This document shows, piece after piece, positions 1-64,000 of a stretch of 64,000 bases of DNA. Numbering within the stretch: the stretch's first letter is position 1; each line of letters opens with the position of its first letter. Source of the stretch: a virus; the IMG/VR virus record IMGVR_UViG_3300005841_000035, positions 7,487 through 71,486 of that record; one strand, written 5' to 3'. The position numbers were made by a program, and so were the translations under genes. Under the pieces are notes generated by a model. That model saw only the letters and a list, made by a program, of their open reading frames with translations. It did no database searches and was not told the DNA's origin.

Positions 1-333
1 TCCCCGCAACACGGGCCGCTCTCCGTCCATACCCGGCTCGAGCGTCTTAATGACTTCGTCGTCCACCGGGAGGTATTCCTCGCGAAGGACGGTGCAGCCA
101 GGGAACTTTTTCTCGATGTCATCACAGAAAAGCCGACACTGGGCGACCGCGGCTGCCTGCGCATCCGACAGTCGCGGGTCGTCCAGCCCGGCCTCTGCGG
201 CGTCGTGCTGCCGGGTTCCCGCCTCAGACGCCTCGTTCGTTCCATCAGTGGGCGTCCAGCACGGGCAAGCTTCTCGCGCCTGAAGCGTCGAAGGGCTGTA
301 AGGGTGATGTTTTCTTGTTTCCGCGTTGCTCAT
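1..333 (-). CDS. Cas4-like/DUF2800-type PD-(D/E)XK exonuclease, N-terminal part (truncated by window edge)
   Basis: Manual translation MSNAETRKHHPYSPSTLQAREACPCW...EASEAGTRQHDAAE; SPS..CP..GT..H pattern; frame open to position 1. Confidence 0.6.
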   Translation of the reverse strand, partial: MSNAETRKHHPYSPSTLQAREACPCWTPTDGTNEASEAGTRQHDAAEAGLDDPRLSDAQAAAVAQCRLFCDDIEKKFPGCTVLREEYLPVDDEVIKTLEPGMDGERPVLRG

Positions 334-344
334 TTTCTTCCACT

Positions 345-376
345 CTTACCAGTGTAGCCTTTTCCGGATTTGTTAA
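345..376 (-). promoter_or_regulatory. Phage-type promoter TTAACA-N16-CACTGGT
   Basis: Copy of a motif seen 13 times, each upstream of a gene start. Confidence 0.7.
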
Positions 377-379
377 GCA

Positions 380-538
380 CTATTCTCCCATCACGCGTTT
401 TCGCATCTCGTCGTGCGTCGCCGCATTGATGATGCGCTCCTGCGCCTTGGCGTTTTTCTTCGAAGTGCATTTAGACTTCGTGCCGTGCGGCGTGGTCACC
501 TTGTAACAATGACCCTTCTTCTTGATTTTAACTGGCAT
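380..538 (-). CDS. Small basic phage protein (52 aa)
   Basis: Manual translation MPVKIKKKGHCYKVTTPHGTKSKCTSKKNAKAQERIINAA; below ORF-track cutoff. Confidence 0.6.
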   Translation of the reverse strand: MPVKIKKKGHCYKVTTPHGTKSKCTSKKNAKAQERIINAATHDEMRKRVMGE

Positions 539-754
539 GGTTCTCACCACCTTTCCGCGGAACGTAATTCCACATTCCGTATTTTCCCAACTCCCAATAA
601 TCCCCGCGCTCGCCTAGAACAACCCAGGCGGGGTTCAGTCGCGCGTGTGCGCGATAATTCATGCAAAGCCACATAATCAAAAGAGGATGGCGGTCTTTCC
701 CGCCCGTCACTCCTAACCGGAGAAGGTCATGTTCGGGCTCTCACCGAACTTGTC

Positions 755-1315
755 TTAATACTCCAGCCGGAGGACTTCGACGCTTCCTTCATAGATGAAG
801 GACGCAACCGGTGCGATTTTTCCCGTCGCGGGTTCGAAGAAGAAAACCTCCCCGTCGTTCCGGATAATAAAGTTGATGACATGCAGCCCGGTCACCCACG
901 GCTCGCTGTCGTCGAAAAGCGAGTAAGGCCCGTCCAGCTTCACGTAAGCCTTGCCGACGAGCACTCCGGGCGACCTGCCACGCCAGTGACGCACGGACCA
1001 GCAGCTCGCGAGGTATTTGAATTCGGTGGCCTTGTCGTCGCAATCGAAGACGTCCTCGAGCCACGGCCAAGTCTCCTTGCGCGCCGCCCAAAACTTTATC
1101 AGGTCGTTGATTTCCGACTGGGTCGGCGCCAGATAATACCCGTCCTCCGGCCCCAGGAGCCACGGGTTGACCGCCGGCGGACACCAGTTGACCGTTGCGG
1201 CCAGCCGAGTTTCCGCCTCGTCCCAGGTCATAAGCTGGGGAAGGTCTGGGAGTGGGGAGGGGTCGTCGGCTAGGAGAGTCCCCGCCGCCAGCAAGAGAGC
1301 CAGGAAGATTTTCAT
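755..1315 (-). CDS. Secreted papain/transglutaminase-fold cysteine peptidase-like protein
   Basis: Signal peptide MKIFLALLLAAG; FDCDDKA, LHVIN and FFEP give a Cys-His-Glu-like triad. Confidence 0.55.
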   Translation of the reverse strand: MKIFLALLLAAGTLLADDPSPLPDLPQLMTWDEAETRLAATVNWCPPAVNPWLLGPEDGYYLAPTQSEINDLIKFWAARKETWPWLEDVFDCDDKATEFKYLASCWSVRHWRGRSPGVLVGKAYVKLDGPYSLFDDSEPWVTGLHVINFIIRNDGEVFFFEPATGKIAPVASFIYEGSVEVLRLEY

Positions 1316-1325
1316 GTTCTTTCAT

Positions 1326-1355
1326 AAGAAGTGGCGGCAGGGCTCGATTTGTCAA
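1326..1355 (-). promoter_or_regulatory. Phage-type promoter TTGACA-N16-CACTTCT
   Basis: Same variant as promoters before the portal and capsid genes. Confidence 0.7.
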
Positions 1356-1359
1356 GGGC

Positions 1360-1755
1360 CTAACACAGGGCGGCGAGGCGCTCGTAGATGCTCACACCGG
1401 CGGGCGAACAGGAATCTTTGGGCGGAAGGGAGCTGGCCATCTGTTGCAGTAGGTGGGCGTGCGCGCGGAACCAGCCGATGCCATGCTGCTGGCTGTAGAG
1501 GTGCGCCAGCTCGTGCGCCATCGTGTCCACGATTTGATACACCTCGTCCCGCTCGGCCCACTTACCGTTCCTCACGTCGCGCAGCCGTAGGCGGATGTTG
1601 CCTCGCTTCGAGCAGCGACCGAAATACCACTCGCACTTCCGCTTCTCCAGGGGCCGAACGGAATGCAGTTTCAGGTCGTTCGCCTGCGCCAAGTCGAACA
1701 TGATTTTGTGGACCGTCAGATACAGCTCTCGGTCCTTTTTGCAGAGGTTACTCAC
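1360..1755 (-). CDS. WLM/SprT-like zinc metalloprotease
   Basis: IRLRLR...DTMAHELAHL..QHG..WF; likely GTG start at 1755. Confidence 0.7.
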   Translation of the reverse strand: MSNLCKKDRELYLTVHKIMFDLAQANDLKLHSVRPLEKRKCEWYFGRCSKRGNIRLRLRDVRNGKWAERDEVYQIVDTMAHELAHLYSQQHGIGWFRAHAHLLQQMASSLPPKDSCSPAGVSIYERLAALC

Positions 1756-2179
1756 GCCACGCTCCCGGAACGTGGATTTTCTTATGCACCACGCGACCGT
1801 CCGCGCAGTAAGTCGTGCCCGTGTCCGCGTCATAGTAGCCGGCCTTGGGCGCCACCAGCGCGTTGGCATCTTCGGGGTCCCACCGGGGCCACAACTTCTC
1901 CGAGAGCCACGCGCTGGGGAACAACAGCATCAGCAGTTCTTTAGGATTCGGCAAACCGACGGTCCGGTAAAAACTGCACAGGCGGCTCCATCGTCCCCCA
2001 TAAACCGCGACGGCCTCACGAACGACCGCCACGCGCTGATACTTTTTACAGAACGCCTCGTTCAGTTCTTCGAGCGTGCCGCTGATGGGGTCCAGCCCGC
2101 GGTAGTAACCGCGCTCGCGGTCGCGCTGCACTCGCGACTTGAACTTGTTGGCCAGCCAGGATTTGATTCGCTTGAACAT
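1748..2179 (-). CDS. Hypothetical protein
   Basis: ORF from MFKRIK, coupled to neighbouring genes. Confidence 0.55.
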   Translation of the reverse strand: MFKRIKSWLANKFKSRVQRDRERGYYRGLDPISGTLEELNEAFCKKYQRVAVVREAVAVYGGRWSRLCSFYRTVGLPNPKELLMLLFPSAWLSEKLWPRWDPEDANALVAPKAGYYDADTGTTYCADGRVVHKKIHVPGAWRE

Positions 2180-3129
2180 TAGCTTTTCTCGGTGAGTTGT
2201 TTTAACACGGTGGCGACGTTGCCGCTCTTGTTGCGGTCGTCGATGAGCTTGCCGCATGCTTTGGCATCGAGCTTGATTGCCATGCAGGCCATGATGTGCG
2301 CCTCATGTGGCAGGCCGGATTCCTCGTCCAGGTCTTGCCCATCGAGCAGCGCAAAAATGTGACGCAGGGCCGCTTCGTCGTAGATGGTCGCGCGCACCGC
2401 GGCGTCACGCCAGTTCCAGGCTCCATATTTTTTTGCGCCGAGATTCATTACACGCGCCAAGTAAATGAGCGCGACGGTCGGAAGCAGCCGCAACGGTGGC
2501 TTCTTGGTGCCGGCGATGTCTTTGGGGTTGGACGAAGCGACAGCGGAGGGCCGCTTGTCGTTGTCCACCTGCACAAAACTCTTGCCGTCGCCTGCCAGCT
2601 CAAAACGCTTCGCGCAGCGCCAGTCGAATACGGACTTCTCCGCGGTCGCACCCTTGGACTTCTCATAGCCGGGCAGCGCGACGTAGCCGGCGCAGCCCAT
2701 GATTGCCGTGAGGTCACGCCGCACGACCTGCTCCGCATTCATACCCTCGGGGTATTTCGTGAAGTCGTGGTCCTTAGCCAGTGACTCGATTCGAAACCCG
2801 TCCTCGCGGTCGAGCTGAGCCGGGTTCACCGGTTCGAAGCCCGCATCCCAGAGCTTTTCGGCCATCGCGTAAAAAGCGGGGAAGTTGTATTGGTCATGGC
2901 CTCTCATCGGGCCGAGGATGTAAATACGCGAGGGGTTCACTTGCGCTGGTAACTCCAGCGAGTCTCTTCCATTCGGCGAACCATTCGCTGTCATGCCACT
3001 CTGCCCAGGCGGCACGCCGCCAAACGCCGGCGGCGTTGATATGAAGGCACTCGGGGTAGGCATGGGGGTCTCTTTCATGGTCTTGATTAGGTTGTGCAGG
3101 TCCTGAAAGTTGTTGATGTTCATTTCCAC
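2179..3129 (-). CDS. DUF4406 (nucleoside deoxyribosyltransferase-like) fused to dATP/dGTP diphosphohydrolase-like (DUF5664) domain
   Basis: IYILGPMRG..YNFPAF..VNPA..SKGATAE followed by NPKD..GTKKPPL.LLP..GAKKYGAWNWR..AALRH..LPHEAH. Confidence 0.75.
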   Translation of the reverse strand: MEMNINNFQDLHNLIKTMKETPMPTPSAFISTPPAFGGVPPGQSGMTANGSPNGRDSLELPAQVNPSRIYILGPMRGHDQYNFPAFYAMAEKLWDAGFEPVNPAQLDREDGFRIESLAKDHDFTKYPEGMNAEQVVRRDLTAIMGCAGYVALPGYEKSKGATAEKSVFDWRCAKRFELAGDGKSFVQVDNDKRPSAVASSNPKDIAGTKKPPLRLLPTVALIYLARVMNLGAKKYGAWNWRDAAVRATIYDEAALRHIFALLDGQDLDEESGLPHEAHIMACMAIKLDAKACGKLIDDRNKSGNVATVLKQLTEKS

Positions 3130-3341
3130 TAGCAGGTTGGTCCGGAGATTTCATTGTCCGAATTTGGTTGGGGCACACGGGGGCGTTCGTCGTCGCAACA
3201 GGTGACGATGAGGCGACCGTTCCATTTTTTCAACTCCCGTTGGATAATTTCGTCGTCGCGCTGCTGCGTCTTGAGCAAAATTTCCCGGAGGTCGCGATAA
3301 AAAAGTCCGTTCATAAATTTTTCAGCCCGAAATTTTTTCAA
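3129..3341 (-). CDS. Hypothetical protein
   Basis: ORF in a tightly packed minus-strand operon. Confidence 0.45.
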   Translation of the reverse strand: MKKFRAEKFMNGLFYRDLREILLKTQQRDDEIIQRELKKWNGRLIVTCCDDERPRVPQPNSDNEISGPTC

Positions 3342-3738
3342 TTTCCGCTTTGACTTTTTCCCGGCGCTGCACCTTCAGTGGCCGCGCGTCCCGCCGGGCG
3401 GGGGTTAGCGTCCGTTTCGCTATAACTCCCTCAACGATAACGAGTAAGCGTTTCCAGCGCGCGGCGTCCGCCGCTACCATGCGGCCCACGATGGATCCCT
3501 CGCCGCCGTGTTCTGCGGCCAGCCGCTCGGCGTTTCGCAGAAGGCCCTTCAGGCGGCGTTGAAAGCGGCCCAGGTAAATTATGCCGCGTCGTTCCAGCCG
3601 GGTCAAAAAACTTTCCTCGCTGTAGTGTGTCGGGAAAAGATTGCAGGGACGCCGCACGCGGGTTTCACGCTCCTGGCGTGCGAGCCTTTTCAAGTGCAGC
3701 GTGCGCGAGATTAGCGGGCAGGATGATTCATCGTGCAT
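3322..3738 (-). CDS. Hypothetical basic protein
   Basis: ORF from MHDESS; operon packing. Confidence 0.45.
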   Translation of the reverse strand: MHDESSCPLISRTLHLKRLARQERETRVRRPCNLFPTHYSEESFLTRLERRGIIYLGRFQRRLKGLLRNAERLAAEHGGEGSIVGRMVAADAARWKRLLVIVEGVIAKRTLTPARRDARPLKVQRREKVKAEIEKISG

Positions 3739-4138
3739 TGGTCGCCCCCTTCTTGGTGATGCCACCAAGCGCGTAGTTTCGACGGAGAGCGGCCACGGCC
3801 TGCTCAAAGGTCTTCCCGCACCCGGACAGGTCAAGGCGCGTCTCCTGCTCCGTCACGATGACGCAGCGGCCCTTCTCCACTTTGCAGCGGCCCAGGCCCT
3901 CCACCGTCACCGTGGTGTCGGTTTTCTTCTCGTTGCGGTTCTTTGTTGGTTTCATTAGTCTCGTTGGACATGGCGACGGCATTCGCGCACACTTCACAAA
4001 AACTGAAGCGGCGCCCGGTGGCCCTGTCCACAATCGTATACTGCCTCACGTCGCACAGCTTGCCGGCAACGTCCCACGTGAGCCGGTTGTTGTCCCCGGC
4101 CTCCAGGTGAAAAGCACACAGGGGGTTGCAACAAAACT

Positions 4139-4630
4139 TCACTTGATGCGCAGCGTTAGGTCGCGCGCCGTGGAACCCAGCAGCGCCGTGATGGATTGCG
4201 CGAGGTTCGCCGCGACGGAGCCGCCCAGGACGTAGCCGCCCGTGATATTGACCGGCGTCCCCCGCAGGCGGTCGCGCAGCGTAACGTGGCAACGGTCCTG
4301 CCCGCGGCTAAACCGCAGGATGATGTCGCATGAGGCGCCGTGAAAAAATACCTGCCCGACGTGCAGTGCCAAAGATTTTTCGTCGCCGTCGTTCGGGAAC
4401 AACTGGCGGACGGTCTGACCTTCCGTCAAGCGGATGGGACCTTGTGCGCGCTTCTCGATTTTCGAGCCCACGCGCCGAACGCTCTTGGCGTCCGGGTAAA
4501 GTTCCCTCACCTTGGCCTCGAGGGCGGCGTATGTTTCGCGGGCACCCGCCCCAGGCGAGCCGCAGGGCACTTCGACAGTTACAGGTCCACCGTCCACCAT
4601 GAACTGTCCCAACATCACATTGTTATTCAT
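4139..4630 (-). CDS. Hypothetical protein
   Basis: Start MNNNVMLG directly after the promoter at 4637-4668. Confidence 0.6.
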   Translation of the reverse strand: MNNNVMLGQFMVDGGPVTVEVPCGSPGAGARETYAALEAKVRELYPDAKSVRRVGSKIEKRAQGPIRLTEGQTVRQLFPNDGDEKSLALHVGQVFFHGASCDIILRFSRGQDRCHVTLRDRLRGTPVNITGGYVLGGSVAANLAQSITALLGSTARDLTLRIK

Positions 4631-4636
4631 TCTATC

Positions 4637-4668
4637 CTTACCAGTGTAGACTTTTTCGGATTTGTTAA
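4637..4668 (-). promoter_or_regulatory. Phage-type promoter TTAACA-N16-CACTGGT
   Basis: Near-identical to 345-376. Confidence 0.7.
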
Positions 4669-4895
4669 GGGCCTTTGCAGCACCACTTGAACTTTTTCCC
4701 GCTGCCACAGGGGCACGGGTCGTATGGCTTGGGTTCCTGCCGGCGAAAGGCCACGCGGCTGCCGTCGTGCAGGCGATAGACTCGCCCCTGCTCGGTGCCC
4801 CAGAACCCGCGCACCACGGGATGCTTTCCGTTTGCGATTAGTCGAATGTGTTCGGCTAGTTCGGGGTCCGTCTGTTCTAGCGGCAGCGGGTTCAT
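4665..4895 (-). CDS. SEC-C zinc-binding motif protein
   Basis: C-terminal YDPCPCGSGKKFKWCC. Confidence 0.75.
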   Translation of the reverse strand: MNPLPLEQTDPELAEHIRLIANGKHPVVRGFWGTEQGRVYRLHDGSRVAFRRQEPKPYDPCPCGSGKKFKWCCKGP

Positions 4896-5061
4896 TCGAA
4901 GAATTGCACCTTGACTGTCCACACCATTCCGACGAGGAACGCAACCATTCCCAGCGCGGAAAAGAAAAGGGGCCAACGATTACACGCCTCGCCCAGGGCC
5001 GCGAGTGCCGCCATTATGGTGATGACAAGGGCAAACGCCTTGAGCCAGTTAAGTAAATTTT

Positions 5062-5259
5062 TCATTCGGCCTTTACCGCGTAGATTTTGAGGTGGCCCGG
5101 CTGCCGGTAGTCAACGACGAGCGTGTGCCCGTTGAAGAACAGCCCGAGCTGTCGCGCAATTTCGTTGCGGATGTCCTGGCTGATTGCGTTGTTCTTCGGG
5201 TCGGGAAAACCGATTTCCGCGAACCGCTCATCGATTTCTTTTTCGAGCTTAGATTTCAT
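5062..5259 (-). CDS. Hypothetical protein
   Basis: ORF overlapping the upstream gene's stop. Confidence 0.5.
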   Translation of the reverse strand: MKSKLEKEIDERFAEIGFPDPKNNAISQDIRNEIARQLGLFFNGHTLVVDYRQPGHLKIYAVKAE

Positions 5260-5482
5260 ATGTCAGAGAGTCCAGGCCGCAAAAGTATTCACGCAGGATT
5301 TTCACAGAGCCCGGCCCCATGCCGTAAATACGTAGGATTTTTTCATCCGGGATTTGTCGAAGTTGTTCCGGCGTCAGGTCGGGTATCCCCAAGCAACATC
5401 CCACCTTGTCCAGGATATGAAAGGGATTGCGGTCGCCCTTTCGGCGGGTGCGCAACCAGTCTTCAAAAGTTTTATCACTCAT
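5249..5482 (-). CDS. RNA polymerase alpha-CTD-like / HhH protein
   Basis: LTPEQLRQIPDEKILRIYGMGPGSVKILRE resembles alpha-CTD L..I.N.G.KS..EI. Confidence 0.5.
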   Translation of the reverse strand: MSDKTFEDWLRTRRKGDRNPFHILDKVGCCLGIPDLTPEQLRQIPDEKILRIYGMGPGSVKILREYFCGLDSLTYEI

Positions 5483-5588
5483 TCTTTTACGTCCTTTACT
5501 AGATACCAGATTGCAAAACACGTTCCAAACGACAGCCCCGTGATTAGGACCGCCAGCAGAACCGTGCAGAGGCACATCAAAACTTTTT

Positions 5589-7601
5589 TCATGCGGCCCC
5601 CTTCGCCACCTCGGCTTTTAGCTCCGTGATAAAGTCAGAGCCCAATTGCCTATGGTATTTAAAGAGGATTCGCGCCCCCAGCGCGGCCTGCTTCTGCGTA
5701 ATGCTCGCGCGGTGCGCGAGGGCGTGCCCGATGCGAACGTCCACCGCAGCGAAGCCGACATCGTCGAGCTTGCGCGCGCCGTCGCACACGCCCGCGAGCG
5801 TTTTCATTCCGAGGTGAACCAGCTCCAGGCAGCGGTCCGTCACCAGCTTGGCCTCGGCAGCGATTTTTTCAAATGTCAGCCGCACATTGGTGATGGGCTC
5901 GACTTCTTCCACTTCGGCCTCGGCCCAGTCGGTGACCTTGTCCAAGCACGCGTCAATGACGCTCAACTTTTCCACGATGGTGCGGGACATATGCGCGTCA
6001 AGCGAGCCCTCGAGCACGAGATACGAGCAGAGCACGCTGTCCTTCTGGCCGATGCGGTGCGCGCGGTCCTCCATCTGCGCATGCTTGCCCGGCACCCATT
6101 GCATCTCGACGAAGATGACGTGCGCGCCGGCGGTCAGCGTGAGCCCTTCAGCCGCGGCAAGGTTGCCCACAAAAATATTGCACTCGCTGTCGTTCTGGAA
6201 GCGGTCCACCTGTTCCATCCGCTTCTGAGAGGGCGTCTCGCCCGTAATGACCGCCGCCTGGGGAAACTTCGCGACGATGCCGGCCACCACGTCCAGGTGA
6301 TGCGCGAACACCAGCACCTTGCCGGACTCCATCGCGTCTTCGATGAACGCGAGACATTGGGGCAATTTGGCCAGCGCGACCTTGTGCCGGATTTCCGCCA
6401 TGTCTTCGAACGCGGCGCCCTGCCCGCGGCGAAGCGCGTGGACGGCCTCAGCATACTCTTCGCGGGATTCGCCAGCGCGTGCCAGCTCGACACGCGCGCG
6501 CAATTCGACCAGCGCGGCCTCGCGTTCGGCCACCATTGATTCCTCGAGGGCTAGCAGCTCGCGGCTGCCGGCAGCGTCCAGCTCGATGACTTGGCGCTGC
6601 TTCGCGGGCAGCTCGGTCAGCACGTCCTTTTTCAAACGGCGCACCATAATGGTGGAGCGAAGCTTGTGCTGCAATTCGGCTTCGTTGCTGTGGCCAGAAA
6701 AGTCCCAGCCGAACCCGTTTTGCTTGGCGGCGCAATAGCGGCGCGCGAATTGAAAAAAGTTTGTCTTCGGCCAGCTCACCGGGTCCAGGTCATTCAGCAC
6801 GGGCCAGACTTCGATGGGACGGTTTTCGATGGGCGTTCCGGTCAGCGACACCTTGCGGGCCGCGCGCGTGGACAACGTCGCCTTGGTGCGGCGCGCCTTG
6901 GGGTTCTTGATATATTGCGATTCGTCGCACACGCGCAGGTCCCAGTTCCGGTTTTGAATGTCCGGCAAAAACTTGTGGATAGTATCGTAATTTACGATGA
7001 CGATGTCCGCGCGCGAAAAAGACTTGTTGGAGTATTGCACCTCGACGGTCATCGGGCGGGTGAGCCACTTTTTCAGCTCCCGCGCCCAGTTTAGCTTGAG
7101 GGTGTTCGGGCAAACGATTAAAACGGACTTGATGTCGGGCGTGATGTTAATGAGGCCGATTGCCTGGATGGTTTTGCCCAGGCCCATTTCGTCGCCGATG
7201 AGCGCGCCGCGGCCAGCGGCCCAGCAGCCTTGCGCGTAGGCCACGCCGGCACGCTGGTAAGGCAGGTAGTTCAGCCCGGCGGGGCGAGGGATGTCCAGAG
7301 ACGCATCCTGGGCGCGCGACGCCTCCACGGCCACGCTCCGCTTGGCTTGGTCCGCCTTGGCCGCGACCGGGTCCAGGTGCGCCCACCAGTTGACTATCCA
7401 GGCGCCGTCATTCTGGCGTTTGGGGGCGATGCCGGCGGCGCGCAGGGTTTCCTTGTTCTGCTTCCATGCCTCCCAGAAGGAAGCGGGAACAGTAAAGGAC
7501 GTGCGGAGGATTCGGTCGGTGCCGTCCTGCAAGCGCACCTTTTTCGGGGCGCCCCAGGGCAAGAGGGTTTCAATCTTAATTTCGGTGGATTCGTTGCTCA
7601 T
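5589..7601 (-). CDS. SNF2-family helicase (SMARCAL1/HARP-like)
   Basis: GDEMGLGKT, CDESQ, LTGTPIENRP, MVRRLKKDV, VLVFAHH, EGLTLT, QMEDRAHRIGQ; start MSNEST follows a promoter. Confidence 0.92.
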   Translation of the reverse strand: MSNESTEIKIETLLPWGAPKKVRLQDGTDRILRTSFTVPASFWEAWKQNKETLRAAGIAPKRQNDGAWIVNWWAHLDPVAAKADQAKRSVAVEASRAQDASLDIPRPAGLNYLPYQRAGVAYAQGCWAAGRGALIGDEMGLGKTIQAIGLINITPDIKSVLIVCPNTLKLNWARELKKWLTRPMTVEVQYSNKSFSRADIVIVNYDTIHKFLPDIQNRNWDLRVCDESQYIKNPKARRTKATLSTRAARKVSLTGTPIENRPIEVWPVLNDLDPVSWPKTNFFQFARRYCAAKQNGFGWDFSGHSNEAELQHKLRSTIMVRRLKKDVLTELPAKQRQVIELDAAGSRELLALEESMVAEREAALVELRARVELARAGESREEYAEAVHALRRGQGAAFEDMAEIRHKVALAKLPQCLAFIEDAMESGKVLVFAHHLDVVAGIVAKFPQAAVITGETPSQKRMEQVDRFQNDSECNIFVGNLAAAEGLTLTAGAHVIFVEMQWVPGKHAQMEDRAHRIGQKDSVLCSYLVLEGSLDAHMSRTIVEKLSVIDACLDKVTDWAEAEVEEVEPITNVRLTFEKIAAEAKLVTDRCLELVHLGMKTLAGVCDGARKLDDVGFAAVDVRIGHALAHRASITQKQAALGARILFKYHRQLGSDFITELKAEVAKGAA

Positions 7602-7607
7602 GGCGTG

Positions 7608-7636
7608 ATTGTCGTTCAGGTCGCGGTCAGTGTCAA
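7608..7636 (-). promoter_or_regulatory. Sigma70-like promoter TTGACA-N17-GACAAT, near-leaderless
   Basis: ATG 6 nt after the -10 element. Confidence 0.6.
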
Positions 7637-7875
7637 GCGGTTTTCGCCGTGTCATACGCCCAGCCAGAAAAAATGGCCGTGCTGCGGTGTGTGTTGTGCT
7701 GGTCCGCCAGATAGTGGCAGCCGTTGGCGTCCACCTCGACGTGCAGCGGGATGCCATACCCGCGGTCCTTGAGAACACCAATCAGGCGAAAGCCTTTGGT
7801 GTTCGGGACGTCGGACATGGGATTGAGCAGGGCCAGGGCCAGCTTCGGGAGGGATATAATCGTTTGTGTTCTCAT
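7633..7875 (-). CDS. Hypothetical protein
   Basis: Compact ORF in the early arm. Confidence 0.5.
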   Translation of the reverse strand: MRTQTIISLPKLALALLNPMSDVPNTKGFRLIGVLKDRGYGIPLHVEVDANGCHYLADQHNTHRSTAIFSGWAYDTAKTA

Positions 7876-7888
7876 GGCGTAAATTAGT

Positions 7889-8185
7889 TCACTCCGCGCC
7901 CGGCGTCAAGCCAGCCGCGACACTTTCCAGAAAGTTTTTTGCCGTCCACTTGGCGTAGGCGTTGCTGGCGTCCACGACCAGCCAAACCTTGAACACCTCG
8001 CCGAAACGGGTCGGAGCCTTGCCATCGCGCAGGATGTAGTCGTGACCGTTCCAAGTGAACGCGTGAGCGGTCCCATACCAGCCGCCGAACCCCCAGCCGT
8101 TGCAGGTGTTCACCCTCTCCGACTTGCCGCGGGTGAACTGGCCGGGCGTGCAGGCCAGCTTATAAAAAAATTGGACGGTGTTCAC
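7889..8185 (-). CDS. Hypothetical protein
   Basis: GTG start overlapping the upstream stop. Confidence 0.45.
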   Translation of the reverse strand: MNTVQFFYKLACTPGQFTRGKSERVNTCNGWGFGGWYGTAHAFTWNGHDYILRDGKAPTRFGEVFKVWLVVDASNAYAKWTAKNFLESVAAGLTPGAE

Positions 8186-8574
8186 GAGATTTTCTCCAGG
8201 ACGGACAGGGCCGCAGTCACCGGGCAATCGGCATCAAAAACTTGGACGGACGCGGACCGCACCAGCAGCCCCTTGTCGTTCACAAGCTGGACCGTCGCAA
8301 AGTCGATGCTGTCGGCGTGGTCCTCGAGCAGGTTGGACAGCGCACGCTTGAGCGCGCCGCGGAAAAAGTTCACGTTGACTTCGATGGTCAGCTTGCCACC
8401 GTATTGACGGGAGCGCGCATACCCGCGGTTCAACGCCGTTAGGCGAATGTCGCCCACCTTGTCCTCGGGGATGATATCAGTATTGGCTTCCAGCCAATCC
8501 TCGTGCGTGGAGCAATCGAGGGGAGCGAATTTTCCGCTGGGTTTCACCCAGCCCGTTGATTTGGTCGTTTTCAC
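8182..8574 (-). CDS. Hypothetical phage protein
   Basis: GW.KPSGKF...HEDW...RGYAR pattern. Confidence 0.55.
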   Translation of the reverse strand: MKTTKSTGWVKPSGKFAPLDCSTHEDWLEANTDIIPEDKVGDIRLTALNRGYARSRQYGGKLTIEVNVNFFRGALKRALSNLLEDHADSIDFATVQLVNDKGLLVRSASVQVFDADCPVTAALSVLEKIS

Positions 8575-8768
8575 GCAACCTCCTTGGCAACGATGGCCAG
8601 CCCGGTCCAGAGCAGCAGTCGTTCAAACCAGTTCAGGCGGCAGCCCAGGATGGCCAGGATTGAATTGCGGCGAACCTCGCTGTAGCCGGTCCAGTGAACT
8701 TTGCCGTCCACCTTGATGATGTAGCTTTCGCGAAGTCCGCCCGGCGGGTCGATTGTAATCTTTCTCAT
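8571..8768 (-). CDS. Hypothetical protein
   Basis: Follows promoter TTGACA-N17-GATATT (8774-8802). Confidence 0.55.
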   Translation of the reverse strand: MRKITIDPPGGLRESYIIKVDGKVHWTGYSEVRRNSILAILGCRLNWFERLLLWTGLAIVAKEVA

Positions 8769-8798
8769 GGCAGAATATCGGTCAGGTTGGCGCGATTG

Positions 8799-9164
8799 TC
8801 AAGGGGCCTGCACGTATTTTGTTCGGTCCAGGCTCCTGTGGTTATCATTCGCGCGGTTGACCCAAACGGTCCGCACGACCATATCTGGCACGGCGATTGC
8901 TATGACGATGTGCAGCCTCGGGTTCACGGGCCTCGGGCGCCGCAGCAACAGCCCACGCACGCGCCCGGCGACCGTCTCCACCTTTACCAGCGTCCAGTCC
9001 GCCAGCGTCAGCGAGTGCGGCAGCTCGTGCGCCTGCACGCCGTCCTCGGCAGCAGCCACCAGGGCGTGCCGGCTGTAGTGAATCATTGAGAAGTCGATTG
9101 CGGCCACGGCGGCGACCAGGGAGGGCGGCAGAAAAACGTCCTTGTGATACTCGCGCGGTTGCAT
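8799..9164 (-). CDS. Hypothetical protein, possible DUF4258/RelE-like fold
   Basis: YSRHA...VRTVW motif pattern. Confidence 0.45.
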   Translation of the reverse strand: MQPREYHKDVFLPPSLVAAVAAIDFSMIHYSRHALVAAAEDGVQAHELPHSLTLADWTLVKVETVAGRVRGLLLRRPRPVNPRLHIVIAIAVPDMVVRTVWVNRANDNHRSLDRTKYVQAP

Positions 9165-9165
9165 G

Positions 9166-9405
9166 CTAGTCCCCCAGCGAACGCCAGCCGTCCGCGATGG
9201 CCTTCTGCTCCAGGTGCCCCAGCAGCCCCGCGAGCAGGTGCGGGTCGATGGGTTCGTGACGATAAACGCGCATCACATACGCGTCCGGCTCGTGCCGGCG
9301 GAATTCGAGCAGCGCCGCTTCCAGGCTGTCGTGGTCGTGGTCGAATTCGTGGCGGAAAACCACCACGCCCTTCTCCCGAATTTTCCAAACAATCGAATAT
9401 CTCAT
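9166..9405 (-). CDS. Hypothetical protein
   Basis: Follows promoter TTGACT-N17-GACATT (9411-9439). Confidence 0.55.
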   Translation of the reverse strand: MRYSIVWKIREKGVVVFRHEFDHDHDSLEAALLEFRRHEPDAYVMRVYRHEPIDPHLLAGLLGHLEQKAIADGWRSLGD

Positions 9406-9448
9406 GGCGTAATGTCGCCCATCCGTGGGCGACAGTCAAGGTCGCAAA

Positions 9449-9703
9449 CTACTTTTTGATTGACCGGGGAATCCCCAATGGCTTTAGGTTAAAAATGATG
9501 CGGAGGTCACTGGACTTCAGCGGAACGCCCGTCAACCGCTCCGTCTCGCGCGCGGATGACCCGCGGCGCGCGTTGCACTTGGCCAGCTTTTCTTCAGTGG
9601 TCAGCGCGTCGTGCGCCGCCTGCCGCTGTTCGGCTTCTTGCCGCTTGCGGTCGCGTCGTGCGTCCGCCTTGATTTGACTGTAGCCTTCGGTTTTGATTCT
9701 CAT
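9449..9703 (-). CDS. Small basic coiled-coil protein
   Basis: ORF in the early arm. Confidence 0.5.
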   Translation of the reverse strand: MRIKTEGYSQIKADARRDRKRQEAEQRQAAHDALTTEEKLAKCNARRGSSARETERLTGVPLKSSDLRIIFNLKPLGIPRSIKK

Positions 9704-10109
9704 AGTTATCCCATCTCGGCAAGGCGTGCCATGCCGTCATTGTATTCGCGTTCCTCGCGCGGGGTCAGATGCATCACCGTCTTTCCGCTGTCTGGACCGG
9801 CCAGACAGGTTGCGATGACCACCTCGCGACTTGGTCCTGACTCGTCAGTGTGCGGCGTATCAAATTGTTTTTGTTTCATAGCGAGGGCTGGACTTCGGTC
9901 ATGCGGGCCTCACTTCGTTTTGTGCCTCGCCCACAACGCGCGTATCCACGGACACATCAAAGGCTTTTTTGATGCTGTCCTGCATGATGCCGGCCTGCAA
10001 TGCGGGCAGCCTTTCCTTGGTCGTGGCGCTGGTCTGTGCGCAGCGCGCGAACCAGGAAAACGCCTCGAAGTCGGTGAAGTGCAGCGTGACAGAGTAAACA
10101 TTCATGGTG

Positions 10110-10358
10110 TTACAGGGTTTCGAGCGTGAGAAACTTGCTGTCCTTGGGGAACAGCGTGAGCCGATGCCAGTCGGCGCTGCGCAGCGCGACGTAAACCGGC
10201 GTGTTGCCGGCGGGGAAATAACCGACGCGAACCCATCGGTCACGAAACGGAACGCCGGCGGGGCAGACGTCCACAATGGTGGCGCTGTAGCTGCCGCCGT
10301 CAAATCCGGCGAACACAACAGCCGCCCCGATGTCTTTTTTGCTGAACGAATTTTTCAT
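10110..10358 (-). CDS. Hypothetical protein
   Basis: Follows promoter TTGACA-N17-GACCTT (10364-10392). Confidence 0.55.
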   Translation of the reverse strand: MKNSFSKKDIGAAVVFAGFDGGSYSATIVDVCPAGVPFRDRWVRVGYFPAGNTPVYVALRSADWHRLTLFPKDSKFLTLETL

Positions 10359-10411
10359 TGAGTAAGGTCGGCCCTCCGTGGCCGAATGTCAAGCGGTGAG
10401 GTGTGGAAAAA

Positions 10412-10606
10412 TTAAGCGATGCCGCACGCCTTGAGGAACCGCGCGCGGTCAAAATTCGGGTTAGCGTCAGCGGCCACGCGGCACACGCACTCGATGGCTT
10501 GCCGGGTGGCGTTTAGGGCGATGGTCACAGGGAGCGTGTCGCCCTTCAACAGTTCGACTTGGGCGCGGAATTCGGCGGCGAGGGCGATGAAGTGTTTTCG
10601 GCTCAT
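10412..10606 (-). CDS. Small phage protein (MSRKHF..NPNFDRARFLKACG type)
   Basis: Motif common in phage early genes. Confidence 0.7.
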   Translation of the reverse strand: MSRKHFIALAAEFRAQVELLKGDTLPVTIALNATRQAIECVCRVAADANPNFDRARFLKACGIA

Positions 10607-10708
10607 AAGTTGTTGCTAATCAGTTTGTTGTTATCTTACCGACGCCACAACATACCACCGCCAGGAGAATGCGCAAGCGGAAAGAATACTTGCCGAAAGA
10701 TAGGGGAG

Positions 10709-11143
10709 TTACGGACCCGTCGGCCCCGTAGGGCCGTTCAGGTTCCAAAAGCCCGCGGCGATGAGCGTGAACGGCGACACATCGCCGCAGCCGGTGATAC
10801 AGTCAACTGTGCGGTCATCGAACCAAGCGCGGTCACGACGCACGAACAGACGCCGGATGGTGTCGAATTCGAAAACATTTGCCTCGCGGCCGGCGCGCTC
10901 GAAAAACGGAAGCAGCAAGTTGAAGTGAGCGCGCGATATGTGCGGCGCCAGTAAAAGTTTGAAGACGGCCACGCCGCAGAACGATGCAACGTCAGCGGAG
11001 CCGGGGTAGTGGTATTTCGACTTGCCGCCGTAGAGCGTCCACAAGCGTTCTAGTTCCTCGTCTGGCGTCGCAACAAAAACGTCCGCGCGCTGCTCGCTTG
11101 GAATCGGCAGCGTCACCATCTTCAATTCATCAGCGGCTTCCAT
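10709..11143 (-). CDS. Hypothetical protein ending in GPTGPTGP
   Basis: ORF with a collagen-like C-terminal tail. Confidence 0.55.
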   Translation of the reverse strand: MEAADELKMVTLPIPSEQRADVFVATPDEELERLWTLYGGKSKYHYPGSADVASFCGVAVFKLLLAPHISRAHFNLLLPFFERAGREANVFEFDTIRRLFVRRDRAWFDDRTVDCITGCGDVSPFTLIAAGFWNLNGPTGPTGP

Positions 11144-11743
11144 GATGAGAGACGAGCGCGCAGATTAGCGCGACGAAGGAGAGGATGACGAGCCACCACA
11201 TCACCACATCAAGCGGATTAGTATGATGCAGAAGGCGACCACAAAAACAAACCGGCACCACTCATCGTTGCTCCAGTTTTTCATACCGTTGGCCATTCCT
11301 CGTTGCCCTCGCTTTGCTTCGCTACGGCGGTGCCGAAGGATTTGACGTAACGCCCGGCCTTGGTCCGTCTGAACGACGGGTCGTTACTCGGATGAACTCG
11401 TGGAAAGTTCACCTCGTCGAGGTTCTCAGCGTATGCGACCGCGTCAGTGGTTCTGTCCGAGTCGCCCTTACCAGCCCCCTCGAGACCAAAGCTGCGGTTG
11501 CTACCGCGCTGGCCTGATTTGATTTGTGGATTCATACGGATTTTGCTCGGCTGAGGATTCGCTCGCGGGCTACGACAGGATTTCCATCCTCGGCGATTTG
11601 TTCCGCGGCCCACAGCAACGCCTCGCGACGAACTTCAGAGATTAGCTTGGTCGTCACACGATTGGGCAGGTCCCAGTATTCGCCGTGGCCACAGCACACG
11701 CCGCGTTCAACGCCGTGGTCGTCGATGATTTGTTTCGTGGTTC

Positions 11744-11998
11744 TCACTTGCGTTTGAAGATGTGCTTGAAAAATTCCCAGATGAACACGCCAATGAATGC
11801 GATGATGGTCGCAGCCGCGGCGATTAAACAAGGGATAAGCACCACCAACAAAACAAAAGGGATGATTCCCCACAGAGGGCAGGTGACCCACCACCACGAC
11901 CAGCCGATGACCCCCGTGAGTTTCAACACGAGGAACACCAGGAACAGCAAAAACGCTGGCGAGGTGCCGAAGTTTATGTTTCGTTTTGTATCAGACAT
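11744..11998 (-). CDS. Phage transmembrane protein (LKLTG.I.WSWWWV..PLW type)
   Basis: Characteristic motif and hydrophobic helices. Confidence 0.75.
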   Translation of the reverse strand: MSDTKRNINFGTSPAFLLFLVFLVLKLTGVIGWSWWWVTCPLWGIIPFVLLVVLIPCLIAAAATIIAFIGVFIWEFFKHIFKRK

Positions 11999-12354
11999 AA
12001 ATTCTGTTTGTGTTGGCGCGCTAACGCCAGTTGAACTTTCAAGGCCTCGCACCACGCCGTGGCAACCGCGGCCACCTGGACAAGTTCCTCGTAGAGTTTT
12101 GCGTCGCTGCCGGCTTCGCATCCGGGCTTGCAACAGCGTTCACACAGCACGCGCGCCACCTCTCCGAGTTCCTCAGTGAGAACACAGCACTTGACCTGCT
12201 CGGTGATGGTGTCGTCCGCGCACGTCGCAGGAAACTTCCCCGCGGCCTTGAGCGATTCCTGGCGCTCACGCTCGCGGCTGATGTCGGTCAGCACCTCGAA
12301 ACGAAACCACGAGGGACCCACCGCGCCGTATCCATCGATATGCAGGGTGCTCAT
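11974..12354 (-). CDS. MazG-like nucleotide pyrophosphohydrolase
   Basis: ERERQ...LTEELGEVAR...EELVQVAAVATAW. Confidence 0.8.
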   Translation of the reverse strand: MSTLHIDGYGAVGPSWFRFEVLTDISRERERQESLKAAGKFPATCADDTITEQVKCCVLTEELGEVARVLCERCCKPGCEAGSDAKLYEELVQVAAVATAWCEALKVQLALARQHKQNLCLIQNET

Positions 12355-13199
12355 ACGCTGGGCAGTTCCTCGGTCGGGTCGTTGTTGATGGGCTCGCCAG
12401 TGATGGCGTCCACTTCCTGCTCGCCAGTGGGCAGAGCGTCAAAAGCGTTCGCGTCACCCTGCGCAGCCTCGGCGGCGGCTTTGGCTGCGGCCTGCTCGGC
12501 CTGCTGCTGCAACAAAGCGTTGAAGTAAACGTTGATTGCCTGGGCGATGAGGTCCGCGCAAAACTTGTCACGCGTGATGGCGATTGGCTGGTCGTCGTGA
12601 GTCGCAACATATTTTTGCGTCCACGGCACATTCGCCGGATGATTTTTCGGGGCCGGCCTGTCCGCGATTTTGACAAAAGTCCCATCGGGCGCGGGATTAA
12701 AAACGAGTTTCGGCGGCTCGGGTGCAGGCGCCGGCGGGCGAGGGTCCGCAATGGGATGGCCCTGCGCGTTGACGGGTTGAATGAGGTTACTCATGGGCGG
12801 TGTCGGTTTCTTGAGTTGGTTTTGGAGTGCGGTTAGTTTCGATTGCAGGTCCGTTATTTGGTTCTGCAAAGATTGGTTGCCATTGGGCGCCGGGTTCGTC
12901 GCCACGTTTTTGATAGGCGAGGGGACGGCGCCCTTTCTTGGCTGCTGTTGCTGCATCGTCTGCCGTGCGCGCTGCGGCGCTGGCGCCCGACGCAGGTGTT
13001 TCTTCTCGCTCCCCGGCAGTGGTTCCATCTGATTGAACGCGGCCGCTGATGATTTCACCAGCTCGCGTGCCTCGGGCGGCGTTACTTGTTCGGCGAGTCT
13101 TCGTAGGTTGCGCCTTTCACGTTCGAGCGTTGAAACAGGGTCATTAAAAATTGGCTGGATTGGTCCAGGTGGCGGCGGTCCGCGCAAGTCGTCACTCAT
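12351..13199 (-). CDS. Pro/Gln-rich hypothetical protein with coiled coil
   Basis: 282-aa ORF coupled to both neighbours. Confidence 0.6.
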   Translation of the reverse strand: MSDDLRGPPPPGPIQPIFNDPVSTLERERRNLRRLAEQVTPPEARELVKSSAAAFNQMEPLPGSEKKHLRRAPAPQRARQTMQQQQPRKGAVPSPIKNVATNPAPNGNQSLQNQITDLQSKLTALQNQLKKPTPPMSNLIQPVNAQGHPIADPRPPAPAPEPPKLVFNPAPDGTFVKIADRPAPKNHPANVPWTQKYVATHDDQPIAITRDKFCADLIAQAINVYFNALLQQQAEQAAAKAAAEAAQGDANAFDALPTGEQEVDAITGEPINNDPTEELPSV

Positions 13200-13417
13200 A
13201 TGCGGGTAAAAAGTTCGAGGCGCTTAATGCGAAGCTCGAGCGCGTCCACCTTCGCGTTCAACACGGCTTGGCGTCGGCTGACGTTGTATAGGCCCAGCTC
13301 ACCAGAGCGGCCCTCGGGTCCAGGTGGCCCAGGCGGACCAGGGATTCCCGCTGGCCCTTGACGGCAGAGCAAACATCCGGCGACAAACCCGAAGATGAAA
13401 AGGAAAAGCAGGCTCAT
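13196..13417 (-). CDS. Small membrane-anchored collagen-repeat protein
   Basis: N-terminal hydrophobic helix, GPAGIPGPPGPPGPEG, C-terminal coiled coil. Confidence 0.6.
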   Translation of the reverse strand: MSLLFLFIFGFVAGCLLCRQGPAGIPGPPGPPGPEGRSGELGLYNVSRRQAVLNAKVDALELRIKRLELFTRI

Positions 13418-13640
13418 AAGATTTTGCCAGACTCGAATGGACCAACCGCAGCCTTGACGTCCACCTTGGCCGGCGCCAGATACTGCAACATGACCGGAAG
13501 CGCCGCGTCATGTGCAGCCCCGGACGAATATATGAGGATAACTTGCAGAGCGACGCGCACCTTGGGCGGAATGTCGGAGCCCTTGAGGGTAGCCGAGACG
13601 TTGGCCAGGATGTCCTGGATGTTTTTGTAGTCGGCGTTAG

Positions 13641-13874
13641 TCATACGTTCAGGTCCCTTCCTTCGGGCATTGTGAAACAGCCGCGGTGATACATCACGCT
13701 GGTTCCCTTCCCCTTGTTTACCTTGTGCTGCCACACCCAATACTTTCGCGGGACATGGACATCACGCCTCACCGGTCCGATGCCCAGCAGGCCGTTCACT
13801 GCGTTGATGGTGCTGACCATTCGGCGCTCTCCGTTGCGCATCTCAACAATAATTTGCGGCGGTTTCATTCTCAT
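13641..13874 (-). CDS. Hypothetical protein
   Basis: Directly after the promoter at 13876-13907. Confidence 0.55.
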   Translation of the reverse strand: MRMKPPQIIVEMRNGERRMVSTINAVNGLLGIGPVRRDVHVPRKYWVWQHKVNKGKGTSVMYHRGCFTMPEGRDLNV

Positions 13875-13903
13875 CCTTACCAGTGTGGCATTTTCCGAAA
13901 ATG

Positions 13904-14698
13904 TTAAGTGATTTCGTCTTTGCGTCCCATCTTGCGCGTCGCGGCACGGGCAATTGCGTCCTCGGAATAGATGTCCCGAAGCTTCACCCAGGGCGAGCCG
14001 GTGTCATTTAGGAAAAGCTTGCGCTCAATGCGACGCATCCACTCAGCCAAATGCGCGTGCAGCGGGTTAAATTCATCAAGTGTGATGTCGGGCGGGTATG
14101 CCTTGGCCATGACCACATCATTCCATTGGTCGGACCGCCAGCGGTGCAGCGTGAGCCAACGGTTGTGAACTAAAAACGCGCGCATGTAATCGAGCTGAGG
14201 CGCCAACGCATACATACCCTCGGCATCGAGCGCGCCCAGGTGCGTGTTCTCATAGTCCCCGTGCTTGGTGCAAATGCGAATTGCCCAGCGACCCAGGCAG
14301 AGGTTCCACCTCACGCCCACGAGCCGGCGAGTCTGGCCTTCATCGTCTGTCCAAACAGGCAGCCTGTTCTCGGCGCAGGTGTCGAAGGTCCGTGTGCTGC
14401 GTGAACGCTTTCGCTTTTTCGGTGGCCCGGCCTTGGCCTTCTCGATTTTGTCAAACCACTGCGCCTTGTCGTGGAACTTGGTCTCGGCCACCCTGGCTTT
14501 GACGGTGTCCTCAAAAGACAGCGCCCGCTCGCGCGCGTTGGCCGCAAGCGTGCAGTCGTCGCCACCGTCCCGCGCGTAGAGGTTGAACGTGCCCCAATAC
14601 TCGGCCAGTTGCCGGATGTATTTGTTCAACTGGGCGCGGCGCTCGCTATTGACGCTGGCCTTTCGTCGGTTCCGCTTTCGTTCAACTTCACTCAGCAT
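13904..14698 (-). CDS. Putative DNA-binding protein with AP2-like segment
   Basis: LVGVRWN...RWAIRI...THLG; basic N-terminus; promoter at 14705-14736. Confidence 0.45.
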   Translation of the reverse strand: MLSEVERKRNRRKASVNSERRAQLNKYIRQLAEYWGTFNLYARDGGDDCTLAANARERALSFEDTVKARVAETKFHDKAQWFDKIEKAKAGPPKKRKRSRSTRTFDTCAENRLPVWTDDEGQTRRLVGVRWNLCLGRWAIRICTKHGDYENTHLGALDAEGMYALAPQLDYMRAFLVHNRWLTLHRWRSDQWNDVVMAKAYPPDITLDEFNPLHAHLAEWMRRIERKLFLNDTGSPWVKLRDIYSEDAIARAATRKMGRKDEIT

Positions 14699-14748
14699 TC
14701 TACTGTTACCAGTGCGCCGCTTTTGCGAAAAGTTAAGCTGGAAAAATG

Positions 14749-14870
14749 TTAGACGGGTAGCACCTTCCAGTGTTTACCTGATGGATTTGTTAAGGTCCTA
14801 TTATATAAAATTTCTCCAAATGTAGTTCAAACCATGAGTAGGTAGACACTGGAAGGTGCTACCCGTCTAA
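14749..14870. repeat. 31-bp inverted repeat (1 mismatch) flanking a 60-bp AT-rich spacer
   Basis: 14749-14779 TTAGACGGGTAGCACCTTCCAGTGTTTACCT vs reverse complement of 14840-14870. Confidence 0.95.
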
Positions 14871-15033
14871 GAATTCGAAATCCAAGGGCTCGAGGTCCTC
14901 GGTCCCAGGTCCCCGTGATGTGGTATGCTCCTGTCTGCATGGCCCTTTTCGTCTTTTGGCGCGTGGCATTTTGCAATGAGTCGAGTATCCTAAGTGAGTT
15001 ACTTAGGATTGCAAACTGCACGATTTGGGTCGG

Positions 15034-15456
15034 CTAGACCGCGGTGTAGATATCGGTGACGATGCAGTTTTTCAGGCTGTCGAAGGTGACGTTGTCGTGA
15101 ATGATGCCGTCCACGACCGCGAAGACGTGGCCAGTAATCCGGAAGACATAGCGCCCGGGAAACTTGTGGTCTCGCAATAGCGTTTTGACGCGCTTCCGAT
15201 TGCCTTTGGCAAACTGCTGGCGTGTGAACAGGTCCGGCCTCTTTTCGGCCACGATGCGAAACTTGAATCCTCGGCCCAGTCTGCGGCCCAGCTCGTGCAA
15301 AGCCTTGTGCGCCTCGATGTAAGGCACGTTGCGCGCCACGGCGAAGGCGCGAACCGTGCAGTCCTTTTGCTCGCCGCGCAGCCCGGCAGCATTGCGGCCA
15401 GCGTCGGTGATGCGCAGCGGTATGGTGGAATCGACTGCGAGAATGGTGTCATTCAT
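15034..15456 (-). CDS. Conserved phage protein (DCTVRA...HVFAVVDG..HD)
   Basis: Motif pattern; promoter TTGCAA-N17-GATATT at 15464-15492. Confidence 0.65.
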   Translation of the reverse strand: MNDTILAVDSTIPLRITDAGRNAAGLRGEQKDCTVRAFAVARNVPYIEAHKALHELGRRLGRGFKFRIVAEKRPDLFTRQQFAKGNRKRVKTLLRDHKFPGRYVFRITGHVFAVVDGIIHDNVTFDSLKNCIVTDIYTAV

Positions 15457-15514
15457 GCGCCCGAATATCGCACAGGCGCCTTTACATTGCAAGCGAATCG
15501 CACACTTCTTTTGC

Positions 15515-15688
15515 ATGGATGACCCGAAAAACATCGAGCGTCGGCTGTTCCAATGCGCGCCGCAGGCGGCTAAGGACCTGAACGACAAGGCCAAGAAGTT
15601 GATACGCCAGCAGAAGCGCGCAGACTGGTGGAAGCAACACGCGGACCAACGCTCACGCAAACCACTATCAGGCAATGGGCAGGCTTAA
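15515..15688 (+). CDS. Small basic protein
   Basis: Start MDDPKN after TTTACA-N16-CACTTCT (15481-15509). Confidence 0.5.
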   Translation: MDDPKNIERRLFQCAPQAAKDLNDKAKKLIRQQKRADWWKQHADQRSRKPLSGNGQA

Positions 15689-16424
15689 CAAAAATCGATT
15701 GGACGTGAGCCAGATTCTGCTGGTCTACGTTGCGATGGTCGGTGACGTCAACCGCACGGCTGCCGCTTTGGACATGGACCCCGCAGTGGTCCGACAGCTT
15801 GCGACGCAAGAGGGCTGGGAGAATAAGATTCAACGTGTTACGATGCTGTCGAAGTCCAACCGCCCAGGCGATTGGGAGAAGGCACAGAACCGCGCGTTGT
15901 GCTTTGTGCAAGGCCATCGTATCCGGAACCTTGTGGACCGTGTCATTCTGCACTTCGAGGACATGACAGAGGAAGAGGTTTGCGCCGAGATTACCGCGAC
16001 GGGCAAGAACGGCGTCCGTCATGTGTCCGCCCGCTTTTTCACTGACCTTGCCGCAGCCGCAGAGAAGGCGCATTCAATGTGTTACGCTGCACTCGATGAC
16101 ACCATCACAGCCCGTAACGAACGCGGCGAGGAACCGGACCAGATGAATGCGAGTGCGCTTCATGCCGCGGTGATGGCGTCCCTCAACTCTGGCGCTGCCG
16201 CCGGCAAGCCTGCCGATGTGATTGTCAGGGAGTTGGCTGAGGAAACACAACCTGTAGTGGTGCGCCAAATTGACACCACAACTGAGCGAACCGAGGTCGA
16301 GCTGCCGAATCATAAGTGTTCTGCTTATGATTCGGACTGTCCAACTGTCCAACCTGAGCCCGTTACCGTTAAAGCCGAGCCCTCGGACCCCGTTCCGCAG
16401 GTCCCAGGACCCCAGTCCGAGTGA
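15675..16424 (+). CDS. Terminase small subunit candidate (N-terminal HTH)
   Basis: GDVNRTAAALDMDPAVVRQLATQEGW HTH-like; helical core; near the start of the late strand. Confidence 0.45.
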   Translation: MGRLNKNRLDVSQILLVYVAMVGDVNRTAAALDMDPAVVRQLATQEGWENKIQRVTMLSKSNRPGDWEKAQNRALCFVQGHRIRNLVDRVILHFEDMTEEEVCAEITATGKNGVRHVSARFFTDLAAAAEKAHSMCYAALDDTITARNERGEEPDQMNASALHAAVMASLNSGAAAGKPADVIVRELAEETQPVVVRQIDTTTERTEVELPNHKCSAYDSDCPTVQPEPVTVKAEPSDPVPQVPGPQSE

Positions 16425-16731
16425 CAACGTTGCGTATCAAGGTGTTGCGTGTGTCCAGTGTGGCAATGTTGGGGAACACCTGGGCCTCGGCAGCCCTTGC
16501 CTAGCGATGCTGACCTTGTGTCTAGTTACTGGGCATGTGCGCAAGGGACTGAGTGACAAGGACCTCGGTGTCTGTGACGTTAATGTAGCAGGAAGCGTGC
16601 CAATCCTCGGTGTTTTGACCGGGGGGAGCGGGGCCAGGGGGTCGCGCTCAGACACTCGAGCGCGATTTGAAAAAAAGTCCTCGCGCGGGAAATTTTGGCC
16701 CAACTGTGCAGTTCTGACATACCCGTGACCT

Positions 16732-16923
16732 ATGAGCCTCAAACACCGGTTGTCTGACCCCGAGATTGCCCAGCTTCAGCAGGTCATGCTGCACGAGGGG
16801 ATTAAGCCGTCCGAGGTCTACTTCCCTGGCGCGCTGACGGACCTTTTGGGCAAGGGCCTCATCCGAATCGAATACGGGCGTTACTGGCCGAACTGGGACG
16901 CCATCAGCCGTTCGGGTCAATGA
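16732..16923 (+). CDS. Small winged-helix-like protein
   Basis: LTDLLGKGLIRIEYGRY. Confidence 0.4.
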   Translation: MSLKHRLSDPEIAQLQQVMLHEGIKPSEVYFPGALTDLLGKGLIRIEYGRYWPNWDAISRSGQ

Positions 16924-16989
16924 CGGCTAAAACGAAGGCGGTGCGGCCCTTGACATTCCCAAAAACAGTGGCACTGGTAAGGGTAGCAT

Positions 16990-17256
16990 ATGAAAACGAA
17001 AACATCGCTAATCCAAAATCACGACCCGCGCGAGCTGCCCCCGTTTCCTTTTCTCGCGGAGTCCACCCACGAAGACCCCCGGCACTCCTTTACGGTTCTC
17101 TTTGTGAACGAGCACAGCGGCACCGTGGTCCATCGGGCGTCCGAGTTTGCCGCCTGGAGGGTCGGAACCTTTTACGAGGGCTTCACGAACGTCTGCCGCT
17201 CCAACCACTGGCGGGTTCTTTCACCCTCGGAAATCCTCACGCTCCAAAACGACTAA
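16990..17256 (+). CDS. Hypothetical protein
   Basis: After promoter TTGACA-N16-CACTGGT (16950-16981). Confidence 0.6.
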   Translation: MKTKTSLIQNHDPRELPPFPFLAESTHEDPRHSFTVLFVNEHSGTVVHRASEFAAWRVGTFYEGFTNVCRSNHWRVLSPSEILTLQND

Positions 17257-17597
17257 TGAAAACTTACGAAGAGATGCGCGCCCGGTATATCGCTCAGCGT
17301 GACGCGCGCGAGGCGGCGACCGCTGCCGCCCAGGATATCGTGGTTAAGGCGTGGAAGCTGGCCATCGAAGAAAAAATGGAGCAGGCATTCCAGGGCGCTC
17401 AGCCGCGCTATTCGGTGTCCGTTTATTCCAACAGCATCTCTTGGGAGCTGGCTCGGAATGAATACATGGATGAGGCTGTCGCGCGTGCGTCTCAGCAGCT
17501 CGTCGAGTTTTTCGTTGAGGCCGGCTTCCAGGCGCGAAAAATAGTTTGCGCTTCCGGCATCGGTGTGGAAGTGTCCTGGGACCCTGACGACAACTAA
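17256..17597 (+). CDS. Hypothetical protein
   Basis: TAATG coupling, start MKTYEE. Confidence 0.6.
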   Translation: MKTYEEMRARYIAQRDAREAATAAAQDIVVKAWKLAIEEKMEQAFQGAQPRYSVSVYSNSISWELARNEYMDEAVARASQQLVEFFVEAGFQARKIVCASGIGVEVSWDPDDN

Positions 17598-17747
17598 ACT
17601 TATGTTTTCACTCGCAACAATCCAACGAATGAATGCGGCAGTCGAACGCCGTAAACTCCAACGTCGCGCTCGCGCCATGAACGCCAAGACAAAAAAGAAA
17701 GCCGAGGCCGATGCCGCGACCAACCGCTTCCTACAGGACAACGACCA

Positions 17748-17999
17748 ATGAACGTCATCGACATGGTAAATAAGCCCTCCAAGGTTCTCGTCGGCGACGT
17801 GCCGTTGGGCGAGCCCTTCCTCAGCAATGCCGGATGTCTTTACGTCCGCTGTTCGCTCAATGCGGTCGTGCCCCAGGTGTTCATCAAAGCAGACGCCTGT
17901 TTTGCATTCCATGTGCAGACTGGGCAGGTGGTCTCTTTTCATCCGCGCGAAGAAGCGACGCGGGTCGAGGCCGAAACAATTATCAGAGCCACACTATGA
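17748..17999 (+). CDS. Hypothetical protein (paralog of 59047-59322)
   Basis: GDVPLGEPFL..G.LY pattern. Confidence 0.55.
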   Translation: MNVIDMVNKPSKVLVGDVPLGEPFLSNAGCLYVRCSLNAVVPQVFIKADACFAFHVQTGQVVSFHPREEATRVEAETIIRATL

Positions 18000-18397
18000 A
18001 AAAACCCGCAAAGAAACTCACCAAGAAGACGAAACGAATTCTGCGCAAGGCCGGCAAGGTTGCCGTGGACTTCGAGTCCGGCGTGAAGGAGTCCGGAGTT
18101 GGCGGAACACTGACCGCGGCCGAGCTGGAGAACCCCCATCTCTTTTTCTGGAAGACCCGCGACGGGCGTATCCTCCGGATAGCGGACATGCAGCTCGACC
18201 ACTTGCTCAATGCCCGCACGCTTTTGCGCCGTCGCATCGCCAAGCAGTCCGAGGTCGAGGAAGTCATGTCAAACGAAGTCCTCCGGCGCACGGGGTCGCG
18301 CCTGGATGGCGTCGCCCTGGACTCATGTGACCCGCTGGGGAAATACGCGGATGCCTGGGAAGATGCGGACCCTTACGACAACCACGGGCAACACTGA
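17996..18397 (+). CDS. Conserved phage protein (WKTRDG..I.DM..HL.N)
   Basis: Motif; ATGA coupling. Confidence 0.6.
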   Translation: MKKPAKKLTKKTKRILRKAGKVAVDFESGVKESGVGGTLTAAELENPHLFFWKTRDGRILRIADMQLDHLLNARTLLRRRIAKQSEVEEVMSNEVLRRTGSRLDGVALDSCDPLGKYADAWEDADPYDNHGQH

Positions 18398-18398
18398 T

Positions 18399-18740
18399 AT
18401 GGGATACTACACAAAATTCACCCTGGAATGGGCAGTTGGCGGCGCCGGCGCGGACCAAGAAGCCGTGAGGCAGGACGTCGCCAAATGGATACGCGGAAAC
18501 GAAGAGGCGCATTACGCGCTTAACGACGACGGCACTTTCTTTGAGTCGGCGAAGTGGTATGACTGGCAGACGGACCTGCGCGAACTGTCCGTCCTGATGC
18601 CCAACGTGTGGTTTGTCCTTCACGGATACGGCGAAGAGTCGGGGGACATATGGCGCGGATACGCCAAGGCCGGCAAGGTGGAAAAAGTGAAAGCCGAGCT
18701 GAAGTTCAAAGTCCCCGGCTTTTTCAAACTCAAACACTGA
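18399..18740 (+). CDS. Conserved phage protein (MGYYT..KWY..GEESGDIW)
   Basis: Motif pattern. Confidence 0.65.
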   Translation: MGYYTKFTLEWAVGGAGADQEAVRQDVAKWIRGNEEAHYALNDDGTFFESAKWYDWQTDLRELSVLMPNVWFVLHGYGEESGDIWRGYAKAGKVEKVKAELKFKVPGFFKLKH

Positions 18741-18741
18741 T

Positions 18742-19056
18742 ATGAGCATGGTTGATGATGCCTGCCCCCGATGCGGGGCGCCGGTCTGCGCTTGCCAGTG
18801 CAAGCGGGACCCGCGGGTTTATGAGACCCCCTGGAACGGTGAGCCGATGCGCTTCGAACTGTCGGAGCACGTCAGGGCCTTCACCGAAAAAATGATGGGC
18901 CACCTTCGTCGCGAGTGGGCGTATCGCCGGCTCGCGGGGGACCTGCTGCACCAACTGAAATCGCTGGAGAACTTCGTGGACCCATCTACGCGCAACCTGC
19001 TCAAGGACGCGCGTGAGGTGTGGGAGAAGCAATTCGAAGACATCGCAAAGTTATGA
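18742..19056 (+). CDS. Hypothetical protein with N-terminal Cys cluster
   Basis: CPRCGAPVCACQC. Confidence 0.55.
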   Translation: MSMVDDACPRCGAPVCACQCKRDPRVYETPWNGEPMRFELSEHVRAFTEKMMGHLRREWAYRRLAGDLLHQLKSLENFVDPSTRNLLKDAREVWEKQFEDIAKL

Positions 19057-19277
19057 TAGCCATCATCGCAATCGCCGCTTACTTTGTTTCGGTCATCACG
19101 TTGCTGTGCTACGTGAAATACCTGGACAGCCGCGTAACCAAGTTACAGTTCGAACTTTTCGAATACGCCCGGCAAGAATACGTCTCGCACAGGTTCACCA
19201 GCGTGTGGTCGCAAATTGTCCGCACACAGGACGACGTGAAAAAACTTCAAGCGAAGCGGGGAGGCAAAAAGAAGTGA
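19053..19277 (+). CDS. Small membrane protein
   Basis: N-terminal transmembrane helix. Confidence 0.55.
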   Translation: MIAIIAIAAYFVSVITLLCYVKYLDSRVTKLQFELFEYARQEYVSHRFTSVWSQIVRTQDDVKKLQAKRGGKKK

Positions 19278-19966
19278 ACGTCGTCGCCTACTACCGCGTC
19301 AGCACTCGCGAGCAGGAAGATAAGACCGGGCTCGAGCGTCAGCAGGACACCGTCGAGAAGTTCGCCGCCTCCAAAGGCATGACCATCGTCCGCTCGTTTT
19401 CTGAAGTCCAGTCCGGCGGCGCGGATATCGAGGACCGCACCATGCTGCTTTCCTTGCTCGACGAGGACGGCGTCAGCGGCATCGTGGTCGAGCGCATGGA
19501 CCGTCTCGCGCGCGACCTCATGGCACAGGAAATTTTTCTTCGGAGCGCGACCACTAAATGTATCCAGGTGTTCACCGCCGACTCCGGCCAGGAGATGACC
19601 AACGCGGATGACCCAACGCGCGTGATGTTGCGCCAAGTCATGGGCGCGCTGGCCCAGTGGGAAAAAGCCGTCATCGTAAAAAAACTTCAGGACGGTCGCC
19701 GGCGGACCGCTGAACGGACGGGCAAGCCATGCGGGGGTCCGCCACGGTTCGGCTTCCATCCAGACATTCGGACGCGTGGGCATCAGCGGGACATCATCCA
19801 CTGCGTTAAGAAGATGGTGGACGAGGGGTATTCCTACGCGCGCATCGCCCGCCACTTGCAGGCGAACGGCATCTCCCCGCCAACCGGCAAAATCTGGCAT
19901 CGCTCAACGGTTTACAAAATTTCCAAAGTCAATCTTGACAATCCGCCGGCAGGGCACACTTCTTAG
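19274..19966 (+). CDS. Serine recombinase (resolvase/invertase family) with C-terminal DNA-binding domain
   Basis: AYYRVST..Q..GLERQ, EVQSGG, DRLARD; GTG start coupled to the upstream stop. Confidence 0.92.
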   Translation: MNVVAYYRVSTREQEDKTGLERQQDTVEKFAASKGMTIVRSFSEVQSGGADIEDRTMLLSLLDEDGVSGIVVERMDRLARDLMAQEIFLRSATTKCIQVFTADSGQEMTNADDPTRVMLRQVMGALAQWEKAVIVKKLQDGRRRTAERTGKPCGGPPRFGFHPDIRTRGHQRDIIHCVKKMVDEGYSYARIARHLQANGISPPTGKIWHRSTVYKISKVNLDNPPAGHTS

Positions 19967-19971
19967 GTGAT

Positions 19972-20688
19972 ATGAGCGGAACTCTCGTTTATCAAGATGC
20001 GGTCGGCGTGGACAACTTAATCCTCAGCCTCGCGGGCGGTGACTATGTCGCCAGCCTGGGCAACTTGTCGTGGCAGAAGCTGCGCGTCGGTATTCGCGCG
20101 ACCATCTCGGCGGAAGCGGACATCTCTGGCAGCCCGGCACCGACGCTTGCCGTCGGACTGTGCAGCGGCACGACTTACCCGTTCATCTCCGGCGGATGCA
20201 CGCACTTCGTCGGCGCGAAAACCAACGTCAGTGTTTTTGACTACATCCCGTTCGGCACCGGAACCCCGACGTGGATACGCGCCGGCACTAGCAACAACTC
20301 TTTTCAGGCGTGCAAGAAAATCGGCGGGACGGTGACGGCGGTTAGTTCGTCTTCGGTCGGCCCTGGCTTCGCCGAAGAACATTCGCAGCCTAAGAGCGTC
20401 ATCCTGGTAGACATCACCAAGGGGTCTCCGAACTGGACCATCGACTTCTTCATCTTCAACTCGGTCGCGCCCGACAGTTCGTGGCCCGACGTTTCTGAGG
20501 CCACATTCAATTCGTTGATGGTCGCGGACACTCCGTCGTTGACCTATCACAGCCTTTACACCGGATATTCCGTTGCGGTGAATGAGGCAACCAACGGAAC
20601 CATCAACGCAGTGAACGTCTCGTGGAACCGCGACGCGAATCTGGTTAAAGTCGAGGACCTCGCGGTTGCGAAGTTCCTGCTAGACTGA
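19972..20688 (+). CDS. Stand-alone beta-rich domain paralogous to the collagen-fibre tip domains
   Basis: WQKLRVGI..GLCSGTT..VNEATNGTINAVNVSW matches the C-termini of 37949-39052 and 39054-40349; own promoter at 19935-19963. Confidence 0.7.
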   Translation: MSGTLVYQDAVGVDNLILSLAGGDYVASLGNLSWQKLRVGIRATISAEADISGSPAPTLAVGLCSGTTYPFISGGCTHFVGAKTNVSVFDYIPFGTGTPTWIRAGTSNNSFQACKKIGGTVTAVSSSSVGPGFAEEHSQPKSVILVDITKGSPNWTIDFFIFNSVAPDSSWPDVSEATFNSLMVADTPSLTYHSLYTGYSVAVNEATNGTINAVNVSWNRDANLVKVEDLAVAKFLLD

Positions 20689-20698
20689 TATGAAAATT

Positions 20699-21002
20699 TC
20701 TTGGCCTCCCAGAAAACGGAGCGTGCATAACGTTAAAAGCCAGGATGCCCCGCCTCCGGGTCGGGCAACAAGTCCAACCGTCGCGACGGTTGGCCGGGTG
20801 GACATCCGGTTAGCTACCGACCACCCGAAAAATTTTGACAGGACGGAACGTTTTGGCCGAGCACCTTCGGGTCCGGCAAGCGGCGTTTTAGATTCCGGTC
20901 TGTCAGCGGGGAAATGGCGACACATGGGCACAGCCCTGAAGGGAAACCCCGTCGCCCGCAGAGTCAGCGAAATAGGCTATCATAAACACGCCGCTTACTT
21001 TC
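20699..21002 (+). ncRNA. Candidate large structured RNA / cis-regulatory element upstream of TerL
   Basis: Several adjoining stems, a cUUCGg tetraloop, a 20-nt palindrome and a 9-bp long-range pairing (20878-20886 with 20988-20996). Confidence 0.6.
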
Positions 21003-22934
21003 ATGGCACTTGCAGAAACGCACCCCGTAAAGGGGTTGCTGCGGGAGTCCGCGCGATTGATTCACAGCGGCGACATCTTTGCTGCCGCGAAGTTGGTTCG
21101 CGCCTGGGCGGCGCAGAATAACCCCGAGATTGCCAAGCAGTCGGTTGAGACCAAGCGCAAGGCGTTTGAGATGCTCACCCTTCTGCTGCATTGGGCGTTG
21201 AACAACGGTGCGACCGAAGAGGCCGCACAACTTCTCTGGACCCCCAACCAATTCGACCCTCGACCGCACAACACGCAGCGCGTATGGTCCGCCTTCGACG
21301 AGCGGGACTTCATTTTGTTGATGGGCGCCGGCAAGCAGTCAAAATCATTCTCGATGGCCATCCGGCTTTTTCTGGAGTGGGTCCGTGACCCGGAGTATAC
21401 GTCGATTCGCGTGCTGGGTCCGAGCGAAGACCATCTGGAGCAGAACCTTTTTTCGCACCTCGTCACACTCCATCGGGAGTCAGCCATACCACTGCCGGGT
21501 GAGATTGGAAAATTATTCATCGGCCTCGACGCGCGGTCCAAGCGCGGCTCGATTACCGGCGTGGTGATTCCCCAGGGGAAAAAAGCCGCGGGCCGATTGC
21601 AAGGTGTCGCGCGTTTTCGGCGGAAGGTAACTCATCCGGTGTTCGGTGAGACGTCGCGGCTGTTCGTGTTCGTGGACGAAATTTCGAATCTCCCCAAGGG
21701 CTTGTGGCACGACATCGACAACTTGCTGTCCAACACCTCAAAGCACGGCGGGCTGAAGGTGGCCGGCGCGTTCAACCCGTCGGACCAGAACGGCGACGTC
21801 GGTGTCCGCGTGGAGCCGCCCTTCGGCTGGGCGGATTTTGACCCGGACCTGCACTTCGAATGGATGTCAACGCGTGGCTGGTGGGTCGTCCGCCTGGACG
21901 CGATGCAGTCTGAAAACATCAAGCAGAAGCGCGAGGTCTATCCCGGCATGCAGACCTACGAGGGCATGCAGCAAATCATCGCGAACGCCGGCGGGCTCGA
22001 TTCGCCCGGTTACTGGACGATGGTGCGCGGATGCTTCCCGCCGTTGGGAATGGTTCTCGCGGTCATCCCTTCGGGGCTGACCACAACGTGGAAGGCCGAA
22101 CCGATTTGGTATGACACGCCCGCGCCCTGCGGTGGCGTTGACTTGGCGCTGGAGGGCGGCGACACCTGCGAATTCGCGCACGGGCTTTTTGGCCGCGCGA
22201 GCGGAGTGAAGATGCCCCCGAGCTTGGAATTCCCTGGCGGGCAGACCGTGTGGTTCTACGACCGCAACGGGCACAAGGCACCGCGGCATGTATTGCTGGC
22301 GCAGAAAATTTTTCACATCCCGAAGGGGGACACGACCGCCGTCGGTGACGCGGTGATTCGGCTCGCGCGCGAGCTGCACGTCAAACCGGAATACCTCGCG
22401 GTGGACCGCACCGGTAACGGACAGGGCGTGTTCGACTACATGAAGACCAAGGGTTGGCGCTGTCACGGCGTCAACTTTTACGAGGGCGCCAGCGAGACGC
22501 GCATCATGGCCGAAGACGAAGACACGGCCAAGGAACTTTATGACCGCGTGAACAGCGAGCTTTGGTTCGCCGTCAAGCGGTGGCTGGAGTTTCGGTTCCT
22601 TTACGTGGCGCTGGGCATGGAGACCGCGGACCTGACGAGCGAGCTGACGGACCGCTTCTTCCGGATGCTGGGCAAGAAGTCGCACGTTGAGTCAAAGCGC
22701 GATTGGAAGTCCCGGCACGCCGGAAAGTCGCCGAACCTCGCGGACGCCTTTACCCTGCTGGTCCACGCCGCACGCAAGGGCAGCGGGTTCATCCCGAGCA
22801 TGGCCGGCGAGGATTCGATTGACCCGGTGAGCCACGAGTCAACCGAATGGGACCCGCACGCGAAAGACATCGGGTGCGACCGGACGAACCGATTCGAAGA
22901 CCTGGACACGGCCTTGGACGACCACGAATTGTGA
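21003..22934 (+). CDS. terL: Terminase large subunit
   Basis: Deviant Walker A (MGAGKQSKS), Walker B VFVDE, nuclease motifs GVDLALEGGD, AVDRTGNG, KSPNLADA. Confidence 0.88.
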   Translation: MALAETHPVKGLLRESARLIHSGDIFAAAKLVRAWAAQNNPEIAKQSVETKRKAFEMLTLLLHWALNNGATEEAAQLLWTPNQFDPRPHNTQRVWSAFDERDFILLMGAGKQSKSFSMAIRLFLEWVRDPEYTSIRVLGPSEDHLEQNLFSHLVTLHRESAIPLPGEIGKLFIGLDARSKRGSITGVVIPQGKKAAGRLQGVARFRRKVTHPVFGETSRLFVFVDEISNLPKGLWHDIDNLLSNTSKHGGLKVAGAFNPSDQNGDVGVRVEPPFGWADFDPDLHFEWMSTRGWWVVRLDAMQSENIKQKREVYPGMQTYEGMQQIIANAGGLDSPGYWTMVRGCFPPLGMVLAVIPSGLTTTWKAEPIWYDTPAPCGGVDLALEGGDTCEFAHGLFGRASGVKMPPSLEFPGGQTVWFYDRNGHKAPRHVLLAQKIFHIPKGDTTAVGDAVIRLARELHVKPEYLAVDRTGNGQGVFDYMKTKGWRCHGVNFYEGASETRIMAEDEDTAKELYDRVNSELWFAVKRWLEFRFLYVALGMETADLTSELTDRFFRMLGKKSHVESKRDWKSRHAGKSPNLADAFTLLVHAARKGSGFIPSMAGEDSIDPVSHESTEWDPHAKDIGCDRTNRFEDLDTALDDHEL

Positions 22935-22940
22935 ATTTTT

Positions 22941-23240
22941 ATGAGCCTCCGTTTTAACAAAGGTCTCTTTCCCCCAGGTGGTTGGGAGTTTATAGACGAT
23001 ACTGGCGTGAAGCACATCGGGAAGTCCTTTGCTCAGCTCGTCTCGCGCGTGGTTAACTACCGGCTCATCAACAGGTTCGCCATTGGCGACCCCGCGCGGG
23101 AGATTGACGCCCAACTTTGCAAGAATTTTCCTGGATACTGCAAAGGTCCTTCTCCTTCAAGCCCTCCCAAACGCGCAACCCCCCAACCAAGCCCCGGCTG
23201 TTCGTCGTGCAAAAAATCAAGGCGGTCAAGACGGCCCTAA
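22941..23240 (+). CDS. Small Cys-containing protein (PPGGW)
   Basis: Between TerL and portal. Confidence 0.55.
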   Translation: MSLRFNKGLFPPGGWEFIDDTGVKHIGKSFAQLVSRVVNYRLINRFAIGDPAREIDAQLCKNFPGYCKGPSPSSPPKRATPQPSPGCSSCKKSRRSRRP

Positions 23241-23455
23241 AAGCCGTTCGTCGGGTCGTGGTGGCCGCGGCCACCGGCTCGAAGGTGTTCGTAGGCCCTG
23301 AGATAGCCGGCAAACGGTTGGACGCCTGCCACCGGTGCCCGAATTTTAAGCCCAAGACTCGGCAGTGCGGCCTGTGTTTCTGTTTTGTGGACGCAAAATC
23401 CAAGCTCGCCACAGAGTCTTGTCCCGACCACAGATGGCCCTTGACAAACGTGTAA
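23207..23455 (+). CDS. Cys-rich metal-binding protein (DUF6171-like)
   Basis: RLDACHRCP..CGLCFCFV.AK..CP..RW; probable GTG start. Confidence 0.65.
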   Translation: MQKIKAVKTALKAVRRVVVAAATGSKVFVGPEIAGKRLDACHRCPNFKPKTRQCGLCFCFVDAKSKLATESCPDHRWPLTNV

Positions 23456-23476
23456 ATTCCAACACTTCTAGGTAAG

Positions 23477-25636
23477 ATGCCACTTGCACAGTCATTGCCC
23501 GAGCCCTCCTACGCGAGCGAGCCCCAGGGAGATTTCAAGGGAGCGGTCTCCCCGCCGGACCTTTCGAAGAACCTGAAGCCGGGCAACCGGGCCATCCGCG
23601 ACGCCGTCCAGGCGCGAAACATCGTGATGGTGTTGCTTGCCGCGAGCCGGGAGCGTAACATCAAGAACGCGCGCATCCAGGCGAAGGTGAATTCCGAAAA
23701 ACCGCACCGAACCGACGCGCTGGAGAGCGAAGGATTGGCGTGGAAGGCGAACTTCTCGACCAAAGTCCTCGCGATGCTCGTCGAAAAGGTCGCACCGCGG
23801 TTCGTGCAGGCCATCGAGGGCGTAAAATTTCTCACCAACTCCAAACTTCCCGACGATATCGAAGGTGCCGCGGTCAAAACCGAGGCCTTCCGTCGAGAAA
23901 TCACGTCACTGTGTCGCAACCGCGCCGGCTGGCGTGACTTTTTGGGTGACCTCGCGCAGGAGAATGCACTTTTTGGCTGGGCCGTCCTCGCGTGGCTCGA
24001 TGAATTCAGTTGGATGCCGAAATTTTTCCGCCAAGACTTTGCCGCGGTGCCCACCGGGACGAAACCGACTCCCGGAAAAGCGCAGGTCGTGTGTCTCAAG
24101 GAAGTTTTTTTGCTCCACGAGCTGTTCGAACTCATCAAAGACAAGGACGCGGCAAAAACTCGCGGTTGGAACATCGAAAACACGGTCCAGATTATCAACT
24201 CGGCGATGCCGCAGGACCGACGCTCGCAGTATTCCGCCTGGGAACGCGTTTACGAGGACCTGATTCGCGAATCGAACCTCGGATTGTCGCACGAGAGCGG
24301 CGCGCGCGTGGTCGTCGTGTGGCATTTGCTCGCGACGGAGATTGACGGGCAGGTATCGCACTACATTTTCGAAGAAAAGACGTTCACCGAGCTATTCACG
24401 AGCGAGGACCAATACAAAACGATGGCGGACGCCGCCGCGTTCTTCACTTTTCAGCAAGGCAACGGAACAATTCACGGCTCCAAAGGAATCGGACGCGAAC
24501 TTTACTCCATTGCCGGCATCATCGACCGTTCGCGCAACGAAGTTGTGGACCGGCTGAACCTTTCGGGCAAAGTTATCATTCAGGCGGACGAAAAAGTCCT
24601 CAAACGCTTCCGAATGTCGGTTGTCGGCAACGCGATTCTCATCGCGCAAGGATATAGCGTGCTCGAACGCAAGCTGGACGCCGCGGTTGAACCGTTCGTT
24701 CAGCTTGACCAGTTTTTGACGGGTCTTCTCGACCAGATGGCCGGCGCTACCACGCCGCGCGCGCTCGAGGGCGAGCGCGTGACCAAGGCCGCGGTGGATT
24801 TTCTCGCCTCGCGCGAAGAAGAGACCAAGGACAACGTCATCTCGAGGTTCCTGACGCAGTTTTCTGCGGCGGTGACTACGATTCAGCGGCGCGCGTGCGA
24901 CCCGAACACTTCCGAGGACGATGCGAAGGCGATGCAAGAGCGTCTTCTCAAAATAATGTCCAAAGAAGAGTTGAAGATGCTAGCGGAGATGCCTTCGACT
25001 GAGACGGTCAAAGACTACACCGAGATTAAGCGCCAGCAGGTCGTCATCATCGCGCAAGAAGCCCGCGGCAACCCACTTTACAACGCCAAGGAAATGGAAC
25101 GGCGCAAACTAATCGCGCTCGTGGATGAAGAATTCGCGAACTCGGTGTTGCTGCCGGACAACGACCCGACGGAACAGGCCGAGCAGACCCGCGCGCAGAT
25201 GGTGGAGCTGTCGTCTCTGATTATTCCGCAAGGGACCGAGGTTCCGGTATCGCCGCGCGACAGTCATCTCATTCACTTGCAGGTTTTGATGCCGGCGCTG
25301 GAGTCCACCGCGCAGCAAGCGGTCCAAGACCCGCACGCCATCCCGACGCTCGTCGCGATTTTGAAACACGCAGCCGCGCACGAACAAATCGGTCTACAGA
25401 CCGGCGTGGACAAGGCGGCGATGAAACCTTTCTCGGACATCATCGGAAAACTTACGGCGCAGATGCCGAAACTTATCGAGATGGCCAAGCAAACTGAAAT
25501 GGCTCAGCAACGTCAAGCCGAACTGGAAGCAGGGGCGCCTCCTGGACCGACTGACGAAGCTGGCAACCCGATTCCGGGAGCTACTCCGCAAGAAGTGCCG
25601 CCCGAACCTGCACCCGCCCCAGCCCAGACCCTTTAG
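23477..25636 (+). CDS. Portal protein
   Basis: 719 aa, helical, between TerL and scaffold; Pro/Gln-rich C-tail; promoter at 23441-23469. Confidence 0.75.
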   Translation: MPLAQSLPEPSYASEPQGDFKGAVSPPDLSKNLKPGNRAIRDAVQARNIVMVLLAASRERNIKNARIQAKVNSEKPHRTDALESEGLAWKANFSTKVLAMLVEKVAPRFVQAIEGVKFLTNSKLPDDIEGAAVKTEAFRREITSLCRNRAGWRDFLGDLAQENALFGWAVLAWLDEFSWMPKFFRQDFAAVPTGTKPTPGKAQVVCLKEVFLLHELFELIKDKDAAKTRGWNIENTVQIINSAMPQDRRSQYSAWERVYEDLIRESNLGLSHESGARVVVVWHLLATEIDGQVSHYIFEEKTFTELFTSEDQYKTMADAAAFFTFQQGNGTIHGSKGIGRELYSIAGIIDRSRNEVVDRLNLSGKVIIQADEKVLKRFRMSVVGNAILIAQGYSVLERKLDAAVEPFVQLDQFLTGLLDQMAGATTPRALEGERVTKAAVDFLASREEETKDNVISRFLTQFSAAVTTIQRRACDPNTSEDDAKAMQERLLKIMSKEELKMLAEMPSTETVKDYTEIKRQQVVIIAQEARGNPLYNAKEMERRKLIALVDEEFANSVLLPDNDPTEQAEQTRAQMVELSSLIIPQGTEVPVSPRDSHLIHLQVLMPALESTAQQAVQDPHAIPTLVAILKHAAAHEQIGLQTGVDKAAMKPFSDIIGKLTAQMPKLIEMAKQTEMAQQRQAELEAGAPPGPTDEAGNPIPGATPQEVPPEPAPAPAQTL

Positions 25637-25660
25637 CACCCGGTCTAACCCTACAGACCC

Positions 25661-25972
25661 ATGATTACTATCGAGCCCAATAAATGGGACAGCGACGACG
25701 CGAAGATTCTCAAGGATTTTTTCGCCTCCACTACCGGAGCCCTCGCCTTGCAGCATACGCTTTACGCGATGCCGGCATTTTCTGACGCAAGTCCGCACGC
25801 GACCCTAGTGTCGTCATGCCTGCGTGAAGGATTTCAGCGCGCCGTCCAGGCGTTGCTGGATTTACAGACCATCAGACCTCCCCAAGCCGAACCGGAATCA
25901 AACTATCCGGACCTGGAAGACGACAGCAAATGGAACGACGGCGTTCAACCAGCCGCCGACGAAACCTTATAA
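25661..25972 (+). CDS. Small protein following portal
   Basis: Position and REGF motif typical of podovirus post-portal genes. Confidence 0.6.
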   Translation: MITIEPNKWDSDDAKILKDFFASTTGALALQHTLYAMPAFSDASPHATLVSSCLREGFQRAVQALLDLQTIRPPQAEPESNYPDLEDDSKWNDGVQPAADETL

Positions 25973-25975
25973 CTT

Positions 25976-27280
25976 ATGCCCGCCATCAATAATCCAAACG
26001 CTCCCGGCGCAGACCAGAGCGCAAACCTTCCGTCAATCTCGGCTGAAACATCGAGCGCGCTCGACGCGCTGTTGAAACAGCAGGAAGACGAAAGCCCCAA
26101 GGGTCCAACCGGTCCAGTCGGTGCCACCGGCAACGTCGGTGACCCCGGCGCTCCTGGGCCGTCCGATAAGCGCGACCCCGCAACCGGAAAGTTTCTTCCG
26201 AAGGAGAAGACTGCATCAACCGGTCCGTCCGGTGATGAGACCCCGGTGTCCGGTGCAACGCCACCCGCGTCCGGCGCGGCGACCGATGCTTTTGCGGACG
26301 TGCAGGCCCCGCAGTTGAAGGGCAAGTCCGCTGAGGCATTCGAAAACATCAAGCGGCTCGCGAACGAGAAGGTGACCGCCCTCCAATCGGAGCGCGACGC
26401 GTTTGAGAAGCAAATCAAAGAGCTGAACGAGAAGGCTGGACGGCTCGACCCCAAGGTTGAGGCCGAGTTGAAGGAACTCCGTGAATTTCGTCGCAAGCTC
26501 GACGTCGAGGCGGACCCCGAATTCAAAAAGTTCGATGAGGAATCGACGACCCAGGCCGAGTCCATTTACGGCAAGCTTTTGTCCGTCGGCGTGCCCGAGC
26601 ACACCATCGAAAAAATCAAATCGATGGGCGGCGTGTTCAAAGTTCAGTGGGACCCGATTTTGGAGAAGCTACCGTCCGCGGCCAAGCGGTTTATCGAAGT
26701 GAAGCTGACGCAGCTCGAGGACCTGAAGGAAAAGAAATCTACGGCCATCGCTACGGCGAAGAAAAACTCGGAAGAGTTTTTGACGCAGCGCGCGCAAGCC
26801 GGCGAGACCGCGAAGAAAGAGTTTCGCGAGAAGGCCGCGACCACGCTCGACGCGATGCTGCCGAAACTGGACTGGTTCGTGGAGAAGAAACCCACCGACA
26901 AGTCCACTGACGCGGAGAAGGCGGCTATCGTGGAGCACAACAAGCTTTTGACGGAAACTAAGCTCGCCATCAAGGACGCTATCGACGACGACAGCGCCGA
27001 AATGCGGGCCTTCCTGGCGGTCGGTCTGGCTCAGTTGTTGAAATTGCGCGCGGACTACTCTTCGGCGACCTCGGCTCACAAATCTGAAGTTGCGAAGTTG
27101 AAGGCCGAACTGGACGCAGCCAACACGCTGCTGGAAAAAGTGAAGAAGGGTTCGACGAACCGTCTTCGCGACACGACCGCGGTGGCTTCTGTTCCCGCCG
27201 CCGGCGCCGGAAGCATCAACGAGAAACCTGCGGACGCACTCGACCGGGCGCGCGCTGAGGTAGAAGCCCGACGCGGCTAA
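25976..27280 (+). CDS. Capsid scaffolding protein
   Basis: Disordered N-terminus with RDPATGKF, long charged coiled coil. Confidence 0.7.
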   Translation: MPAINNPNAPGADQSANLPSISAETSSALDALLKQQEDESPKGPTGPVGATGNVGDPGAPGPSDKRDPATGKFLPKEKTASTGPSGDETPVSGATPPASGAATDAFADVQAPQLKGKSAEAFENIKRLANEKVTALQSERDAFEKQIKELNEKAGRLDPKVEAELKELREFRRKLDVEADPEFKKFDEESTTQAESIYGKLLSVGVPEHTIEKIKSMGGVFKVQWDPILEKLPSAAKRFIEVKLTQLEDLKEKKSTAIATAKKNSEEFLTQRAQAGETAKKEFREKAATTLDAMLPKLDWFVEKKPTDKSTDAEKAAIVEHNKLLTETKLAIKDAIDDDSAEMRAFLAVGLAQLLKLRADYSSATSAHKSEVAKLKAELDAANTLLEKVKKGSTNRLRDTTAVASVPAAGAGSINEKPADALDRARAEVEARRG

Positions 27281-28074
27281 TGAGTCAGGTCTGCATTTGT
27301 CTGCCTTCGTATAAGACGATGGAGCCACGGATGGCTTTCAGCGTCATGGGGCTGATTCATAACGGCAAGGGCCGGACCGCGGAGATGCTGGATTTTGGGG
27401 ACGCCTTCGTGGTGCATTCCCGGAACAAGCTCGCCGCGGGCTTTTTGCAGACCAAAATGGAGTGGATGCTGACAATCGACGACGACATGGTCGTGCCCTG
27501 GGGGAATGCAAAACTTTTTAATTCGTTTACTCGTTTCAATCTCGCTGAGCGTTTTGCCGGACGCAATACCCTCGACCGGCTTCTGTCTCATGGCAAAACT
27601 TTGGTGGGAGGTCTTTATTTCGGGCGCTGGCGACATGGCAAAGCGATGTATGGCGAGGGTTCGGACCCGGACGAATTGCGTTACGCCAAGCGCGGACCAT
27701 ATGACCTCATCAAACCCACCCGATGGGTCGGGACCGGATGCATGTTGATTCACCGGTCCGTGCTGCTCGACATCGAGAAAGAATTCCCGCACCTCGCGCG
27801 CGGCAAAGACGGCAAGGGTGGTCAGTGGTTCACATCCAGTGAGCACGACCTCCGTCACGCTTTTGAAGTAGTCAAGGATTGGCCGGATGCGGCCGAGGCG
27901 ATGAAGTATCTTCGTGCTGCCGCGTCGAAGTCGAAACGACACTCGAGCCTGGGCATGGGCGAAGACGTTCAATTTTGTATCCGCGCCACGCAGGCCGGAC
28001 ATCAGCCGTATGTGGACATGGGTCTGCTCTGCGGCCACATCGGAACCTACTGTTATGGCGAACCAACCAAATAA
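27280..28074 (+). CDS. GT-A fold (GT2-like) glycosyltransferase
   Basis: SRNKLA..LTIDDDM..VGTGCMLI..GEDVQFC..CGHIG. Confidence 0.85.
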   Translation: MSQVCICLPSYKTMEPRMAFSVMGLIHNGKGRTAEMLDFGDAFVVHSRNKLAAGFLQTKMEWMLTIDDDMVVPWGNAKLFNSFTRFNLAERFAGRNTLDRLLSHGKTLVGGLYFGRWRHGKAMYGEGSDPDELRYAKRGPYDLIKPTRWVGTGCMLIHRSVLLDIEKEFPHLARGKDGKGGQWFTSSEHDLRHAFEVVKDWPDAAEAMKYLRAAASKSKRHSSLGMGEDVQFCIRATQAGHQPYVDMGLLCGHIGTYCYGEPTK

Positions 28075-28804
28075 GCTTCTCATCGCCTTCGTCTACTGGG
28101 AGCAGGACCGCGCGCAATCGAGCAAGCTTGCACGGTTGGTGGCGGACCTGGAACCGCGGCTGTCGGAAAACGCGGACGTGCTTTTCTCTGCGCGGTTTGA
28201 CTGCACGCACGACACTTCAACCATTGAATATGTTGCCCGAAAATTCAACGTTCACACGAACATTTGCCGGGGACGCCGCGGCCGTGGTTGGCCCGCCGGC
28301 TGCAACGACCTAGCTTTCGGCACACTCGACTACGTATACAGTCACGCTGCGATTCGGCGGATTTCGCCTTACAAGGCTGTGGCACTTCTTGAAGCGGACA
28401 GCGCGCCGCTGCGGCCTGGGTGGATAGAGGAAATCTCGAACGCCTGGGATGAGGCGAACAAGGTGAAGCCAATTCGCGTGTTCGGCCCGTTGCTCCCGAG
28501 CGGAGTCAAGGAAGCGGGGAACCAGCACATCAACGGAAACTGTTTGGTCTCGGGCGACATGCCTTTTCTGCATTGGTTCACTCGCAAGGTCGGCGGCTGC
28601 AATCCGCACGCGGGCTGGGACTGGTGCATGGCGCCGCAGTTCAAGCGTATGGGCTGGGCCGACTGCAAGCAGATGAAATCTTGGTGGCGCTGCCCACAGG
28701 TGTCGCAGGAGCAGTATGAATCGCTGTTGGCCGACGGCACGGTTTATCTGCACGGCTGCAAGACCGATGACGTATTCAACCTCGTTCGAAAGAGGTGGCT
28801 ATGA
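28055..28804 (+). CDS. Putative GT-A glycosyltransferase-like protein
   Basis: LLEADSAPLRPGW, HINGN, GWD; operon context. Confidence 0.55.
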   Translation: MANQPNKLLIAFVYWEQDRAQSSKLARLVADLEPRLSENADVLFSARFDCTHDTSTIEYVARKFNVHTNICRGRRGRGWPAGCNDLAFGTLDYVYSHAAIRRISPYKAVALLEADSAPLRPGWIEEISNAWDEANKVKPIRVFGPLLPSGVKEAGNQHINGNCLVSGDMPFLHWFTRKVGGCNPHAGWDWCMAPQFKRMGWADCKQMKSWWRCPQVSQEQYESLLADGTVYLHGCKTDDVFNLVRKRWL

Positions 28805-29352
28805 GCAAAGAATTTCCTCGCACGTTAATCCCGACGGAGTGCATAAGCTTCCCCCGCTGTGGTCATCACGCGCTAACTAACGTGCTGGGGCATTATTTTG
28901 CGGAGAACTTTCATTACGGCGAGCTGTATCGGGACGGAACTCCCATCGGGCCGGATTCTCCGACTAATTGGCAGAAGAACCACGATTTCAATCTGGACAC
29001 GCCGATTCTGCCGGACCGAAACTATATCGTGCAGATTCGCAACCCGCTCGAGGCGATTGAATCGTGGGAAGTCCTGGACAAGCGCGTGGCCGGGCGTGTG
29101 GTGGATACGTGCGAGAACCGCATCGAGTTTTATTCGAAGTTCGTTAAGAAGTGGATTTATGGACTTGTCCCGTGGCGGCTTGTGGTGTGGTATGAGGACC
29201 TGATGGCGCGACCGTTGCCGACGGTCACGAGCGTGATTCAATTTGTGACGCGGACACAGAACGTGGACGTGGCACGGCTTCAGGAATCGCTTACGGCGTT
29301 CCCCCTGGAGCGGAGGACCCAAACATGCCCGACGAAATACAACAAAGCGTGA
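28801..29352 (+). CDS. PAPS-dependent sulfotransferase-like protein
   Basis: SFPRCGHH (5'-PSB-like), IRNPLEAIES (3'-PB-like), VWYEDL. Confidence 0.7.
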   Translation: MSKEFPRTLIPTECISFPRCGHHALTNVLGHYFAENFHYGELYRDGTPIGPDSPTNWQKNHDFNLDTPILPDRNYIVQIRNPLEAIESWEVLDKRVAGRVVDTCENRIEFYSKFVKKWIYGLVPWRLVVWYEDLMARPLPTVTSVIQFVTRTQNVDVARLQESLTAFPLERRTQTCPTKYNKA

Positions 29353-30044
29353 ACAAGTTGGTGGTGACCATTCATGGTTACGCTGGCGACGCCCATCAAA
29401 TCAACGACCTTCGACCGGTATACGAGCACCACAAGGCGCCAATCGTGGTGATGACGCCGGACGACTCCCGCATTGAATCGTTCGGTCCGCACATCTGCCG
29501 TTTCGGCGGCAAGCGGCAATACATCGGCGAGGACAGCCTTAAGCGGCAGGTCCGTCACTGGGAAATGATGCTCGATTTCAACGCGACCCATTTTCTGTCA
29601 AACGACTCCGATAGCTTTTGTCTGGCCCCGGAGCTTCCCGAGTATCTCTACAAGGAAGACGTGCTGTGGAGCAACGAGGTGTCCGACATGATGCACCTTC
29701 GCAAGCCGGAATACAAGTGGCCGCGCCTCGCGTTCCAGCCGCCATACTTTTGGTCGCGGGGAATTGTTGAGCGGTTGGTAAAGGCCGCGCCGCTGGTGAA
29801 GATTGACATGCAGACGCCCTTCATCGACTGGTTCGTGATGGCGGTCGCCGTCGCCGGCGGCATCCCGCACAAGTCATTTCCGGACGGGTTCAGTTGTGGG
29901 ACAGCCAATCCGCACGGCCTGAAGGTGATGACGGACCAAGTCTGGAGGCACGGGAAAATTTTTGTCCACGCGGTCAAGAATGCATCAATTCGCCGTCAGC
30001 TCGAATATGCGCGCGGGCAGTTTCTGAAGAGGAAAAGAAAATGA
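29349..30044 (+). CDS. Putative GT-A glycosyltransferase
   Basis: FLSNDSDSF DxD motif; operon context. Confidence 0.5.
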   Translation: MNKLVVTIHGYAGDAHQINDLRPVYEHHKAPIVVMTPDDSRIESFGPHICRFGGKRQYIGEDSLKRQVRHWEMMLDFNATHFLSNDSDSFCLAPELPEYLYKEDVLWSNEVSDMMHLRKPEYKWPRLAFQPPYFWSRGIVERLVKAAPLVKIDMQTPFIDWFVMAVAVAGGIPHKSFPDGFSCGTANPHGLKVMTDQVWRHGKIFVHAVKNASIRRQLEYARGQFLKRKRK

Positions 30045-30979
30045 ACAAGGACTCTGTAATTTATGTGGCCGGGCATCGTGGTCTTGTGGGTGACGCAATT
30101 ACGCGCCTGCTTCGCTCGCGCGGTCACACGCGCATCGTTACGGCTACGCGGGAGCAGGGCGACCTCACGGACCCGGTCTTCGTGAAGTGGTTCTTCTCCG
30201 TCTACAAGCCGGAGTATGTTTTTGTGGCGGCGGCGCACGTCGGGGGCATCCTGGCGAATGACCAGAACAAGGTGGACTTTATCACGAAGAACCTCGCCAT
30301 CCAAAACAACATCATCCTCAACGCCGCGGAGTATGGGACGAAAAAACTCCTGTTCCTCGGCAGCTCGTGCATCTACCCGCGTGACGCGGAGCAGCCCATC
30401 AAGCCCCAGGCGCTTTTGACCGGGCCATTCGAACCGACGACCGAGGCGTATGGAATTGCCAAGGTGGCCGGCATTCGGCTGTGCCAGTATCTGCGCGACG
30501 AGAAGGGTCTCAACTTCATCTGCGCGATGCCGTGCAATCTCTATGGCCCAGGCGACCGGTTCGACAGCGTTCGCTCGCACGTCGTCCCTGGTCTCATCAC
30601 GCGCATGCTCCACGCGAAAAAAATGGGGATGCCCGAGTTTGCGGTGTGGGGAGATGGCTCGGCCCAGCGCGAGCTTTTGTATGCGGACGACCTCGCCCGC
30701 GCGTGCTCGCTTTTGATGGACGAATACAACGGGCGCGAGGTGGTGAACACCGGCAGCAGTGACGAGTGGACCATCAAGGCCATCGCGGACGAGGTGCGCA
30801 AGGTGGTAGGATACACGGGCTACCTGCATTTCGATTCGGACAAGCCGACGGGCGTCCCCAGGAAGGTCCTGGACAACACCGTCATTCGGTCGCTCGGGTG
30901 GTCGCCGCAGATGCCGTTTCCCGAGGGGCTTCAGAAGACCGTTACGGCGTATCGCCAACGGCTGTCGATTCTTCGTTGA
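30041..30979 (+). CDS. fcl: GDP-L-fucose synthase (epimerase/reductase)
   Basis: IYVAGHRGLVG, AAAHVGGI, FLGSSCIYP, YGIAK, MPCNLYGP, SHVVPGL. Confidence 0.93.
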   Translation: MNKDSVIYVAGHRGLVGDAITRLLRSRGHTRIVTATREQGDLTDPVFVKWFFSVYKPEYVFVAAAHVGGILANDQNKVDFITKNLAIQNNIILNAAEYGTKKLLFLGSSCIYPRDAEQPIKPQALLTGPFEPTTEAYGIAKVAGIRLCQYLRDEKGLNFICAMPCNLYGPGDRFDSVRSHVVPGLITRMLHAKKMGMPEFAVWGDGSAQRELLYADDLARACSLLMDEYNGREVVNTGSSDEWTIKAIADEVRKVVGYTGYLHFDSDKPTGVPRKVLDNTVIRSLGWSPQMPFPEGLQKTVTAYRQRLSILR

Positions 30980-31010
30980 CATTTTCGATTTGGGGCGCAC
31001 TGGTAAGAAT

Positions 31011-31463
31011 GTGAACGAGAAATATGACCACTGTTCTCGCTGCCACGCGCGACGGAAATATCCGGGGCGAGACTGTTGCAAGGAATGCTTGGTGCGGCAT
31101 GCCCGAAGAAATTGTCTTCGTCGAGCCCGCCGAAAGGAACGTTACGCAACAGACCCCGCCTTCAGAATTCGGACAGCTCTGTCCACTCGAATAAACAGCG
31201 CGCTGCGGGGCACCCTTAAAAAGGTGGCGAACACAGAAAAATTGTTGGGTTGCTCTTTCGCGCACTTCCGAGAATACATGGAAGGCCTGTTCAAACCGGG
31301 GATGACCTGGGAAAACTACGGGGAGTGGCAGGTGGACCACAAAATTCCGTGTGTGAATTTTGACTTGGCGAAAGAATCCGAGCAATACCGATGTTTCCAT
31401 TACAGCAATTTGCAACCCCTTTGGGCAGAGGATAATCTGCGAAAGGGATGGAAAAGTAGTTGA
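31011..31463 (+). CDS. HNH / endonuclease VII-like homing endonuclease
   Basis: LLGCS..GMTWENYGEWQVDHKIP..CFHYSNLQPLWA..N..K; own promoter at 30976-31007. Confidence 0.85.
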   Translation: MNEKYDHCSRCHARRKYPGRDCCKECLVRHARRNCLRRARRKERYATDPAFRIRTALSTRINSALRGTLKKVANTEKLLGCSFAHFREYMEGLFKPGMTWENYGEWQVDHKIPCVNFDLAKESEQYRCFHYSNLQPLWAEDNLRKGWKSS

Positions 31464-31488
31464 CAATTTTGATTTTCCATGCACTTCT
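31460..31488 (+). promoter_or_regulatory. Phage-type promoter TTGACA-N16-CACTTCT for major capsid
   Basis: Motif copy followed by a ~150-nt leader. Confidence 0.7.
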
Positions 31489-31642
31489 TCTGTGCATGGA
31501 CCTTAATCGGCTTCTCTGGTCCGGAAGCAATCGGCCTAATCTGTCTGCGGCTGGCCGGCGCTGACAGGGTAACTTCGCAGCCCCATTGCGAGGAAAAAAA
31601 CCGTAAGTGGTTTATACCACTTAAATTAGAAAGGCTCTCAAA

Positions 31643-32923
31643 ATGAGTGCTGATTGCAATGCGCCCGACGTAATCTCGGAAATCGCCCAAAAGGACGTTT
31701 CTCGATTGGTCGGCACGGTCGCGAAGACTCTCGCGGCCAACAGCGTATTCATTAACGTCATCGGCGGCGGGGTGTTCCCGTCCGGCGTGTCGGATGAAAT
31801 TCGCTTCCCCGTTCAAATGCAAGCCGCCCCTGGCGACTCGCTGGCCCTCCCCACATTCCAGTGTGATACGGAGGTCTGCGGAACCAACGGAATCCAGGAC
31901 CTTACTGACGCGATTGACTTTACCGCTCGCTTGGAAACCAAGCGTGGCCGCGGTCCCCGCGTCTGTGTAAAGAAGGGCTACGCGGCTTTTAAAAGCTCGT
32001 ATCTCTCTGCGGAAGACTCACTTAGGAAGCTCGTCACGCAGTATGTCAACGCTGACATCCGCGCCCAGCTCTACCTGCGCAGCGCCTCGAAGTTCAACGC
32101 CGTCGCCGGCTACGATTTCGATTCTCTGTTCACCGGTGGTGTTGAGACGGACCTAGGCGTCCAGTTCGCCCCACTGTTGCCCACGGGTCCGCTGAGTTTC
32201 AAAGCTCTGCACTATCTGACTCGCTTCGTCAAGGAAGCGTTGTTCGCGTCGATGTTCGACAGCGAAGGCAAAGGGATGCCCCACGCTCGCTTCATCGGCA
32301 GCTCCGACATCATCGAGAGCTTCCGCAATGAAATCGGCGTGAAGGAAATCCTCATCGGTTTGACGACCGGTGGATACAAGCTGGGCGAGCAGTCCGTTTC
32401 TGCTTACCAGTTCGAAGAGGCGCCCGCTTACCGCGGTATCGCTTTCGGTGTGGACCAACGTCCGCTCCGTGCCACGGGTTTTGACGGCGACGGCAACCTC
32501 ATCCTGGTTGACCCCGTCGTGAACGTCCCGAACCTCACCAAGAACACGGCGTATGCCAAGGTCAATCCCGCGTGGTTGGCTGCGGACTACGAAGTCGGGT
32601 TCTTGATGTTCGACAACACTTTCAACCGGCTGGTTCCGGAGAAGTATGTCGGCGAAGGCACCTTCAAGTTCGCGCCCCAGTTGCACATGGGCGAACTCGA
32701 ATGGCATTACATCGTGGACAACGACTGTAATCAGTTCGGCGACTTCGGTTGGCACAAGTATCAGATTACTCGTGCGTATCAGCCGATTCGTCCTCAGCAC
32801 GTTGTGCCCATCCTGTATCGGCGCTGCCAAGCGGACCTCGGTCTGCCCGACTGCACCGTGACGGATAGCTCGAGCTTCTCCGGAAGCGACGCGTTTGCCA
32901 CCTTGGGAGTCTGCGACTCCTAA
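31643..32923 (+). CDS. Major capsid protein
   Basis: 426 aa, downstream of scaffold, own promoter and terminator-like hairpin. Confidence 0.75.
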   Translation: MSADCNAPDVISEIAQKDVSRLVGTVAKTLAANSVFINVIGGGVFPSGVSDEIRFPVQMQAAPGDSLALPTFQCDTEVCGTNGIQDLTDAIDFTARLETKRGRGPRVCVKKGYAAFKSSYLSAEDSLRKLVTQYVNADIRAQLYLRSASKFNAVAGYDFDSLFTGGVETDLGVQFAPLLPTGPLSFKALHYLTRFVKEALFASMFDSEGKGMPHARFIGSSDIIESFRNEIGVKEILIGLTTGGYKLGEQSVSAYQFEEAPAYRGIAFGVDQRPLRATGFDGDGNLILVDPVVNVPNLTKNTAYAKVNPAWLAADYEVGFLMFDNTFNRLVPEKYVGEGTFKFAPQLHMGELEWHYIVDNDCNQFGDFGWHKYQITRAYQPIRPQHVVPILYRRCQADLGLPDCTVTDSSSFSGSDAFATLGVCDS

Positions 32924-32939
32924 GCTGGGTCTGTAGGGT

Positions 32940-32972
32940 CTGCCGGCGAGGCCAACACCTCGCCGGCAGTTT
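32940..32972 (+). terminator. Intrinsic terminator-like hairpin after capsid gene
   Basis: CTGCCGGCGAGG-ccaaca-CCTCGCCGGCAG-TTT, 12-bp stem with a short U tract. Confidence 0.65.
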
Positions 32973-32997
32973 AACACTCAACCTCACCAAAAAAAAT

Positions 32998-33198
32998 ATG
33001 ACTTACGTTGAAGCTCAAGCTGCGCTGCTCGCACTCGGTCAGGACCTCAGCCTCACCGGGCTCCAGGGCCGTTCCGTGTCGGGTCTGTTGCAGGAAATCC
33101 TCATCGCCGGCGGGTCCGCTATCACGGACAAAGGCGCCGGTTCTGATTGGGATAACGCGCTCGTCACTGCCCTCGGCATTGACACGCCGTTGACCTAA
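32998..33198 (+). CDS. Small putative virion protein
   Basis: 66 aa after capsid gene. Confidence 0.55.
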   Translation: MTYVEAQAALLALGQDLSLTGLQGRSVSGLLQEILIAGGSAITDKGAGSDWDNALVTALGIDTPLT

Positions 33199-33213
33199 TC
33201 ATCAATCTGGGTT

Positions 33214-33241
33214 TGAGGGGTATTATATATAATACCCCTCA
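33214..33241. repeat. Perfect 28-bp palindrome
   Basis: TGAGGGGTATTATA|TATAATACCCCTCA, intergenic. Confidence 0.95.
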
Positions 33242-33258
33242 CTCCCAACCCTTTTCTG

Positions 33259-33459
33259 ATGTTCGACAACATCAAAGTTTCTGGCGCGGCCCTCCTGGGA
33301 TTTGGCGCCCCAATCGCAAACATTTTTATCGACACGGCGACGTCCTGGTTGGGCGTGCTCGTGTTGGTCGGACAAATCTCAGTGGCCGCGGTGACCACTT
33401 GGTATATTTTCCGCAAGGCTCAGGCACTTCATCGCGACAACAAAAAGGACAAGAAGTAA
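33259..33459 (+). CDS. Holin-like membrane protein
   Basis: Two hydrophobic helices and a basic C-tail. Confidence 0.5.
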   Translation: MFDNIKVSGAALLGFGAPIANIFIDTATSWLGVLVLVGQISVAAVTTWYIFRKAQALHRDNKKDKK

Positions 33460-33662
33460 TGAACGCTTACAATGACCCCAAAGACATCACTGGGGCAATC
33501 CTGGCGGCGGCTGTTGGCATCACCTACAGCACCTCCGACGATTATGTGAACTTGGCCCGCAAGACGGCCATCGCGCTTGGCGTGCCGGCTCACAAGGTCA
33601 ACTACGCTGAACTTGGGACCATCCTGAACCTGATTCGGGAAGCCTCTCCCATCGTCTCGTAA
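33459..33662 (+). CDS. Small helical virion protein candidate
   Basis: TAATG coupling, MNAYNDPKD. Confidence 0.55.
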   Translation: MNAYNDPKDITGAILAAAVGITYSTSDDYVNLARKTAIALGVPAHKVNYAELGTILNLIREASPIVS

Positions 33663-33814
33663 TGTTCTGGCCGGACACATCCCCGAAGTGGGGGGACTCT
33701 GAAAACACACTTCTCGCGAAGTGGTTGGAGACCCTCGGCGGCGAGGCCAAGCCCGGCGACTCGGACCATCAGCTTTTGTATAAAATCGCGCTGCTCCTGA
33801 GTAACGCAATGTAA
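33662..33814 (+). CDS. 50-aa protein made of two GDS..LL.K repeats
   Basis: Manual translation MFWPDTSPKWGDSENTLLAKWLETLGGEAKPGDSDHQLLYKIALLLSNAM; TAATG coupling. Confidence 0.65.
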   Translation: MFWPDTSPKWGDSENTLLAKWLETLGGEAKPGDSDHQLLYKIALLLSNAM

Positions 33815-33817
33815 CCT

Positions 33818-34693
33818 ATGGACACGACCCCTCGACTGAACGACCCGGACAACACGCTGCTGAAGAAGATTTGCCTCTTGCTTCAGGGCGGCGTCTCATC
33901 CGGCGTTCTGACTTTTAACGCACGGACTGGTGCGGTCACGCTTCTCTCGGCGGACGTGACCGGCGCCCTGGGCTACACGCCCGTGAACAAGGCCGGCGAC
34001 ACGATGTCTGGCACGCTCACGGTCCCGACGCTCACCTCCACGACGGCGATTAACGGTGTGGACGAGACGCTGACCGGGACGCTGAATATCACCGGCTCCC
34101 AGGTTGACCACGAGGTTTTGACTCGCATCGCGGCTGATACGCAAGGCCCGACTATCCGAATGCGCAAGCGAGGGACGGGCGGCAATGCGAATGCTCCGGT
34201 TGCGAGCAATGAAGGAATTTTTCAGATTCGCGGTCTCGCCTGGGACGGGACGGACTACCAAGCGGCTGGCCGATTTCAAATTAACGCCCAGGGCACCCAG
34301 AGCGGAACGAACCACTCTTCGTTTATTCGGTGGCAGGCATGCCCGCCGAACACGACCACGGAAGAGGAACTCTTTCGCATCACTTCGTCCGCGACCGCGC
34401 AATCCATCATCGCTCTCGGTGGCGTAGCGGCCACGAACCCGGCCCTAAAACGTAGCGGCACGGACATTCAAATCCGTCTCGGGAACGACTCCGGGTATGC
34501 GGCTATTGACGTGTCCGCTGTTAAGGCGGCGGGGACCCAGGTGGTCTCCACTCGTCAGCCCGGCTGGACCGCGGCCTCCGGCACCGCAACTCGCACGACT
34601 TTTGCCACCAGCACGGTGACGCTCGAAGTCCTCGCTCAACACGTCAAGGCTCTGATTGACGACCTCATCACTCACGGCTTAATTGGAACATAA
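33818..34693 (+). CDS. Fibre/spike protein
   Basis: VLTFNARTGAVTL, LGYTPVNKAGDTMSG, C-terminal VVSTRQPGWTAA..ALIDDLITHGLI. Confidence 0.75.
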   Translation: MDTTPRLNDPDNTLLKKICLLLQGGVSSGVLTFNARTGAVTLLSADVTGALGYTPVNKAGDTMSGTLTVPTLTSTTAINGVDETLTGTLNITGSQVDHEVLTRIAADTQGPTIRMRKRGTGGNANAPVASNEGIFQIRGLAWDGTDYQAAGRFQINAQGTQSGTNHSSFIRWQACPPNTTTEEELFRITSSATAQSIIALGGVAATNPALKRSGTDIQIRLGNDSGYAAIDVSAVKAAGTQVVSTRQPGWTAASGTATRTTFATSTVTLEVLAQHVKALIDDLITHGLIGT

Positions 34694-34694
34694 C

Positions 34695-35849
34695 ATGCCC
34701 GACTCCGATTCAAATACATTCGAATCCCTGGGCCGAATTCTGGCCTCAGTGTTTGGGATTGCCACGCGACCGTATGATACGAAGGTCCAGCTATGGGCCA
34801 AGGTGGCGAGGTCCCTGGGAATTCGCGTGTCTCCTTATGACTCGTTGGAATCCATTCTAGCACGAATCGCCGCGACGAACCCAACGGGCGGAAGCTCGCC
34901 CTCTTCGGATGAACTTATTCCGAACCTTGTCGGGGGGCCGGATACCTACATTGACATTGAAGGTGTCGGGCTGAACGCGCTAGTGTCTTTCGGGGTGACG
35001 CAGTTGTTTTTCTTCTTTATGGTCGATATCACGGGAATGAAGACCCTGGTCTTCCCCAACTTGACTACCGTCAATAATTCCACGGGGGGAATCGAGTTGG
35101 CGTCGTGCGCGGAGCTGGAAACGATTTCCCTCCCCGTTCTTGCTGGGGTGCTCCCGCACGTTAACTTCGAGGACATGCCCGCGCTCACAAGTTTTTCAGC
35201 TCCCGGAGCCGGCCCGGGGGTCGCGTCGCCCACGGTGGTTTTGATTGATTGTCCGAACCTAGCCGTTTTCGACGCCCCCAATCTTCTCACCGGAGCAACC
35301 GGGTTTGGTTTTTTAATTATTACGAACATTGGTCCGGTATCACTAGACATCGGGTTAACCGAGCTTGTTGAATGCGGCATCCTGGACCTCGAAAACTGTC
35401 CGGGATTTTCCGGGAACAAAAACTTTTCGACTCTGAACCTTCTGTTTAATCGGTTGACTGTTTCGGGCACCTCGGCGACGGGACTTCAATTTCCGTTGCT
35501 CCCCTCTATAGGGGCGAATTTGGCAGTGGAGAACAATCCACTACTCACTAACTTGTCTCTTCCGCTAGTGGTCACAGTGGCAGGAAATGTGACAATCAAA
35601 AACAACGCCACCCTCGTTAGTTTGGACGTGTCCTCGATGGTGCCCTTCAGTGCTTCGACTGATGACTACAGTGGCAATGCTTTGAATCAAGCCTCTGTGG
35701 ATGGCGTTCTTGCACGCTATGCGGCGAATGCTGGATATTTGGCGGGGACGATTGACTTGTCAGGGGGAACCAACTCTGCTCCGTCCCCGACGGGTGCGGC
35801 GGACAAGGCCACTTTGATTGGACGCGGCGTGACGGTAATCACCAATTAA
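34695..35849 (+). CDS. Leucine-rich-repeat virion surface protein
   Basis: Repeated FP.L..V / N.PLLT.L units; C-terminal cap NALNQASVDGVL. Confidence 0.65.
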   Translation: MPDSDSNTFESLGRILASVFGIATRPYDTKVQLWAKVARSLGIRVSPYDSLESILARIAATNPTGGSSPSSDELIPNLVGGPDTYIDIEGVGLNALVSFGVTQLFFFFMVDITGMKTLVFPNLTTVNNSTGGIELASCAELETISLPVLAGVLPHVNFEDMPALTSFSAPGAGPGVASPTVVLIDCPNLAVFDAPNLLTGATGFGFLIITNIGPVSLDIGLTELVECGILDLENCPGFSGNKNFSTLNLLFNRLTVSGTSATGLQFPLLPSIGANLAVENNPLLTNLSLPLVVTVAGNVTIKNNATLVSLDVSSMVPFSASTDDYSGNALNQASVDGVLARYAANAGYLAGTIDLSGGTNSAPSPTGAADKATLIGRGVTVITN

Positions 35850-35852
35850 CTT

Positions 35853-36587
35853 ATGGACGACCTCAAAGTTTCAGAAAAAGTGAAGCCGGTGGAAGTGAGT
35901 AAGTTCGACCGCACGGTGGAACTGCACAATTCTATTCGTGTCGCAGAAGGGAAGTCGGCCCTCTCGCAAGAAGAATTTGCTTCCGCGATTCTGGCCGGGC
36001 TACAAAAACGTCCGCATTGGGTCAGGATTCTGCTCAGGAACGTTGCACTTTTGATGGCCGTCTTGTTTTTGGCCGGCTGTTCGATTCTGCCGCTCAAGCC
36101 CGGCAGCGCCTCGATTGAATCGGACTCCGACGGGCGCAAGGTGATTCAGGTTCATCAGTCTCAGAACCCGAAGAATGACACCGTCCAGGATTACAAGCGC
36201 GTCGTGGACTCCAACGGGGTGACGACCGAGGAAGTCCACACTAAAATCGGAGCGGCCCAGAAAGACTTAGCGCGCGAGATGACCGCGAAGCTCGGTTCGC
36301 TGCGCCCCGTGATGTGGGTCGGCATTTTCGTTTTGCTTTTCGGCATCGGGAGTTTCCATCCGTATCTGCGCGCCATTGTAGGCAGCGTGACGACCAGCGT
36401 CATCATCGTCGTCGCGGGCTTGGGGATGATTGTTTTGCCGTCTCTTATCGTGGGAAATGAAATCTTGATTCTTGGTGTCGGCGTTGGCGCGGTTGTCCTT
36501 TACTGGTTCAGTCACCGACACGGAAAACTTCAAGGGCTGGTCGATGCGAACAAAAACGGAGTAGACGACCGAGAGGAAAAATTATAA
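35853..36587 (+). CDS. Membrane lipoprotein, possible lysis (spanin/holin-like) protein
   Basis: Lipobox LAGC plus three C-terminal transmembrane segments. Confidence 0.5.
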   Translation: MDDLKVSEKVKPVEVSKFDRTVELHNSIRVAEGKSALSQEEFASAILAGLQKRPHWVRILLRNVALLMAVLFLAGCSILPLKPGSASIESDSDGRKVIQVHQSQNPKNDTVQDYKRVVDSNGVTTEEVHTKIGAAQKDLAREMTAKLGSLRPVMWVGIFVLLFGIGSFHPYLRAIVGSVTTSVIIVVAGLGMIVLPSLIVGNEILILGVGVGAVVLYWFSHRHGKLQGLVDANKNGVDDREEKL

Positions 36588-36588
36588 T

Positions 36589-37743
36589 ATGCCTTGCGAT
36601 TGTGGTAGCCAAGGGTGCAGCGGGGGATGCGGGGATTGCAATCAGACCTTCCCGGCTGATTGTGGTTCGACGCAGTGTAACCCGTGCCGGTCGTGCCCTA
36701 CCTCGACTGCGGACTGCGAAACGCTTCCCAGCGCGCTGCAAAACTTTGTCGATGCGTTTTTCGGTTCAGTAACCAAGACGGAAATCAACGGGGAGGTCCG
36801 ATGGATTTTGCCGTGTAACCTGGACATTGGTTTGCCCGGCAACCCGCGCGGCGACGGCGAGGGTCTCGCGTGTTATTTCCTCCGGCTGTTTCGCGACGGA
36901 ATCAACGGGCTCGAAGGTCCCACCGGCGCCCCAGGCGCTGCGGGCGAGGCCGGCCCGACTCCCTGGACGATTTTACTTACGGCGTTCGTGCAGCCTTCCT
37001 CCGGCGGCACGGTGAACTTCAACATTGTGGCGTCGCCCAGTGTGACCGTCGGCCAGACGGTTTTCATCCCCGGCTCCGGTTACTACATTGTGACGAGCCG
37101 AGTGTCGAACTCGGTCTTCGCGCAACTCATAGAGGCGGTCCCCTCACCGAACGTGGTGACGGTCCCCGGCACGATTGTTCTGCCGTGCGGACCTCGGGGT
37201 CTCACGATTACCGGACCGCCGGGAACGCCGGGAACCCAGGGGCCGACTGGCGCCCAGGGTATCCAAGGTCCAACCGGCCCGAGCGGCGCGACGGGTCCCA
37301 CAGGGCCGACGGGCGCCGTCACGACGAACGACAACGGACAGGTCGTCATCACAGGCGCGACGGACTTCACCGTCACGAACGCGGACCAAAAAATTACTTT
37401 CGGCATCGACGACCCGGAGGTCAACCTCCCGGTCGCGGGGACCTATTGGGTCATCGCGCGATTCCGTTGCTTCAACGACGTTGGAAGCGGAGACAATTTG
37501 GAGTGGGATTTTTACATGAACAACCAGACGACGGCTACGCCGGTGCCTGGGGGTGAACATCCTGACACCATCATCTGGAATACTGGCGGCTCGACGCACT
37601 GCACTTACGTTCATATCTGGGCGCTGGTGACCACGTCTGCGGACAATCAAATCATCGACTTCCACGTTCAATCGTTTAGCGGCGCGGCCCCGCAGACAAT
37701 TTTCCAAGACGGCTCTGTCGTGGCATACATTCGACTGCAATGA
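36589..37743 (+). CDS. Collagen-like fibre protein with Cys-rich N-terminus
   Basis: MPCDCGSQGC..., Gly-X-Y runs, beta-rich C-terminal domain. Confidence 0.8.
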   Translation: MPCDCGSQGCSGGCGDCNQTFPADCGSTQCNPCRSCPTSTADCETLPSALQNFVDAFFGSVTKTEINGEVRWILPCNLDIGLPGNPRGDGEGLACYFLRLFRDGINGLEGPTGAPGAAGEAGPTPWTILLTAFVQPSSGGTVNFNIVASPSVTVGQTVFIPGSGYYIVTSRVSNSVFAQLIEAVPSPNVVTVPGTIVLPCGPRGLTITGPPGTPGTQGPTGAQGIQGPTGPSGATGPTGPTGAVTTNDNGQVVITGATDFTVTNADQKITFGIDDPEVNLPVAGTYWVIARFRCFNDVGSGDNLEWDFYMNNQTTATPVPGGEHPDTIIWNTGGSTHCTYVHIWALVTTSADNQIIDFHVQSFSGAAPQTIFQDGSVVAYIRLQ

Positions 37744-37952
37744 GTGACTGCACACATCCAGTTCTGCGTGACCCGGAACATGATTTATCTCATCCGTGTT
37801 TCCCGCGGCCTTCGACGAAAATTTTGCCGGGGCGCACGCTGCCCCCACGCATCATCGTCAACGAATCGATTGACGTGCTCCAGGACGAAGATGGTTTTCC
37901 GATTTTGGATGAAGTCACCGGCTCAACCATCATCGACGATTTGCGAGAATGA
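37740..37952 (+). CDS. Small virion protein
   Basis: LQDEDGFPILDE adaptor-like motif; ATGA coupling. Confidence 0.55.
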   Translation: MSDCTHPVLRDPEHDLSHPCFPRPSTKILPGRTLPPRIIVNESIDVLQDEDGFPILDEVTGSTIIDDLRE

Positions 37953-39052
37953 AAGTTTCTGATTACGTAAATGGGGCCGAGGCCAATCCCGAGGGATGGT
38001 TGTTCATCGCTGAACGCCAGCCGCCGGGAGCCCCGAAGCCCTACATCACGAAGAAAATTGCGCCCGACAAACTGGGCGCCACCGGTCCGGCAGGCCCACA
38101 AGGTCTGCCGGGCGTCGGTGCCGAAGGGCCTACTGGCCCGACGGGCGCGGCGGGCAGCGTTGGGCCGACGGGTCCGACGGGCGCCAACGGGGCGGACAGC
38201 TCGGATGAGTGGGTTCATCCCGACGGCTTGTCCCTGGACCTTTTTGAGGAATACGACCCAGGCGCGATTGTCGCTCCGAGCGGTGGATTTGGTTGGGACA
38301 CCGCCGGCGTTGTCTCGGGCGGAACCATCGTGCAGCGAAACATCGCGAACGGTCGCACCGAGCGTCGCCTGAGTTTATCCTCCGGCGAATTCGCACGAAA
38401 ACTTTATGTCGGCAGCGACTGGCATCGGCTACGAATCGCACTGTTGCTGCGAGTCAACGGTGCATCAACTTTCACCGCGAATGGGTTTGTCGGTCTGTGC
38501 TCGGGCACCACGAATCCATTCGGCGGGACGACCGACAACGCCATCGGAATTTATTTCGACCCTACGAACGTGAACTCCTGGGTGTTTACGAACGGCACGA
38601 CCAAGGACTTTTTCGCGCAGAGTGTCAGCACGCGCTTCGTAACGAAACGCGGCGCTGGCGCCCCAGTAGACCAAGGGGGAGGAAGCGGGTCGGATGGTCG
38701 GCGATTCGCATCCACGGAGGCTCTGCGCACGATTTTATTTTTGGAAGTCTCGCGGCCCGTGTTCGCCAGCTCCGTTTCGTCTGTTTCATACTCCTGGGGC
38801 ATGCGCTCGACGAATGTGACCCAGGCGGAATTCTCGCTGAGCAAACGCTCGCTGCTCCATTCGATTATGGACAGCGCGAACAACAGCTCTCTCGCGCAGG
38901 ATGACACGATTGTGACGCTCACGGGCGCCAGCACGGTTACCAACGCCTTCGCAGATGACGAGAGCACCGGCGCGTTCGACTCGCTGAATATCCGATGGGA
39001 CGGCACGCACCCGCTGGAAATCTGCGGCATGGCCGTTCACAAGATTTACTAA
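37949..39052 (+). CDS. Collagen-like fibre protein
   Basis: GPT-rich triplets plus C-terminal tip domain. Confidence 0.8.
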
Positions 39053-39053
39053 C

Positions 39054-40349
39054 ATGAATTACGCCCTCGAAGAGTTTTACGAGAACGCGCCAATTACCAC
39101 GGCGGACGACGGTCACATCCTGATTGGAAAACTCAACGCGGGTGGAGTGATTCAGCTTTTTCGGCTGCACGTCAATGACCTGAACCATATTGCAGGGCCA
39201 ACAGGTCCGACAGGGCCAACGGGTCCGACGGGGGCCGCTGGCACCAACGGAACCAACGGAACAAATGGCGCGACCGGGCCAACCGGTCCGACGGGTCCGA
39301 CAGGTCCCGTAGGTCCGACGGGCGCGAATGGTCCAACTGGGCCGACTGGACCCACGGGACCCGCGGGTTCGGCCGGCGCGAGTGGCCCGACAGGTCCGAC
39401 AGGTCCCACGGGGCCGACGGGGGCCACGGGCGCGAGCGGGGCCACGGGCGCGAGTGGTCCGACTGGGCCGACAGGTCCAACGGGGCCGACGGGCGCCGGC
39501 GGGACGAATGGCTCGTCCTTCGTTACTGATTCTTTCGCGCTTGAGAATTTTGATGACTACGCGACTGGAGCAATCTCCAACTTTACGAGCGGCTCGGGGT
39601 GGAGCGGCTCGGGGGCGGCGTCTGGAGCGACCATTGTTTCGGTGACGATGCCAGATGGACGAAGCGACAAGCGATTGTCGCTGGCCGGCCCAGGAGAATT
39701 CAAGCGCAAAATGATTTGGGGAGAAAAGTGGAAGCGCATCCGCGTCGGTCTTTTGCTACGCATCAGCGGGGCGGCGACCATCACTGGGGATTTTCAATTT
39801 GGGGTGTGCTCGGGAATCACCAACGGGGTGGGCAGCACGACCTGCACAAATTACATCGGGTGTGGAACTCGGCCCCTTAACACGAACCAATACACGCACG
39901 CGGCTGGAAGCGATGTCAACGTGTATACCGCAACTTTTGCGGGCGCGTCATCCAAACGGGTGAACACCTTCACGGACTACGGCGGTTCCTCTTCAATGAA
40001 GGGCTACCCTGCCGCGGGCTCGACGGCTCTTTGCTTGAACGTTTTTGACATCAAGCGCGCACGGCTTTCGGCCAGCGCAACCTACGGCATGTTTGTTCAG
40101 GGTCCGTCGCCGACAGGAACTACTGGCGGCAGCACGGAACAATTTTTGGATTGGGGTGACCTGCTCGCGGTAATCCAGAACCCGGACACGGCGACCTACA
40201 ACACCGGATGGTGGTATGACGGCAATGCGTCCACCCAGTCGGCGACCTTCGACGAATCGGCGGGCGCCCTGGACAGTATCAACATCTGGTGGAGCCATGC
40301 CACCACGCCCATCGAAATTGCCGGTATCGCGGTATGGAAGATGGCTTGA
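39054..40349 (+). CDS. Collagen-like fibre protein (long GPT/GAT run)
   Basis: About 35 Gly-X-Y triplets, mostly Thr at Y; paralogous tip domain. Confidence 0.85.
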
Positions 40350-40377
40350 CAAACGGCTGGAAATCAACACTTCTTAC

Positions 40378-40698
40378 ATGATGAAAATGCCAATGGACCT
40401 AGGATACAAGATGGACATGGGGCCAAGCTCCGTGTCGATGGACAAAAAGATGTATCCAACCCTGCACCTGGAATGGCCTACGGATTACAACCTTCCGGAG
40501 GCTGGGGAGCTGACAATCAAGTTCGTCAAAAAGGGCGAGAGCAAGTCCAAACGGGGCTCCAAGCCGCTCTATACGGTGGACCTGGAAATCAAGTCCATTG
40601 AGTCTGTCGAGGAAGGCGAGGTTGAAGAGGACGAGACGGAAGAGTCCGGCTCCGAGGCCTTGGACCGGCACGCCAAAGAAGTTTCGGAAAACTACTGA
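40378..40698 (+). CDS. Hypothetical virion-module protein
   Basis: Near-leaderless after the promoter at 40346-40374. Confidence 0.6.
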   Translation: MMKMPMDLGYKMDMGPSSVSMDKKMYPTLHLEWPTDYNLPEAGELTIKFVKKGESKSKRGSKPLYTVDLEIKSIESVEEGEVEEDETEESGSEALDRHAKEVSENY

Positions 40699-40702
40699 TT
40701 TT

Positions 40703-40993
40703 ATGCCATACGGAGGCGCAGGAAAAACGGTTGGGGTAGACTACGAGTCGGAAATCCGGAACCTCGACAAACAGAAGGGGGACCTCGAGACGCGAGGCCG
40801 CGAGCTGTTGGAGGCCGGCAAGGGCGACTCGGACGAGTTTAATGACGTGGTGGACCAGCATCGCAACGTTCACGGACGCCGCCGGCTCATCGACGGCATG
40901 GTAAAAGGCTCGGGCGACGCGGAGAGCGGCGCCGAATCTCTGGACCGCATCAAAGCGGAGATGGGCAAAGGCAAGCCGGGGTCCGGCACATAA
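40703..40993 (+). CDS. Hypothetical protein
   Basis: Start MPYGGAGK; shares SG.E.LDR with the upstream gene. Confidence 0.55.
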   Translation: MPYGGAGKTVGVDYESEIRNLDKQKGDLETRGRELLEAGKGDSDEFNDVVDQHRNVHGRRRLIDGMVKGSGDAESGAESLDRIKAEMGKGKPGSGT

Positions 40994-40994
40994 T

Positions 40995-41942
40995 ATGTTC
41001 CAAGCTCAAGATGTTCTCGACGACGCCAGGGACATTTTCGGAATCTGCAAGGAAGAAAAGCTATTCCGATATATCACTGACGCGATTCGATTGCTGGCCA
41101 ATAAGGGCGACATCGACCCTCTCGTTGGCGCGCTTGACGTTTGCGTTCAGAACAACTGCGTCACGCTCCCGAACGAAGTCGAAACCGTTTTTGGGGTGAA
41201 CCTTGCTGGGCGCCCCGCGCTCGGCCACAACGAACTATTCTCCTGGCACCTGAACGGCCCAGGCGACCGCAAGACCCGCTGCGATTATTCTTGGTTCGAC
41301 GAGCTTCCCGCGGTCACCTACAAGGACCTGATTTGCCCTGGCCGGCTGGTCGCTTTCGTGGACAAGCCGTCCGATTCCAACCGGGAACTGCGCGTGTTCG
41401 GTTTTGACAACCAGAACAAGCCGCTCCAGACGCTGGAAAACGGTGTGTGGACCGACGGTCTGTTGGTGCCCACGATTTTTGGCTACGCGGTGCCCGCCTC
41501 TACGGACCCGATTGTCGGCCGAATCACGAACATCGTCAAGGAACGCTCCGACGGAATCATTCGTCTCTCGACGTTCGACAACTCGTCTAGCAGCGGCACG
41601 CTCATCGGAATTTACGACCCGGAAGAAGTTGTTCCGCGGTATCGTCGCATCAAAATCTCCCGCGGCTGCCCCTGGGTCCGGATTTTGTATCGCAAGAAAT
41701 CGTTCACGGTGACTAGCCCGAATACGCGCATCCTGCTTCACAGTCGGTTCGCGCTCGTGCTCGCGATGAAGGCCGTGAAGTTTTACATCGACTCGGACGT
41801 TGCCAACGGCATGCAGTTCGAGGCGCACGCCACACGAATTTTGACCGAACAAGAGGGCGCTCTGACCAGTCCAAACGCGCTCCCGATGCAGGTGGAAGAC
41901 CGCAACAGCATCGCACAAAAAGACGACTGGAACGTAGACTAA
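40995..41942 (+). CDS. Head-tail adaptor / tail tubular protein A-like
   Basis: Size and position before the nozzle-like gene. Confidence 0.55.
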   Translation: MFQAQDVLDDARDIFGICKEEKLFRYITDAIRLLANKGDIDPLVGALDVCVQNNCVTLPNEVETVFGVNLAGRPALGHNELFSWHLNGPGDRKTRCDYSWFDELPAVTYKDLICPGRLVAFVDKPSDSNRELRVFGFDNQNKPLQTLENGVWTDGLLVPTIFGYAVPASTDPIVGRITNIVKERSDGIIRLSTFDNSSSSGTLIGIYDPEEVVPRYRRIKISRGCPWVRILYRKKSFTVTSPNTRILLHSRFALVLAMKAVKFYIDSDVANGMQFEAHATRILTEQEGALTSPNALPMQVEDRNSIAQKDDWNVD

Positions 41943-41943
41943 C

Positions 41944-42141
41944 ATGAAGAACGTGAAACAAGACATGGGCAAGGCGCCGTCGAGCGGTTCCGTGGAGAAC
42001 GCGAAGACGAACGCAAACGTCCCCGCGCCCCAGGAGATTTTTCAATACTCCGACGGCAAGTGCGAGGAACGCGACCTGATTGACCGTCTGAAAAACGGCC
42101 ATGACAAGGGCAACTACAGCGAATACGTCGGGAGTTTGTAA
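41944..42141 (+). CDS. Small protein
   Basis: ORF filling the gap between tail genes. Confidence 0.5.
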   Translation: MKNVKQDMGKAPSSGSVENAKTNANVPAPQEIFQYSDGKCEERDLIDRLKNGHDKGNYSEYVGSL

Positions 42142-42144
42142 TCA

Positions 42145-44112
42145 GTGACGCCACGAACCGAGGATGGGGAGCTGACGTTTCTAGGCGGCATGGATTCCAT
42201 GTCCGACTCGAATCAGTTGAGCCCAGGCTTTTACGCCCGCAGCATGAACACCGTCAACCGCGGTGGAGTGGTGCAGTGTCGTCCAGGCTATCGGTGCAAG
42301 TTCGTGATGCCGCCGGGCAACCTCCAAGGCGGCTTCGTCTTCCGGCCCAAGGTCGGCATCGAGTCGATTCTGTTCGCCGTGGACGGGAACGTGTATCTGT
42401 CCGAGTATCCGTATCGCACGTATCGGCAGCTCGCGATTCAATTCTCCGCGACCGCTCGCCAGCTTTTCTTCGTCCAGGCGGAACAGGCCGTGACGCGCAA
42501 CGACGACAACTCGCTCCGGCTGGTGCCCCCGGTCAATCTGGTAATCATCCAGGATGGCGGGCTGACGGCGCCGGCGGTGTTCGACGGCTTCAACGCGGAG
42601 CACGACGCGAACATCAAGCTCGGTGGACCGATGGCGTGGAGCGGCGACCGACTGTGGGTTGCGCAGGGAGCAAAACTTTTCGCGTCTGACATTTATGACC
42701 CGCGGCACTTCCTCGAGCCCCAATATTTCGCGACCATCGAGGCTTTCACGCTTCCTGGAGAAATTACGGCGCTGGCGGAACCGACGGCGAACGCGGAACT
42801 GGCTTCACTGTTTGTTTTCACCCAAGATTCCACGACGCTAATCCAGTCCGGAATTCGGGACCGCACTCTCTGGGCGACCACGCCCAACTTTCAGTTCATT
42901 CAGTTTCCTGAGGTCGGCTGCGTCTCGCCGCGTTCGATTGCGCTTCTCCACGGCCTGCTGTGGTGGTATTCTGCGCAGGGCTTGACGAACGTCAACGCGG
43001 CCATGCTCACTCGCCAAACGTCTGTCACTCCTTACGAGGACAACGAAATGGCGGAAAGCAAATCCCGCCTGGGCGAGGACCTTAACGGCGTGGCCAGTGG
43101 GTTCTTCGAGAACTACCTTCTGGTGTCGGTTCCATACTGCGACCGCTACAACACCCATACGTGGTGCCTGGACGGCGCGACCTTCCAGCGCAAGGAGCAA
43201 AAATCTCCATTCGCATGGAACTCTTTTTGGACTGGCACTCGGCCCGTGGAATGGTTCTACGGTCTGTTCGCCGGCTCGAACCGGATTTTTTACGCGAGCG
43301 TGGATTACGACGGGCAGAACCGGTTGTGGGAAGCGTTCTCTCCGGACCGGCTGGACGACGGGTGCCCGATTACTTGGTATGTCGAGACGCGCGCGTATAG
43401 CGCGGACATCCCGCTCAAGGACAAGAAAGTTTTGTATGCGGACATCTACCTGTCCGAGCTGGCCGGGACGGTGGACCTCGGGGTCTTCTGGGCTGGGCCG
43501 CACCGGGGACGATACAAACGGATACTGACGAAACGAATCGAAGCGCCCCGCGGTTCATTTCGCATTGGCCACGACATTACGAGTGACCAAAAAATCTTTG
43601 CTTTCAAAAAGCAAGTGCGCGCGCTCCGGACCCAGGACGGACGGCTGCTCGCCTCGTCAGAGGACTTGTCCTCGTGCGATGTTGAAAGCATAATGCTGGA
43701 CTTCCTGGATGAATCTTTTCAACTTCTCATTGTTGGCTCTGGTCCTGGTGCTGTGCGTGGAATTCGTTTATACCTGGAGCCCGCGCCGGGGACGCCGGGT
43801 TCAGTCAGCCCGAACAAAGAACTTTCGGGCCGCTGCGAAGAAGACGAAGGACCTGAGCAAAATTTTGTGCGATTCGACGGAGCCGCTTCAGACTCGGTCG
43901 AGGCACTGAACGAGAACATTCCGCTGTTCACGAGCAACCGAACGGTGACGCTGACCGAGCAGGGGATTACGGAAGTGGGCACCGGCTACGGCGAGTCTGT
44001 GATTAGCCAGGACGACGCGGACAAAATCGCGACCACGACCGCTCGGCGAAAAGCTGCGCGAAAACTGGAAGAGGCTTTGCCGATTTTAATTTCGACGGGA
44101 CTCGGGCTATGA
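42145..44112 (+). CDS. Tail nozzle / tail tubular protein B-like
   Basis: 655 aa, beta-rich; FLGGMD..N...GG...RPG N-terminus; VGCVS. Confidence 0.65.
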   Translation: MTPRTEDGELTFLGGMDSMSDSNQLSPGFYARSMNTVNRGGVVQCRPGYRCKFVMPPGNLQGGFVFRPKVGIESILFAVDGNVYLSEYPYRTYRQLAIQFSATARQLFFVQAEQAVTRNDDNSLRLVPPVNLVIIQDGGLTAPAVFDGFNAEHDANIKLGGPMAWSGDRLWVAQGAKLFASDIYDPRHFLEPQYFATIEAFTLPGEITALAEPTANAELASLFVFTQDSTTLIQSGIRDRTLWATTPNFQFIQFPEVGCVSPRSIALLHGLLWWYSAQGLTNVNAAMLTRQTSVTPYEDNEMAESKSRLGEDLNGVASGFFENYLLVSVPYCDRYNTHTWCLDGATFQRKEQKSPFAWNSFWTGTRPVEWFYGLFAGSNRIFYASVDYDGQNRLWEAFSPDRLDDGCPITWYVETRAYSADIPLKDKKVLYADIYLSELAGTVDLGVFWAGPHRGRYKRILTKRIEAPRGSFRIGHDITSDQKIFAFKKQVRALRTQDGRLLASSEDLSSCDVESIMLDFLDESFQLLIVGSGPGAVRGIRLYLEPAPGTPGSVSPNKELSGRCEEDEGPEQNFVRFDGAASDSVEALNENIPLFTSNRTVTLTEQGITEVGTGYGESVISQDDADKIATTTARRKAARKLEEALPILISTGLGL

Positions 44113-44528
44113 TGCAGTATGATGCATTGCGTGCAATTACGCGCCGGCAGTTGCGAATCAACTACCGGTCGCCGCTCATCTGCCAACTCGGCCCCGAGGA
44201 AAGCGGTAGCGGGTCCGGGAGCGACGTGTCCGGGTTTATCCCGGTCAACGCGCCGGCGGGTCCGACGAATTTGCAATCGAGTGTGAGTGATTGTCCGAGA
44301 GTGGTGACGCTGACCTGGGATGCCGTAACGGGCGCTCTGGGTTACAACGTCCTGCGCGCGGACGACCCGGTTGGTCCGTTTGTCTACCGTCAGTCGGTGG
44401 ACGGCCTTTCGTTCGCGGAGGACGTGGAGGACGGCGTGACCTTTTACTATCAAGTCGTGGCGTTCGGCGAGTTTGGACAGTCGAACCCCTCGGAAACTTT
44501 GGCGGTCGTAGTGCCGACGTGCGAATAA
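44109..44528 (+). CDS. Fibronectin type III domain virion protein
   Basis: PAGPTNL..VTLTWDAVTGALGYNV.R..YYQVVA. Confidence 0.85.
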   Translation: MMQYDALRAITRRQLRINYRSPLICQLGPEESGSGSGSDVSGFIPVNAPAGPTNLQSSVSDCPRVVTLTWDAVTGALGYNVLRADDPVGPFVYRQSVDGLSFAEDVEDGVTFYYQVVAFGEFGQSNPSETLAVVVPTCE

Positions 44529-44529
44529 T

Positions 44530-44862
44530 ATGGCGAACCCGAATAACAACGGAAACGGAAACGGCAATGGCGGAAACGGTGGTGGGGCTCCCCCTCCGAA
44601 CCCGCACCGGAAACCCACGCCGCTCGAAACCCAACAGGGTCTCGAAAAGATGACCGACGCGTTCAAGAGCGATTTTCACAAGGCCGATGGCTCGTTGTAT
44701 ACCATCGCCACTGACGAGTCGCTCAAGACCTTCGGGGAATTGGTTGATAACGGGCGAGCCGATGAGTTGGCTCTGTATCTGGAGAACCCGACACAGCTTT
44801 TGCTGTCGATGATTTTCGCGTTGCAGGACCGCGTCGCCGCGCTGGAACGCCGAGGACCCTAA
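44530..44862 (+). CDS. Hypothetical protein with C-terminal coiled coil
   Basis: LQDRVAALE. Confidence 0.55.
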   Translation: MANPNNNGNGNGNGGNGGGAPPPNPHRKPTPLETQQGLEKMTDAFKSDFHKADGSLYTIATDESLKTFGELVDNGRADELALYLENPTQLLLSMIFALQDRVAALERRGP

Positions 44863-44865
44863 TTT

Positions 44866-45945
44866 ATGCCGCTCCAGAAAACTAATTTAGTCATCGTCGC
44901 GACACAGTTGCCGCCCGACTTCGAAGGGACGCCGCAGGAATACTTCGCGGCCATCCTCGAGCGGATGGACATCCAGTCCCCGGTCGGCACCAACTTTTTC
45001 GTCATCGGCGACGTGGAACCGGCCAGCAACTCCGGCCCGTGGTTCAAAAACGGAACGAAGTTGTATGTGTTCGACATCGACACGGGGCACTACGTCCCGC
45101 TGGACATCTCGGACTCTCTGTCGCAGTTTGCGTTCATCGGGCCGAACGACCCAGGCACCCCCGCCGCGGCGGACCCGCTCATCTGGTTCCGCACCGTCGG
45201 CAACCGGCCACTGGGCTGGTATGGCTGGGACGGGAATTCCTGGGACGCCGCCCCCGGCGTGCCGAACAGCGGCAACACGGCGAACCGCCCGACGAACCCG
45301 GCGGACCTCGAGCAATATTTTGACACGGACATTAACGTCCTGATTCACTGGGAACGCTCCGCTTGGCGCACGGTCTCCGGAACCCCCGGCGACGTGAAAG
45401 CGGTGACGGCGGACAACCTGACGCTGGCCCTGAACGCGAACCCTGGATGGTCGGTCCTCTTCGGCAACGACGAGAGCAAGCGCGGTCGCACCCTCGCCCA
45501 GGCTGCAAAAGACGCGGGCAGCTCCCCGGTCAACACGGTCTCCACGCCCGCCGGCGTCACGCAGCGCGCGGCAAATGAAACGTTCGGTGAAGAACTACAC
45601 GTTCTCGGGTCGCTGGAAGTCCAGCAGCACTCGCACCTGATTGGTCACGCGACCCTGCTCAACAGTGTGAACGCGAACGTGGTGTTGTTCCGCGTCGAGG
45701 ATGCCGACACTGAGATTTTGAACGCGGGCATCCCGAGCCCAACGCCGCCGAATTCGCAGACGATTCGCGCGACGCACTCGAACCCGAACGGAAGTCAGAC
45801 TGGCGTAAGCCTGGGCTCGACTGGAACGCAGTTGGTGACGAGCAAGCAGTTCACCATCGAAGACGCGCCCAGCTACACAACTGCGGCGACGGGTCACAAT
45901 ACGGTTCAACCGACGGTTTGGTTATGGCACTTAGTCAAAGACTAG
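44866..45945 (+). CDS. Tail fibre / collar-domain protein
   Basis: PGDVK..GW, GEELHVL...QHSH, HNTVQP. Confidence 0.7.
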   Translation: MPLQKTNLVIVATQLPPDFEGTPQEYFAAILERMDIQSPVGTNFFVIGDVEPASNSGPWFKNGTKLYVFDIDTGHYVPLDISDSLSQFAFIGPNDPGTPAAADPLIWFRTVGNRPLGWYGWDGNSWDAAPGVPNSGNTANRPTNPADLEQYFDTDINVLIHWERSAWRTVSGTPGDVKAVTADNLTLALNANPGWSVLFGNDESKRGRTLAQAAKDAGSSPVNTVSTPAGVTQRAANETFGEELHVLGSLEVQQHSHLIGHATLLNSVNANVVLFRVEDADTEILNAGIPSPTPPNSQTIRATHSNPNGSQTGVSLGSTGTQLVTSKQFTIEDAPSYTTAATGHNTVQPTVWLWHLVKD

Positions 45946-46388
45946 ATTTGGTGGAAGCCCGGTCACACGGGCTGAAACACCTGCGCGCTCTGTTCGCGAG
46001 ATACTTCGACGACGTGAAGTATCCCGGAACGTTCGACATGGCGGCGCTGGAGAGCGTATGGGCGCCGCTGCTTGACCGCGGTGTCGCGACAATCCGCGTG
46101 CTGATGGTTGGCGGATATACGGTCGGAGTTTATGGCGTGACCTACATGCAGGACACGTTCAACGGCGAGATGACTGGGACGATGGTTTTCCTTTGGGTGG
46201 ACCCACAGGTCCGCGGGCAGGGTTTTGGAAAAGCTATGTTGAAGCAGGCCGAGCGGGATTCCCGCGCGCACGGATGCACCAACCTCGTGCATGGTCATAT
46301 GTTTTCCGTCGATAAGGACGGTGGACGCGGGATGTTTGAGAAGCAAGGCTACGAAGTAGTCGAGCTTGGTTTCAGGAAACGACTATAA
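45918..46388 (+). CDS. GNAT acetyltransferase
   Basis: LWVDPQVRGQGFGKAML, FEKQGY; start codon uncertain. Confidence 0.8.
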   Translation: MVMALSQRLDLVEARSHGLKHLRALFARYFDDVKYPGTFDMAALESVWAPLLDRGVATIRVLMVGGYTVGVYGVTYMQDTFNGEMTGTMVFLWVDPQVRGQGFGKAMLKQAERDSRAHGCTNLVHGHMFSVDKDGGRGMFEKQGYEVVELGFRKRL

Positions 46389-46391
46389 TTT

Positions 46392-47633
46392 ATGGGTGCA
46401 ATCATTGGAACAGCGGCGTCCATCGCCGAACGCTTCACTGACGAGAAGGCGATGAAAGAGGCGTATGCCGCCCAACGTAACGGCATCGTCGCCCAGCGCA
46501 AAGCCTTGACCGAGGACTACGACCTGTCGCGCATCACCTTGTTGACACAACAATACGACAAGGGTTACCTCGACCGCCGTGTCGCGCTTCAGAAAGAATA
46601 CGAGCCCGAGATGTATGCCGCCGGCCAGCAGGCCCGCCGGGATATCCTGGCCCAGTCGCAGACCCCCGTCTCCGGACTCGAATCGACTCGCGTGGCCGGT
46701 CAGCTTTTTAAGGAAAACATCGACAAGAATCCCGAGCTGGACCGGCTCCAGAAGAATGTCATCGCGCGAGCGAACGACGTGCTCTCGATGGGCGGCTCGC
46801 TGCCTGCGGAGTATCAGGCCGAGCTGGTGCGCGCTGGCGTTGGCCAAGCGGCCCAGGCGGGAATCAAGCCCACCGAGCGGTCGGTTGGCGGCGTGATGTC
46901 CAAGGTCCTCGGTAGCGAGGGCGAAAAACTTCGGCAGTCCCGCTCACTCGAAGCGGCCAAGCTCTCGGACACCGCGCAGAGTTTGCAGGAGTCCCGCGCG
47001 AAGATTCTGTCCTCGATTTTTCCGACGATTCAGTCGTCCGAGCGCGAAGGTCTGGCTCGTTCGGCCGCGATTTTCAATCTGGCCAACACGACCGAAGCGG
47101 GCACGGGCACCGGGCTCACGGGCCGCGAAGTTTTGAACCTGGACCTCGGCGCGCGACAAGCGCAACGGGAACTCGGTCAACAGAAGGCGAACTTGGACGC
47201 GTGGCGCGCGCTGGAGTTTGCGCGCATCCGCGACACCGCCCTTAATCAATCCGCCGGCAATTGGGGCGGGCAAGCGCAGGGCGCCTACGGTGGCGGCGGC
47301 GGACAAAGCGGTGGCGGGTCGTCCATGTCAATGGGCGCGATGTCCATGTTGTCCGACAAGAACGCCAAGGAAAACATCGAGCCCGTGGACGAGAAGAAAA
47401 TTTTGGAGAAGGTCGAGAAGCTCAACGTCTCGAACTGGGACTACAAGGAAGGCGTCAAGGACGTCCCCAAGGGCCGGCATACCGGTCCGATGGCCCAGGA
47501 TTGGGACAAGCTTTTCGGTTCAGGCGAGGGTGATGCCACGACCATCCCCGTCGTTGACGCAATCGGTGTGGCTCTGGCCAGTGTCAAAGCTCTGGTCCAG
47601 GAAATCAAACAACTGAAGCACGCGAGGGCGTAA
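46392..47633 (+). CDS. Ejection protein with C-terminal peptidase S74-like chaperone domain
   Basis: Gln/Ala-rich helical body; SDKNAKENI..WDYK..GPMAQD..ASVKAL. Confidence 0.75.
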   Translation: MGAIIGTAASIAERFTDEKAMKEAYAAQRNGIVAQRKALTEDYDLSRITLLTQQYDKGYLDRRVALQKEYEPEMYAAGQQARRDILAQSQTPVSGLESTRVAGQLFKENIDKNPELDRLQKNVIARANDVLSMGGSLPAEYQAELVRAGVGQAAQAGIKPTERSVGGVMSKVLGSEGEKLRQSRSLEAAKLSDTAQSLQESRAKILSSIFPTIQSSEREGLARSAAIFNLANTTEAGTGTGLTGREVLNLDLGARQAQRELGQQKANLDAWRALEFARIRDTALNQSAGNWGGQAQGAYGGGGGQSGGGSSMSMGAMSMLSDKNAKENIEPVDEKKILEKVEKLNVSNWDYKEGVKDVPKGRHTGPMAQDWDKLFGSGEGDATTIPVVDAIGVALASVKALVQEIKQLKHARA

Positions 47634-47634
47634 T

Positions 47635-48009
47635 ATGCCGTTGGACATTCCATTGGTTCCAGTAAACACCGACGTAAAAGTCGCTGCGATGAGTGCGTTG
47701 GTGCAATCCATCGGAGACCTGCAAAAGTTTCAATCGGCCCCGGCTGCGAATGCCGGAGCCGCCAAGACGCAGACGGACGCGGACAAAAAAGAGGACGAGC
47801 TGGCGAAGAAGGCCGCGGCCCGTTCTATTTTGGATGAGAAGCTTCCGGGTCAACCTGACGCCGCGCCCGGTGCCACGCCCCAGGCGACGACCACGCCCAC
47901 GTCGAGCGGAATGTCCGGCTTGCAATTTCAGGAGTCCGGCGGAAGTCCTGGCACGGGCGGAAGCTCGCTAGGGTTTGGTTCTGACATCCCGGTCTTTGGT
48001 CTACAATAA
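47635..48009 (+). CDS. Small internal virion protein candidate
   Basis: Position; low complexity. Confidence 0.5.
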   Translation: MPLDIPLVPVNTDVKVAAMSALVQSIGDLQKFQSAPAANAGAAKTQTDADKKEDELAKKAAARSILDEKLPGQPDAAPGATPQATTTPTSSGMSGLQFQESGGSPGTGGSSLGFGSDIPVFGLQ

Positions 48010-48015
48010 TTTTTT

Positions 48016-49212
48016 ATGCCTACCGAACGTTTCAAGGCGCTCAAAGCAAAATACGAAGCGGAGTTTCGCAAGAAGCCCACGCGCGATGTTTTGAACGAGC
48101 TGGACTCCGAGGACCTGATTCATTATTTGCAGTCGCGGAAAATGCTGCGCGACGAGGCGACCAGCACTGCGCTCGCCCCGCTCATGCACGAGACCGCAGC
48201 CCGCAAGGCGCGCCAGGAGTTGGAGAATGTGAAACAGGGCGGCTCGCCCGAGGCCATCGCCAAGCTGCACGCTGAGACGGCCGGCCACGAGGGCTTCGAG
48301 CTGCCTATGCGCCTGGACGGAACGCTGGATGTCCCGAGCGCGCTCAAGAATATTCAGGCTGCCGTTCAGGAAAAGGAGAAGCGAGACCTGGACCGACAGC
48401 TTTTAGTTGGCGCAACGGAGCAGACGACCACGACGGTGAACCCGCAGGGCCAAAAGACGGTGACTGGTCAGATGGTCACGAAGACCGGGCAACCGGTCAG
48501 CGGGCAACGCACGGTGAGCACCGAGGCTCCCCAAACGGAACCCCTGCGCAAAGAGTATACCGCGCAGCCTCCAGTCCACGAATTCAATAAGGTGCATTCC
48601 GGCTACAACAAGCTTTTGCGCGCGCTCAACACGACGAAGAACTCTTCGCCATTCCGTGACCAAGCCGCGATTTTTTCCTGGATGAAAATTTTGGACCCTG
48701 GCTCCACTGTGCGAGAAGGCGAGTATGCGACCGTCGAGAACGCGCGAAGCGTGCCGGAGAAAATCAAGGGCCTGTATAACAAGGTCCTGTCCGGAACGAT
48801 TTTGACTCCGGAACAACGAACCGAACTGTTGGCCGCGTCGGAAGACGTGGTGGATGGACAGCTCATCAACGTTGCGCCAATCATCAAGCAGTTCACCGCC
48901 CAGGAGAAGACGGGCGGGCATGCCACGGGTTCTGTGGTGCCAGTCGAGCATCAGGAAATGATTCGAGAGTTTGAAGAACGTGAGGCTGCCAGGGCGAAAG
49001 CCCAGCCTCCAGCGGCTGCCGGCGCCGCGCCGTCCGCACCAGCACCGCAAGTCGGTCCTTCAAGTGCGGGCGCGGCGACCGGAGCCGGCGAGAAGCTCGT
49101 GCAGCAGATTCCCACGGTAAACTCGCCCGACGAGGCACCCGAGACCGCGCAGTTCTATTTTTCTCCCGACGGGCGAAAGTTCGTCAACAAGAAATACAAG
49201 CCCGCTCAATAA
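48016..49212 (+). CDS. Internal virion / ejection protein
   Basis: DQAAIFSWMKILDPGSTVREGEY motif; position. Confidence 0.65.
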   Translation: MPTERFKALKAKYEAEFRKKPTRDVLNELDSEDLIHYLQSRKMLRDEATSTALAPLMHETAARKARQELENVKQGGSPEAIAKLHAETAGHEGFELPMRLDGTLDVPSALKNIQAAVQEKEKRDLDRQLLVGATEQTTTTVNPQGQKTVTGQMVTKTGQPVSGQRTVSTEAPQTEPLRKEYTAQPPVHEFNKVHSGYNKLLRALNTTKNSSPFRDQAAIFSWMKILDPGSTVREGEYATVENARSVPEKIKGLYNKVLSGTILTPEQRTELLAASEDVVDGQLINVAPIIKQFTAQEKTGGHATGSVVPVEHQEMIREFEEREAARAKAQPPAAAGAAPSAPAPQVGPSSAGAATGAGEKLVQQIPTVNSPDEAPETAQFYFSPDGRKFVNKKYKPAQ

Positions 49213-49215
49213 TCT

Positions 49216-52200
49216 ATGCCCGTTCTGGAGGATATCGCCAAAGGCGAACAGTTCACGGATATCCCTGTCAACCCCGCGCCGGTGGCGGTTCCAGGTGGGA
49301 CGATGGTTCCGTCTACGGACCCCCGAAAGCTGACCCCGGAAGCGTTGCAGGCCGCGCGCGACGAGATGCGAAAAGCATTTTCTGCGAAGGGAATTCCTGG
49401 CCCGCCGTTGGCGCCCGGTGAAAAGCCGCCGGCTCCGGCGGACCCGTTTGCTGCCGAGCAGCAGGCCGATAAGTTTTCTGGCGAGCAGGAGGTTGCAGAC
49501 CCCTTCAAGGGCCAACGGCAGGCTGACGCGCTCGACGAACGCACGCCGCAGGATTTGGCGCGCGACCCGAATTTTAAGATTCACGATTTCATTCACGCGA
49601 ACAAGGACAACATCTTCAGCGACCCGAAGCGGTATCAGAAGGCGCTGGATACTTATCGCGAGGCACAGGCTGAGGGGGTCACGCTTAAAAAGACCGTGGC
49701 GTCTGTCAAGAAGGACACCTTGCCGCTTCTGAAGGACATCGTTAAGTCGATTCCAAAACGGTTGGAGAACATTAGCGACATCGCGGTGGCCCCTCTGGTG
49801 GACGCTGTCACGGAGAAATTCCGAGGCGAGCGGTTGGACCCTGAGAAGCACGCTCAATGGGAGAACATGACCGAGGATGCCAAGGAAGCGGCAATCGCTG
49901 AAGCAATCGCGGGCACGCAGACCGCCGTTGGGTCGCTCCAGGACATGGTGCGACAAGGGACCCGAAAGCTGGTCGGTCCCGCCTTTGAATTCGGAGGCAA
50001 AAAAGACTGGCGAAAAATTTCTGACGATGAACTCAAGAACGAGCTGTTCAAAGATATCGGCTGGCGCGAAACCGTCGAAGGTCTCGCGACCGGCGAAGGC
50101 GTCAAAGACCTCGTTGACAAAGGTGTCGAACTCAACCCGGAAAACATCAAGCTACTGAGTCTCACGGACCCCATCACGCTCGTCGCCACTGGCGTAGGCT
50201 TGAAGGGCGTGACGCTGGGCGGTCGCGTGATTTTTACCGCGGTCAACGATGCCGGCGCCCAGGCGGCTCTGGGTTACCTCGGCCGCGCGGCTGGACAAGC
50301 TGCGGCCAAGGGCGCGGCGGTCGCTGGACGTGGTGCCGAGGTCGCCGGACAAGTTGCCGGGCGCGCGGTGAGCGTTCCTTACTTGACCGCGGCTGGTCTT
50401 GCTTCCGGAAACTTTTTCAAGGCGCTGGCGGCTGCCGGCGTTGGAAAGGCTGCGGCCAAAGTTATCGAGAAAGGCGGGCAACTCTTGCGTGAGGTGGGTG
50501 AAGCCGGTATGGCTGGTGGACAGTCCGAAGGAAAGCAGTTGCTGCTCGGTCTGGAAAACACGACTGGCGCGAAAGTTCTTAATGCGGCCAAGACCGTCGG
50601 AAGCGTTGTTAAACCGCCCGTGGTAGGCGCACTTGAAGGTGCAGCGGCGACCGCTCCACTTGCCTTCGCCACCGATGAACCGCAAGGTGGCATCCTTGGT
50701 GTCGGCGCAGTGGGCGGCGCCGTTCATGGAACCGTGCGCGGGGTAAAAGGCGCGGTGGCCGAGGCCGGCGCCAAGCGGTATTTTGACCCTGGCCAAATTA
50801 CCTGGGAGAAAACCGAGTCCCCCGGTTACGACAACTTTTCGTCGATGAACGCGGTCCACGAGCAGGCATCCGCCAACGCTCCGGAAAACGCGCGTAACAT
50901 GGTGAACAGTTTGAGGGAAACGCTGCGGCCGTTCGGTCGCAAGCTTTTCTTGGTGGACGACGCCGCGTATCAAAAGGCCATCGAGAACGACACGGTGCGC
51001 GCGAATGGCGGTCAGCCGCTGACGCCTGAGCAGGCGGCTGCGGTAGCCGAGGAAGCCAAGACTCGCGGCATCTCGAAAATTTACATGGCCGATGACGCCG
51101 GCGGCGGTGAGATGGTCACGCTGGTTAAAGCAGCCGAAGACGCGCCGCATGAGGTCTCCCATGTTTTGGAGTCCGTCATGGCGCCCGACGCGCGAAAATC
51201 TTTGCACGACGCAGTGCGCGAGGCTTACTCTGGCGACGAGCTGCAACAGCTCAAGGAACACTACGAGTCCCAGCTCAACCGGAAGATGACGCCGGACGAA
51301 GTCGAAAGCGAATTCATCGCGGACAACTGGGCGAACCTTTTGTATAACACCTCGCTCGAGTCGTTGGGGCTTCCTGCCCCGCGCCGAGGGTTCAAGCAGG
51401 TGTTACTCGATGCGTCTCTGGCCTTGGGCAACGCGCTGGGCGTTGACATGACCGCCGGGCGTAAAACTCCTGGCCTGGACATCAAGCCCTCCTACTCTCT
51501 GCGCAAGCGGCTCGTCGAGGCATCCGGGGATATTTTAAGTGAGCGGGAAAATCTCGCTGCGCAGCAGGCCACCGCTCCCGAGGTGAAGCCGGCGGTCCCG
51601 GAAGCCAAGGCTGAGGGTCCCGTCGAGGTGAAGCCCGCCGAGCCGCCGTCGGAGACCAAGGTGCAGGTTCCCGTCGAATCGGCACAACCAGAATTTAATT
51701 TCGAACCGCCGGCCACACCTGAAGCGGCCCCGGCTGCGCCCCCTCCCGCGCCGGCACCCGTGGAAGGTCAGCCGGCGGTTCGTTCAGATAAGTCGGCCAA
51801 GCGCGCTGAGGTGACCAACACCGGCGTGGCGATGAAGTGGGCCGAGGACAAAGGTAATCGTGCCGTGGTGGACACGGTCAACCAAGCGATGGACGAAAAG
51901 GTCGGCCTGCGTGTCGAACACTCTGGCGCACCTACCGAGACTTTTAAACCGACGGAGCCTGAGCGCGAAGCTGAAATTGAAGCTGGCCGAGGGCTGCCGC
52001 CGGAAATGCGCGAGCAACACTCGAAAGAGATGCGTCCAACGCGTTGGGAGACGATGAAGTCCGGCGAGCCTCAGCTCATCGCGCGCAGCACCGACAAAGT
52101 TTTGGCCAACGTGGACCGCGCCGTGCAGTGGGCGAAAAAAGCCGGCGAGGAAGTTCCCTGGGAGACCGATGCCTCTGGGGCACTGACCCAGGCGGGCGCA

Positions 52201-55200
52201 GACCAGCTTTTGGCGGACCTTAACACCTATTGGGATAACCAGGACCGCGGCTTCCGTGGCGGCGGCGAGAAGCTCGTGCGGCCTGCCGAAGAACTGGGAG
52301 CGTCGATTCCAGCCGAGCAGGGCGAAGGCGTTTCGCTGGGCACTGCAAAAGAGCAGTGGCTCAATCTTCTCCAAGGCAAGGAGACCGGGCCACCGGTCAC
52401 CGCGCGCGCTGGAAAGGGTCTGCCGGCCAACATCAAGGCGCAGGAGATTCGCGCGGCCCAGGGGCTGGAAAGCGAACGCATCGCCGGCGGCGTGAACATT
52501 CCCGTTTACCCGGAGAAGGTCACCAAGGGCCGCGGCGCTGTCGAGGTCAAGGAAACCAATCCTCTGCGTAATCGATTACGCGCTGCCGGCATGCCGGTGG
52601 GAGACCTGCACACTGTTGTCGAGCGGCTCAACGCCACTGACTTGATTGGCGCCGAACGCCGGCCTGAACTCACGGGCCGCGGTGGCTCGACCGACATCAC
52701 CCGCGCCGGGTTCCTCACGGAGAAGCCCGTGAACGAAACCATCAGCGACGTGGTCAAAGCGTCCCCCGAAGAATGGCAACAATTTTTCGGCCCCAAGGGA
52801 ACGCTTACCGGAACGGCTTTTGAGCTGGGTCTCGGGTTGAAAAATCCTGCGGACCTTCGCGCGCTCATGGATGCCCAGGAGGCCGCGGCCAAGACCGCCC
52901 AGGCGTCGATGGCCGAAGTGCGTGCTGGAAACTTCGACGCTCTGGACCGTGCGTCCGCCGACGCCACCAAGGCACAATTTTTCCGCGAAGCGGTCGAGGC
53001 CGCTACGGATACGGGCTCCGCTGCCGGCCCCGCCGGTTGGCGCCGCATGCGTCCGGAAAGCAAACCGCCCTTTGCCACGCCTGAGTCTCGCAAGGGATTC
53101 CTGACGGAAGAAAAACCGAGCGAAGGACCGGACCCAATCGTTACGGCGTCCATCCGCACGAAGGGCGGGCAGGTGTTCACCGGCTCGTGGCACGGGGACG
53201 CGCTCGACCACTTTTACGAAGCGGCGCGCAAGGGCGAGGTCAAAGACTTGCCCGAAGGCGTGAACCTGACGGACCCAGACCCCTCAGGTTTGTATTCGTC
53301 CGGGTATCTGACCGACGGATTCAATACAAAATCCAAGAAGTTTTTAGACCGCGCCCAGGCGCTGGAGCACTCCGTCAAAATCGGCCAGTTTGAACCTGCG
53401 GAGCGCGGCAACGTCGCGCGCACGGGTGAACTCGAGGCGAATGAGTTTGAAGGACGCCGGGGATTCCTGTCCCAGGAGAAAATGAAGGACGCTCTCGAAG
53501 CCGTCAAGAGCGGCGAGAAGTTTGGCGAGACTTTTGAGCCAGACGGGTCGGTCGCGGACATTGCCGGCAAGCCGCTGCACATCGTCACGCTCGCCAGCAA
53601 GAACATTCCGCGTGACCAACTGTCCGCGGAGCGGGTCGCTGCGGTGGTGAAATACTATCAGGGCGTTTTGGAAGGCGTGCCGGAAGCCAAAATCGGCGTG
53701 TTCAATCTGGAGACCAAAGGTCCGAATGGCGAGCCGATGACCTCGATTGACCTGAACGTGGCCGTGGACAAAAAGCACAGCAAGAACACGCTCGCGTTCG
53801 CCGAAAAAAATAACCAGGAAGCCGTTTGGGATGCCGAGGCCGGCGAAGTTGTGGACACGGGTGGCTCCGGACACACGCCCTTGCGAAGCCCTCAGGACAC
53901 CCTGAAGGCCGCACGCAAACTTGTCGAAGGAAAGATGCCGGACTTCGTCAAGGAGAAGGGTCCGAGTCTTTTGCAGCGGGTGATGCAGCGCGAGCCAGAA
54001 CGAATGGAAGTGCGCGAGGCCGCGCGTGAAGAGGTCCGGCGCAATGAGCAAGAGCGCGAGGATTGGAACCGCAGCGAACAGCAGTCCTTGTCTGAGCAAC
54101 GCGGCGGTTACCTGACCAAGGAAGAAGCCAAGGTCGCTAACGTCACGCAGAAAAAGAAACCCGGCACTCCGGAATACAACGACTACGTCACGAACAAAAT
54201 CGAGAAGTCCAAAGCTTTTCCTGAGGCACACCAGTTGGAATTCCAGAAGGACGAGAAGGGGAACTACATGGCCCAGTGGGACGGTGAGCCCCTTCCTGTC
54301 AATCGGCCCTACGACCTGTTCAACTCGGACCTCGCAAAGAGAGCCGGCTCGAAAGAGGCGTATCGCAAGGCGCTGGCCGACAAAATCGACGCCGCGTATG
54401 AAGAGGCGAAGAAGAACCCCGACGTGCATGCTGGGGAGACTTGGTATTCTGAGTATCGCCAGAAGGCCCAGAAACTTTTGGGCGATGACATGCAGCTTTT
54501 TGCTGAGTTATTGGGCGCCACCTCACCGCAACAGTTGGTCGGTCCGAACTTCAAGGACGCGCTCGCCGCCTACAACGAATTCAAGAAGGGTTCTTATGAC
54601 GCGATGCTGCGGAAATATCAGGAAGGCAAGCAGAAGTTTGCCGCCGGCGACATTTCCGATTACATGGAGACCAAGCTGCGCGAGAAACAAGAACGCCTAG
54701 TCGCGAAGCGGGACGCGGGCAAGCTCACCGAGGCCGAATTCGCTGCGCAAGAGGCCAAGAACAAAAAGAAGGGCATCGCCGAGCCCAGCCTCCGGGAATA
54801 TTTGGGTTGGTGGCAGGAGTCCAACAACCTTATCCCGACGAAGTCCACCGGGAAAAAGTTCGGCATGAACTCGCGCGCAGTTTTGCGCGTGCTGGACCGC
54901 TCGTGGTTGCAAAGCGTCGAGGGACCCAAGACGCCGAACTTCACCGGCAACCTTTCGGGTGCGTCTTTTAAGGCGACCATCGACGTGTGGGCGATGCGGT
55001 TGCTGCATCGCCTGTCCAACGAACAATCCGGCAAGCCGTGGCGCATTCAGTCCGCCAACGAGACCGGTATCGCGGACCCGGAGTTTTTCTTTGGCCAGGA
55101 CGCCATGCAGGACGTCGCCGACAAGCACGGCATCCAGGCGGACGCGTTGCAGGCCATCCTGTGGTTCGCTGAAAAAGACCATTACGAGAAGCAGGGCTGG

Positions 55201-55350
55201 ATTAAGTCCGCCGGCAAGGAGAAGTCCGACTACAATTCGCTCATCGCGAAAACGACCAAGACCCCCGAGGGCCACCTCTCGCTCAAAGAGGTTGAAAAAA
55301 AGCCAAAGGGTGGTAGAGTCAAGCAATTAGTATTACCAGAAATGCCATGA
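49216..55350 (+). CDS. Large multi-domain (polyvalent-type) ejection protein
   Basis: 2044 aa; Gly/Ala membrane-like region, HEVSH metallopeptidase motif, several C-terminal modules. Confidence 0.8.
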   Translation: MPVLEDIAKGEQFTDIPVNPAPVAVPGGTMVPSTDPRKLTPEALQAARDEMRKAFSAKGIPGPPLAPGEKPPAPADPFAAEQQADKFSGEQEVADPFKGQRQADALDERTPQDLARDPNFKIHDFIHANKDNIFSDPKRYQKALDTYREAQAEGVTLKKTVASVKKDTLPLLKDIVKSIPKRLENISDIAVAPLVDAVTEKFRGERLDPEKHAQWENMTEDAKEAAIAEAIAGTQTAVGSLQDMVRQGTRKLVGPAFEFGGKKDWRKISDDELKNELFKDIGWRETVEGLATGEGVKDLVDKGVELNPENIKLLSLTDPITLVATGVGLKGVTLGGRVIFTAVNDAGAQAALGYLGRAAGQAAAKGAAVAGRGAEVAGQVAGRAVSVPYLTAAGLASGNFFKALAAAGVGKAAAKVIEKGGQLLREVGEAGMAGGQSEGKQLLLGLENTTGAKVLNAAKTVGSVVKPPVVGALEGAAATAPLAFATDEPQGGILGVGAVGGAVHGTVRGVKGAVAEAGAKRYFDPGQITWEKTESPGYDNFSSMNAVHEQASANAPENARNMVNSLRETLRPFGRKLFLVDDAAYQKAIENDTVRANGGQPLTPEQAAAVAEEAKTRGISKIYMADDAGGGEMVTLVKAAEDAPHEVSHVLESVMAPDARKSLHDAVREAYSGDELQQLKEHYESQLNRKMTPDEVESEFIADNWANLLYNTSLESLGLPAPRRGFKQVLLDASLALGNALGVDMTAGRKTPGLDIKPSYSLRKRLVEASGDILSERENLAAQQATAPEVKPAVPEAKAEGPVEVKPAEPPSETKVQVPVESAQPEFNFEPPATPEAAPAAPPPAPAPVEGQPAVRSDKSAKRAEVTNTGVAMKWAEDKGNRAVVDTVNQAMDEKVGLRVEHSGAPTETFKPTEPEREAEIEAGRGLPPEMREQHSKEMRPTRWETMKSGEPQLIARSTDKVLANVDRAVQWAKKAGEEVPWETDASGALTQAGADQLLADLNTYWDNQDRGFRGGGEKLVRPAEELGASIPAEQGEGVSLGTAKEQWLNLLQGKETGPPVTARAGKGLPANIKAQEIRAAQGLESERIAGGVNIPVYPEKVTKGRGAVEVKETNPLRNRLRAAGMPVGDLHTVVERLNATDLIGAERRPELTGRGGSTDITRAGFLTEKPVNETISDVVKASPEEWQQFFGPKGTLTGTAFELGLGLKNPADLRALMDAQEAAAKTAQASMAEVRAGNFDALDRASADATKAQFFREAVEAATDTGSAAGPAGWRRMRPESKPPFATPESRKGFLTEEKPSEGPDPIVTASIRTKGGQVFTGSWHGDALDHFYEAARKGEVKDLPEGVNLTDPDPSGLYSSGYLTDGFNTKSKKFLDRAQALEHSVKIGQFEPAERGNVARTGELEANEFEGRRGFLSQEKMKDALEAVKSGEKFGETFEPDGSVADIAGKPLHIVTLASKNIPRDQLSAERVAAVVKYYQGVLEGVPEAKIGVFNLETKGPNGEPMTSIDLNVAVDKKHSKNTLAFAEKNNQEAVWDAEAGEVVDTGGSGHTPLRSPQDTLKAARKLVEGKMPDFVKEKGPSLLQRVMQREPERMEVREAAREEVRRNEQEREDWNRSEQQSLSEQRGGYLTKEEAKVANVTQKKKPGTPEYNDYVTNKIEKSKAFPEAHQLEFQKDEKGNYMAQWDGEPLPVNRPYDLFNSDLAKRAGSKEAYRKALADKIDAAYEEAKKNPDVHAGETWYSEYRQKAQKLLGDDMQLFAELLGATSPQQLVGPNFKDALAAYNEFKKGSYDAMLRKYQEGKQKFAAGDISDYMETKLREKQERLVAKRDAGKLTEAEFAAQEAKNKKKGIAEPSLREYLGWWQESNNLIPTKSTGKKFGMNSRAVLRVLDRSWLQSVEGPKTPNFTGNLSGASFKATIDVWAMRLLHRLSNEQSGKPWRIQSANETGIADPEFFFGQDAMQDVADKHGIQADALQAILWFAEKDHYEKQGWIKSAGKEKSDYNSLIAKTTKTPEGHLSLKEVEKKPKGGRVKQLVLPEMP

Positions 55351-55511
55351 AAGAATTGACCTTGGAAGACTTCAACCTCACCCCCGAGGAACTCTCCCGC
55401 CTTGTGGCGGGGGCGCAGCGCCACTTCCCCGTCCTTGACGAAGACAACGCCGAGCCGGAACCCGACGACGAAAACACCGTTAACAATTCCGATATTCGGC
55501 CCACCTCTTGA
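55347..55511 (+). CDS. Small acidic protein (54 aa)
   Basis: Manual translation MKELTLEDFNLTPEELSRLVAGAQRHFPVLDEDNAEPEPDDE; ATGA coupling. Confidence 0.5.
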   Translation: MKELTLEDFNLTPEELSRLVAGAQRHFPVLDEDNAEPEPDDENTVNNSDIRPTS

Positions 55512-55515
55512 ATAT

Positions 55516-56148
55516 ATGCCCGTGATGCCCAGTGACGTTCAACCGGTGGCCGATGCCGCCCCGGTTGCCCCGATTGACCCCCAGGCCGCGCCCGAGCCCG
55601 AAGAACTGCCAGCCGAGGCCGCGCTGCCCGAGGAAGTGCTCAAAATCCCCGCGATGGGCGCCCTTTTGCAGGGTTCCCCGCCGGCCACCTACGGGCCGCT
55701 CAAGTCGAAGATGCCTGAGATTCAGACGCTTTCCAAACACGCCCAGGACCTGAAGAACGCGGGCTTCGCGGCCTTCGAATCGGAGTCCATGCCGGGCAAC
55801 TTTGTGCTTTTTAACGGGTTAATCGTTAAGCCGGATGAGGTTATGCAAGCCGATAAGGCCGGCCAGCTCGATTCTGTGGCCGTTCCTTTTGAAAGTTTGG
55901 TCAAGTCGTTCGACGGGGCCAAAAAGGGCGCCGAGGAAACCCCCGCGGAAGGGGCGCCGCCTTCTGAGGTTGCCCCAGGCGGGGCGATTGCACCTTCGGC
56001 GGCGTCTTCAGTGCCGGCGCTCCCTGCGAGCGCCCAGCGTCGAACCATGAGCGCGCGGGTTGCCAATTTGGTGCCGGGGAGTCCTACCAGCGGGCCAGCC
56101 CCAGGACGGGGCCGGGTTCTCAACGCTATTTCGAAGCCGGTGGTCTGA
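55516..56148 (+). CDS. Pro/Ala-rich hypothetical protein
   Basis: Start after TTAACA-N16-CACCTCT (55480-55508). Confidence 0.65.
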   Translation: MPVMPSDVQPVADAAPVAPIDPQAAPEPEELPAEAALPEEVLKIPAMGALLQGSPPATYGPLKSKMPEIQTLSKHAQDLKNAGFAAFESESMPGNFVLFNGLIVKPDEVMQADKAGQLDSVAVPFESLVKSFDGAKKGAEETPAEGAPPSEVAPGGAIAPSAASSVPALPASAQRRTMSARVANLVPGSPTSGPAPGRGRVLNAISKPVV

Positions 56149-57229
56149 GGGTTTCCCAACCCTTAGCCCACAGGGTGTCCAGCCGCCTCAGGTAGGTCTC
56201 GTAGCGGGGCCGGATGGCGTCCATCGAATACTTCTCGATTGCCCGGCAGCGGATGTTCCACCGGTCCAGGTTCTCCACCGCTTTGATGCCGTCCACGAAG
56301 TCCTGCAACATCCGGCACCGGTAACCCGTCACCCCGTGCTGGACCGTCTCCGTAAAGCCGCCCCAGTCGGTTGAGATGACCGGCGTCCCGCAAAGCTGAG
56401 CCTCGACCGCGACGCAATTAAACGGCTCGAGGTAGAGCGTCGGACAGAGCACAGCCTTGGCCTTGGACATGACCTCGTTCCGGGTTCTCCAGTCCACCGC
56501 TCCGAGGAACTCGTGACCCCCGGTGATGTTGCCCTTGGTGGTGGCGTCGTGGCCGATGATTTTCAGCTTCACCCCCGCCGCGGTCGCAGCTTGGCAGGCA
56601 ACCCCCACGCCCTTTTCATGGATGAGGCGCCCGACGAAAAGGTAGTAGTCTTCGGGCGCATTGAATTCGAAGCGAGTCGGGTCAAAAAACACCGGGATGA
56701 CGTCGTCAAAAAATCGTCCGTTAGCGATGCGTTGCTCGCCGTAACAGTTGTGCATCCAGGCGTAAGACTCGAACACGCGGCAGTTGGCGAAGTTGCCGAC
56801 GTAGCCGATGGAGTATTCCACGCCGAGCATGTTTCGGCCCTTCACGTTTTGGCACGCCTCGAAGATGGGCATCTGAGCGCGACCGCCGATGGTCATCAGG
56901 AAGTCCTGGTGCCGCTGGCGCGCGTTAATTTCGCGGATGGCGTTCGCATTGGAGACCTGGAACAGCGGCGTCTTGTAATCGATGCGGGCGTGCTGGTAGG
57001 AAGAGGGGCCGAGAAGCTTTTTCCGCACGTCATCGGTAATGATGGGCACGAATTCGTCGCACGGAATGTTTGAGCCCTCGGCCCCGTAAAAAGTGACGTG
57101 GTGCCCGAGGTCCTTCATCATGCGGACGAAGCGACCGCCAGCAGCGGAGAAGCCGCAGAGAGAAAACGCGTCGTCGGTGGTGACGGGTGCGTTAGGCAGG
57201 CCCAGAATATGGAGTCGAAGCGAGCGCAT
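56126..57229 (-). CDS. GT-B (GT4-like) glycosyltransferase
   Basis: LFVGRLIHEKG, EPFNCVAVEAQLCGTPVISTDWGGFTETV..GVTG. Confidence 0.9.
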   Translation of the reverse strand: MRSLRLHILGLPNAPVTTDDAFSLCGFSAAGGRFVRMMKDLGHHVTFYGAEGSNIPCDEFVPIITDDVRKKLLGPSSYQHARIDYKTPLFQVSNANAIREINARQRHQDFLMTIGGRAQMPIFEACQNVKGRNMLGVEYSIGYVGNFANCRVFESYAWMHNCYGEQRIANGRFFDDVIPVFFDPTRFEFNAPEDYYLFVGRLIHEKGVGVACQAATAAGVKLKIIGHDATTKGNITGGHEFLGAVDWRTRNEVMSKAKAVLCPTLYLEPFNCVAVEAQLCGTPVISTDWGGFTETVQHGVTGYRCRMLQDFVDGIKAVENLDRWNIRCRAIEKYSMDAIRPRYETYLRRLDTLWAKGWETLRPPASK

Positions 57230-57409
57230 CGAGCGGAGAGGGTTCCTCGAGCCGAAATTCGCAATGGCAGGGAAGCAGAATTCCGCCCGCCCCCGGCGCG
57301 CAGTGTGGCACCGGGCTCTCGCCCTCGCGATACAGCCAATGGGTCGCCCAGCGGTTGTGGCTCTTGCACCAAAACTTGTAACGGGAGGTGTTCCTCGCGT
57401 AGACGGGCT

Positions 57410-57616
57410 TCATACGACGGTGTCCTGGATGAGGGTGTCCGGGTCGAGCCCCAGCTCCCGACAGATGGCGCAGGCCGATGTGCTGCCGACACCGCAGAGG
57501 TCAACCACGGCGACCCAGACCGGGGCAGTTTTCGCCACGCTCGACCCGTGCTTTCGCAACAGTCGAATGCCGGCGCGGACCATCAGGTCCCGAGGAACTT
57601 CGTCGAGGCGTTTCAT
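57410..57616 (-). CDS. Hypothetical protein
   Basis: WVAVVDLCGVGSTSACAICRELGLDPD. Confidence 0.6.
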   Translation of the reverse strand: MKRLDEVPRDLMVRAGIRLLRKHGSSVAKTAPVWVAVVDLCGVGSTSACAICRELGLDPDTLIQDTVV

Positions 57617-57825
57617 GTGGTCAACTCAGCAGAAAAGTCCGCGTAGCTGCCGCCGTCCTCGGCGTGCTGGAAATACCGGTATCCGCTCGATACCTGCCCG
57701 GCCTCTTCCCAGCCATAGCGGCCCTGGTCGAAGCGGGCCACGACCATCGGGATGTCCCCGTGCCGCTTGCGGATTTCTTCCAGCTCAGCTATCACTTCGC
57801 TTATTTTCAAACTTGCCTCCTTCAA
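57613..57825 (-). CDS. Small protein, paralog 3 of tandem trio
   Basis: KISEVIAELEEIRKRHGDIPMVV. Confidence 0.6.
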   Translation of the reverse strand: MKEASLKISEVIAELEEIRKRHGDIPMVVARFDQGRYGWEEAGQVSSGYRYFQHAEDGGSYADFSAELTT

Positions 57826-58105
57826 TGACTTTTAAGAAAGGTGAATTTGCCGCCAACGCCTTGGCGACCTGCTCCGTGATTTTTTCGCCATCCAGATAGG
57901 TTGCTACCCGCTTGGGCGGAAACCTCTCAAAGAACCGGCTGCCGTAGACTTGAAAAAACTTCTTGTCCCCCCGCATGTCGTCAACCGAGACGCCTTCCCC
58001 GTGACAGAGGTCCGACGGGTCCATGCCGTCGTTGACTACCACTTCGCAGTCCCCGTGGTTGCGGACGCACTCCGCGAGCATCGCGATTAGTTCAGTTGCT
58101 TTCAT
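57785..58105 (-). CDS. Small protein, paralog 2 of tandem trio
   Basis: MKATELIAMLAECVRNHGDCEVVV. Confidence 0.6.
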   Translation of the reverse strand: MKATELIAMLAECVRNHGDCEVVVNDGMDPSDLCHGEGVSVDDMRGDKKFFQVYGSRFFERFPPKRVATYLDGEKITEQVAKALAANSPFLKVIEGGKFENKRSDS

Positions 58106-58278
58106 TGCCAGTCTCCCCCAATAAAAATTCGGTCCGGGTTGCCGTCGTCTTTCTCACGGAATTCGATAGTGAAGGCATCGGCCTCGCTGCAATTTCGCCC
58201 GTCGTCCACGGTAACCGGCAGGTCGCCGCGCTCCTTGATGAATTGCTTCAGCACGGTAATGATGACGGACGCTTTCAT
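58102..58278 (-). CDS. Small protein, paralog 1 of tandem trio (58 aa)
   Basis: Manual translation MKASVIITVLKQFIKERGDLPVTVDDG. Confidence 0.6.
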   Translation of the reverse strand: MKASVIITVLKQFIKERGDLPVTVDDGRNCSEADAFTIEFREKDDGNPDRIFIGGDWQ

Positions 58279-58556
58279 TTTCGTCGAAAATAATTCACTG
58301 CTTCGTCGAAGGTATCGAAAGACACGGTTCCTTCGGTTCCCCCACTATTGAAAGCGCGCCACCAGAACCACACCAAGTGCTGGGGTTCCCAGCCATAAGG
58401 TTTGCGGACGATTCGAATTGCCTTGTCCTTGTTGTGAAACCCCCACTTCCAGGCTTGAACCGTTTCGTCTGCGGACACGTTTGGGATTTCCCGCGAGAAC
58501 TCGCGAAACTCCGCGCTGGTCTCCATCAAATGCAAATATTCCCAATTCTGGTTCAT
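58275..58556 (-). CDS. Hypothetical protein
   Basis: Start MNQNWEY coupled to the upstream stop. Confidence 0.5.
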   Translation of the reverse strand: MNQNWEYLHLMETSAEFREFSREIPNVSADETVQAWKWGFHNKDKAIRIVRKPYGWEPQHLVWFWWRAFNSGGTEGTVSFDTFDEAVNYFRRK

Positions 58557-59050
58557 CGGCCCACCTGTATCGCTTTCATCCACTCCGGCGCCGGCGCAAA
58601 CAGGTCCGACATCTTCCGCGGGGCCTGCCGTTCGTGAGCGTCGTTGCACATCCAGCACATGGTATAAAAGTCCCCGCAGATTCGATTGACGCATCCCCAG
58701 TCGGTTGTGCCAGGGACAAGGCGCGGGGCCATGCGGTCGTTGTCCATGAAGTAGTATTTTCCGTTGAGCTGGAACAACACCGCCGCGTGGTGGCTGCGAA
58801 GCCCGCCCATCTGTTGCCAGCCGAAAACGATTCGGTGTGCCGGGATGCCTTGCGCGTGGAGATACTCCAGCGCGGACCACGAGAAGGGGTCACACTTCAT
58901 GCGGACCATGTAGTTCGGCAGATGCCGAAACGAAGGCATTGGGCGTCGCGCCGCAGAGTCGAACTGCTCCCCGGTTTTATGCACCGTCCTTGGCGCTGCG
59001 CAGCCGGATGCTACCGTTACACAAAGCGCGACGAGTAAGAAAAGTTTCAT
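58553..59050 (-). CDS. Lipoprotein with transglutaminase/papain-like triad
   Basis: Lipobox ASGC; KCDPFS, HAAVLF, YFMDN. Confidence 0.6.
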   Translation of the reverse strand: MKLFLLVALCVTVASGCAAPRTVHKTGEQFDSAARRPMPSFRHLPNYMVRMKCDPFSWSALEYLHAQGIPAHRIVFGWQQMGGLRSHHAAVLFQLNGKYYFMDNDRMAPRLVPGTTDWGCVNRICGDFYTMCWMCNDAHERQAPRKMSDLFAPAPEWMKAIQVGR

Positions 59051-59322
59051 TGGTCACTCCCGGCCACGAAGTTGAAATGCAAGGTTGCCTCGACGAGGTA
59101 GACCTTCGCGTCGTCGGGGAAGTGATACAGGTCGTCCTTATCGAAGGACCACGCGTTTACCCCGCAGTTGAAATAATGGACATCCCGCCCGGCGTCGAGC
59201 GCGGGACGGTCGCACAGCTTCATAAAAACGCGGCCCTCGGAATTCGTGGCAAAAGTTTGCCCAGGGCGCAACTCGCCGAACTTGGCCTCGGCGTGAATTT
59301 TGTAGTCTTGGTGCAGATTCAT
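59047..59322 (-). CDS. Hypothetical protein
   Basis: Start MNLHQD; FGELRPGQTF. Confidence 0.6.
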   Translation of the reverse strand: MNLHQDYKIHAEAKFGELRPGQTFATNSEGRVFMKLCDRPALDAGRDVHYFNCGVNAWSFDKDDLYHFPDDAKVYLVEATLHFNFVAGSDQ

Positions 59323-59471
59323 AAGTCCCACGCAGTTTCCCACAGTTCGTCTGATTGACTTTCGAAACCGAAGACCCCCAGGATGAGGCATGCGACCCCC
59401 ACCAGGAGTATCATCGGAACCCAGGCCACGATAGTGCGGACTGTTTTGAATATTTTGTTGATGATTCTCAT
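59319..59471 (-). CDS. 50-aa membrane protein
   Basis: Manual translation MRIINKIFKTVRTIVAWVPMILLVGVACLILGVFG; ATGA coupling. Confidence 0.5.
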   Translation of the reverse strand: MRIINKIFKTVRTIVAWVPMILLVGVACLILGVFGFESQSDELWETAWDL

Positions 59472-59523
59472 TCAATCAGGGGAGGGAGGTCAGTCCATGA
59501 CCCCCCTTAAGGCAGTCCTGCCT

Positions 59524-59877
59524 CTAATTGGATTCGGGGAACAGCAGTCCCCCGGCCTCGGTCAGAACGCCGGCGGCGTCCACGAGGCGACGATGAACTT
59601 CGCGAAGGCGAGCCTCGACGTCGTCACCATTGATTGGAAGCGACTGGAACCCTTCCGGGATGCTGAGCGTCCGCTTCAGGTGCCCGATGACAAGGCCCAG
59701 GGCCTCGGCATGCTTGATGATGTCCTGGAACAGAAGTGTGCGGGCCTCCTGCTTACCTTCCGCGGGCATGTCGCGGAAAGACTGCGCCAACCTCGCGCGG
59801 AGGTCGGTCGGCAAAATGTCCGACAGGGTCTCCACGCGGTGCAGGTTTTCCGTGAACGCTTTGATGGTCTGGCTCAT
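59524..59877 (-). CDS. Hypothetical helical protein
   Basis: TAATG coupling. Confidence 0.55.
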   Translation of the reverse strand: MSQTIKAFTENLHRVETLSDILPTDLRARLAQSFRDMPAEGKQEARTLLFQDIIKHAEALGLVIGHLKRTLSIPEGFQSLPINGDDVEARLREVHRRLVDAAGVLTEAGGLLFPESN

Positions 59878-60275
59878 TAGTTGTTGTGGTGGTTGTGGCT
59901 GCCGGCGTCGTTGACCGTGGTCGCGTTATTCACGGGACCGGTGGTAACGTTGACCGCGCCGCTTCCGCTGCCGGACTGCTCGACGTTGGTCGTGGACCGG
60001 GCCGGACGAAGCACAGCCGCGGCGCCGACGAGACCGCCAGCGTTCGCGACGGCAGGCACGAAGCCAGGACCGCCAGCGCCGTTCAACACGATGAGGTCAC
60101 CGGACTTGGTCAGCCGGCAAACCGTCGTCGTTGACGGGGCGAACACACCAGCCGTTTTGATGCGGATGATTTTGTCGCCGTTCGGGAGGGTTGCGATTTC
60201 TTTGACGCCAGCCTTGGCAGGATTAACCGACGCCAGAGCCAGCGCCGCCAACACGAGGGTAATGATTTGTTTCAT
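59877..60275 (-). CDS. Secreted protein
   Basis: Signal peptide ending AKA; promoter TTGACA-N17-TAACCT (60285-60313). Confidence 0.6.
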   Translation of the reverse strand: MKQIITLVLAALALASVNPAKAGVKEIATLPNGDKIIRIKTAGVFAPSTTTVCRLTKSGDLIVLNGAGGPGFVPAVANAGGLVGAAAVLRPARSTTNVEQSGSGSGAVNVTTGPVNNATTVNDAGSHNHHNN

Positions 60276-60315
60276 TATGTCTGTAGGTTACGACAGAGGG
60301 TTTGTTCTGTCAAAT

Positions 60316-61365
60316 TTATTTCACACCGCAGTTCACGGTCACCGGGGCCTTGACCAGCAGGTGGTCCGACGGCAAGAACTTCTTGTAAAACCCGCGGTCG
60401 AAAAACATGCAAAAGTCGGGCCGGATACGGGTAATGGCGCCGGTCTTCGACGACATTTTGAACTCGAGCGTGACGCCGCCGACTTCGTAGCGCAGATGTT
60501 TTGTGCGCCCGAAGATGGTCTGGTCCTGGAAGCCCGGCATGCCGATGATGTGGACGTTGCGGTCAAAGCTGTAGCCGCTGACGTGATAATGGCCCTGCAC
60601 CAGAATGGCCGGCTTCTCGCCGCCCTGGAAGGACTCCACCATTTTCTGGCCCTTGTAGCTCCGCGCGTAGGCCGAACCGCCGCTTGGGTGCTGAATTTTC
60701 ATCACCTGGGTGAACTTGCCCGTGCGCAAAATGATGTCCGCCTCAACGTGCCCGAGATACTTCAGGTCCGTGCGGTTGAAGCTTTCCTTGGCGATGCATT
60801 CGAGATACGCGCCGAAGTTGAAGCCCTCTTTTTGCCACCAGCCTTCGTGGTCGTTGCCGGTGATGAAGTGCGTGGTGATGCCGTGGCGCTGCGGATAATG
60901 CTTGCAGCAGTAAATGGCCTGCCCGTCGATGCTAGACGAGTAAACGGACCCGCCGTTGATTTTCGGAATGAACCCGTCCACGATGTTGCCTCCGTGGAAA
61001 ACCGTGGCGATGCCTTCGCGCTCGAAAAGGTCATACTGCGCGTTGAGAGCGTCGAGGCGTTCCTCGCGGCAGCAGAGATGCGTGTCGGAGACAAGTCCGA
61101 TGCGCGTCCACTCATCGTCATCGATGAGGTCCAGTTCGATTTTTCCGAACTCGAGCGGGATGGTCTTGAAGTGGTCCTTGGGGTCCGCCGGGGTTTCCAC
61201 CTTCGTCGCTTCGCCGCGCTTCGTCACGCTGGACGGAACAAAACGTTGTCGAGCGCGCCGGACCGCCGGCTCACTGATTCCAAAGCTTTTTGCCAGTCCT
61301 TCATCGCTGTAGCCTTCGGCCACGAGCTTGGCAAACGCCTGGATGTCTTTTGGGGTCCACTTCAT
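60316..61365 (-). CDS. Calcineurin-like metallophosphoesterase with N-terminal HTH
   Basis: SDTH, HGGNIVDG, TGNDHE, QHP, GHYH. Confidence 0.85.
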   Translation of the reverse strand: MKWTPKDIQAFAKLVAEGYSDEGLAKSFGISEPAVRRARQRFVPSSVTKRGEATKVETPADPKDHFKTIPLEFGKIELDLIDDDEWTRIGLVSDTHLCCREERLDALNAQYDLFEREGIATVFHGGNIVDGFIPKINGGSVYSSSIDGQAIYCCKHYPQRHGITTHFITGNDHEGWWQKEGFNFGAYLECIAKESFNRTDLKYLGHVEADIILRTGKFTQVMKIQHPSGGSAYARSYKGQKMVESFQGGEKPAILVQGHYHVSGYSFDRNVHIIGMPGFQDQTIFGRTKHLRYEVGGVTLEFKMSSKTGAITRIRPDFCMFFDRGFYKKFLPSDHLLVKAPVTVNCGVK

Positions 61366-61366
61366 A

Positions 61367-61927
61367 CTACTTTTTGTTCTTTTTGGGGTTGGGTTGTTCG
61401 GCCCGTTCGACTTCCACCTGGAACTGGTCGTCCGCCTGCCGTTTGAAAGCCAGATTAAAGTCTCGCAACGCTGCCTCTGGCGTGTGGCCGCGTCCGACGA
61501 TGTGCCCCGACGGGATTGCCGGGTCGCCATAGATGGCGAGAAAAATTCCGCCGTGCTGAAAAATTGACGGCTTGAGTTGTGTGCTGGGCAGCAGCGCGTT
61601 CTCGGCAACTTTCGTTTGCGCTGCGAGGAACTTTTGATGTTCTTCCTGGGTCTTGGTCAAGGCGCCGTAGAGGTCGTTCGCCTTTTCCAGGTTCCACCTG
61701 GACCCGTCCCCGAGGATTTCATCAAGCCGCTTGCACGCGTTGCAGAAGGTCACCGTCGCCGCGGCCAGGGCGCCGCCGTCCAGCTCCGGGTGCGGGTTGG
61801 ATACGTCGAATTCCCGGTGCGGGGCGAGCAGATACGCTTGCAAGGCTTGGGTGATGTGCAACAAGCAACTGATTTGCTCGTTTCCAACCGTCTCCCGGTT
61901 CGGGACCATCATTGGAAATTGATTCAT
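61367..61927 (-). CDS. Hypothetical protein (HicB-like C-terminal motif)
   Basis: IVGRGHTPEAALRDF; promoter at 61933-61964. Confidence 0.55.
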   Translation of the reverse strand: MNQFPMMVPNRETVGNEQISCLLHITQALQAYLLAPHREFDVSNPHPELDGGALAAATVTFCNACKRLDEILGDGSRWNLEKANDLYGALTKTQEEHQKFLAAQTKVAENALLPSTQLKPSIFQHGGIFLAIYGDPAIPSGHIVGRGHTPEAALRDFNLAFKRQADDQFQVEVERAEQPNPKKNKK

Positions 61928-61967
61928 CTACTTATACCAGTGTAGATTTTTCCCGGAATGTTAAGAC

Positions 61968-62453
61968 CTAGATTTGGGTCTCGGCCCAGTGCAGCAAATG
62001 CCACGCGTCGATGGCGTTGTCGTCCAGCGGCGCTTGGTCTGGCCGGCACCCGGTCTTCTCGTAGTAAGCCAGGGCCATCGCGTCCTTGTCCGCATTCCCG
62101 TGACCCGTGGCAAACTTTTTCAGCGTCTGAACGGGGCAGCAGATTATCGGGGTTCCGGTGTCATACGCAAAAAGCCACAAGATGGCTCGGAAGCCGGACC
62201 AAAGGTGCGCCTGGGCCTGGGACCGGACGAACTTCACGTCCTCGTATGCCAGCAGGGAAATGCCCGAATGGCTGCCGTAAAAGTCACGCAGCTCGTTACG
62301 CAAAAGAACGAGCCGCTGGTCGATGGTGCAGCAGCTCGATTTTTTCTTCTGCGTGAAGTCCCAGGTGCCGGCCTTGACCGCGTGACAGGGGCCGATTGCA
62401 AGTTTGTTGGCCCAGCCGGTCTTGGTGCCCAGGTCCAGAGCGAGAATGTTCAA
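61968..62453 (-). CDS. RuvC-like Holliday junction resolvase
   Basis: ILALDLGTKTGWA, YEDV, LKKFATGHGNADK, DDNAIDA. Confidence 0.88.
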   Translation of the reverse strand: MNILALDLGTKTGWANKLAIGPCHAVKAGTWDFTQKKKSSCCTIDQRLVLLRNELRDFYGSHSGISLLAYEDVKFVRSQAQAHLWSGFRAILWLFAYDTGTPIICCPVQTLKKFATGHGNADKDAMALAYYEKTGCRPDQAPLDDNAIDAWHLLHWAETQI

Positions 62454-63223
62454 ACCTCACCTCGCTCGTCCACGCCGGCCTTCTTGAACGCCTTGCGCAG
62501 CTTCTCCACGGCGCCGTTGTGGATTTGATGAACGCGGGCGCGAGTGATGCCGAGCGTGTCGCCGATTTCGCGGAGGTTCAGGTCCTGCTCGTAGAACATG
62601 CGCAGCACTTTCGCTTCCTTGGCGGTCAGCACGCGTTTCGACTGCTCCAGGCATCGCAAGATTAGTTCCTTGCTGTCGTTCTCCACGTCGGGCTGCACGA
62701 TGCCGGCGTCCTCGTCCAGGAGCGCGAGGTTTTCCCCCGCTTCGTCGTCCGGGAAGTTCCCGTGGTAGTCCACGATGTCCTTGGACCGCCAGAGCGTGGC
62801 GATTTCGGACCGGATGTAGGGCTTCGCATAGGCCGCGAACCGCTTGCCGCGCGTGTGGTCGAAGCCCTCGAGTGCTTTCATCAGGCCGAAGTTTGCCGCG
62901 CTGACGACTTCATTGTCCGGCAGCTTGCCTTTAACAAGGCTGCGCGCGTAGGTCATCGCGAACAACAGGTGATTCGTGACGATGAAGTCGCGGGCCTCCT
63001 GCGCCTTGGTTGAGTTGTTTTCGTTGGCGGTGTTGAACAGCGCCTGTTCTTCCTGAGCAGACAGCATCTTGAATTTCAAGTCCGTCCCGGAACCGTAGTA
63101 GTTGGATGTATCGTTCACGTTAAAATAGTGGGGATGCAAAGGCATGCTGAGCCCAAAACGCGAAGAGAAGTCCTCGTTCTCTTTCGGTGTTGGATTCGCC
63201 ACGCCCACAAAGGCCAGTTTCAT
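62450..63223 (-). CDS. Phage-encoded sigma-70 family factor
   Basis: GLMKALEGFDHTRGKRFAAYA (region 2); LTAKE..NLREIGDTLGITRARVHQI (region 4). Confidence 0.92.
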   Translation of the reverse strand: MKLAFVGVANPTPKENEDFSSRFGLSMPLHPHYFNVNDTSNYYGSGTDLKFKMLSAQEEQALFNTANENNSTKAQEARDFIVTNHLLFAMTYARSLVKGKLPDNEVVSAANFGLMKALEGFDHTRGKRFAAYAKPYIRSEIATLWRSKDIVDYHGNFPDDEAGENLALLDEDAGIVQPDVENDSKELILRCLEQSKRVLTAKEAKVLRMFYEQDLNLREIGDTLGITRARVHQIHNGAVEKLRKAFKKAGVDERGEV

Positions 63224-63999
63224 TGTTTGGTGGTGTATGGGTTGTCAGTTGATTCTGCCACGGGCTTCGCGCCATTTTTCGGGTAGCGTTTGCCGCGGCA
63301 AATTGTGAAAAGCCGGCGAAGTTCGTTTCCGTGGACCTTGATGTCAAAGCCCTTCATCGCCAGGACGGGAAGCATTTTGCCAAGCTGGTCCGCACTCGTG
63401 CGGCCGATAGCCTCGCCCATGCTACAGTCGGTCATCATCGATTTGAAAAGCTGGTAGGCGGTGCCTTCCCAGCAGTCGCGCGCCGGATGTTTTTCGGTGA
63501 AGTAGATTCGCATCCACTCGTCGAGCTGTTCGCCAACGCCGGCAGCCTGGGATGATTGATTCGCCTCGGTGATGACGGAGGGGTCGTGATAGACTTTCGG
63601 ACCGTAACGTTTCTCCGGAGTCAGCAGGCGGTCCGGGATTTCGTAGTCCATGAGATATTTCGCGAAGTAGGGCAACTCTTTGGCCAGGATTTTCGTGATG
63701 ACCGGGCGCTCCGGAAAAACGAACCCATCAGTGCGGACCGGGACACAACGGAACAGATTCAGCTTGTCCAGGTTCCCCATTCCGATTTCCGGGATGGCCC
63801 TTAAACTGTCCGGGTCGTCGTTGCAGGAAGCCAAAATGCGGCCGGCCCAGTCCACCAGACTCGCGGCGCGGTATTTTTCGTTGGACCGAAAAGCTTGGTT
63901 GGCGCACGCGCGCTTCAACATCTCCGTCATCAAGCGGTGCGTGCGCTGGTCCAGCCCCAGGGAGTTGTCGTCAAGCGCCCAGATGAACACCTGCCACAG
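63220..63999 (-). CDS. Primase-associated SF3-type helicase, C-terminal part (truncated by window edge)
   Basis: Walker B-like IWALDD, RILASCN; frame open to the window end. Confidence 0.55.
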   Translation of the reverse strand: MWQVFIWALDDNSLGLDQRTHRLMTEMLKRACANQAFRSNEKYRAASLVDWAGRILASCNDDPDSLRAIPEIGMGNLDKLNLFRCVPVRTDGFVFPERPVITKILAKELPYFAKYLMDYEIPDRLLTPEKRYGPKVYHDPSVITEANQSSQAAGVGEQLDEWMRIYFTEKHPARDCWEGTAYQLFKSMMTDCSMGEAIGRTSADQLGKMLPVLAMKGFDIKVHGNELRRLFTICRGKRYPKNGAKPVAESTDNPYTTKQ

Positions 64000-64000
64000 T

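What the first reader, a model, noticed from the sequence alone, without database searches (positions are those of the whole stretch)
20699..21002. ~300-nt pseudoknotted structured RNA abutting the terminase large-subunit start codon
Seen: in an otherwise gene-dense genome, this gap folds almost end to end on the + strand. The elements are a 3-way junction (20699-705/20739-745 enclosing two small hairpins); a hairpin 20746-767; a perfect 20-nt palindrome CCAACCGTCGCGACGGTTGG (20774-793; as a hairpin its CGCG loop is self-complementary); a stem 20795-801/20821-827; a 13-bp stem with one mismatch (20836-848/20893-905) enclosing a cUUCGg tetraloop hairpin; and a multibranch 20906-959. The loop segment AAGCGGCGT (20878-886) is exactly complementary to ACGCCGCTT (20988-996), 6 nt before the TerL ATG, giving a long-range pseudoknot. 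G-U pairs and the UUCG loop favour RNA over DNA. Established: phi29 pRNA oligomerises via loop-loop contacts on the packaging motor. Inference: this is an undescribed packaging-associated ncRNA or a translational switch for TerL. I do not recognise it as tRNA, tmRNA, RNase P or a group I/II intron.
Basis: partly seen in the sequence, partly recalled or inferred. Interest (0 to 1): 0.85.

Follow-up and report, generated by a model that had tools for sequence, protein, structure and literature searches.

The report
Conserved pseudoknotted RNA before phage terminase
The gene-free stretch in front of this soil phage's DNA-packaging gene encodes a real folded RNA with a long-range knot, kept by compensating mutations in related phages and absent from RNA catalogues, but only its last 170 bases are conserved and its job is still unknown.

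Summary
The gap 20689-21002 folds better than shuffles on the + strand (z -3.4). Its 3' part, 20832-20996, is a conserved RNA. In 14 distinct sequences from related uncultured phages, 96.7% of cells pair and 19 of 47 pairs show changes on both sides, against 0-4 in slid controls.

No frame is conserved, and substitutions show no third-position bias, unlike TerL. Rfam 15 and ARAGORN find nothing.

The "~300-nt RNA" is composite. The 5' 143 nt is an accessory module. In relatives it is replaced by a tRNA-Met or other modules, or it is absent.

A start codon follows the pseudoknot by 5-12 nt in 14 of 14 sequences. It opens four unrelated kinds of ORF: TerL, two endonucleases and a small membrane protein.

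My best reading, at moderate confidence, is a processed leader module that defines or protects the 5' end and initiation region of the packaging mRNA. A stable trans-acting RNA is not excluded. A phi29 pRNA-like role has no support.

This scan found the same family earlier on other DNA (e1-5917380, e1-5353720).

The parts
20689..20831 (+). Accessory 5' RNA module. It holds a three-way junction (20699-20745), a hairpin (20746-20767), a palindromic hairpin (20774-20793) and a hairpin (20795-20827, with inner stem 20807-20819).
   Evidence: z -3.47. Pairing with some compensatory changes in window, L001, L002 and L003. Replaced by a tRNA-Met in L021. Absent in contigs of runs X2 and X7. Different modules stand there in L113 and L121. 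The junction motif occurs only in the window's close clade.
20832..20996 (+). Conserved core RNA, a new family (model R1).
   Evidence: cmsearch scores of 97-223 bits in all phages with TerL at least 75% identical. One copy in each of 5 genome records. 96.7% of cells paired and 19 of 47 pairs with changes on both sides.
20836..20905 (+). H1, the 13-bp stem 20836-20848/20893-20905 (A20843-G20898 unpaired). It encloses J1 (CGUUUU, invariant), hairpin H2 (20856-20877) and the 5' strand of the pseudoknot.
   Evidence: 7 of 11 pairs compensatory. The 13th pair covaries.
20878..20886 (+). Pseudoknot 5' strand (AAGCGGCGU).
   Evidence: Pairs with 20988-20996 in 14 of 14 sequences. 5 of 9 pairs show changes on both sides.
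20906..20959 (+). H3 multibranch domain. Stems are 20906-908/20957-959 and 20916-921/20951-956, with two variable inner hairpins (20926-936, 20941-950).
   Evidence: Outer stems 100% or 97.6% paired, 3 compensatory pairs. Inner hairpins are replaced by a single hairpin in L101, L113 and L121.
20962..20978 (+). H4 hairpin AGUC/GGCU with a 9-nt loop.
   Evidence: Paired in 14 of 14. One position changes U-G to C-G in 3 sequences. There is no change on both sides, so support is weak.
20988..20996 (+). Pseudoknot 3' strand (ACGCCGCUU).
20997..21005 (+). U-rich tail ACUUUC and the TerL start codon.
   Evidence: A tail of 5-12 nt followed by ATG or GTG in 14 of 14 sequences.
21003..22934 (+). Large terminase (TerL), 643 aa.
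   Evidence: No Pfam, PHROG or NCBIfam hit. The AlphaFold model (pLDDT 83.6) matches Sf6 gp2, D6E TerL and T4 gp17 at E 1e-14 to 1e-10.
19972..20688 (+). Upstream 238-aa ORF, variable cargo in the same slot.
   Evidence: No family hit. Relatives have a 91-aa ORF there, or nothing between the recombinase and the RNA.
19013..19966 (+). Serine recombinase ORF. It is syntenic with the RNA in all lineages seen.
   Evidence: PF00239 at 2e-22, phrog_95. Present upstream in L021, L113 and L120.

Best explanation
The gap encodes a genuine structured RNA, read from the + strand together with TerL.

Its conserved unit is a core of about 165 nt (20832-20996). The parts are a 13-bp stem H1, an enclosed hairpin, a multibranch domain, a small hairpin and a 9-bp pseudoknot. 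The pseudoknot ties the loop inside H1 to the 3' end.

The core sits in a variable 'RNA and cargo slot' between a serine recombinase gene and TerL. In relatives this slot also holds tRNA-Met genes, other folded RNA modules, homing endonuclease genes and small ORFs.

Inferred mechanism:
1. The slot is transcribed as part of the packaging-gene message.
2. Module boundaries are cut by the host's tRNA-maturing or RNase E-type enzymes. The evidence is the CCA followed by AUUU directly before H1 in most lineages.
3. The compact pseudoknotted core stays as the 5' structure of the downstream message. Its 3' strand lies 5-12 nt from the first start codon.
4. There it protects the new 5' end and sets or limits translation initiation of whatever ORF comes first, which is TerL in this window.

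Shown: the fold, the strand, conservation, modularity and the fixed spacing to a start codon. Inferred: transcription, processing, and the effect on stability or translation.
For: Fold and strand:
-.
- G-U pairs occur on the + strand only (UG 4, GU 7, GU 4, GU 9 at four pairs).

Not coding:
- The homologous peptide changes frame between lineages.
- Variable columns fall 11/15/12 by codon position. The TerL control gives 8/3/59.

Conservation:
- The core is at least as conserved as TerL DNA: 93% against 88% for L001, and 86% against 84% for L002.

Modularity:
-.

Link to tRNA processing:
- A tRNA-Met ends directly at the core in L021 and lies upstream of the RNA in L101 and L083.
- 9 of 14 cores are preceded by CCA then (A)UUU.
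- A distant relative, L042 (TerL 53% identical), has 3 tRNAs and then about 320 nt of non-coding sequence ending CACCA-AUUUUAA-AUG of TerL.

Link to the start codon:
- ATG or GTG lies 5-12 nt after the pseudoknot in 14 of 14 sequences.
- In 9 of 14 it opens a recognisable ORF of four unrelated kinds: TerL in 3, an EndoVII-like ORF in 1, an HNH/EndoVII-like ORF in 2, and a 56-aa membrane ORF in 3.

Host translation signals:
- Most genes of this phage have weak or no Shine-Dalgarno sequence and an A/U-rich stretch before the ATG. A U-rich tail after a structure is therefore the local norm for initiation.
Against: - There are no RNA data. No listed sequencing run is on record as RNA, so transcription, ends and processing are untested.
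- In 5 of 14 sequences (L101, L097, L121, L127, L126) the start codon after the pseudoknot opens only a 34- or 48-codon ORF of doubtful reality. TerL lies 113-230 nt further on, behind another module or ORF. In contigs of runs X2, X7 and X8 about 100-115 nt are inserted between 20992 and 20998. Adjacency to TerL itself is therefore not required.
- The shared start codon may simply be inherited from the ancestral TerL start. The lineages are closely related, so they are not independent trials.
- No promoter-like or terminator-like site was found on the + strand near the RNA.
- None of the accessory modules scores as a tRNA in Rfam at E up to 5.
- A core this elaborate seems more than a protective hairpin needs.
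Confidence: 0.45

Rival explanations
1. A stable, trans-acting non-coding RNA. It would be released from the tRNA-slot transcript like a tRNA, with its own function such as host takeover, translation, defence evasion or assembly. It would lie next to TerL only because that slot is highly expressed late in infection.
For: - It occupies the slot where relatives keep tRNAs.
- A tRNA-Met abuts it.
- It is an autonomous unit flanked on both sides by insertion hot spots.
- In L101, L121 and the contigs of X2, X7 and X8 it is separated from TerL.
- GNRA-type loops and invariant junction bases suggest a compact tertiary fold.
Against: - No terminator or other 3'-end signal follows it.
- A start codon sits 5-12 nt after it in 14 of 14 sequences.
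- No target complementarity was identified.
- There are no expression data.
Confidence: 0.3
2. A transcription-level element at the head of the late or packaging operon. It could be a processive antitermination RNA (put- or EAR-like) or a pseudoknot-dependent attenuator that uses the GC-rich long-range helix followed by the U-rich tail.
For: - In L113, L112 and L120 the RNA starts right after the recombinase gene, where a conserved TTGACA...CACTTCTTAGGTG motif lies.
- A GC-rich 9-bp helix is followed by a U-rich tail in all 14 sequences.
Against: - The promoter motif is not enriched in the window, and it overlaps coding sequence.
- The U tract is short and interrupted.
- There is no match to any Rfam antitermination family.
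- An ORF and a tRNA lie between the putative promoter and the RNA in several lineages.
Confidence: 0.08
3. A DNA-level site that merely looks like a fold, either a pac or cos packaging signal or a recombinase target.
For: - It lies just upstream of TerL, where packaging sites often lie (general knowledge).
- There is a 20-bp perfect palindrome beside a serine recombinase gene.
Against: - Compensatory changes keep pairing while the sequence changes.
- G-U pairs work only on the + strand.
- The palindrome is imperfect in L001. It is missing in L021, L113 and the X2 and X7 contigs, which keep the recombinase or the core.
Confidence: 0.03
4. The 143-aa ORF 20690-21121 (or the 83-aa ORF on the - strand) is a real small protein, for example a small terminase, and the fold is incidental.
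For: - A frame without stops runs through the core in 12 of 14 sequences.
- An ATG stands at the 5' edge of the gap in the window, L001 and L113.
- Distant relatives have ORFs of 111-184 aa directly upstream of TerL.
Against: - The homologous peptide jumps between frames in L101, L113, L120 and L121, and there are stops in L043 and L112.
- There is no third-position bias, and non-synonymous changes exceed synonymous ones in all 15 pairs, against the TerL control.
- The 5' half of the ORF is absent or replaced in relatives.
- There is no Pfam or PHROG hit.
- The upstream ORFs of distant relatives are unrelated cargo, a methyltransferase and an epimerase.
Confidence: 0.02

Closest known systems
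Small stable RNAs of the phage T4 tRNA gene cluster (species 1 and 2, rnaC/rnaD). Recalled from my own knowledge; no paper was read for it.
   Same: Phage-encoded folded RNAs of unknown function. They lie among or next to tRNA genes and are thought to be cut out by tRNA-processing enzymes.
   Different: There is no sequence or structure relation that I could test. This RNA has a long-range pseudoknot and abuts a start codon. Processing is only inferred here.
GOLLD (RF01998) and ROOL (RF03087), large ornate RNAs of phages and prophages near tRNAs.
   Same: Large, complex, covariation-supported phage RNAs of unknown function, often beside tRNA genes.
   Different: No Rfam match at E up to 10. 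The core is far smaller (about 165 nt), and the family is confined to one narrow phage clade.
tRNA punctuation and t-elements, tRNA-like structures that define mRNA ends. Examples are human mitochondria (recalled) and plant mitochondrial t-elements (PMC1920247, abstract seen in the search listing).
   Same: Folded RNA modules, some of them true tRNAs, sit directly before coding regions, so that processing would leave very short leaders. In L121 and L042 a CCA end lies 4-7 nt before the TerL ATG.
   Different: The core is not tRNA-like (ARAGORN and the Rfam tRNA model are negative). Cleavage has not been shown.
Pseudoknotted translational operators and structured leaders: the T4 gene 32 leader (mentioned in PMC10690425, passages read), and E. 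coli rpsO and rpsA (recalled).
   Same: A pseudoknot or structured leader lies immediately upstream of a start codon that lacks a strong Shine-Dalgarno sequence.
   Different: Those are 30-100 nt and have a known protein partner. This core is about 165 nt with a multibranch domain, and no partner or regulation is known.
phi29 pRNA, the packaging RNA.
   Same: A phage RNA of about 170 nt.
   Different: No Rfam match. The proposed self-complementary loop lies in a dispensable module. The pseudoknot is intramolecular. This phage has a canonical two-domain TerL.
Candidate structured RNAs upstream of a putative large terminase in the IMG/VR catalogue of Fremin et al. 2023 (PMC10690425, passages read).
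   Same: The catalogue was made from the same collection, and the paper reports 14 candidates consistently upstream of a putative large terminase domain.
   Different: I cannot tell whether this family is among them. No function is assigned there either.

Membership tests
Any Rfam 15 family, including RNase P, tmRNA, group I/II introns, riboswitches, pRNA, GOLLD and ROOL | A match to the family covariance model. | tested here: not met
   0 matches at E up to 10 in window 19500-22500. In 8 related loci only true tRNAs and chance-level hits were found.
tRNA / tmRNA | A cloverleaf or tRNA-like domain detectable by ARAGORN. | tested here: not met
   0 genes in the window. tRNA-Met genes lie beside the RNA, not inside it, in L021, L101 and L083.
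phi29-type pRNA | Conserved intermolecular loop-loop complementarity that builds a ring. | tested here: not met
   The only self-complementary loop (CGCG, 20782-85) is in the accessory module. That module is absent in L021, L113, L121 and the X2 and X7 contigs.
phi29-type pRNA | It works with a small packaging ATPase that has no nuclease domain. | tested here: not met
   The adjacent 643-aa protein matches full-length TerLs, including their nuclease domains.
Cis-regulatory leader (riboswitch or translational operator) | It lies in the 5' leader, on the same strand, with part of the structure next to the initiation region. | tested here: met
   The pseudoknot's 3' strand lies 5-12 nt before an ATG or GTG in 14 of 14 sequences.
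Cis-regulatory leader (riboswitch or translational operator) | Alternative conformations, or a ligand or protein that changes expression. | not testable with these tools
   No covarying alternative pairing was seen in the all-against-all column scan. Experiments are needed.
Protein-coding gene | A conserved reading frame and a codon-position substitution bias. | tested here: not met
   TerL control.
Group I intron | It interrupts a gene that is complete only after splicing, and it has a P3-P7 core. | tested here: not met
   TerL aligns from residue 1 with relatives that lack the RNA. There is no Rfam Intron_gpI match.
Stable RNA processed with tRNAs (T4 rnaC/rnaD type) | Co-transcription with tRNAs and cleavage by RNase P, Z or E. 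| not testable with these tools
   Only positional evidence: a tRNA-Met abuts the core in L021, and CCA comes before the core in 9 of 14 sequences.

The most novel reading that the evidence does not exclude
The core is a trans-acting RNA subunit of the packaging machinery. It would stand in for the small terminase, which could not be identified in this phage, or act as a pRNA-like adaptor. This would make the clade the first tailed phages with a canonical TerL nuclease-ATPase that need an RNA cofactor.
Probability: 0.05. Interest if true: 0.95.

Novelty: new variant of a known kind. Interest (0 to 1): 0.6.

Why it matters
Phage genomes hold many folded RNAs that nobody can name. This one is unusually well supported: it has a long-range pseudoknot proven by compensatory changes. 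It also sits at a fixed distance from the first start codon of the packaging genes, whichever gene that is.

If it acts in cis, it would be a portable, Shine-Dalgarno-independent initiation or stability module for hosts that use weak ribosome-binding sites. It would also give a concrete example of tRNA-style punctuation of a phage message.

If it acts in trans, it adds a member to the small set of complex phage RNAs (GOLLD, ROOL, T4 stable RNAs) whose functions are open.

Either way, the model and the alignment allow annotation of this slot in soil phage genomes, and they point to mutants that can be made directly.

Tried and rejected
**Known families.** Rfam was searched at E up to 10 on the window region and on 8 related loci, and ARAGORN was run. 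Nothing was found beyond true tRNAs.

**Solved-structure sequence search.** A search with TerL gave only chance-level hits.

**Wider distribution.**
- Five DNA-pattern scans of viral contigs for the core and one for the 5' junction module were run.
- One scan of genome contigs was run.
- Every hit outside the known clade was checked by eye or by the model and was a chance match.
- No bacterial genome copy was found, so there is no host clue.

**Distant relatives.** The covariance model with filters off found nothing below E 0.4 in 13 distant TerL relatives.

**A second pseudoknot.** This was a lead from e1-5353720. An all-against-all column scan gave no further stacked covarying pairs. A GGG/CCC pairing (20909-11 with 20948-50) is possible but invariant.

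**A closing helix.** UAUGAAA (20689-95) pairs with UUUCAUG (20999-21005) in the minimum-energy fold. It is not conserved in L002, L113 or the lineages without the 5' module, so I rejected it.

**Promoter and terminator scans.** Nothing was found on the + strand. The motif searches were not above chance.

**Small terminase.** None was recognised among the 20 window ORFs scanned against PHROGs. This is uninformative, because TerL itself is not recognised either.

**Expression.** No RNA holder was listed. The four runs laid were DNA contigs.

**Literature.** Searches found no description of this RNA. The supplementary tables of PMC10690425, which could list it, were closed.

Full report
**What is there**

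The window is part of a 71,486-nt virus record that is 98% complete. A 314-nt gap (20689-21002) lies between a 238-aa ORF (19972-20688) and a 643-aa ORF (21003-22934).

The 643-aa protein has no Pfam, PHROG or NCBIfam hit. Its AlphaFold model (pLDDT 83.6) matches the large terminases of Sf6, D6E, T4 and HK97 at Foldseek E 1e-14 to 1e-7. A language-model look-up also points to terminase clusters.

A serine recombinase gene lies upstream.

**Is the fold more than chance?**

| Stretch | Strand | z-score | Shuffles as good |
|---|---|---|---|
| 20689-21005 (whole gap) | + | -3.38 | 0 of 100 |
| 20689-21005 (whole gap) | - | -1.77 | 5 of 100 |
| 20689-20831 (5' 143 nt) | + | -3.47 | 0 of 200 |
| 20832-21002 (3' 171 nt) | + | -2.05 | 7 of 200 |

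The value for the 3' part is an underestimate, because nested folding cannot hold both crossing helices.

**Relatives**

- TerL searches gave 19 viral and 30 metagenome loci. A second search with the 75%-identical TerL P0002 gave 31 more.
- BLAST and a covariance model (R1) find the RNA in every locus whose TerL is at least 75% identical to the window's and whose upstream DNA is present: 27 matches in 56 sources.
- The model finds nothing in relatives at 47-58% identity, even with filters off in 13 of them.
- There is one copy in each of 5 genome records.
- After removing duplicates, 14 distinct core sequences remain.

**Covariation**

On the first 8 sequences, aligned by MAFFT:
- 96.2% of cells pair.
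- 10 pairs show changes on both sides, against 0-2 in slid controls and 0-1 of 500 shuffles.

On the 14 sequences:
- 96.7% of cells pair.
- 19 of 47 pairs and 47 cells show changes on both sides, against 0-4 pairs in slid controls and 0 of 500 shuffles.
- This alignment was fitted to the nested helices. The pseudoknot helix was left out of the model, yet it pairs in 14 of 14 sequences.
- In the pseudoknot, 5 of 9 pairs change on both sides: A-U to G-C, A-U to U-A, G-C to A-U, C-G to G-C and U-A to C-G.
- H1 has 7 compensatory pairs of 11, and its 13th pair (20836/20905) switches U-A to C-G.
- G-U pairs occur at several positions on the + strand, so the folded molecule is the + strand transcript.

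**Not a protein**

- The open frame of the 143-aa ORF is not kept. The homologous peptide moves between frames in L101, L113, L120 and L121, and L043 and L112 have stops.
- Among the six indel-free sequences, variable columns fall 11/15/12 on codon positions 1/2/3, and non-synonymous changes outnumber synonymous ones in all 15 pairs.
- TerL shows 8/3/59 and 19/6/72.
- The ORFs that distant relatives carry directly upstream of TerL are unrelated cargo, a methyltransferase and an epimerase.

**The RNA is modular**

Only 20832-20996 is shared by all lineages. The 5' 143 nt has four folded elements, some with compensatory changes in the four sequences that have them. In relatives it fares as follows:
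- In L002 and L003 it is extended by several hundred nucleotides of further hairpins.
- In L021 it is replaced by a tRNA-Met whose CCA end abuts the core.
- In L101, L113 and L121 it is replaced by other modules.
- In contigs of runs X2 and X7 it is absent, and the upstream ORF is joined to the core by 7 nt.

Nine of 14 cores are preceded by CCA and then (A)UUU. A distant relative, L042, has three tRNAs and about 320 nt of non-coding DNA ending CACCA-AUUUUAA-ATG of TerL.

The 3' side is also an insertion hot spot:
- An EndoVII gene in L021 and an HNH/EndoVII-like gene in L003 and L043.
- A conserved 56-62-aa membrane ORF in L113, L112, L120 and L101.
- A 113-nt folded module flanked by a 7-nt direct repeat in L121.
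- Inserts of about 100-115 nt in contigs of X2, X7 and X8.

**Relation to the start codon**

An ATG or GTG follows the pseudoknot by 5-12 nt in 14 of 14 sequences, and by 5-7 nt in 13. In 9 of 14 it opens a recognisable ORF of four unrelated kinds. In the other 5 the ORF is short and doubtful, and TerL lies further on.

This phage mostly lacks Shine-Dalgarno sequences and has A/U-rich stretches before its start codons. The U-rich tail after the knot therefore looks like its normal initiation context.

**Interpretation**

The data show a new, well-supported RNA family in the tRNA and cargo slot ahead of TerL. I favour a processed leader module that caps the 5' end of the packaging message and sets its initiation region (confidence about 0.45).

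A stable trans-acting RNA released like a tRNA is the main rival (0.3). The two readings are not exclusive.

Readings at the transcription level, the DNA-site level and the protein level are weak.

The phi29 pRNA analogy fails every feature I could test, but a packaging role cannot be excluded without experiments.

**Known literature and earlier notes**

- Rfam 15 has no match.
- Four full-text searches found no description.
- Fremin et al. 2023 (PMC10690425, passages read) report 14 unnamed candidates upstream of a putative large terminase in IMG/VR.
- This scan had already met the same family on other DNA (e1-5917380, e1-5353720) and similar modular RNA arrays before terminase genes.
- I re-derived the fold and its modularity independently here. 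I could not confirm a second pseudoknot or a tRNA origin of the modules.

Noticed in passing
L021:1444-1863; L003:2508-3023; L043 from about 207: Free-standing EndoVII/HNH-type endonuclease genes are inserted exactly between the RNA and TerL in two independent ways. They take over the start-codon position after the pseudoknot, and the first TerL codons differ there (MLPE... instead of MALAE...).
   Followed up: partly
protein P0095 (TerL relative, 981 aa): A TerL homologue carries PF05203 (intein homing-endonuclease hint domain). It is probably an intein-containing terminase.
   Followed up: no
L113, L112 and L120 at about 1340-1510; L101 at about 4350-4540: A conserved 56-62-aa hydrophobic ORF (M..LDNLKLWFLL...) lies between the RNA and TerL in the P0002 clade. 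It is absent from the window.
   Followed up: no
L121:1383-1500: A 113-nt folded module ending CCCACCA lies directly before the TerL ATG. It is flanked by the 7-nt direct repeat TTTATGG, which looks like an insertion with target duplication.
   Followed up: no
window 19935-19971 and 23452-23476: A CACTTCT(T)AGGT motif lies directly before the ATG of the 238-aa ORF. A near copy lies before the portal gene. The first is conserved in L021, L113 and L121 at the recombinase 3' end, together with TTGACA. It is not enriched in the window as a whole.
   Followed up: partly
window, 32 gene starts: Most genes have weak or no Shine-Dalgarno complementarity and have A/U-rich sequence (often TAAnTT) before the ATG. 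This suggests a host with little Shine-Dalgarno use and much translational coupling.
   Followed up: partly
window 21003-22934: TerL is invisible to Pfam, PHROGs and NCBIfam, but it has more than 700 homologues in metagenomes and a clear terminase fold. It has an extra all-helical N-terminal region of about 100 residues.
   Followed up: partly
L042:1688-2149; L019:2128-2203: Distant TerL relatives keep one to three tRNA genes in the same slot upstream of TerL. The tRNA-Met of L042 is almost identical to that of L021 although their TerLs are only about 53% identical to the window's.
   Followed up: partly
window 20689-20695 with 20999-21005: UAUGAAA can pair with UUUCAUG. This closes the whole gap and covers the TerL start codon in the minimum-energy fold. 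It is not conserved in relatives.
   Followed up: yes

Follow-up and report, generated by a model that had tools for sequence, protein, structure and literature searches.

The window analysed here, a 64-kb stretch of DNA, was taken from a 71,486-base virus genome estimated to be 98% complete. On its plus strand, an open reading frame at 49216..55350 (stop codon counted in) encoded P0001, a polyvalent late protein of 2044 aa, and genes for collagen-like fibres and for a fibre with an S74 chaperone domain lay directly upstream. Eighteen of the 20 ORFs scanned were without a Pfam match, and most structural and head genes belonged to no recognisable family. The family of P0001, itself included, comprised 105 relatives of 1147 to 3544 aa; the module region alone was matched by 254 representatives at 50% identity, giving a family of hundreds of members, and no cultured relative was found among 50,697 phage records. 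Domains found in relatives of P0001 were ART-PolyVal, GNAT, NAS-like, radical SAM, kinase-PolyVal, zeta toxin, LPD22 and LPD38. Since relatives carried the ART-PolyVal, GNAT, radical-SAM, kinase-PolyVal, zeta-toxin and LPD38 domains, assignment of P0001 to the phage-type polyvalent-protein class, as the original prediction had proposed, is supported. The late, virion-associated gene setting of polyvalent proteins fits this locus, with its fibre genes upstream and its origin in a virus record, and we infer that P0001 is packaged and ejected with the DNA into the host.

P0001 is a conserved chassis of ~1160 residues followed by four cargo modules, with at least seven folded units in AF2 models. 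The chassis began with a helical N-terminal region modelled at moderate confidence (aa 1-320, 49216..50175) and a Gly/Ala-rich hydrophobic stretch with pLDDT below 50 (aa 319-510, 50170..50745), which is possibly membrane-active or flexible. It continued with a zincin-like domain proposed from its signature, AF2 model and VIA-align matches (aa 520-790, 50773..51585; pLDDT ~90), a Pro/Ala-rich linker, disordered in AF2 and devoid of the junction motif described below (aa 791-856, 51586..51783), and a conserved domain with a putative WYL/Sm-like beta-barrel and an invariant E-T-N-P-L-R-N string at aa 1113-1119 (aa 857-1162, 51784..52701; AF2 and VIA-align). Junction motif 1, RAGFLT (aa 1163-1168, 52702..52719), led into module 1, which was helical and matched no known family (aa 1172-1291, 52729..53088). 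Junction motif 2, RKGFLT (aa 1292-1297, 53089..53106), stood at the edge of a linker with pLDDT below 50 (aa 1294-1303) and preceded module 2, an alpha/beta domain (aa 1308-1403, 53137..53424). Junction motif 3, RRGFLS (aa 1414-1419, 53455..53472), lay within a linker of similarly low pLDDT ahead of module 3, a second alpha/beta domain with no Pfam family and with widespread, also free-standing, homologues (aa 1420-1570, 53473..53925). A long charged single helix (aa 1593-1627, 53992..54096) ran ahead of junction motif 4, RGGYLT (aa 1629-1634, 54100..54117), again within a linker with pLDDT below 50, and the protein closed with an all-alpha C-terminal module containing DUF7178 and having a putative HhH-GPD glycosylase-like fold (aa 1652-2026, 54169..55293; Pfam and VIA-align). 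All these features are on the plus strand; the junction motifs were placed by motif search together with alignment (motif 1) or AF2 models (motifs 2-4). The four motif positions and the resulting spacings (modules of 129, 122, 215 and 416 aa) agree with the original prediction, and two strings that it had singled out were located, ASIR..G.VFTG..H in module 2 and NQEAVWD...TGGSG in module 3.

By VIA-align, the WYL-like domain (aa ~870-1160) matched PafBC (Z 10.2, rmsd 2.5, 91 aligned), BrxR (Z 9.1), CapW (Z 9.1) and DriD (Z 8.8); all nine chains with Z >=8 were WYL proteins and the next unrelated row stood at Z 6.9, each WYL match aligning about 85-94 of the ~300 residues in the domain. The fold of the C-terminal module matched 3n0u (Z 8.4, rmsd 4.4, 184 aligned), ROS1 (Z 7.4), OGG1 (Z 7.1), DUF2419 (Z 6.9) and EndoIII (Z 6.5). 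DUF7178 (PF23802; aa 1897-1985, E 8.1e-11, 42.6 bits against a gathering cut-off of 27) was the only match in a Pfam search of the whole of P0001, which returned no zincin family.

The zincin motif that had been read at aa 645 is kept across the family. HEVSH (aa 645-649, 51148-51162) lay in a helix at 640-653 of the AF2 model and SEFIAD (aa 698-703), with E699 encoded at 51310-51312, in a helix at 693-711, with strands at 576-579, 619-625 and 631-637; this order of secondary structure agrees with the zincin core described in the main text of Iyer et al. (PMC5512222). H645, H649 and E699 were invariant in 36 relatives, and H-[ED]-x-x-H...E was retained in 137 of 149 (H-E-H-E in 112, H-D-H-E in 25). 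VIA-align matched the domain to the Certhrax N-domain (Z 6.9, rmsd 4.2, 169 aligned), PPEP-2 (Z 6.3, rmsd 3.9, 154 of 185 residues aligned, query aa 533-787), PPEP-3 (Z 6.0, rmsd 4.2, 164 aligned) and the lethal factor catalytic domain (Z 5.7, rmsd 4.6, 162 aligned), scores that fall in the range VIA-align calls common and that may arise from a common arrangement. Foldseek returned nothing at E<=0.001, a PDB profile search returned annexins only (E>0.5), and among 20 members of the zincin-like domain the sole peptidase match in Pfam was Peptidase_M13 in one member (E 0.0086). On the model, aa 520-790 would weakly resemble the Pro-Pro endopeptidases and anthrax lethal factor.

R-x-G-[FY]-L-[TS] occurred four times in P0001 against 0.0035 expected from composition, and the strict form was found nowhere else in the six frames of the window. 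The looser G[FY]L[TSP] added one copy in P0001, SGYLTD at aa 1363, in a strand inside module 2, and three further window matches in ORFs of 189-416 aa that lie outside the coverage of the Pfam/PHROG scan, one of them antisense and overlapping the P0001 gene. All four motifs were in, or at the edge of, segments with pLDDT below 50, and the flanking domains had pLDDT 85-95; the AF2 models thereby bear out the suggestion that the motifs fall between independent folded domains and not inside them. Motif 1 had a pLDDT of ~69-82 in the model containing the WYL-like domain, to whose end it is fused, and across 36 aligned relatives its G1165 was invariant and F1166 nearly so. Synonymous codons varied among the four copies (GGG/GGA/GGA/GGT for Gly, CTC/CTG for Leu, ACG/ACG/TCC/ACC for Thr or Ser). 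The same short site is present at every module border of P0001, in disordered linkers.

The strict motif was found in only six of 104 other relatives. Comparison across the family indicates that an F-x-P junction signal runs through the whole family and that the strict motif is the variant used by the P0001 lineage, so that the original reading of R-x-G-[FY]-L-[TS] as the signal stands for P0001 but describes a local dialect. The middle residue of F-x-P varied by lineage (L, S, Q, M, K, E, A) and was uniform within one protein. When the tripeptide type of each protein was defined at its first, homologous junction, that tripeptide recurred downstream 446 times in 146 proteins, compared with 29.3 expected from composition and 29.7 +/- 5.8 (maximum 47, 1000 draws) for foreign types, counts that cover related proteins and are not independent events. 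Conversely, the N-terminal chassis held two own-type copies in 147 cores (167,753 aa), where 22.7 were expected from composition and foreign types gave 14.1 +/- 3.5 (minimum 4, 1000 draws). Across 47 sources (46 loci and the window), the N-terminal parts contained no own-type copy in 54,065 aa, and motif density was 0.16 per 1000 aa in other ORFs versus 2.28 in the cargo part. A C-terminal module of ~60% identity was preceded by YLT in P0001, by FS[VAM] in P0011-P0027 and by FLP in the P0009 group, so the motif follows the host protein and not the module. In the window and the 17 of 46 loci inspected, copies used different synonymous codons, including Leu CTN/TTR and Ser TCN/AGC, and shared at most 8-9 identical bases, which argues that selection acts on the peptide. 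From one lineage to another, the site type shifts at all junctions together, and it is avoided elsewhere. We found no description of the junction motif in the literature.

As the original prediction had anticipated, homologues swap, gain and lose modules at the motif. P0003 lacks module 2 but otherwise equals P0001, and its crossover falls inside the R-x-G-F-L core. Within aa 1100-1700 of P0001, 104 of 192 internal BLAST alignment ends were no more than 15 aa from a motif, where a uniform spread would give 21%; family-wide the figure was 28,164 of 62,640 (45%, 14% expected), and the excess was seen in 104 of 104 proteins. Module 3 has homologues that stand alone as proteins of 148-265 aa, lack the junction motif and start at equivalents of aa 1413-1422, so that their N-termini coincide with motif 3. 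The module with the ASIR..G.VFTG..H string, module 2, had been likened to small stand-alone phage proteins. Its resemblance to T4_Y16D proteins is a lead only: it had an atlas feature score of 0.85, with 189 shared features, to clusters of phage proteins of 82-97 aa, and PF26092 (T4_Y16D), precomputed on relatives, was without a match in the Pfam search of P0001 itself.

Our preferred explanation, which we hold tentatively and at somewhat less than even probability, is that the junction motifs are cleavage sites of a co-evolving cognate protease, most probably the protein's own zincin-like domain. A short disordered peptide would precede each cargo module, the protease would cut there after assembly or after delivery, the modules would be freed as separate proteins, and protease specificity would co-evolve with the junction peptides of each lineage. 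Both the cutting of the motif and the role of the zincin-like domain as the enzyme are parts of this proposal. The PPEP/lethal-factor zincin group prefers a hydrophobic residue or Pro at P1', and by analogy the scissile bond may lie just before Phe. In its fullest form, to which we would give something under an even chance, the proposal is that each lineage has a private code (F-L-P, F-S-V/P, F-Q-P, F-M-P, F-K-P, F-E-P, [FY]-L-T and others), cut by an embedded PPEP/lethal-factor-like zincin at every cassette border of an injected polyprotein. Nothing in trees or covariation ties motif type to the zincin-like domain in particular: among 107 tips, motif type changed 26 times on the zincin tree, 29 times on that of the WYL-like domain and 32 times on that of the C-terminal module, and column covariation was equal (0.303 versus 0.301). 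The 25 of 149 relatives with H-D-H-E carried the most motif copies (mean 5.0); with the general-base Glu replaced by Asp and the motifs kept, Asp must be sufficient, or else something other than the zincin reads the motif.

The motif may instead be read and not cut, as a short linear docking or handling signal on a chain that stays intact, which we regard as unlikely, though a serious contender. It could bind a groove in the chassis, serve packing by binding the portal or the inside of the capsid, or act as a pause or handle in unfolding and tail passage. Any reader that co-evolves with the motif would be compatible with its enrichment, its concerted change by lineage and its avoidance elsewhere, the attachment of motif 1 to the WYL-like domain (with its invariant Gly and intermediate pLDDT) suits a docking element, and the Asp active-site variant retains its motif arrays; moreover, N4 virion RNAP, ArdC and TraC1 have MPTase domains yet travel uncut, according to the main text of PMC5512222. 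With AF2 pLDDT below 50 at motifs 2-4, however, docking in cis is not predicted, and the free homologues of module 3, lacking the motif and starting at its site, fit release better than tethering.

A phage maturation protease that has escaped recognition, or a host protease encountered after delivery, might instead be the enzyme that cuts the motifs, but we regard this as improbable. The weak zincin assignment (Foldseek, Pfam, PDB profile and VIA-align) and the retention of motifs in the clade with Asp for Glu would favour it, and such a protease could be hidden among the unannotated structural genes because most of these lack a recognisable family. However, the 98%-complete genome yielded no S78, ClpP or S49 match to a prohead protease, the strict motif is missing from all other frames of the window, in contrast to the pattern of T4- or phiKZ-type prohead processing, and a host protease would leave the private middle residue of each phage lineage unexplained. 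We consider it very improbable that the motifs serve as passive linkers or as joints for recombination, with no reader at the protein level and with copies homogenised within a lineage. Cassette exchange would be favoured by a short stretch of sequence common to module borders, consistent with the exchange of modules at the motif and the P0003 deletion, but synonymous differences, even across codon families, leave little identical sequence between copies, own-type avoidance in the chassis is not predicted, and homologous modules bear different motif types in different lineages.

Phages and plasmids are believed to deliver their batteries of anti-defence enzymes chiefly by means of polyvalent proteins. 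In RNA-virus polyproteins, a protease inside the polyprotein acts on short linker sites that are of one type at every junction and vary by lineage, features to which the P0001 family offers parallels; P0001 differs in coming from a DNA phage, in being putatively virion-associated and not a replicase, and in that its candidate enzyme, for a putative cleavage, is a metalloprotease. The prohead proteases T4 gp21 and phiKZ gp175 cut short motifs to release or trim injected head proteins; the capsid and scaffold proteins of those phages carry the same sites, and their head module has a protease gene of its own. For P0001, in contrast, the strict motif is confined to one gene and no S78, ClpP or S49 protease was found. 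Closest is the class described by Iyer, Burroughs, Anand, de Souza and Aravind (J Bacteriol 2017, PMC5512222), giant late-gene proteins in which unrelated domains are strung together with an embedded HExxH...E domain, and whose ART-PolyVal, GNAT, kinase-PolyVal, LPD22 and LPD38 domains recur in P0001 relatives; its main text proposes that the embedded peptidase releases the domains and draws the RNA-virus polyprotein analogy. No site of cleavage and no linker motif is named in that main text, from which the word 'linker' is absent and where 'cleavage site' appears in the reference list only, whereas the P0001 family has a concrete, lineage-specific junction peptide at every module border that is avoided elsewhere. 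Unlike the MPTase of that study, the zincin-like domain here matches no Pfam model.

PPEP-1/2/3 and anthrax lethal factor form a related zincin group, and PPEPs recognise a six-residue site (P3-P3') in which Pro is a key determinant and the subsites are paralogue-specific, according to the available text of PMC12828418. P0001 shares with them an HExxH helix dividing two subdomains but no sequence-level relationship, and its family motif is F-x-P and not P-P. By description, P0001 also resembles phi24B gp47, a 2811-aa polyvalent protein with LPD and metallopeptidase domains that mass spectrometry detects in virions, that the cryo-EM map does not show and for which a role as ejection protein has been proposed; the available text of that preprint reports no junction motif or processing for gp47 (bioRxiv 10.64898/2026.04.10.717836).

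The idea of cutting by an embedded peptidase thus dates from 2017, no site being named in the main text of that study, and the P0001 family offers exact candidate sites. Because lineages use different middle residues, the family constitutes a built-in specificity experiment. If the cleavage reading is true, the processing of polyvalent proteins that was predicted in 2017 would gain its first map at the level of sites, and a lineage could take up and set free any effector that is flanked by its own junction peptide. It also suggests a rule, that the motif marks module borders, by which new effector domains may be found in the giant proteins of uncultured phages.

The open reading frame at 49216-55350 (+) comprised 2044 open codons and encoded the polyvalent late protein P0001, for which the sole match in a Pfam search was DUF7178 near the C terminus and the sole match in PHROGs was phrog_3842. 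Comparison with 50,697 phage records gave no match, and further phage-record searches returned only weak matches (E 0.07-0.7), each covering part of the C-terminal module. A large protein collection yielded 105 proteins of 1147-3544 aa (query counted), on contigs mostly of 70-75 kb, and many of these relatives bore ART-PolyVal, GNAT, radical-SAM, NAS-like, kinase-PolyVal, zeta-toxin, LPD22 or LPD38 domains; polyvalent proteins have been described by Iyer et al. 2017 (PMC5512222). The virus record is a 71,486-base genome with a completeness rating of 98%, in which the P0001 gene lay directly downstream of genes for collagen-like fibres and for a fibre bearing an S74 chaperone domain. This fibre-like protein (46392-47633) carried its Peptidase_S74 intramolecular-chaperone domain at the C terminus (E 2.7e-13) and was preceded by a small acetyltransferase gene (45918-46388, phrog_1249), and an NAD-dependent epimerase/dehydratase (29894-30979, E 6.7e-56) was situated within the structural gene block. 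We found no neighbouring genes fused into relatives and no modules encoded outside the big gene. In phage phi24B, a 2811-aa polyvalent protein was detected in virions and proposed to be an ejection protein (bioRxiv 10.64898/2026.04.10.717836), which is a precedent and not evidence for P0001.

The original prediction placed the motif R-x-G-[FY]-L-[TS] at aa 1163, 1292, 1414 and 1629 of P0001, and all four copies were found there, compared to 0.0035 expected from composition, which rules out a chance origin. HEVSH at aa 645, SEFIAD at aa 698 and the sequence strings cited from modules 2 and 3 were likewise present. Within the 64-kb window, none of the six reading frames contained a strict copy outside P0001. 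A looser pattern matched once more in P0001, within a beta-strand of module 2, and three times elsewhere in the window; these three hits were in ORFs (189-416 aa) outside the scanned set, and one of them overlaps the P0001 gene on the opposite strand. Because synonymous codons varied among the four copies, a DNA-level signal or gene conversion was rejected as their origin. The same held in relatives: in 17 of 46 loci, picked to cover the motif types, copies within one gene were encoded differently, drawing on both codon families of Leu and of Ser.

Two AlphaFold models, covering aa 1-1185 and aa 1100-2044, suggested a chain of distinct domains. A helical region (aa 1-320) was followed by a Gly/Ala-rich hydrophobic stretch with pLDDT below 50 (aa 319-510, window 50170-50745), which may be membrane-active by analogy with other ejection proteins. 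Next came a confident domain with three strands, the HEVSH helix and a later helix bearing E699 (aa 520-790), a disordered Pro/Ala linker (aa 791-856) and a confident alpha/beta domain (aa 857-1162). Downstream were module 1 (aa 1172-1291), module 2 (aa 1308-1403), module 3 (aa 1420-1570), a long charged helix (aa 1593-1627) and an all-alpha C-terminal module (aa 1652-2026, window 54169-55293). Segments with pLDDT below 50 in the C-terminal model included aa 1151-1168, 1294-1303, 1413-1419 and 1624-1645; motifs 1, 3 and 4 lay within such segments and motif 2 (aa 1292-1297) at the edge of aa 1294-1303, so the motifs were not inside folded domains, in line with the proposed division into modules. 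In the N-terminal model motif 1 reached a pLDDT of about 69, since it ends the preceding conserved domain. For neither model did Foldseek return a PDB hit at E<=0.001; both models were long, which weakens domain-level matches. With VIA-align, aa 870-1160 matched nine WYL-domain chains (Z 8.5-10.2, approximately 82-94 residues aligned). This WYL-like domain contains E-T-N-P-L-R-N at aa 1113-1119 (window 52552-52572), approximately 50 aa before junction 1, in which E, N, P, L, R and N were invariant in 29 aligned sequences; in 36 sequences E1113, N1115 and P1116 were invariant and R1118 nearly so. Self-cleaving Asn-Pro sites are known, for example NPTH of FlhB/YscU, and the invariant Asn-Pro recalls them.

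Homologues exchange modules at the motif, as had been anticipated: P0003 equals P0001 minus module 2, with the join inside the R-x-G-F-L core, and in P0005 a NAS-like domain follows the same junction. P0001 itself was a mosaic when compared with P0003, P0005-P0007 and P0011-P0027. Its C-terminal module was 59-62% identical to those of FS[VP]-type proteins, whose chassis (the conserved N-terminal ~1160 aa) was only 28-39% identical, and only ~35% identical to those of its closest chassis relatives (chassis 59-83%). This DUF7178 module is predicted to adopt an HhH-GPD DNA-glycosylase-like fold (VIA-align Z 6.1-8.4); a weak tblastn match (E 0.1) was to a "DNA glycosylase" gene of Rhodococcus phage Shagrat, and we found no mention of "DUF7178" in the literature. 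Module 2 resembled small T4_Y16D proteins, an Atlas lead only (score 0.85, 189 shared features) that precomputed PF26092 matches on relatives support. A HMMER representative search found free-standing module-3 homologues of 148-265 aa, whose N termini align with aa 1413-1422, right over motif 3; word-index searches found neither free-standing modules 1-3 nor module 2 alone. The junction motif was absent from all 10 free-standing module-3 proteins inspected, and the C-terminal module bears different motif types in different hosts, both of which rule out the motif as part of the modules. The tripeptide in front of this homologous C-terminal module (~60% identical) was YLT in P0001 and P0002, FS[VAM] in P0011-P0027 and FLP in the P0009 group. 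As judged from these sequences, the dialect goes with the host protein rather than with the module.

The strict motif was rare among homologues, being present in only six of 104 other relatives; what stood was a junction signal shared across the family, with a dialect for each lineage. Within aa 1100-1700 of P0001, 104 of 192 alignment ends fell within 15 aa of a motif, compared to 21% if uniform, and distant relatives carried RAGFLP, KFLPE, SFSPAT, GFSVSD, AGFQP, AGFMP and similar strings at those borders. At junction 2 of P0005 (aa 1279-1284), RKGMLT has a Met where every other junction keeps an aromatic residue. In 36 sequences G1165 was invariant and F1166 nearly so, and each protein was assigned a type from its tripeptide at the homologous first junction, the one that aligns with F1166. 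This tripeptide predicted the one repeated downstream: 146 related, and thus not independent, proteins (those with fewer than 300 aa downstream excluded) held 446 own-type copies there, compared to 29.3 expected by composition and 29.7 +/- 5.8 (maximum 47 in 1000 draws) for types borrowed from other proteins. At least one copy occurred in 131 of the 146 and at least three in 81. Among queries with three or more sites and 10 or more alignment ends (104 of 134; HSPs above 90% identity skipped), 45% of 62,640 internal alignment ends lay no more than 15 aa from an own-type site, compared to 14% if uniform, with an excess in all 104 proteins. The own type was also nearly absent from the chassis, with two copies in 147 proteins (167,753 aa of chassis in all; those with fewer than 600 aa upstream of junction 1 excluded; again related proteins, not independent events), compared to 22.7 by composition and 14.1 +/- 3.5 (minimum 4 in 1000 draws) for foreign types. 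Across 47 sources (46 loci and the window), there were 0 own-type copies in the chassis (54,065 aa), 102 in the cargo (the modules downstream of junction 1; 44,832 aa) and 28 in other ORFs (175,378 aa). Motif type changed at least 26 times on the trees.

Cutting at the motifs by the embedded zincin is a serious candidate, to which we give somewhat less than an even chance. Aa 520-790 was the only protease-like element found, its two His and downstream Glu were invariant in 36 sequences, and the order of its secondary-structure elements agrees with the zincin core set out by Iyer et al. 2017 (PMC5512222). VIA-align matched aa 533-787 to the Certhrax N-domain (Z 6.9), PPEP-2 (6.3), PPEP-3 (6.0) and the lethal factor catalytic domain (5.7), scores within its own band for a possible common arrangement. 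PPEPs are described as reading P3-P3' with proline a determinant (PMC12828418), so an enzyme of this sort could plausibly recognise six residues that include Pro; the cut would fall before Phe. Against the zincin as reader, profile-level membership was lacking: Pfam gave nothing consistent on 20 zincin-domain members, and a PDB profile search with A4 (the zincin domain) gave no useful match. The PDB profile search with A3 was equally unproductive. Cutting by a different enzyme seems improbable; no S78, ClpP or S49 protease was found in the 98%-complete genome, and the S74 chaperone at 46392-47633 was the sole protease-related Pfam match among 20 window ORFs.

A further point against the zincin is its quartet, which read H-E-H-E in 112 of 149 domains, H-D-H-E in 25 and otherwise in 12, because the Asp clade (P0009, P0010, P0012, P0014, P0016-P0019, P0029, P0044 and others) retains the largest junction arrays (mean 5.0 copies). 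The 20 typable H-D-x-x-H domains of the 25 were 19 FLP and one FRP. Nor did any analysis tie the dialect to the zincin specifically, as opposed to whatever is inherited with it: on trees of 107 tips motif type required 26 changes for the zincin, 29 for the WYL-like domain and 32 for the C-terminal domain, column covariation was 0.303 compared to 0.301, and the closest pairs differing in the middle residue were 68% (zincin) and 69% (WYL-like) identical, so that none of the three discriminates. A complex prediction of the zincin domain with the junction-2 peptide (aa 1278-1312), run without controls, scored 0.03 and speaks neither for nor against the zincin. The motif might instead be a docking or handling signal on a chain that stays uncut, which we regard as unlikely, if less so than another protease.

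Polyvalent proteins and their proposed self-processing are already known. Literature searches combining polyvalent protein with proteolysis, linker or cleavage site, supplements apart, found no description of the junction code, and a term search of Iyer et al. 2017 (PMC5512222), outside its supplements with their possibly relevant alignments, found no junction motif. The motif observation is real and general, and a cleavage signal, as originally proposed, is its best-supported reading.
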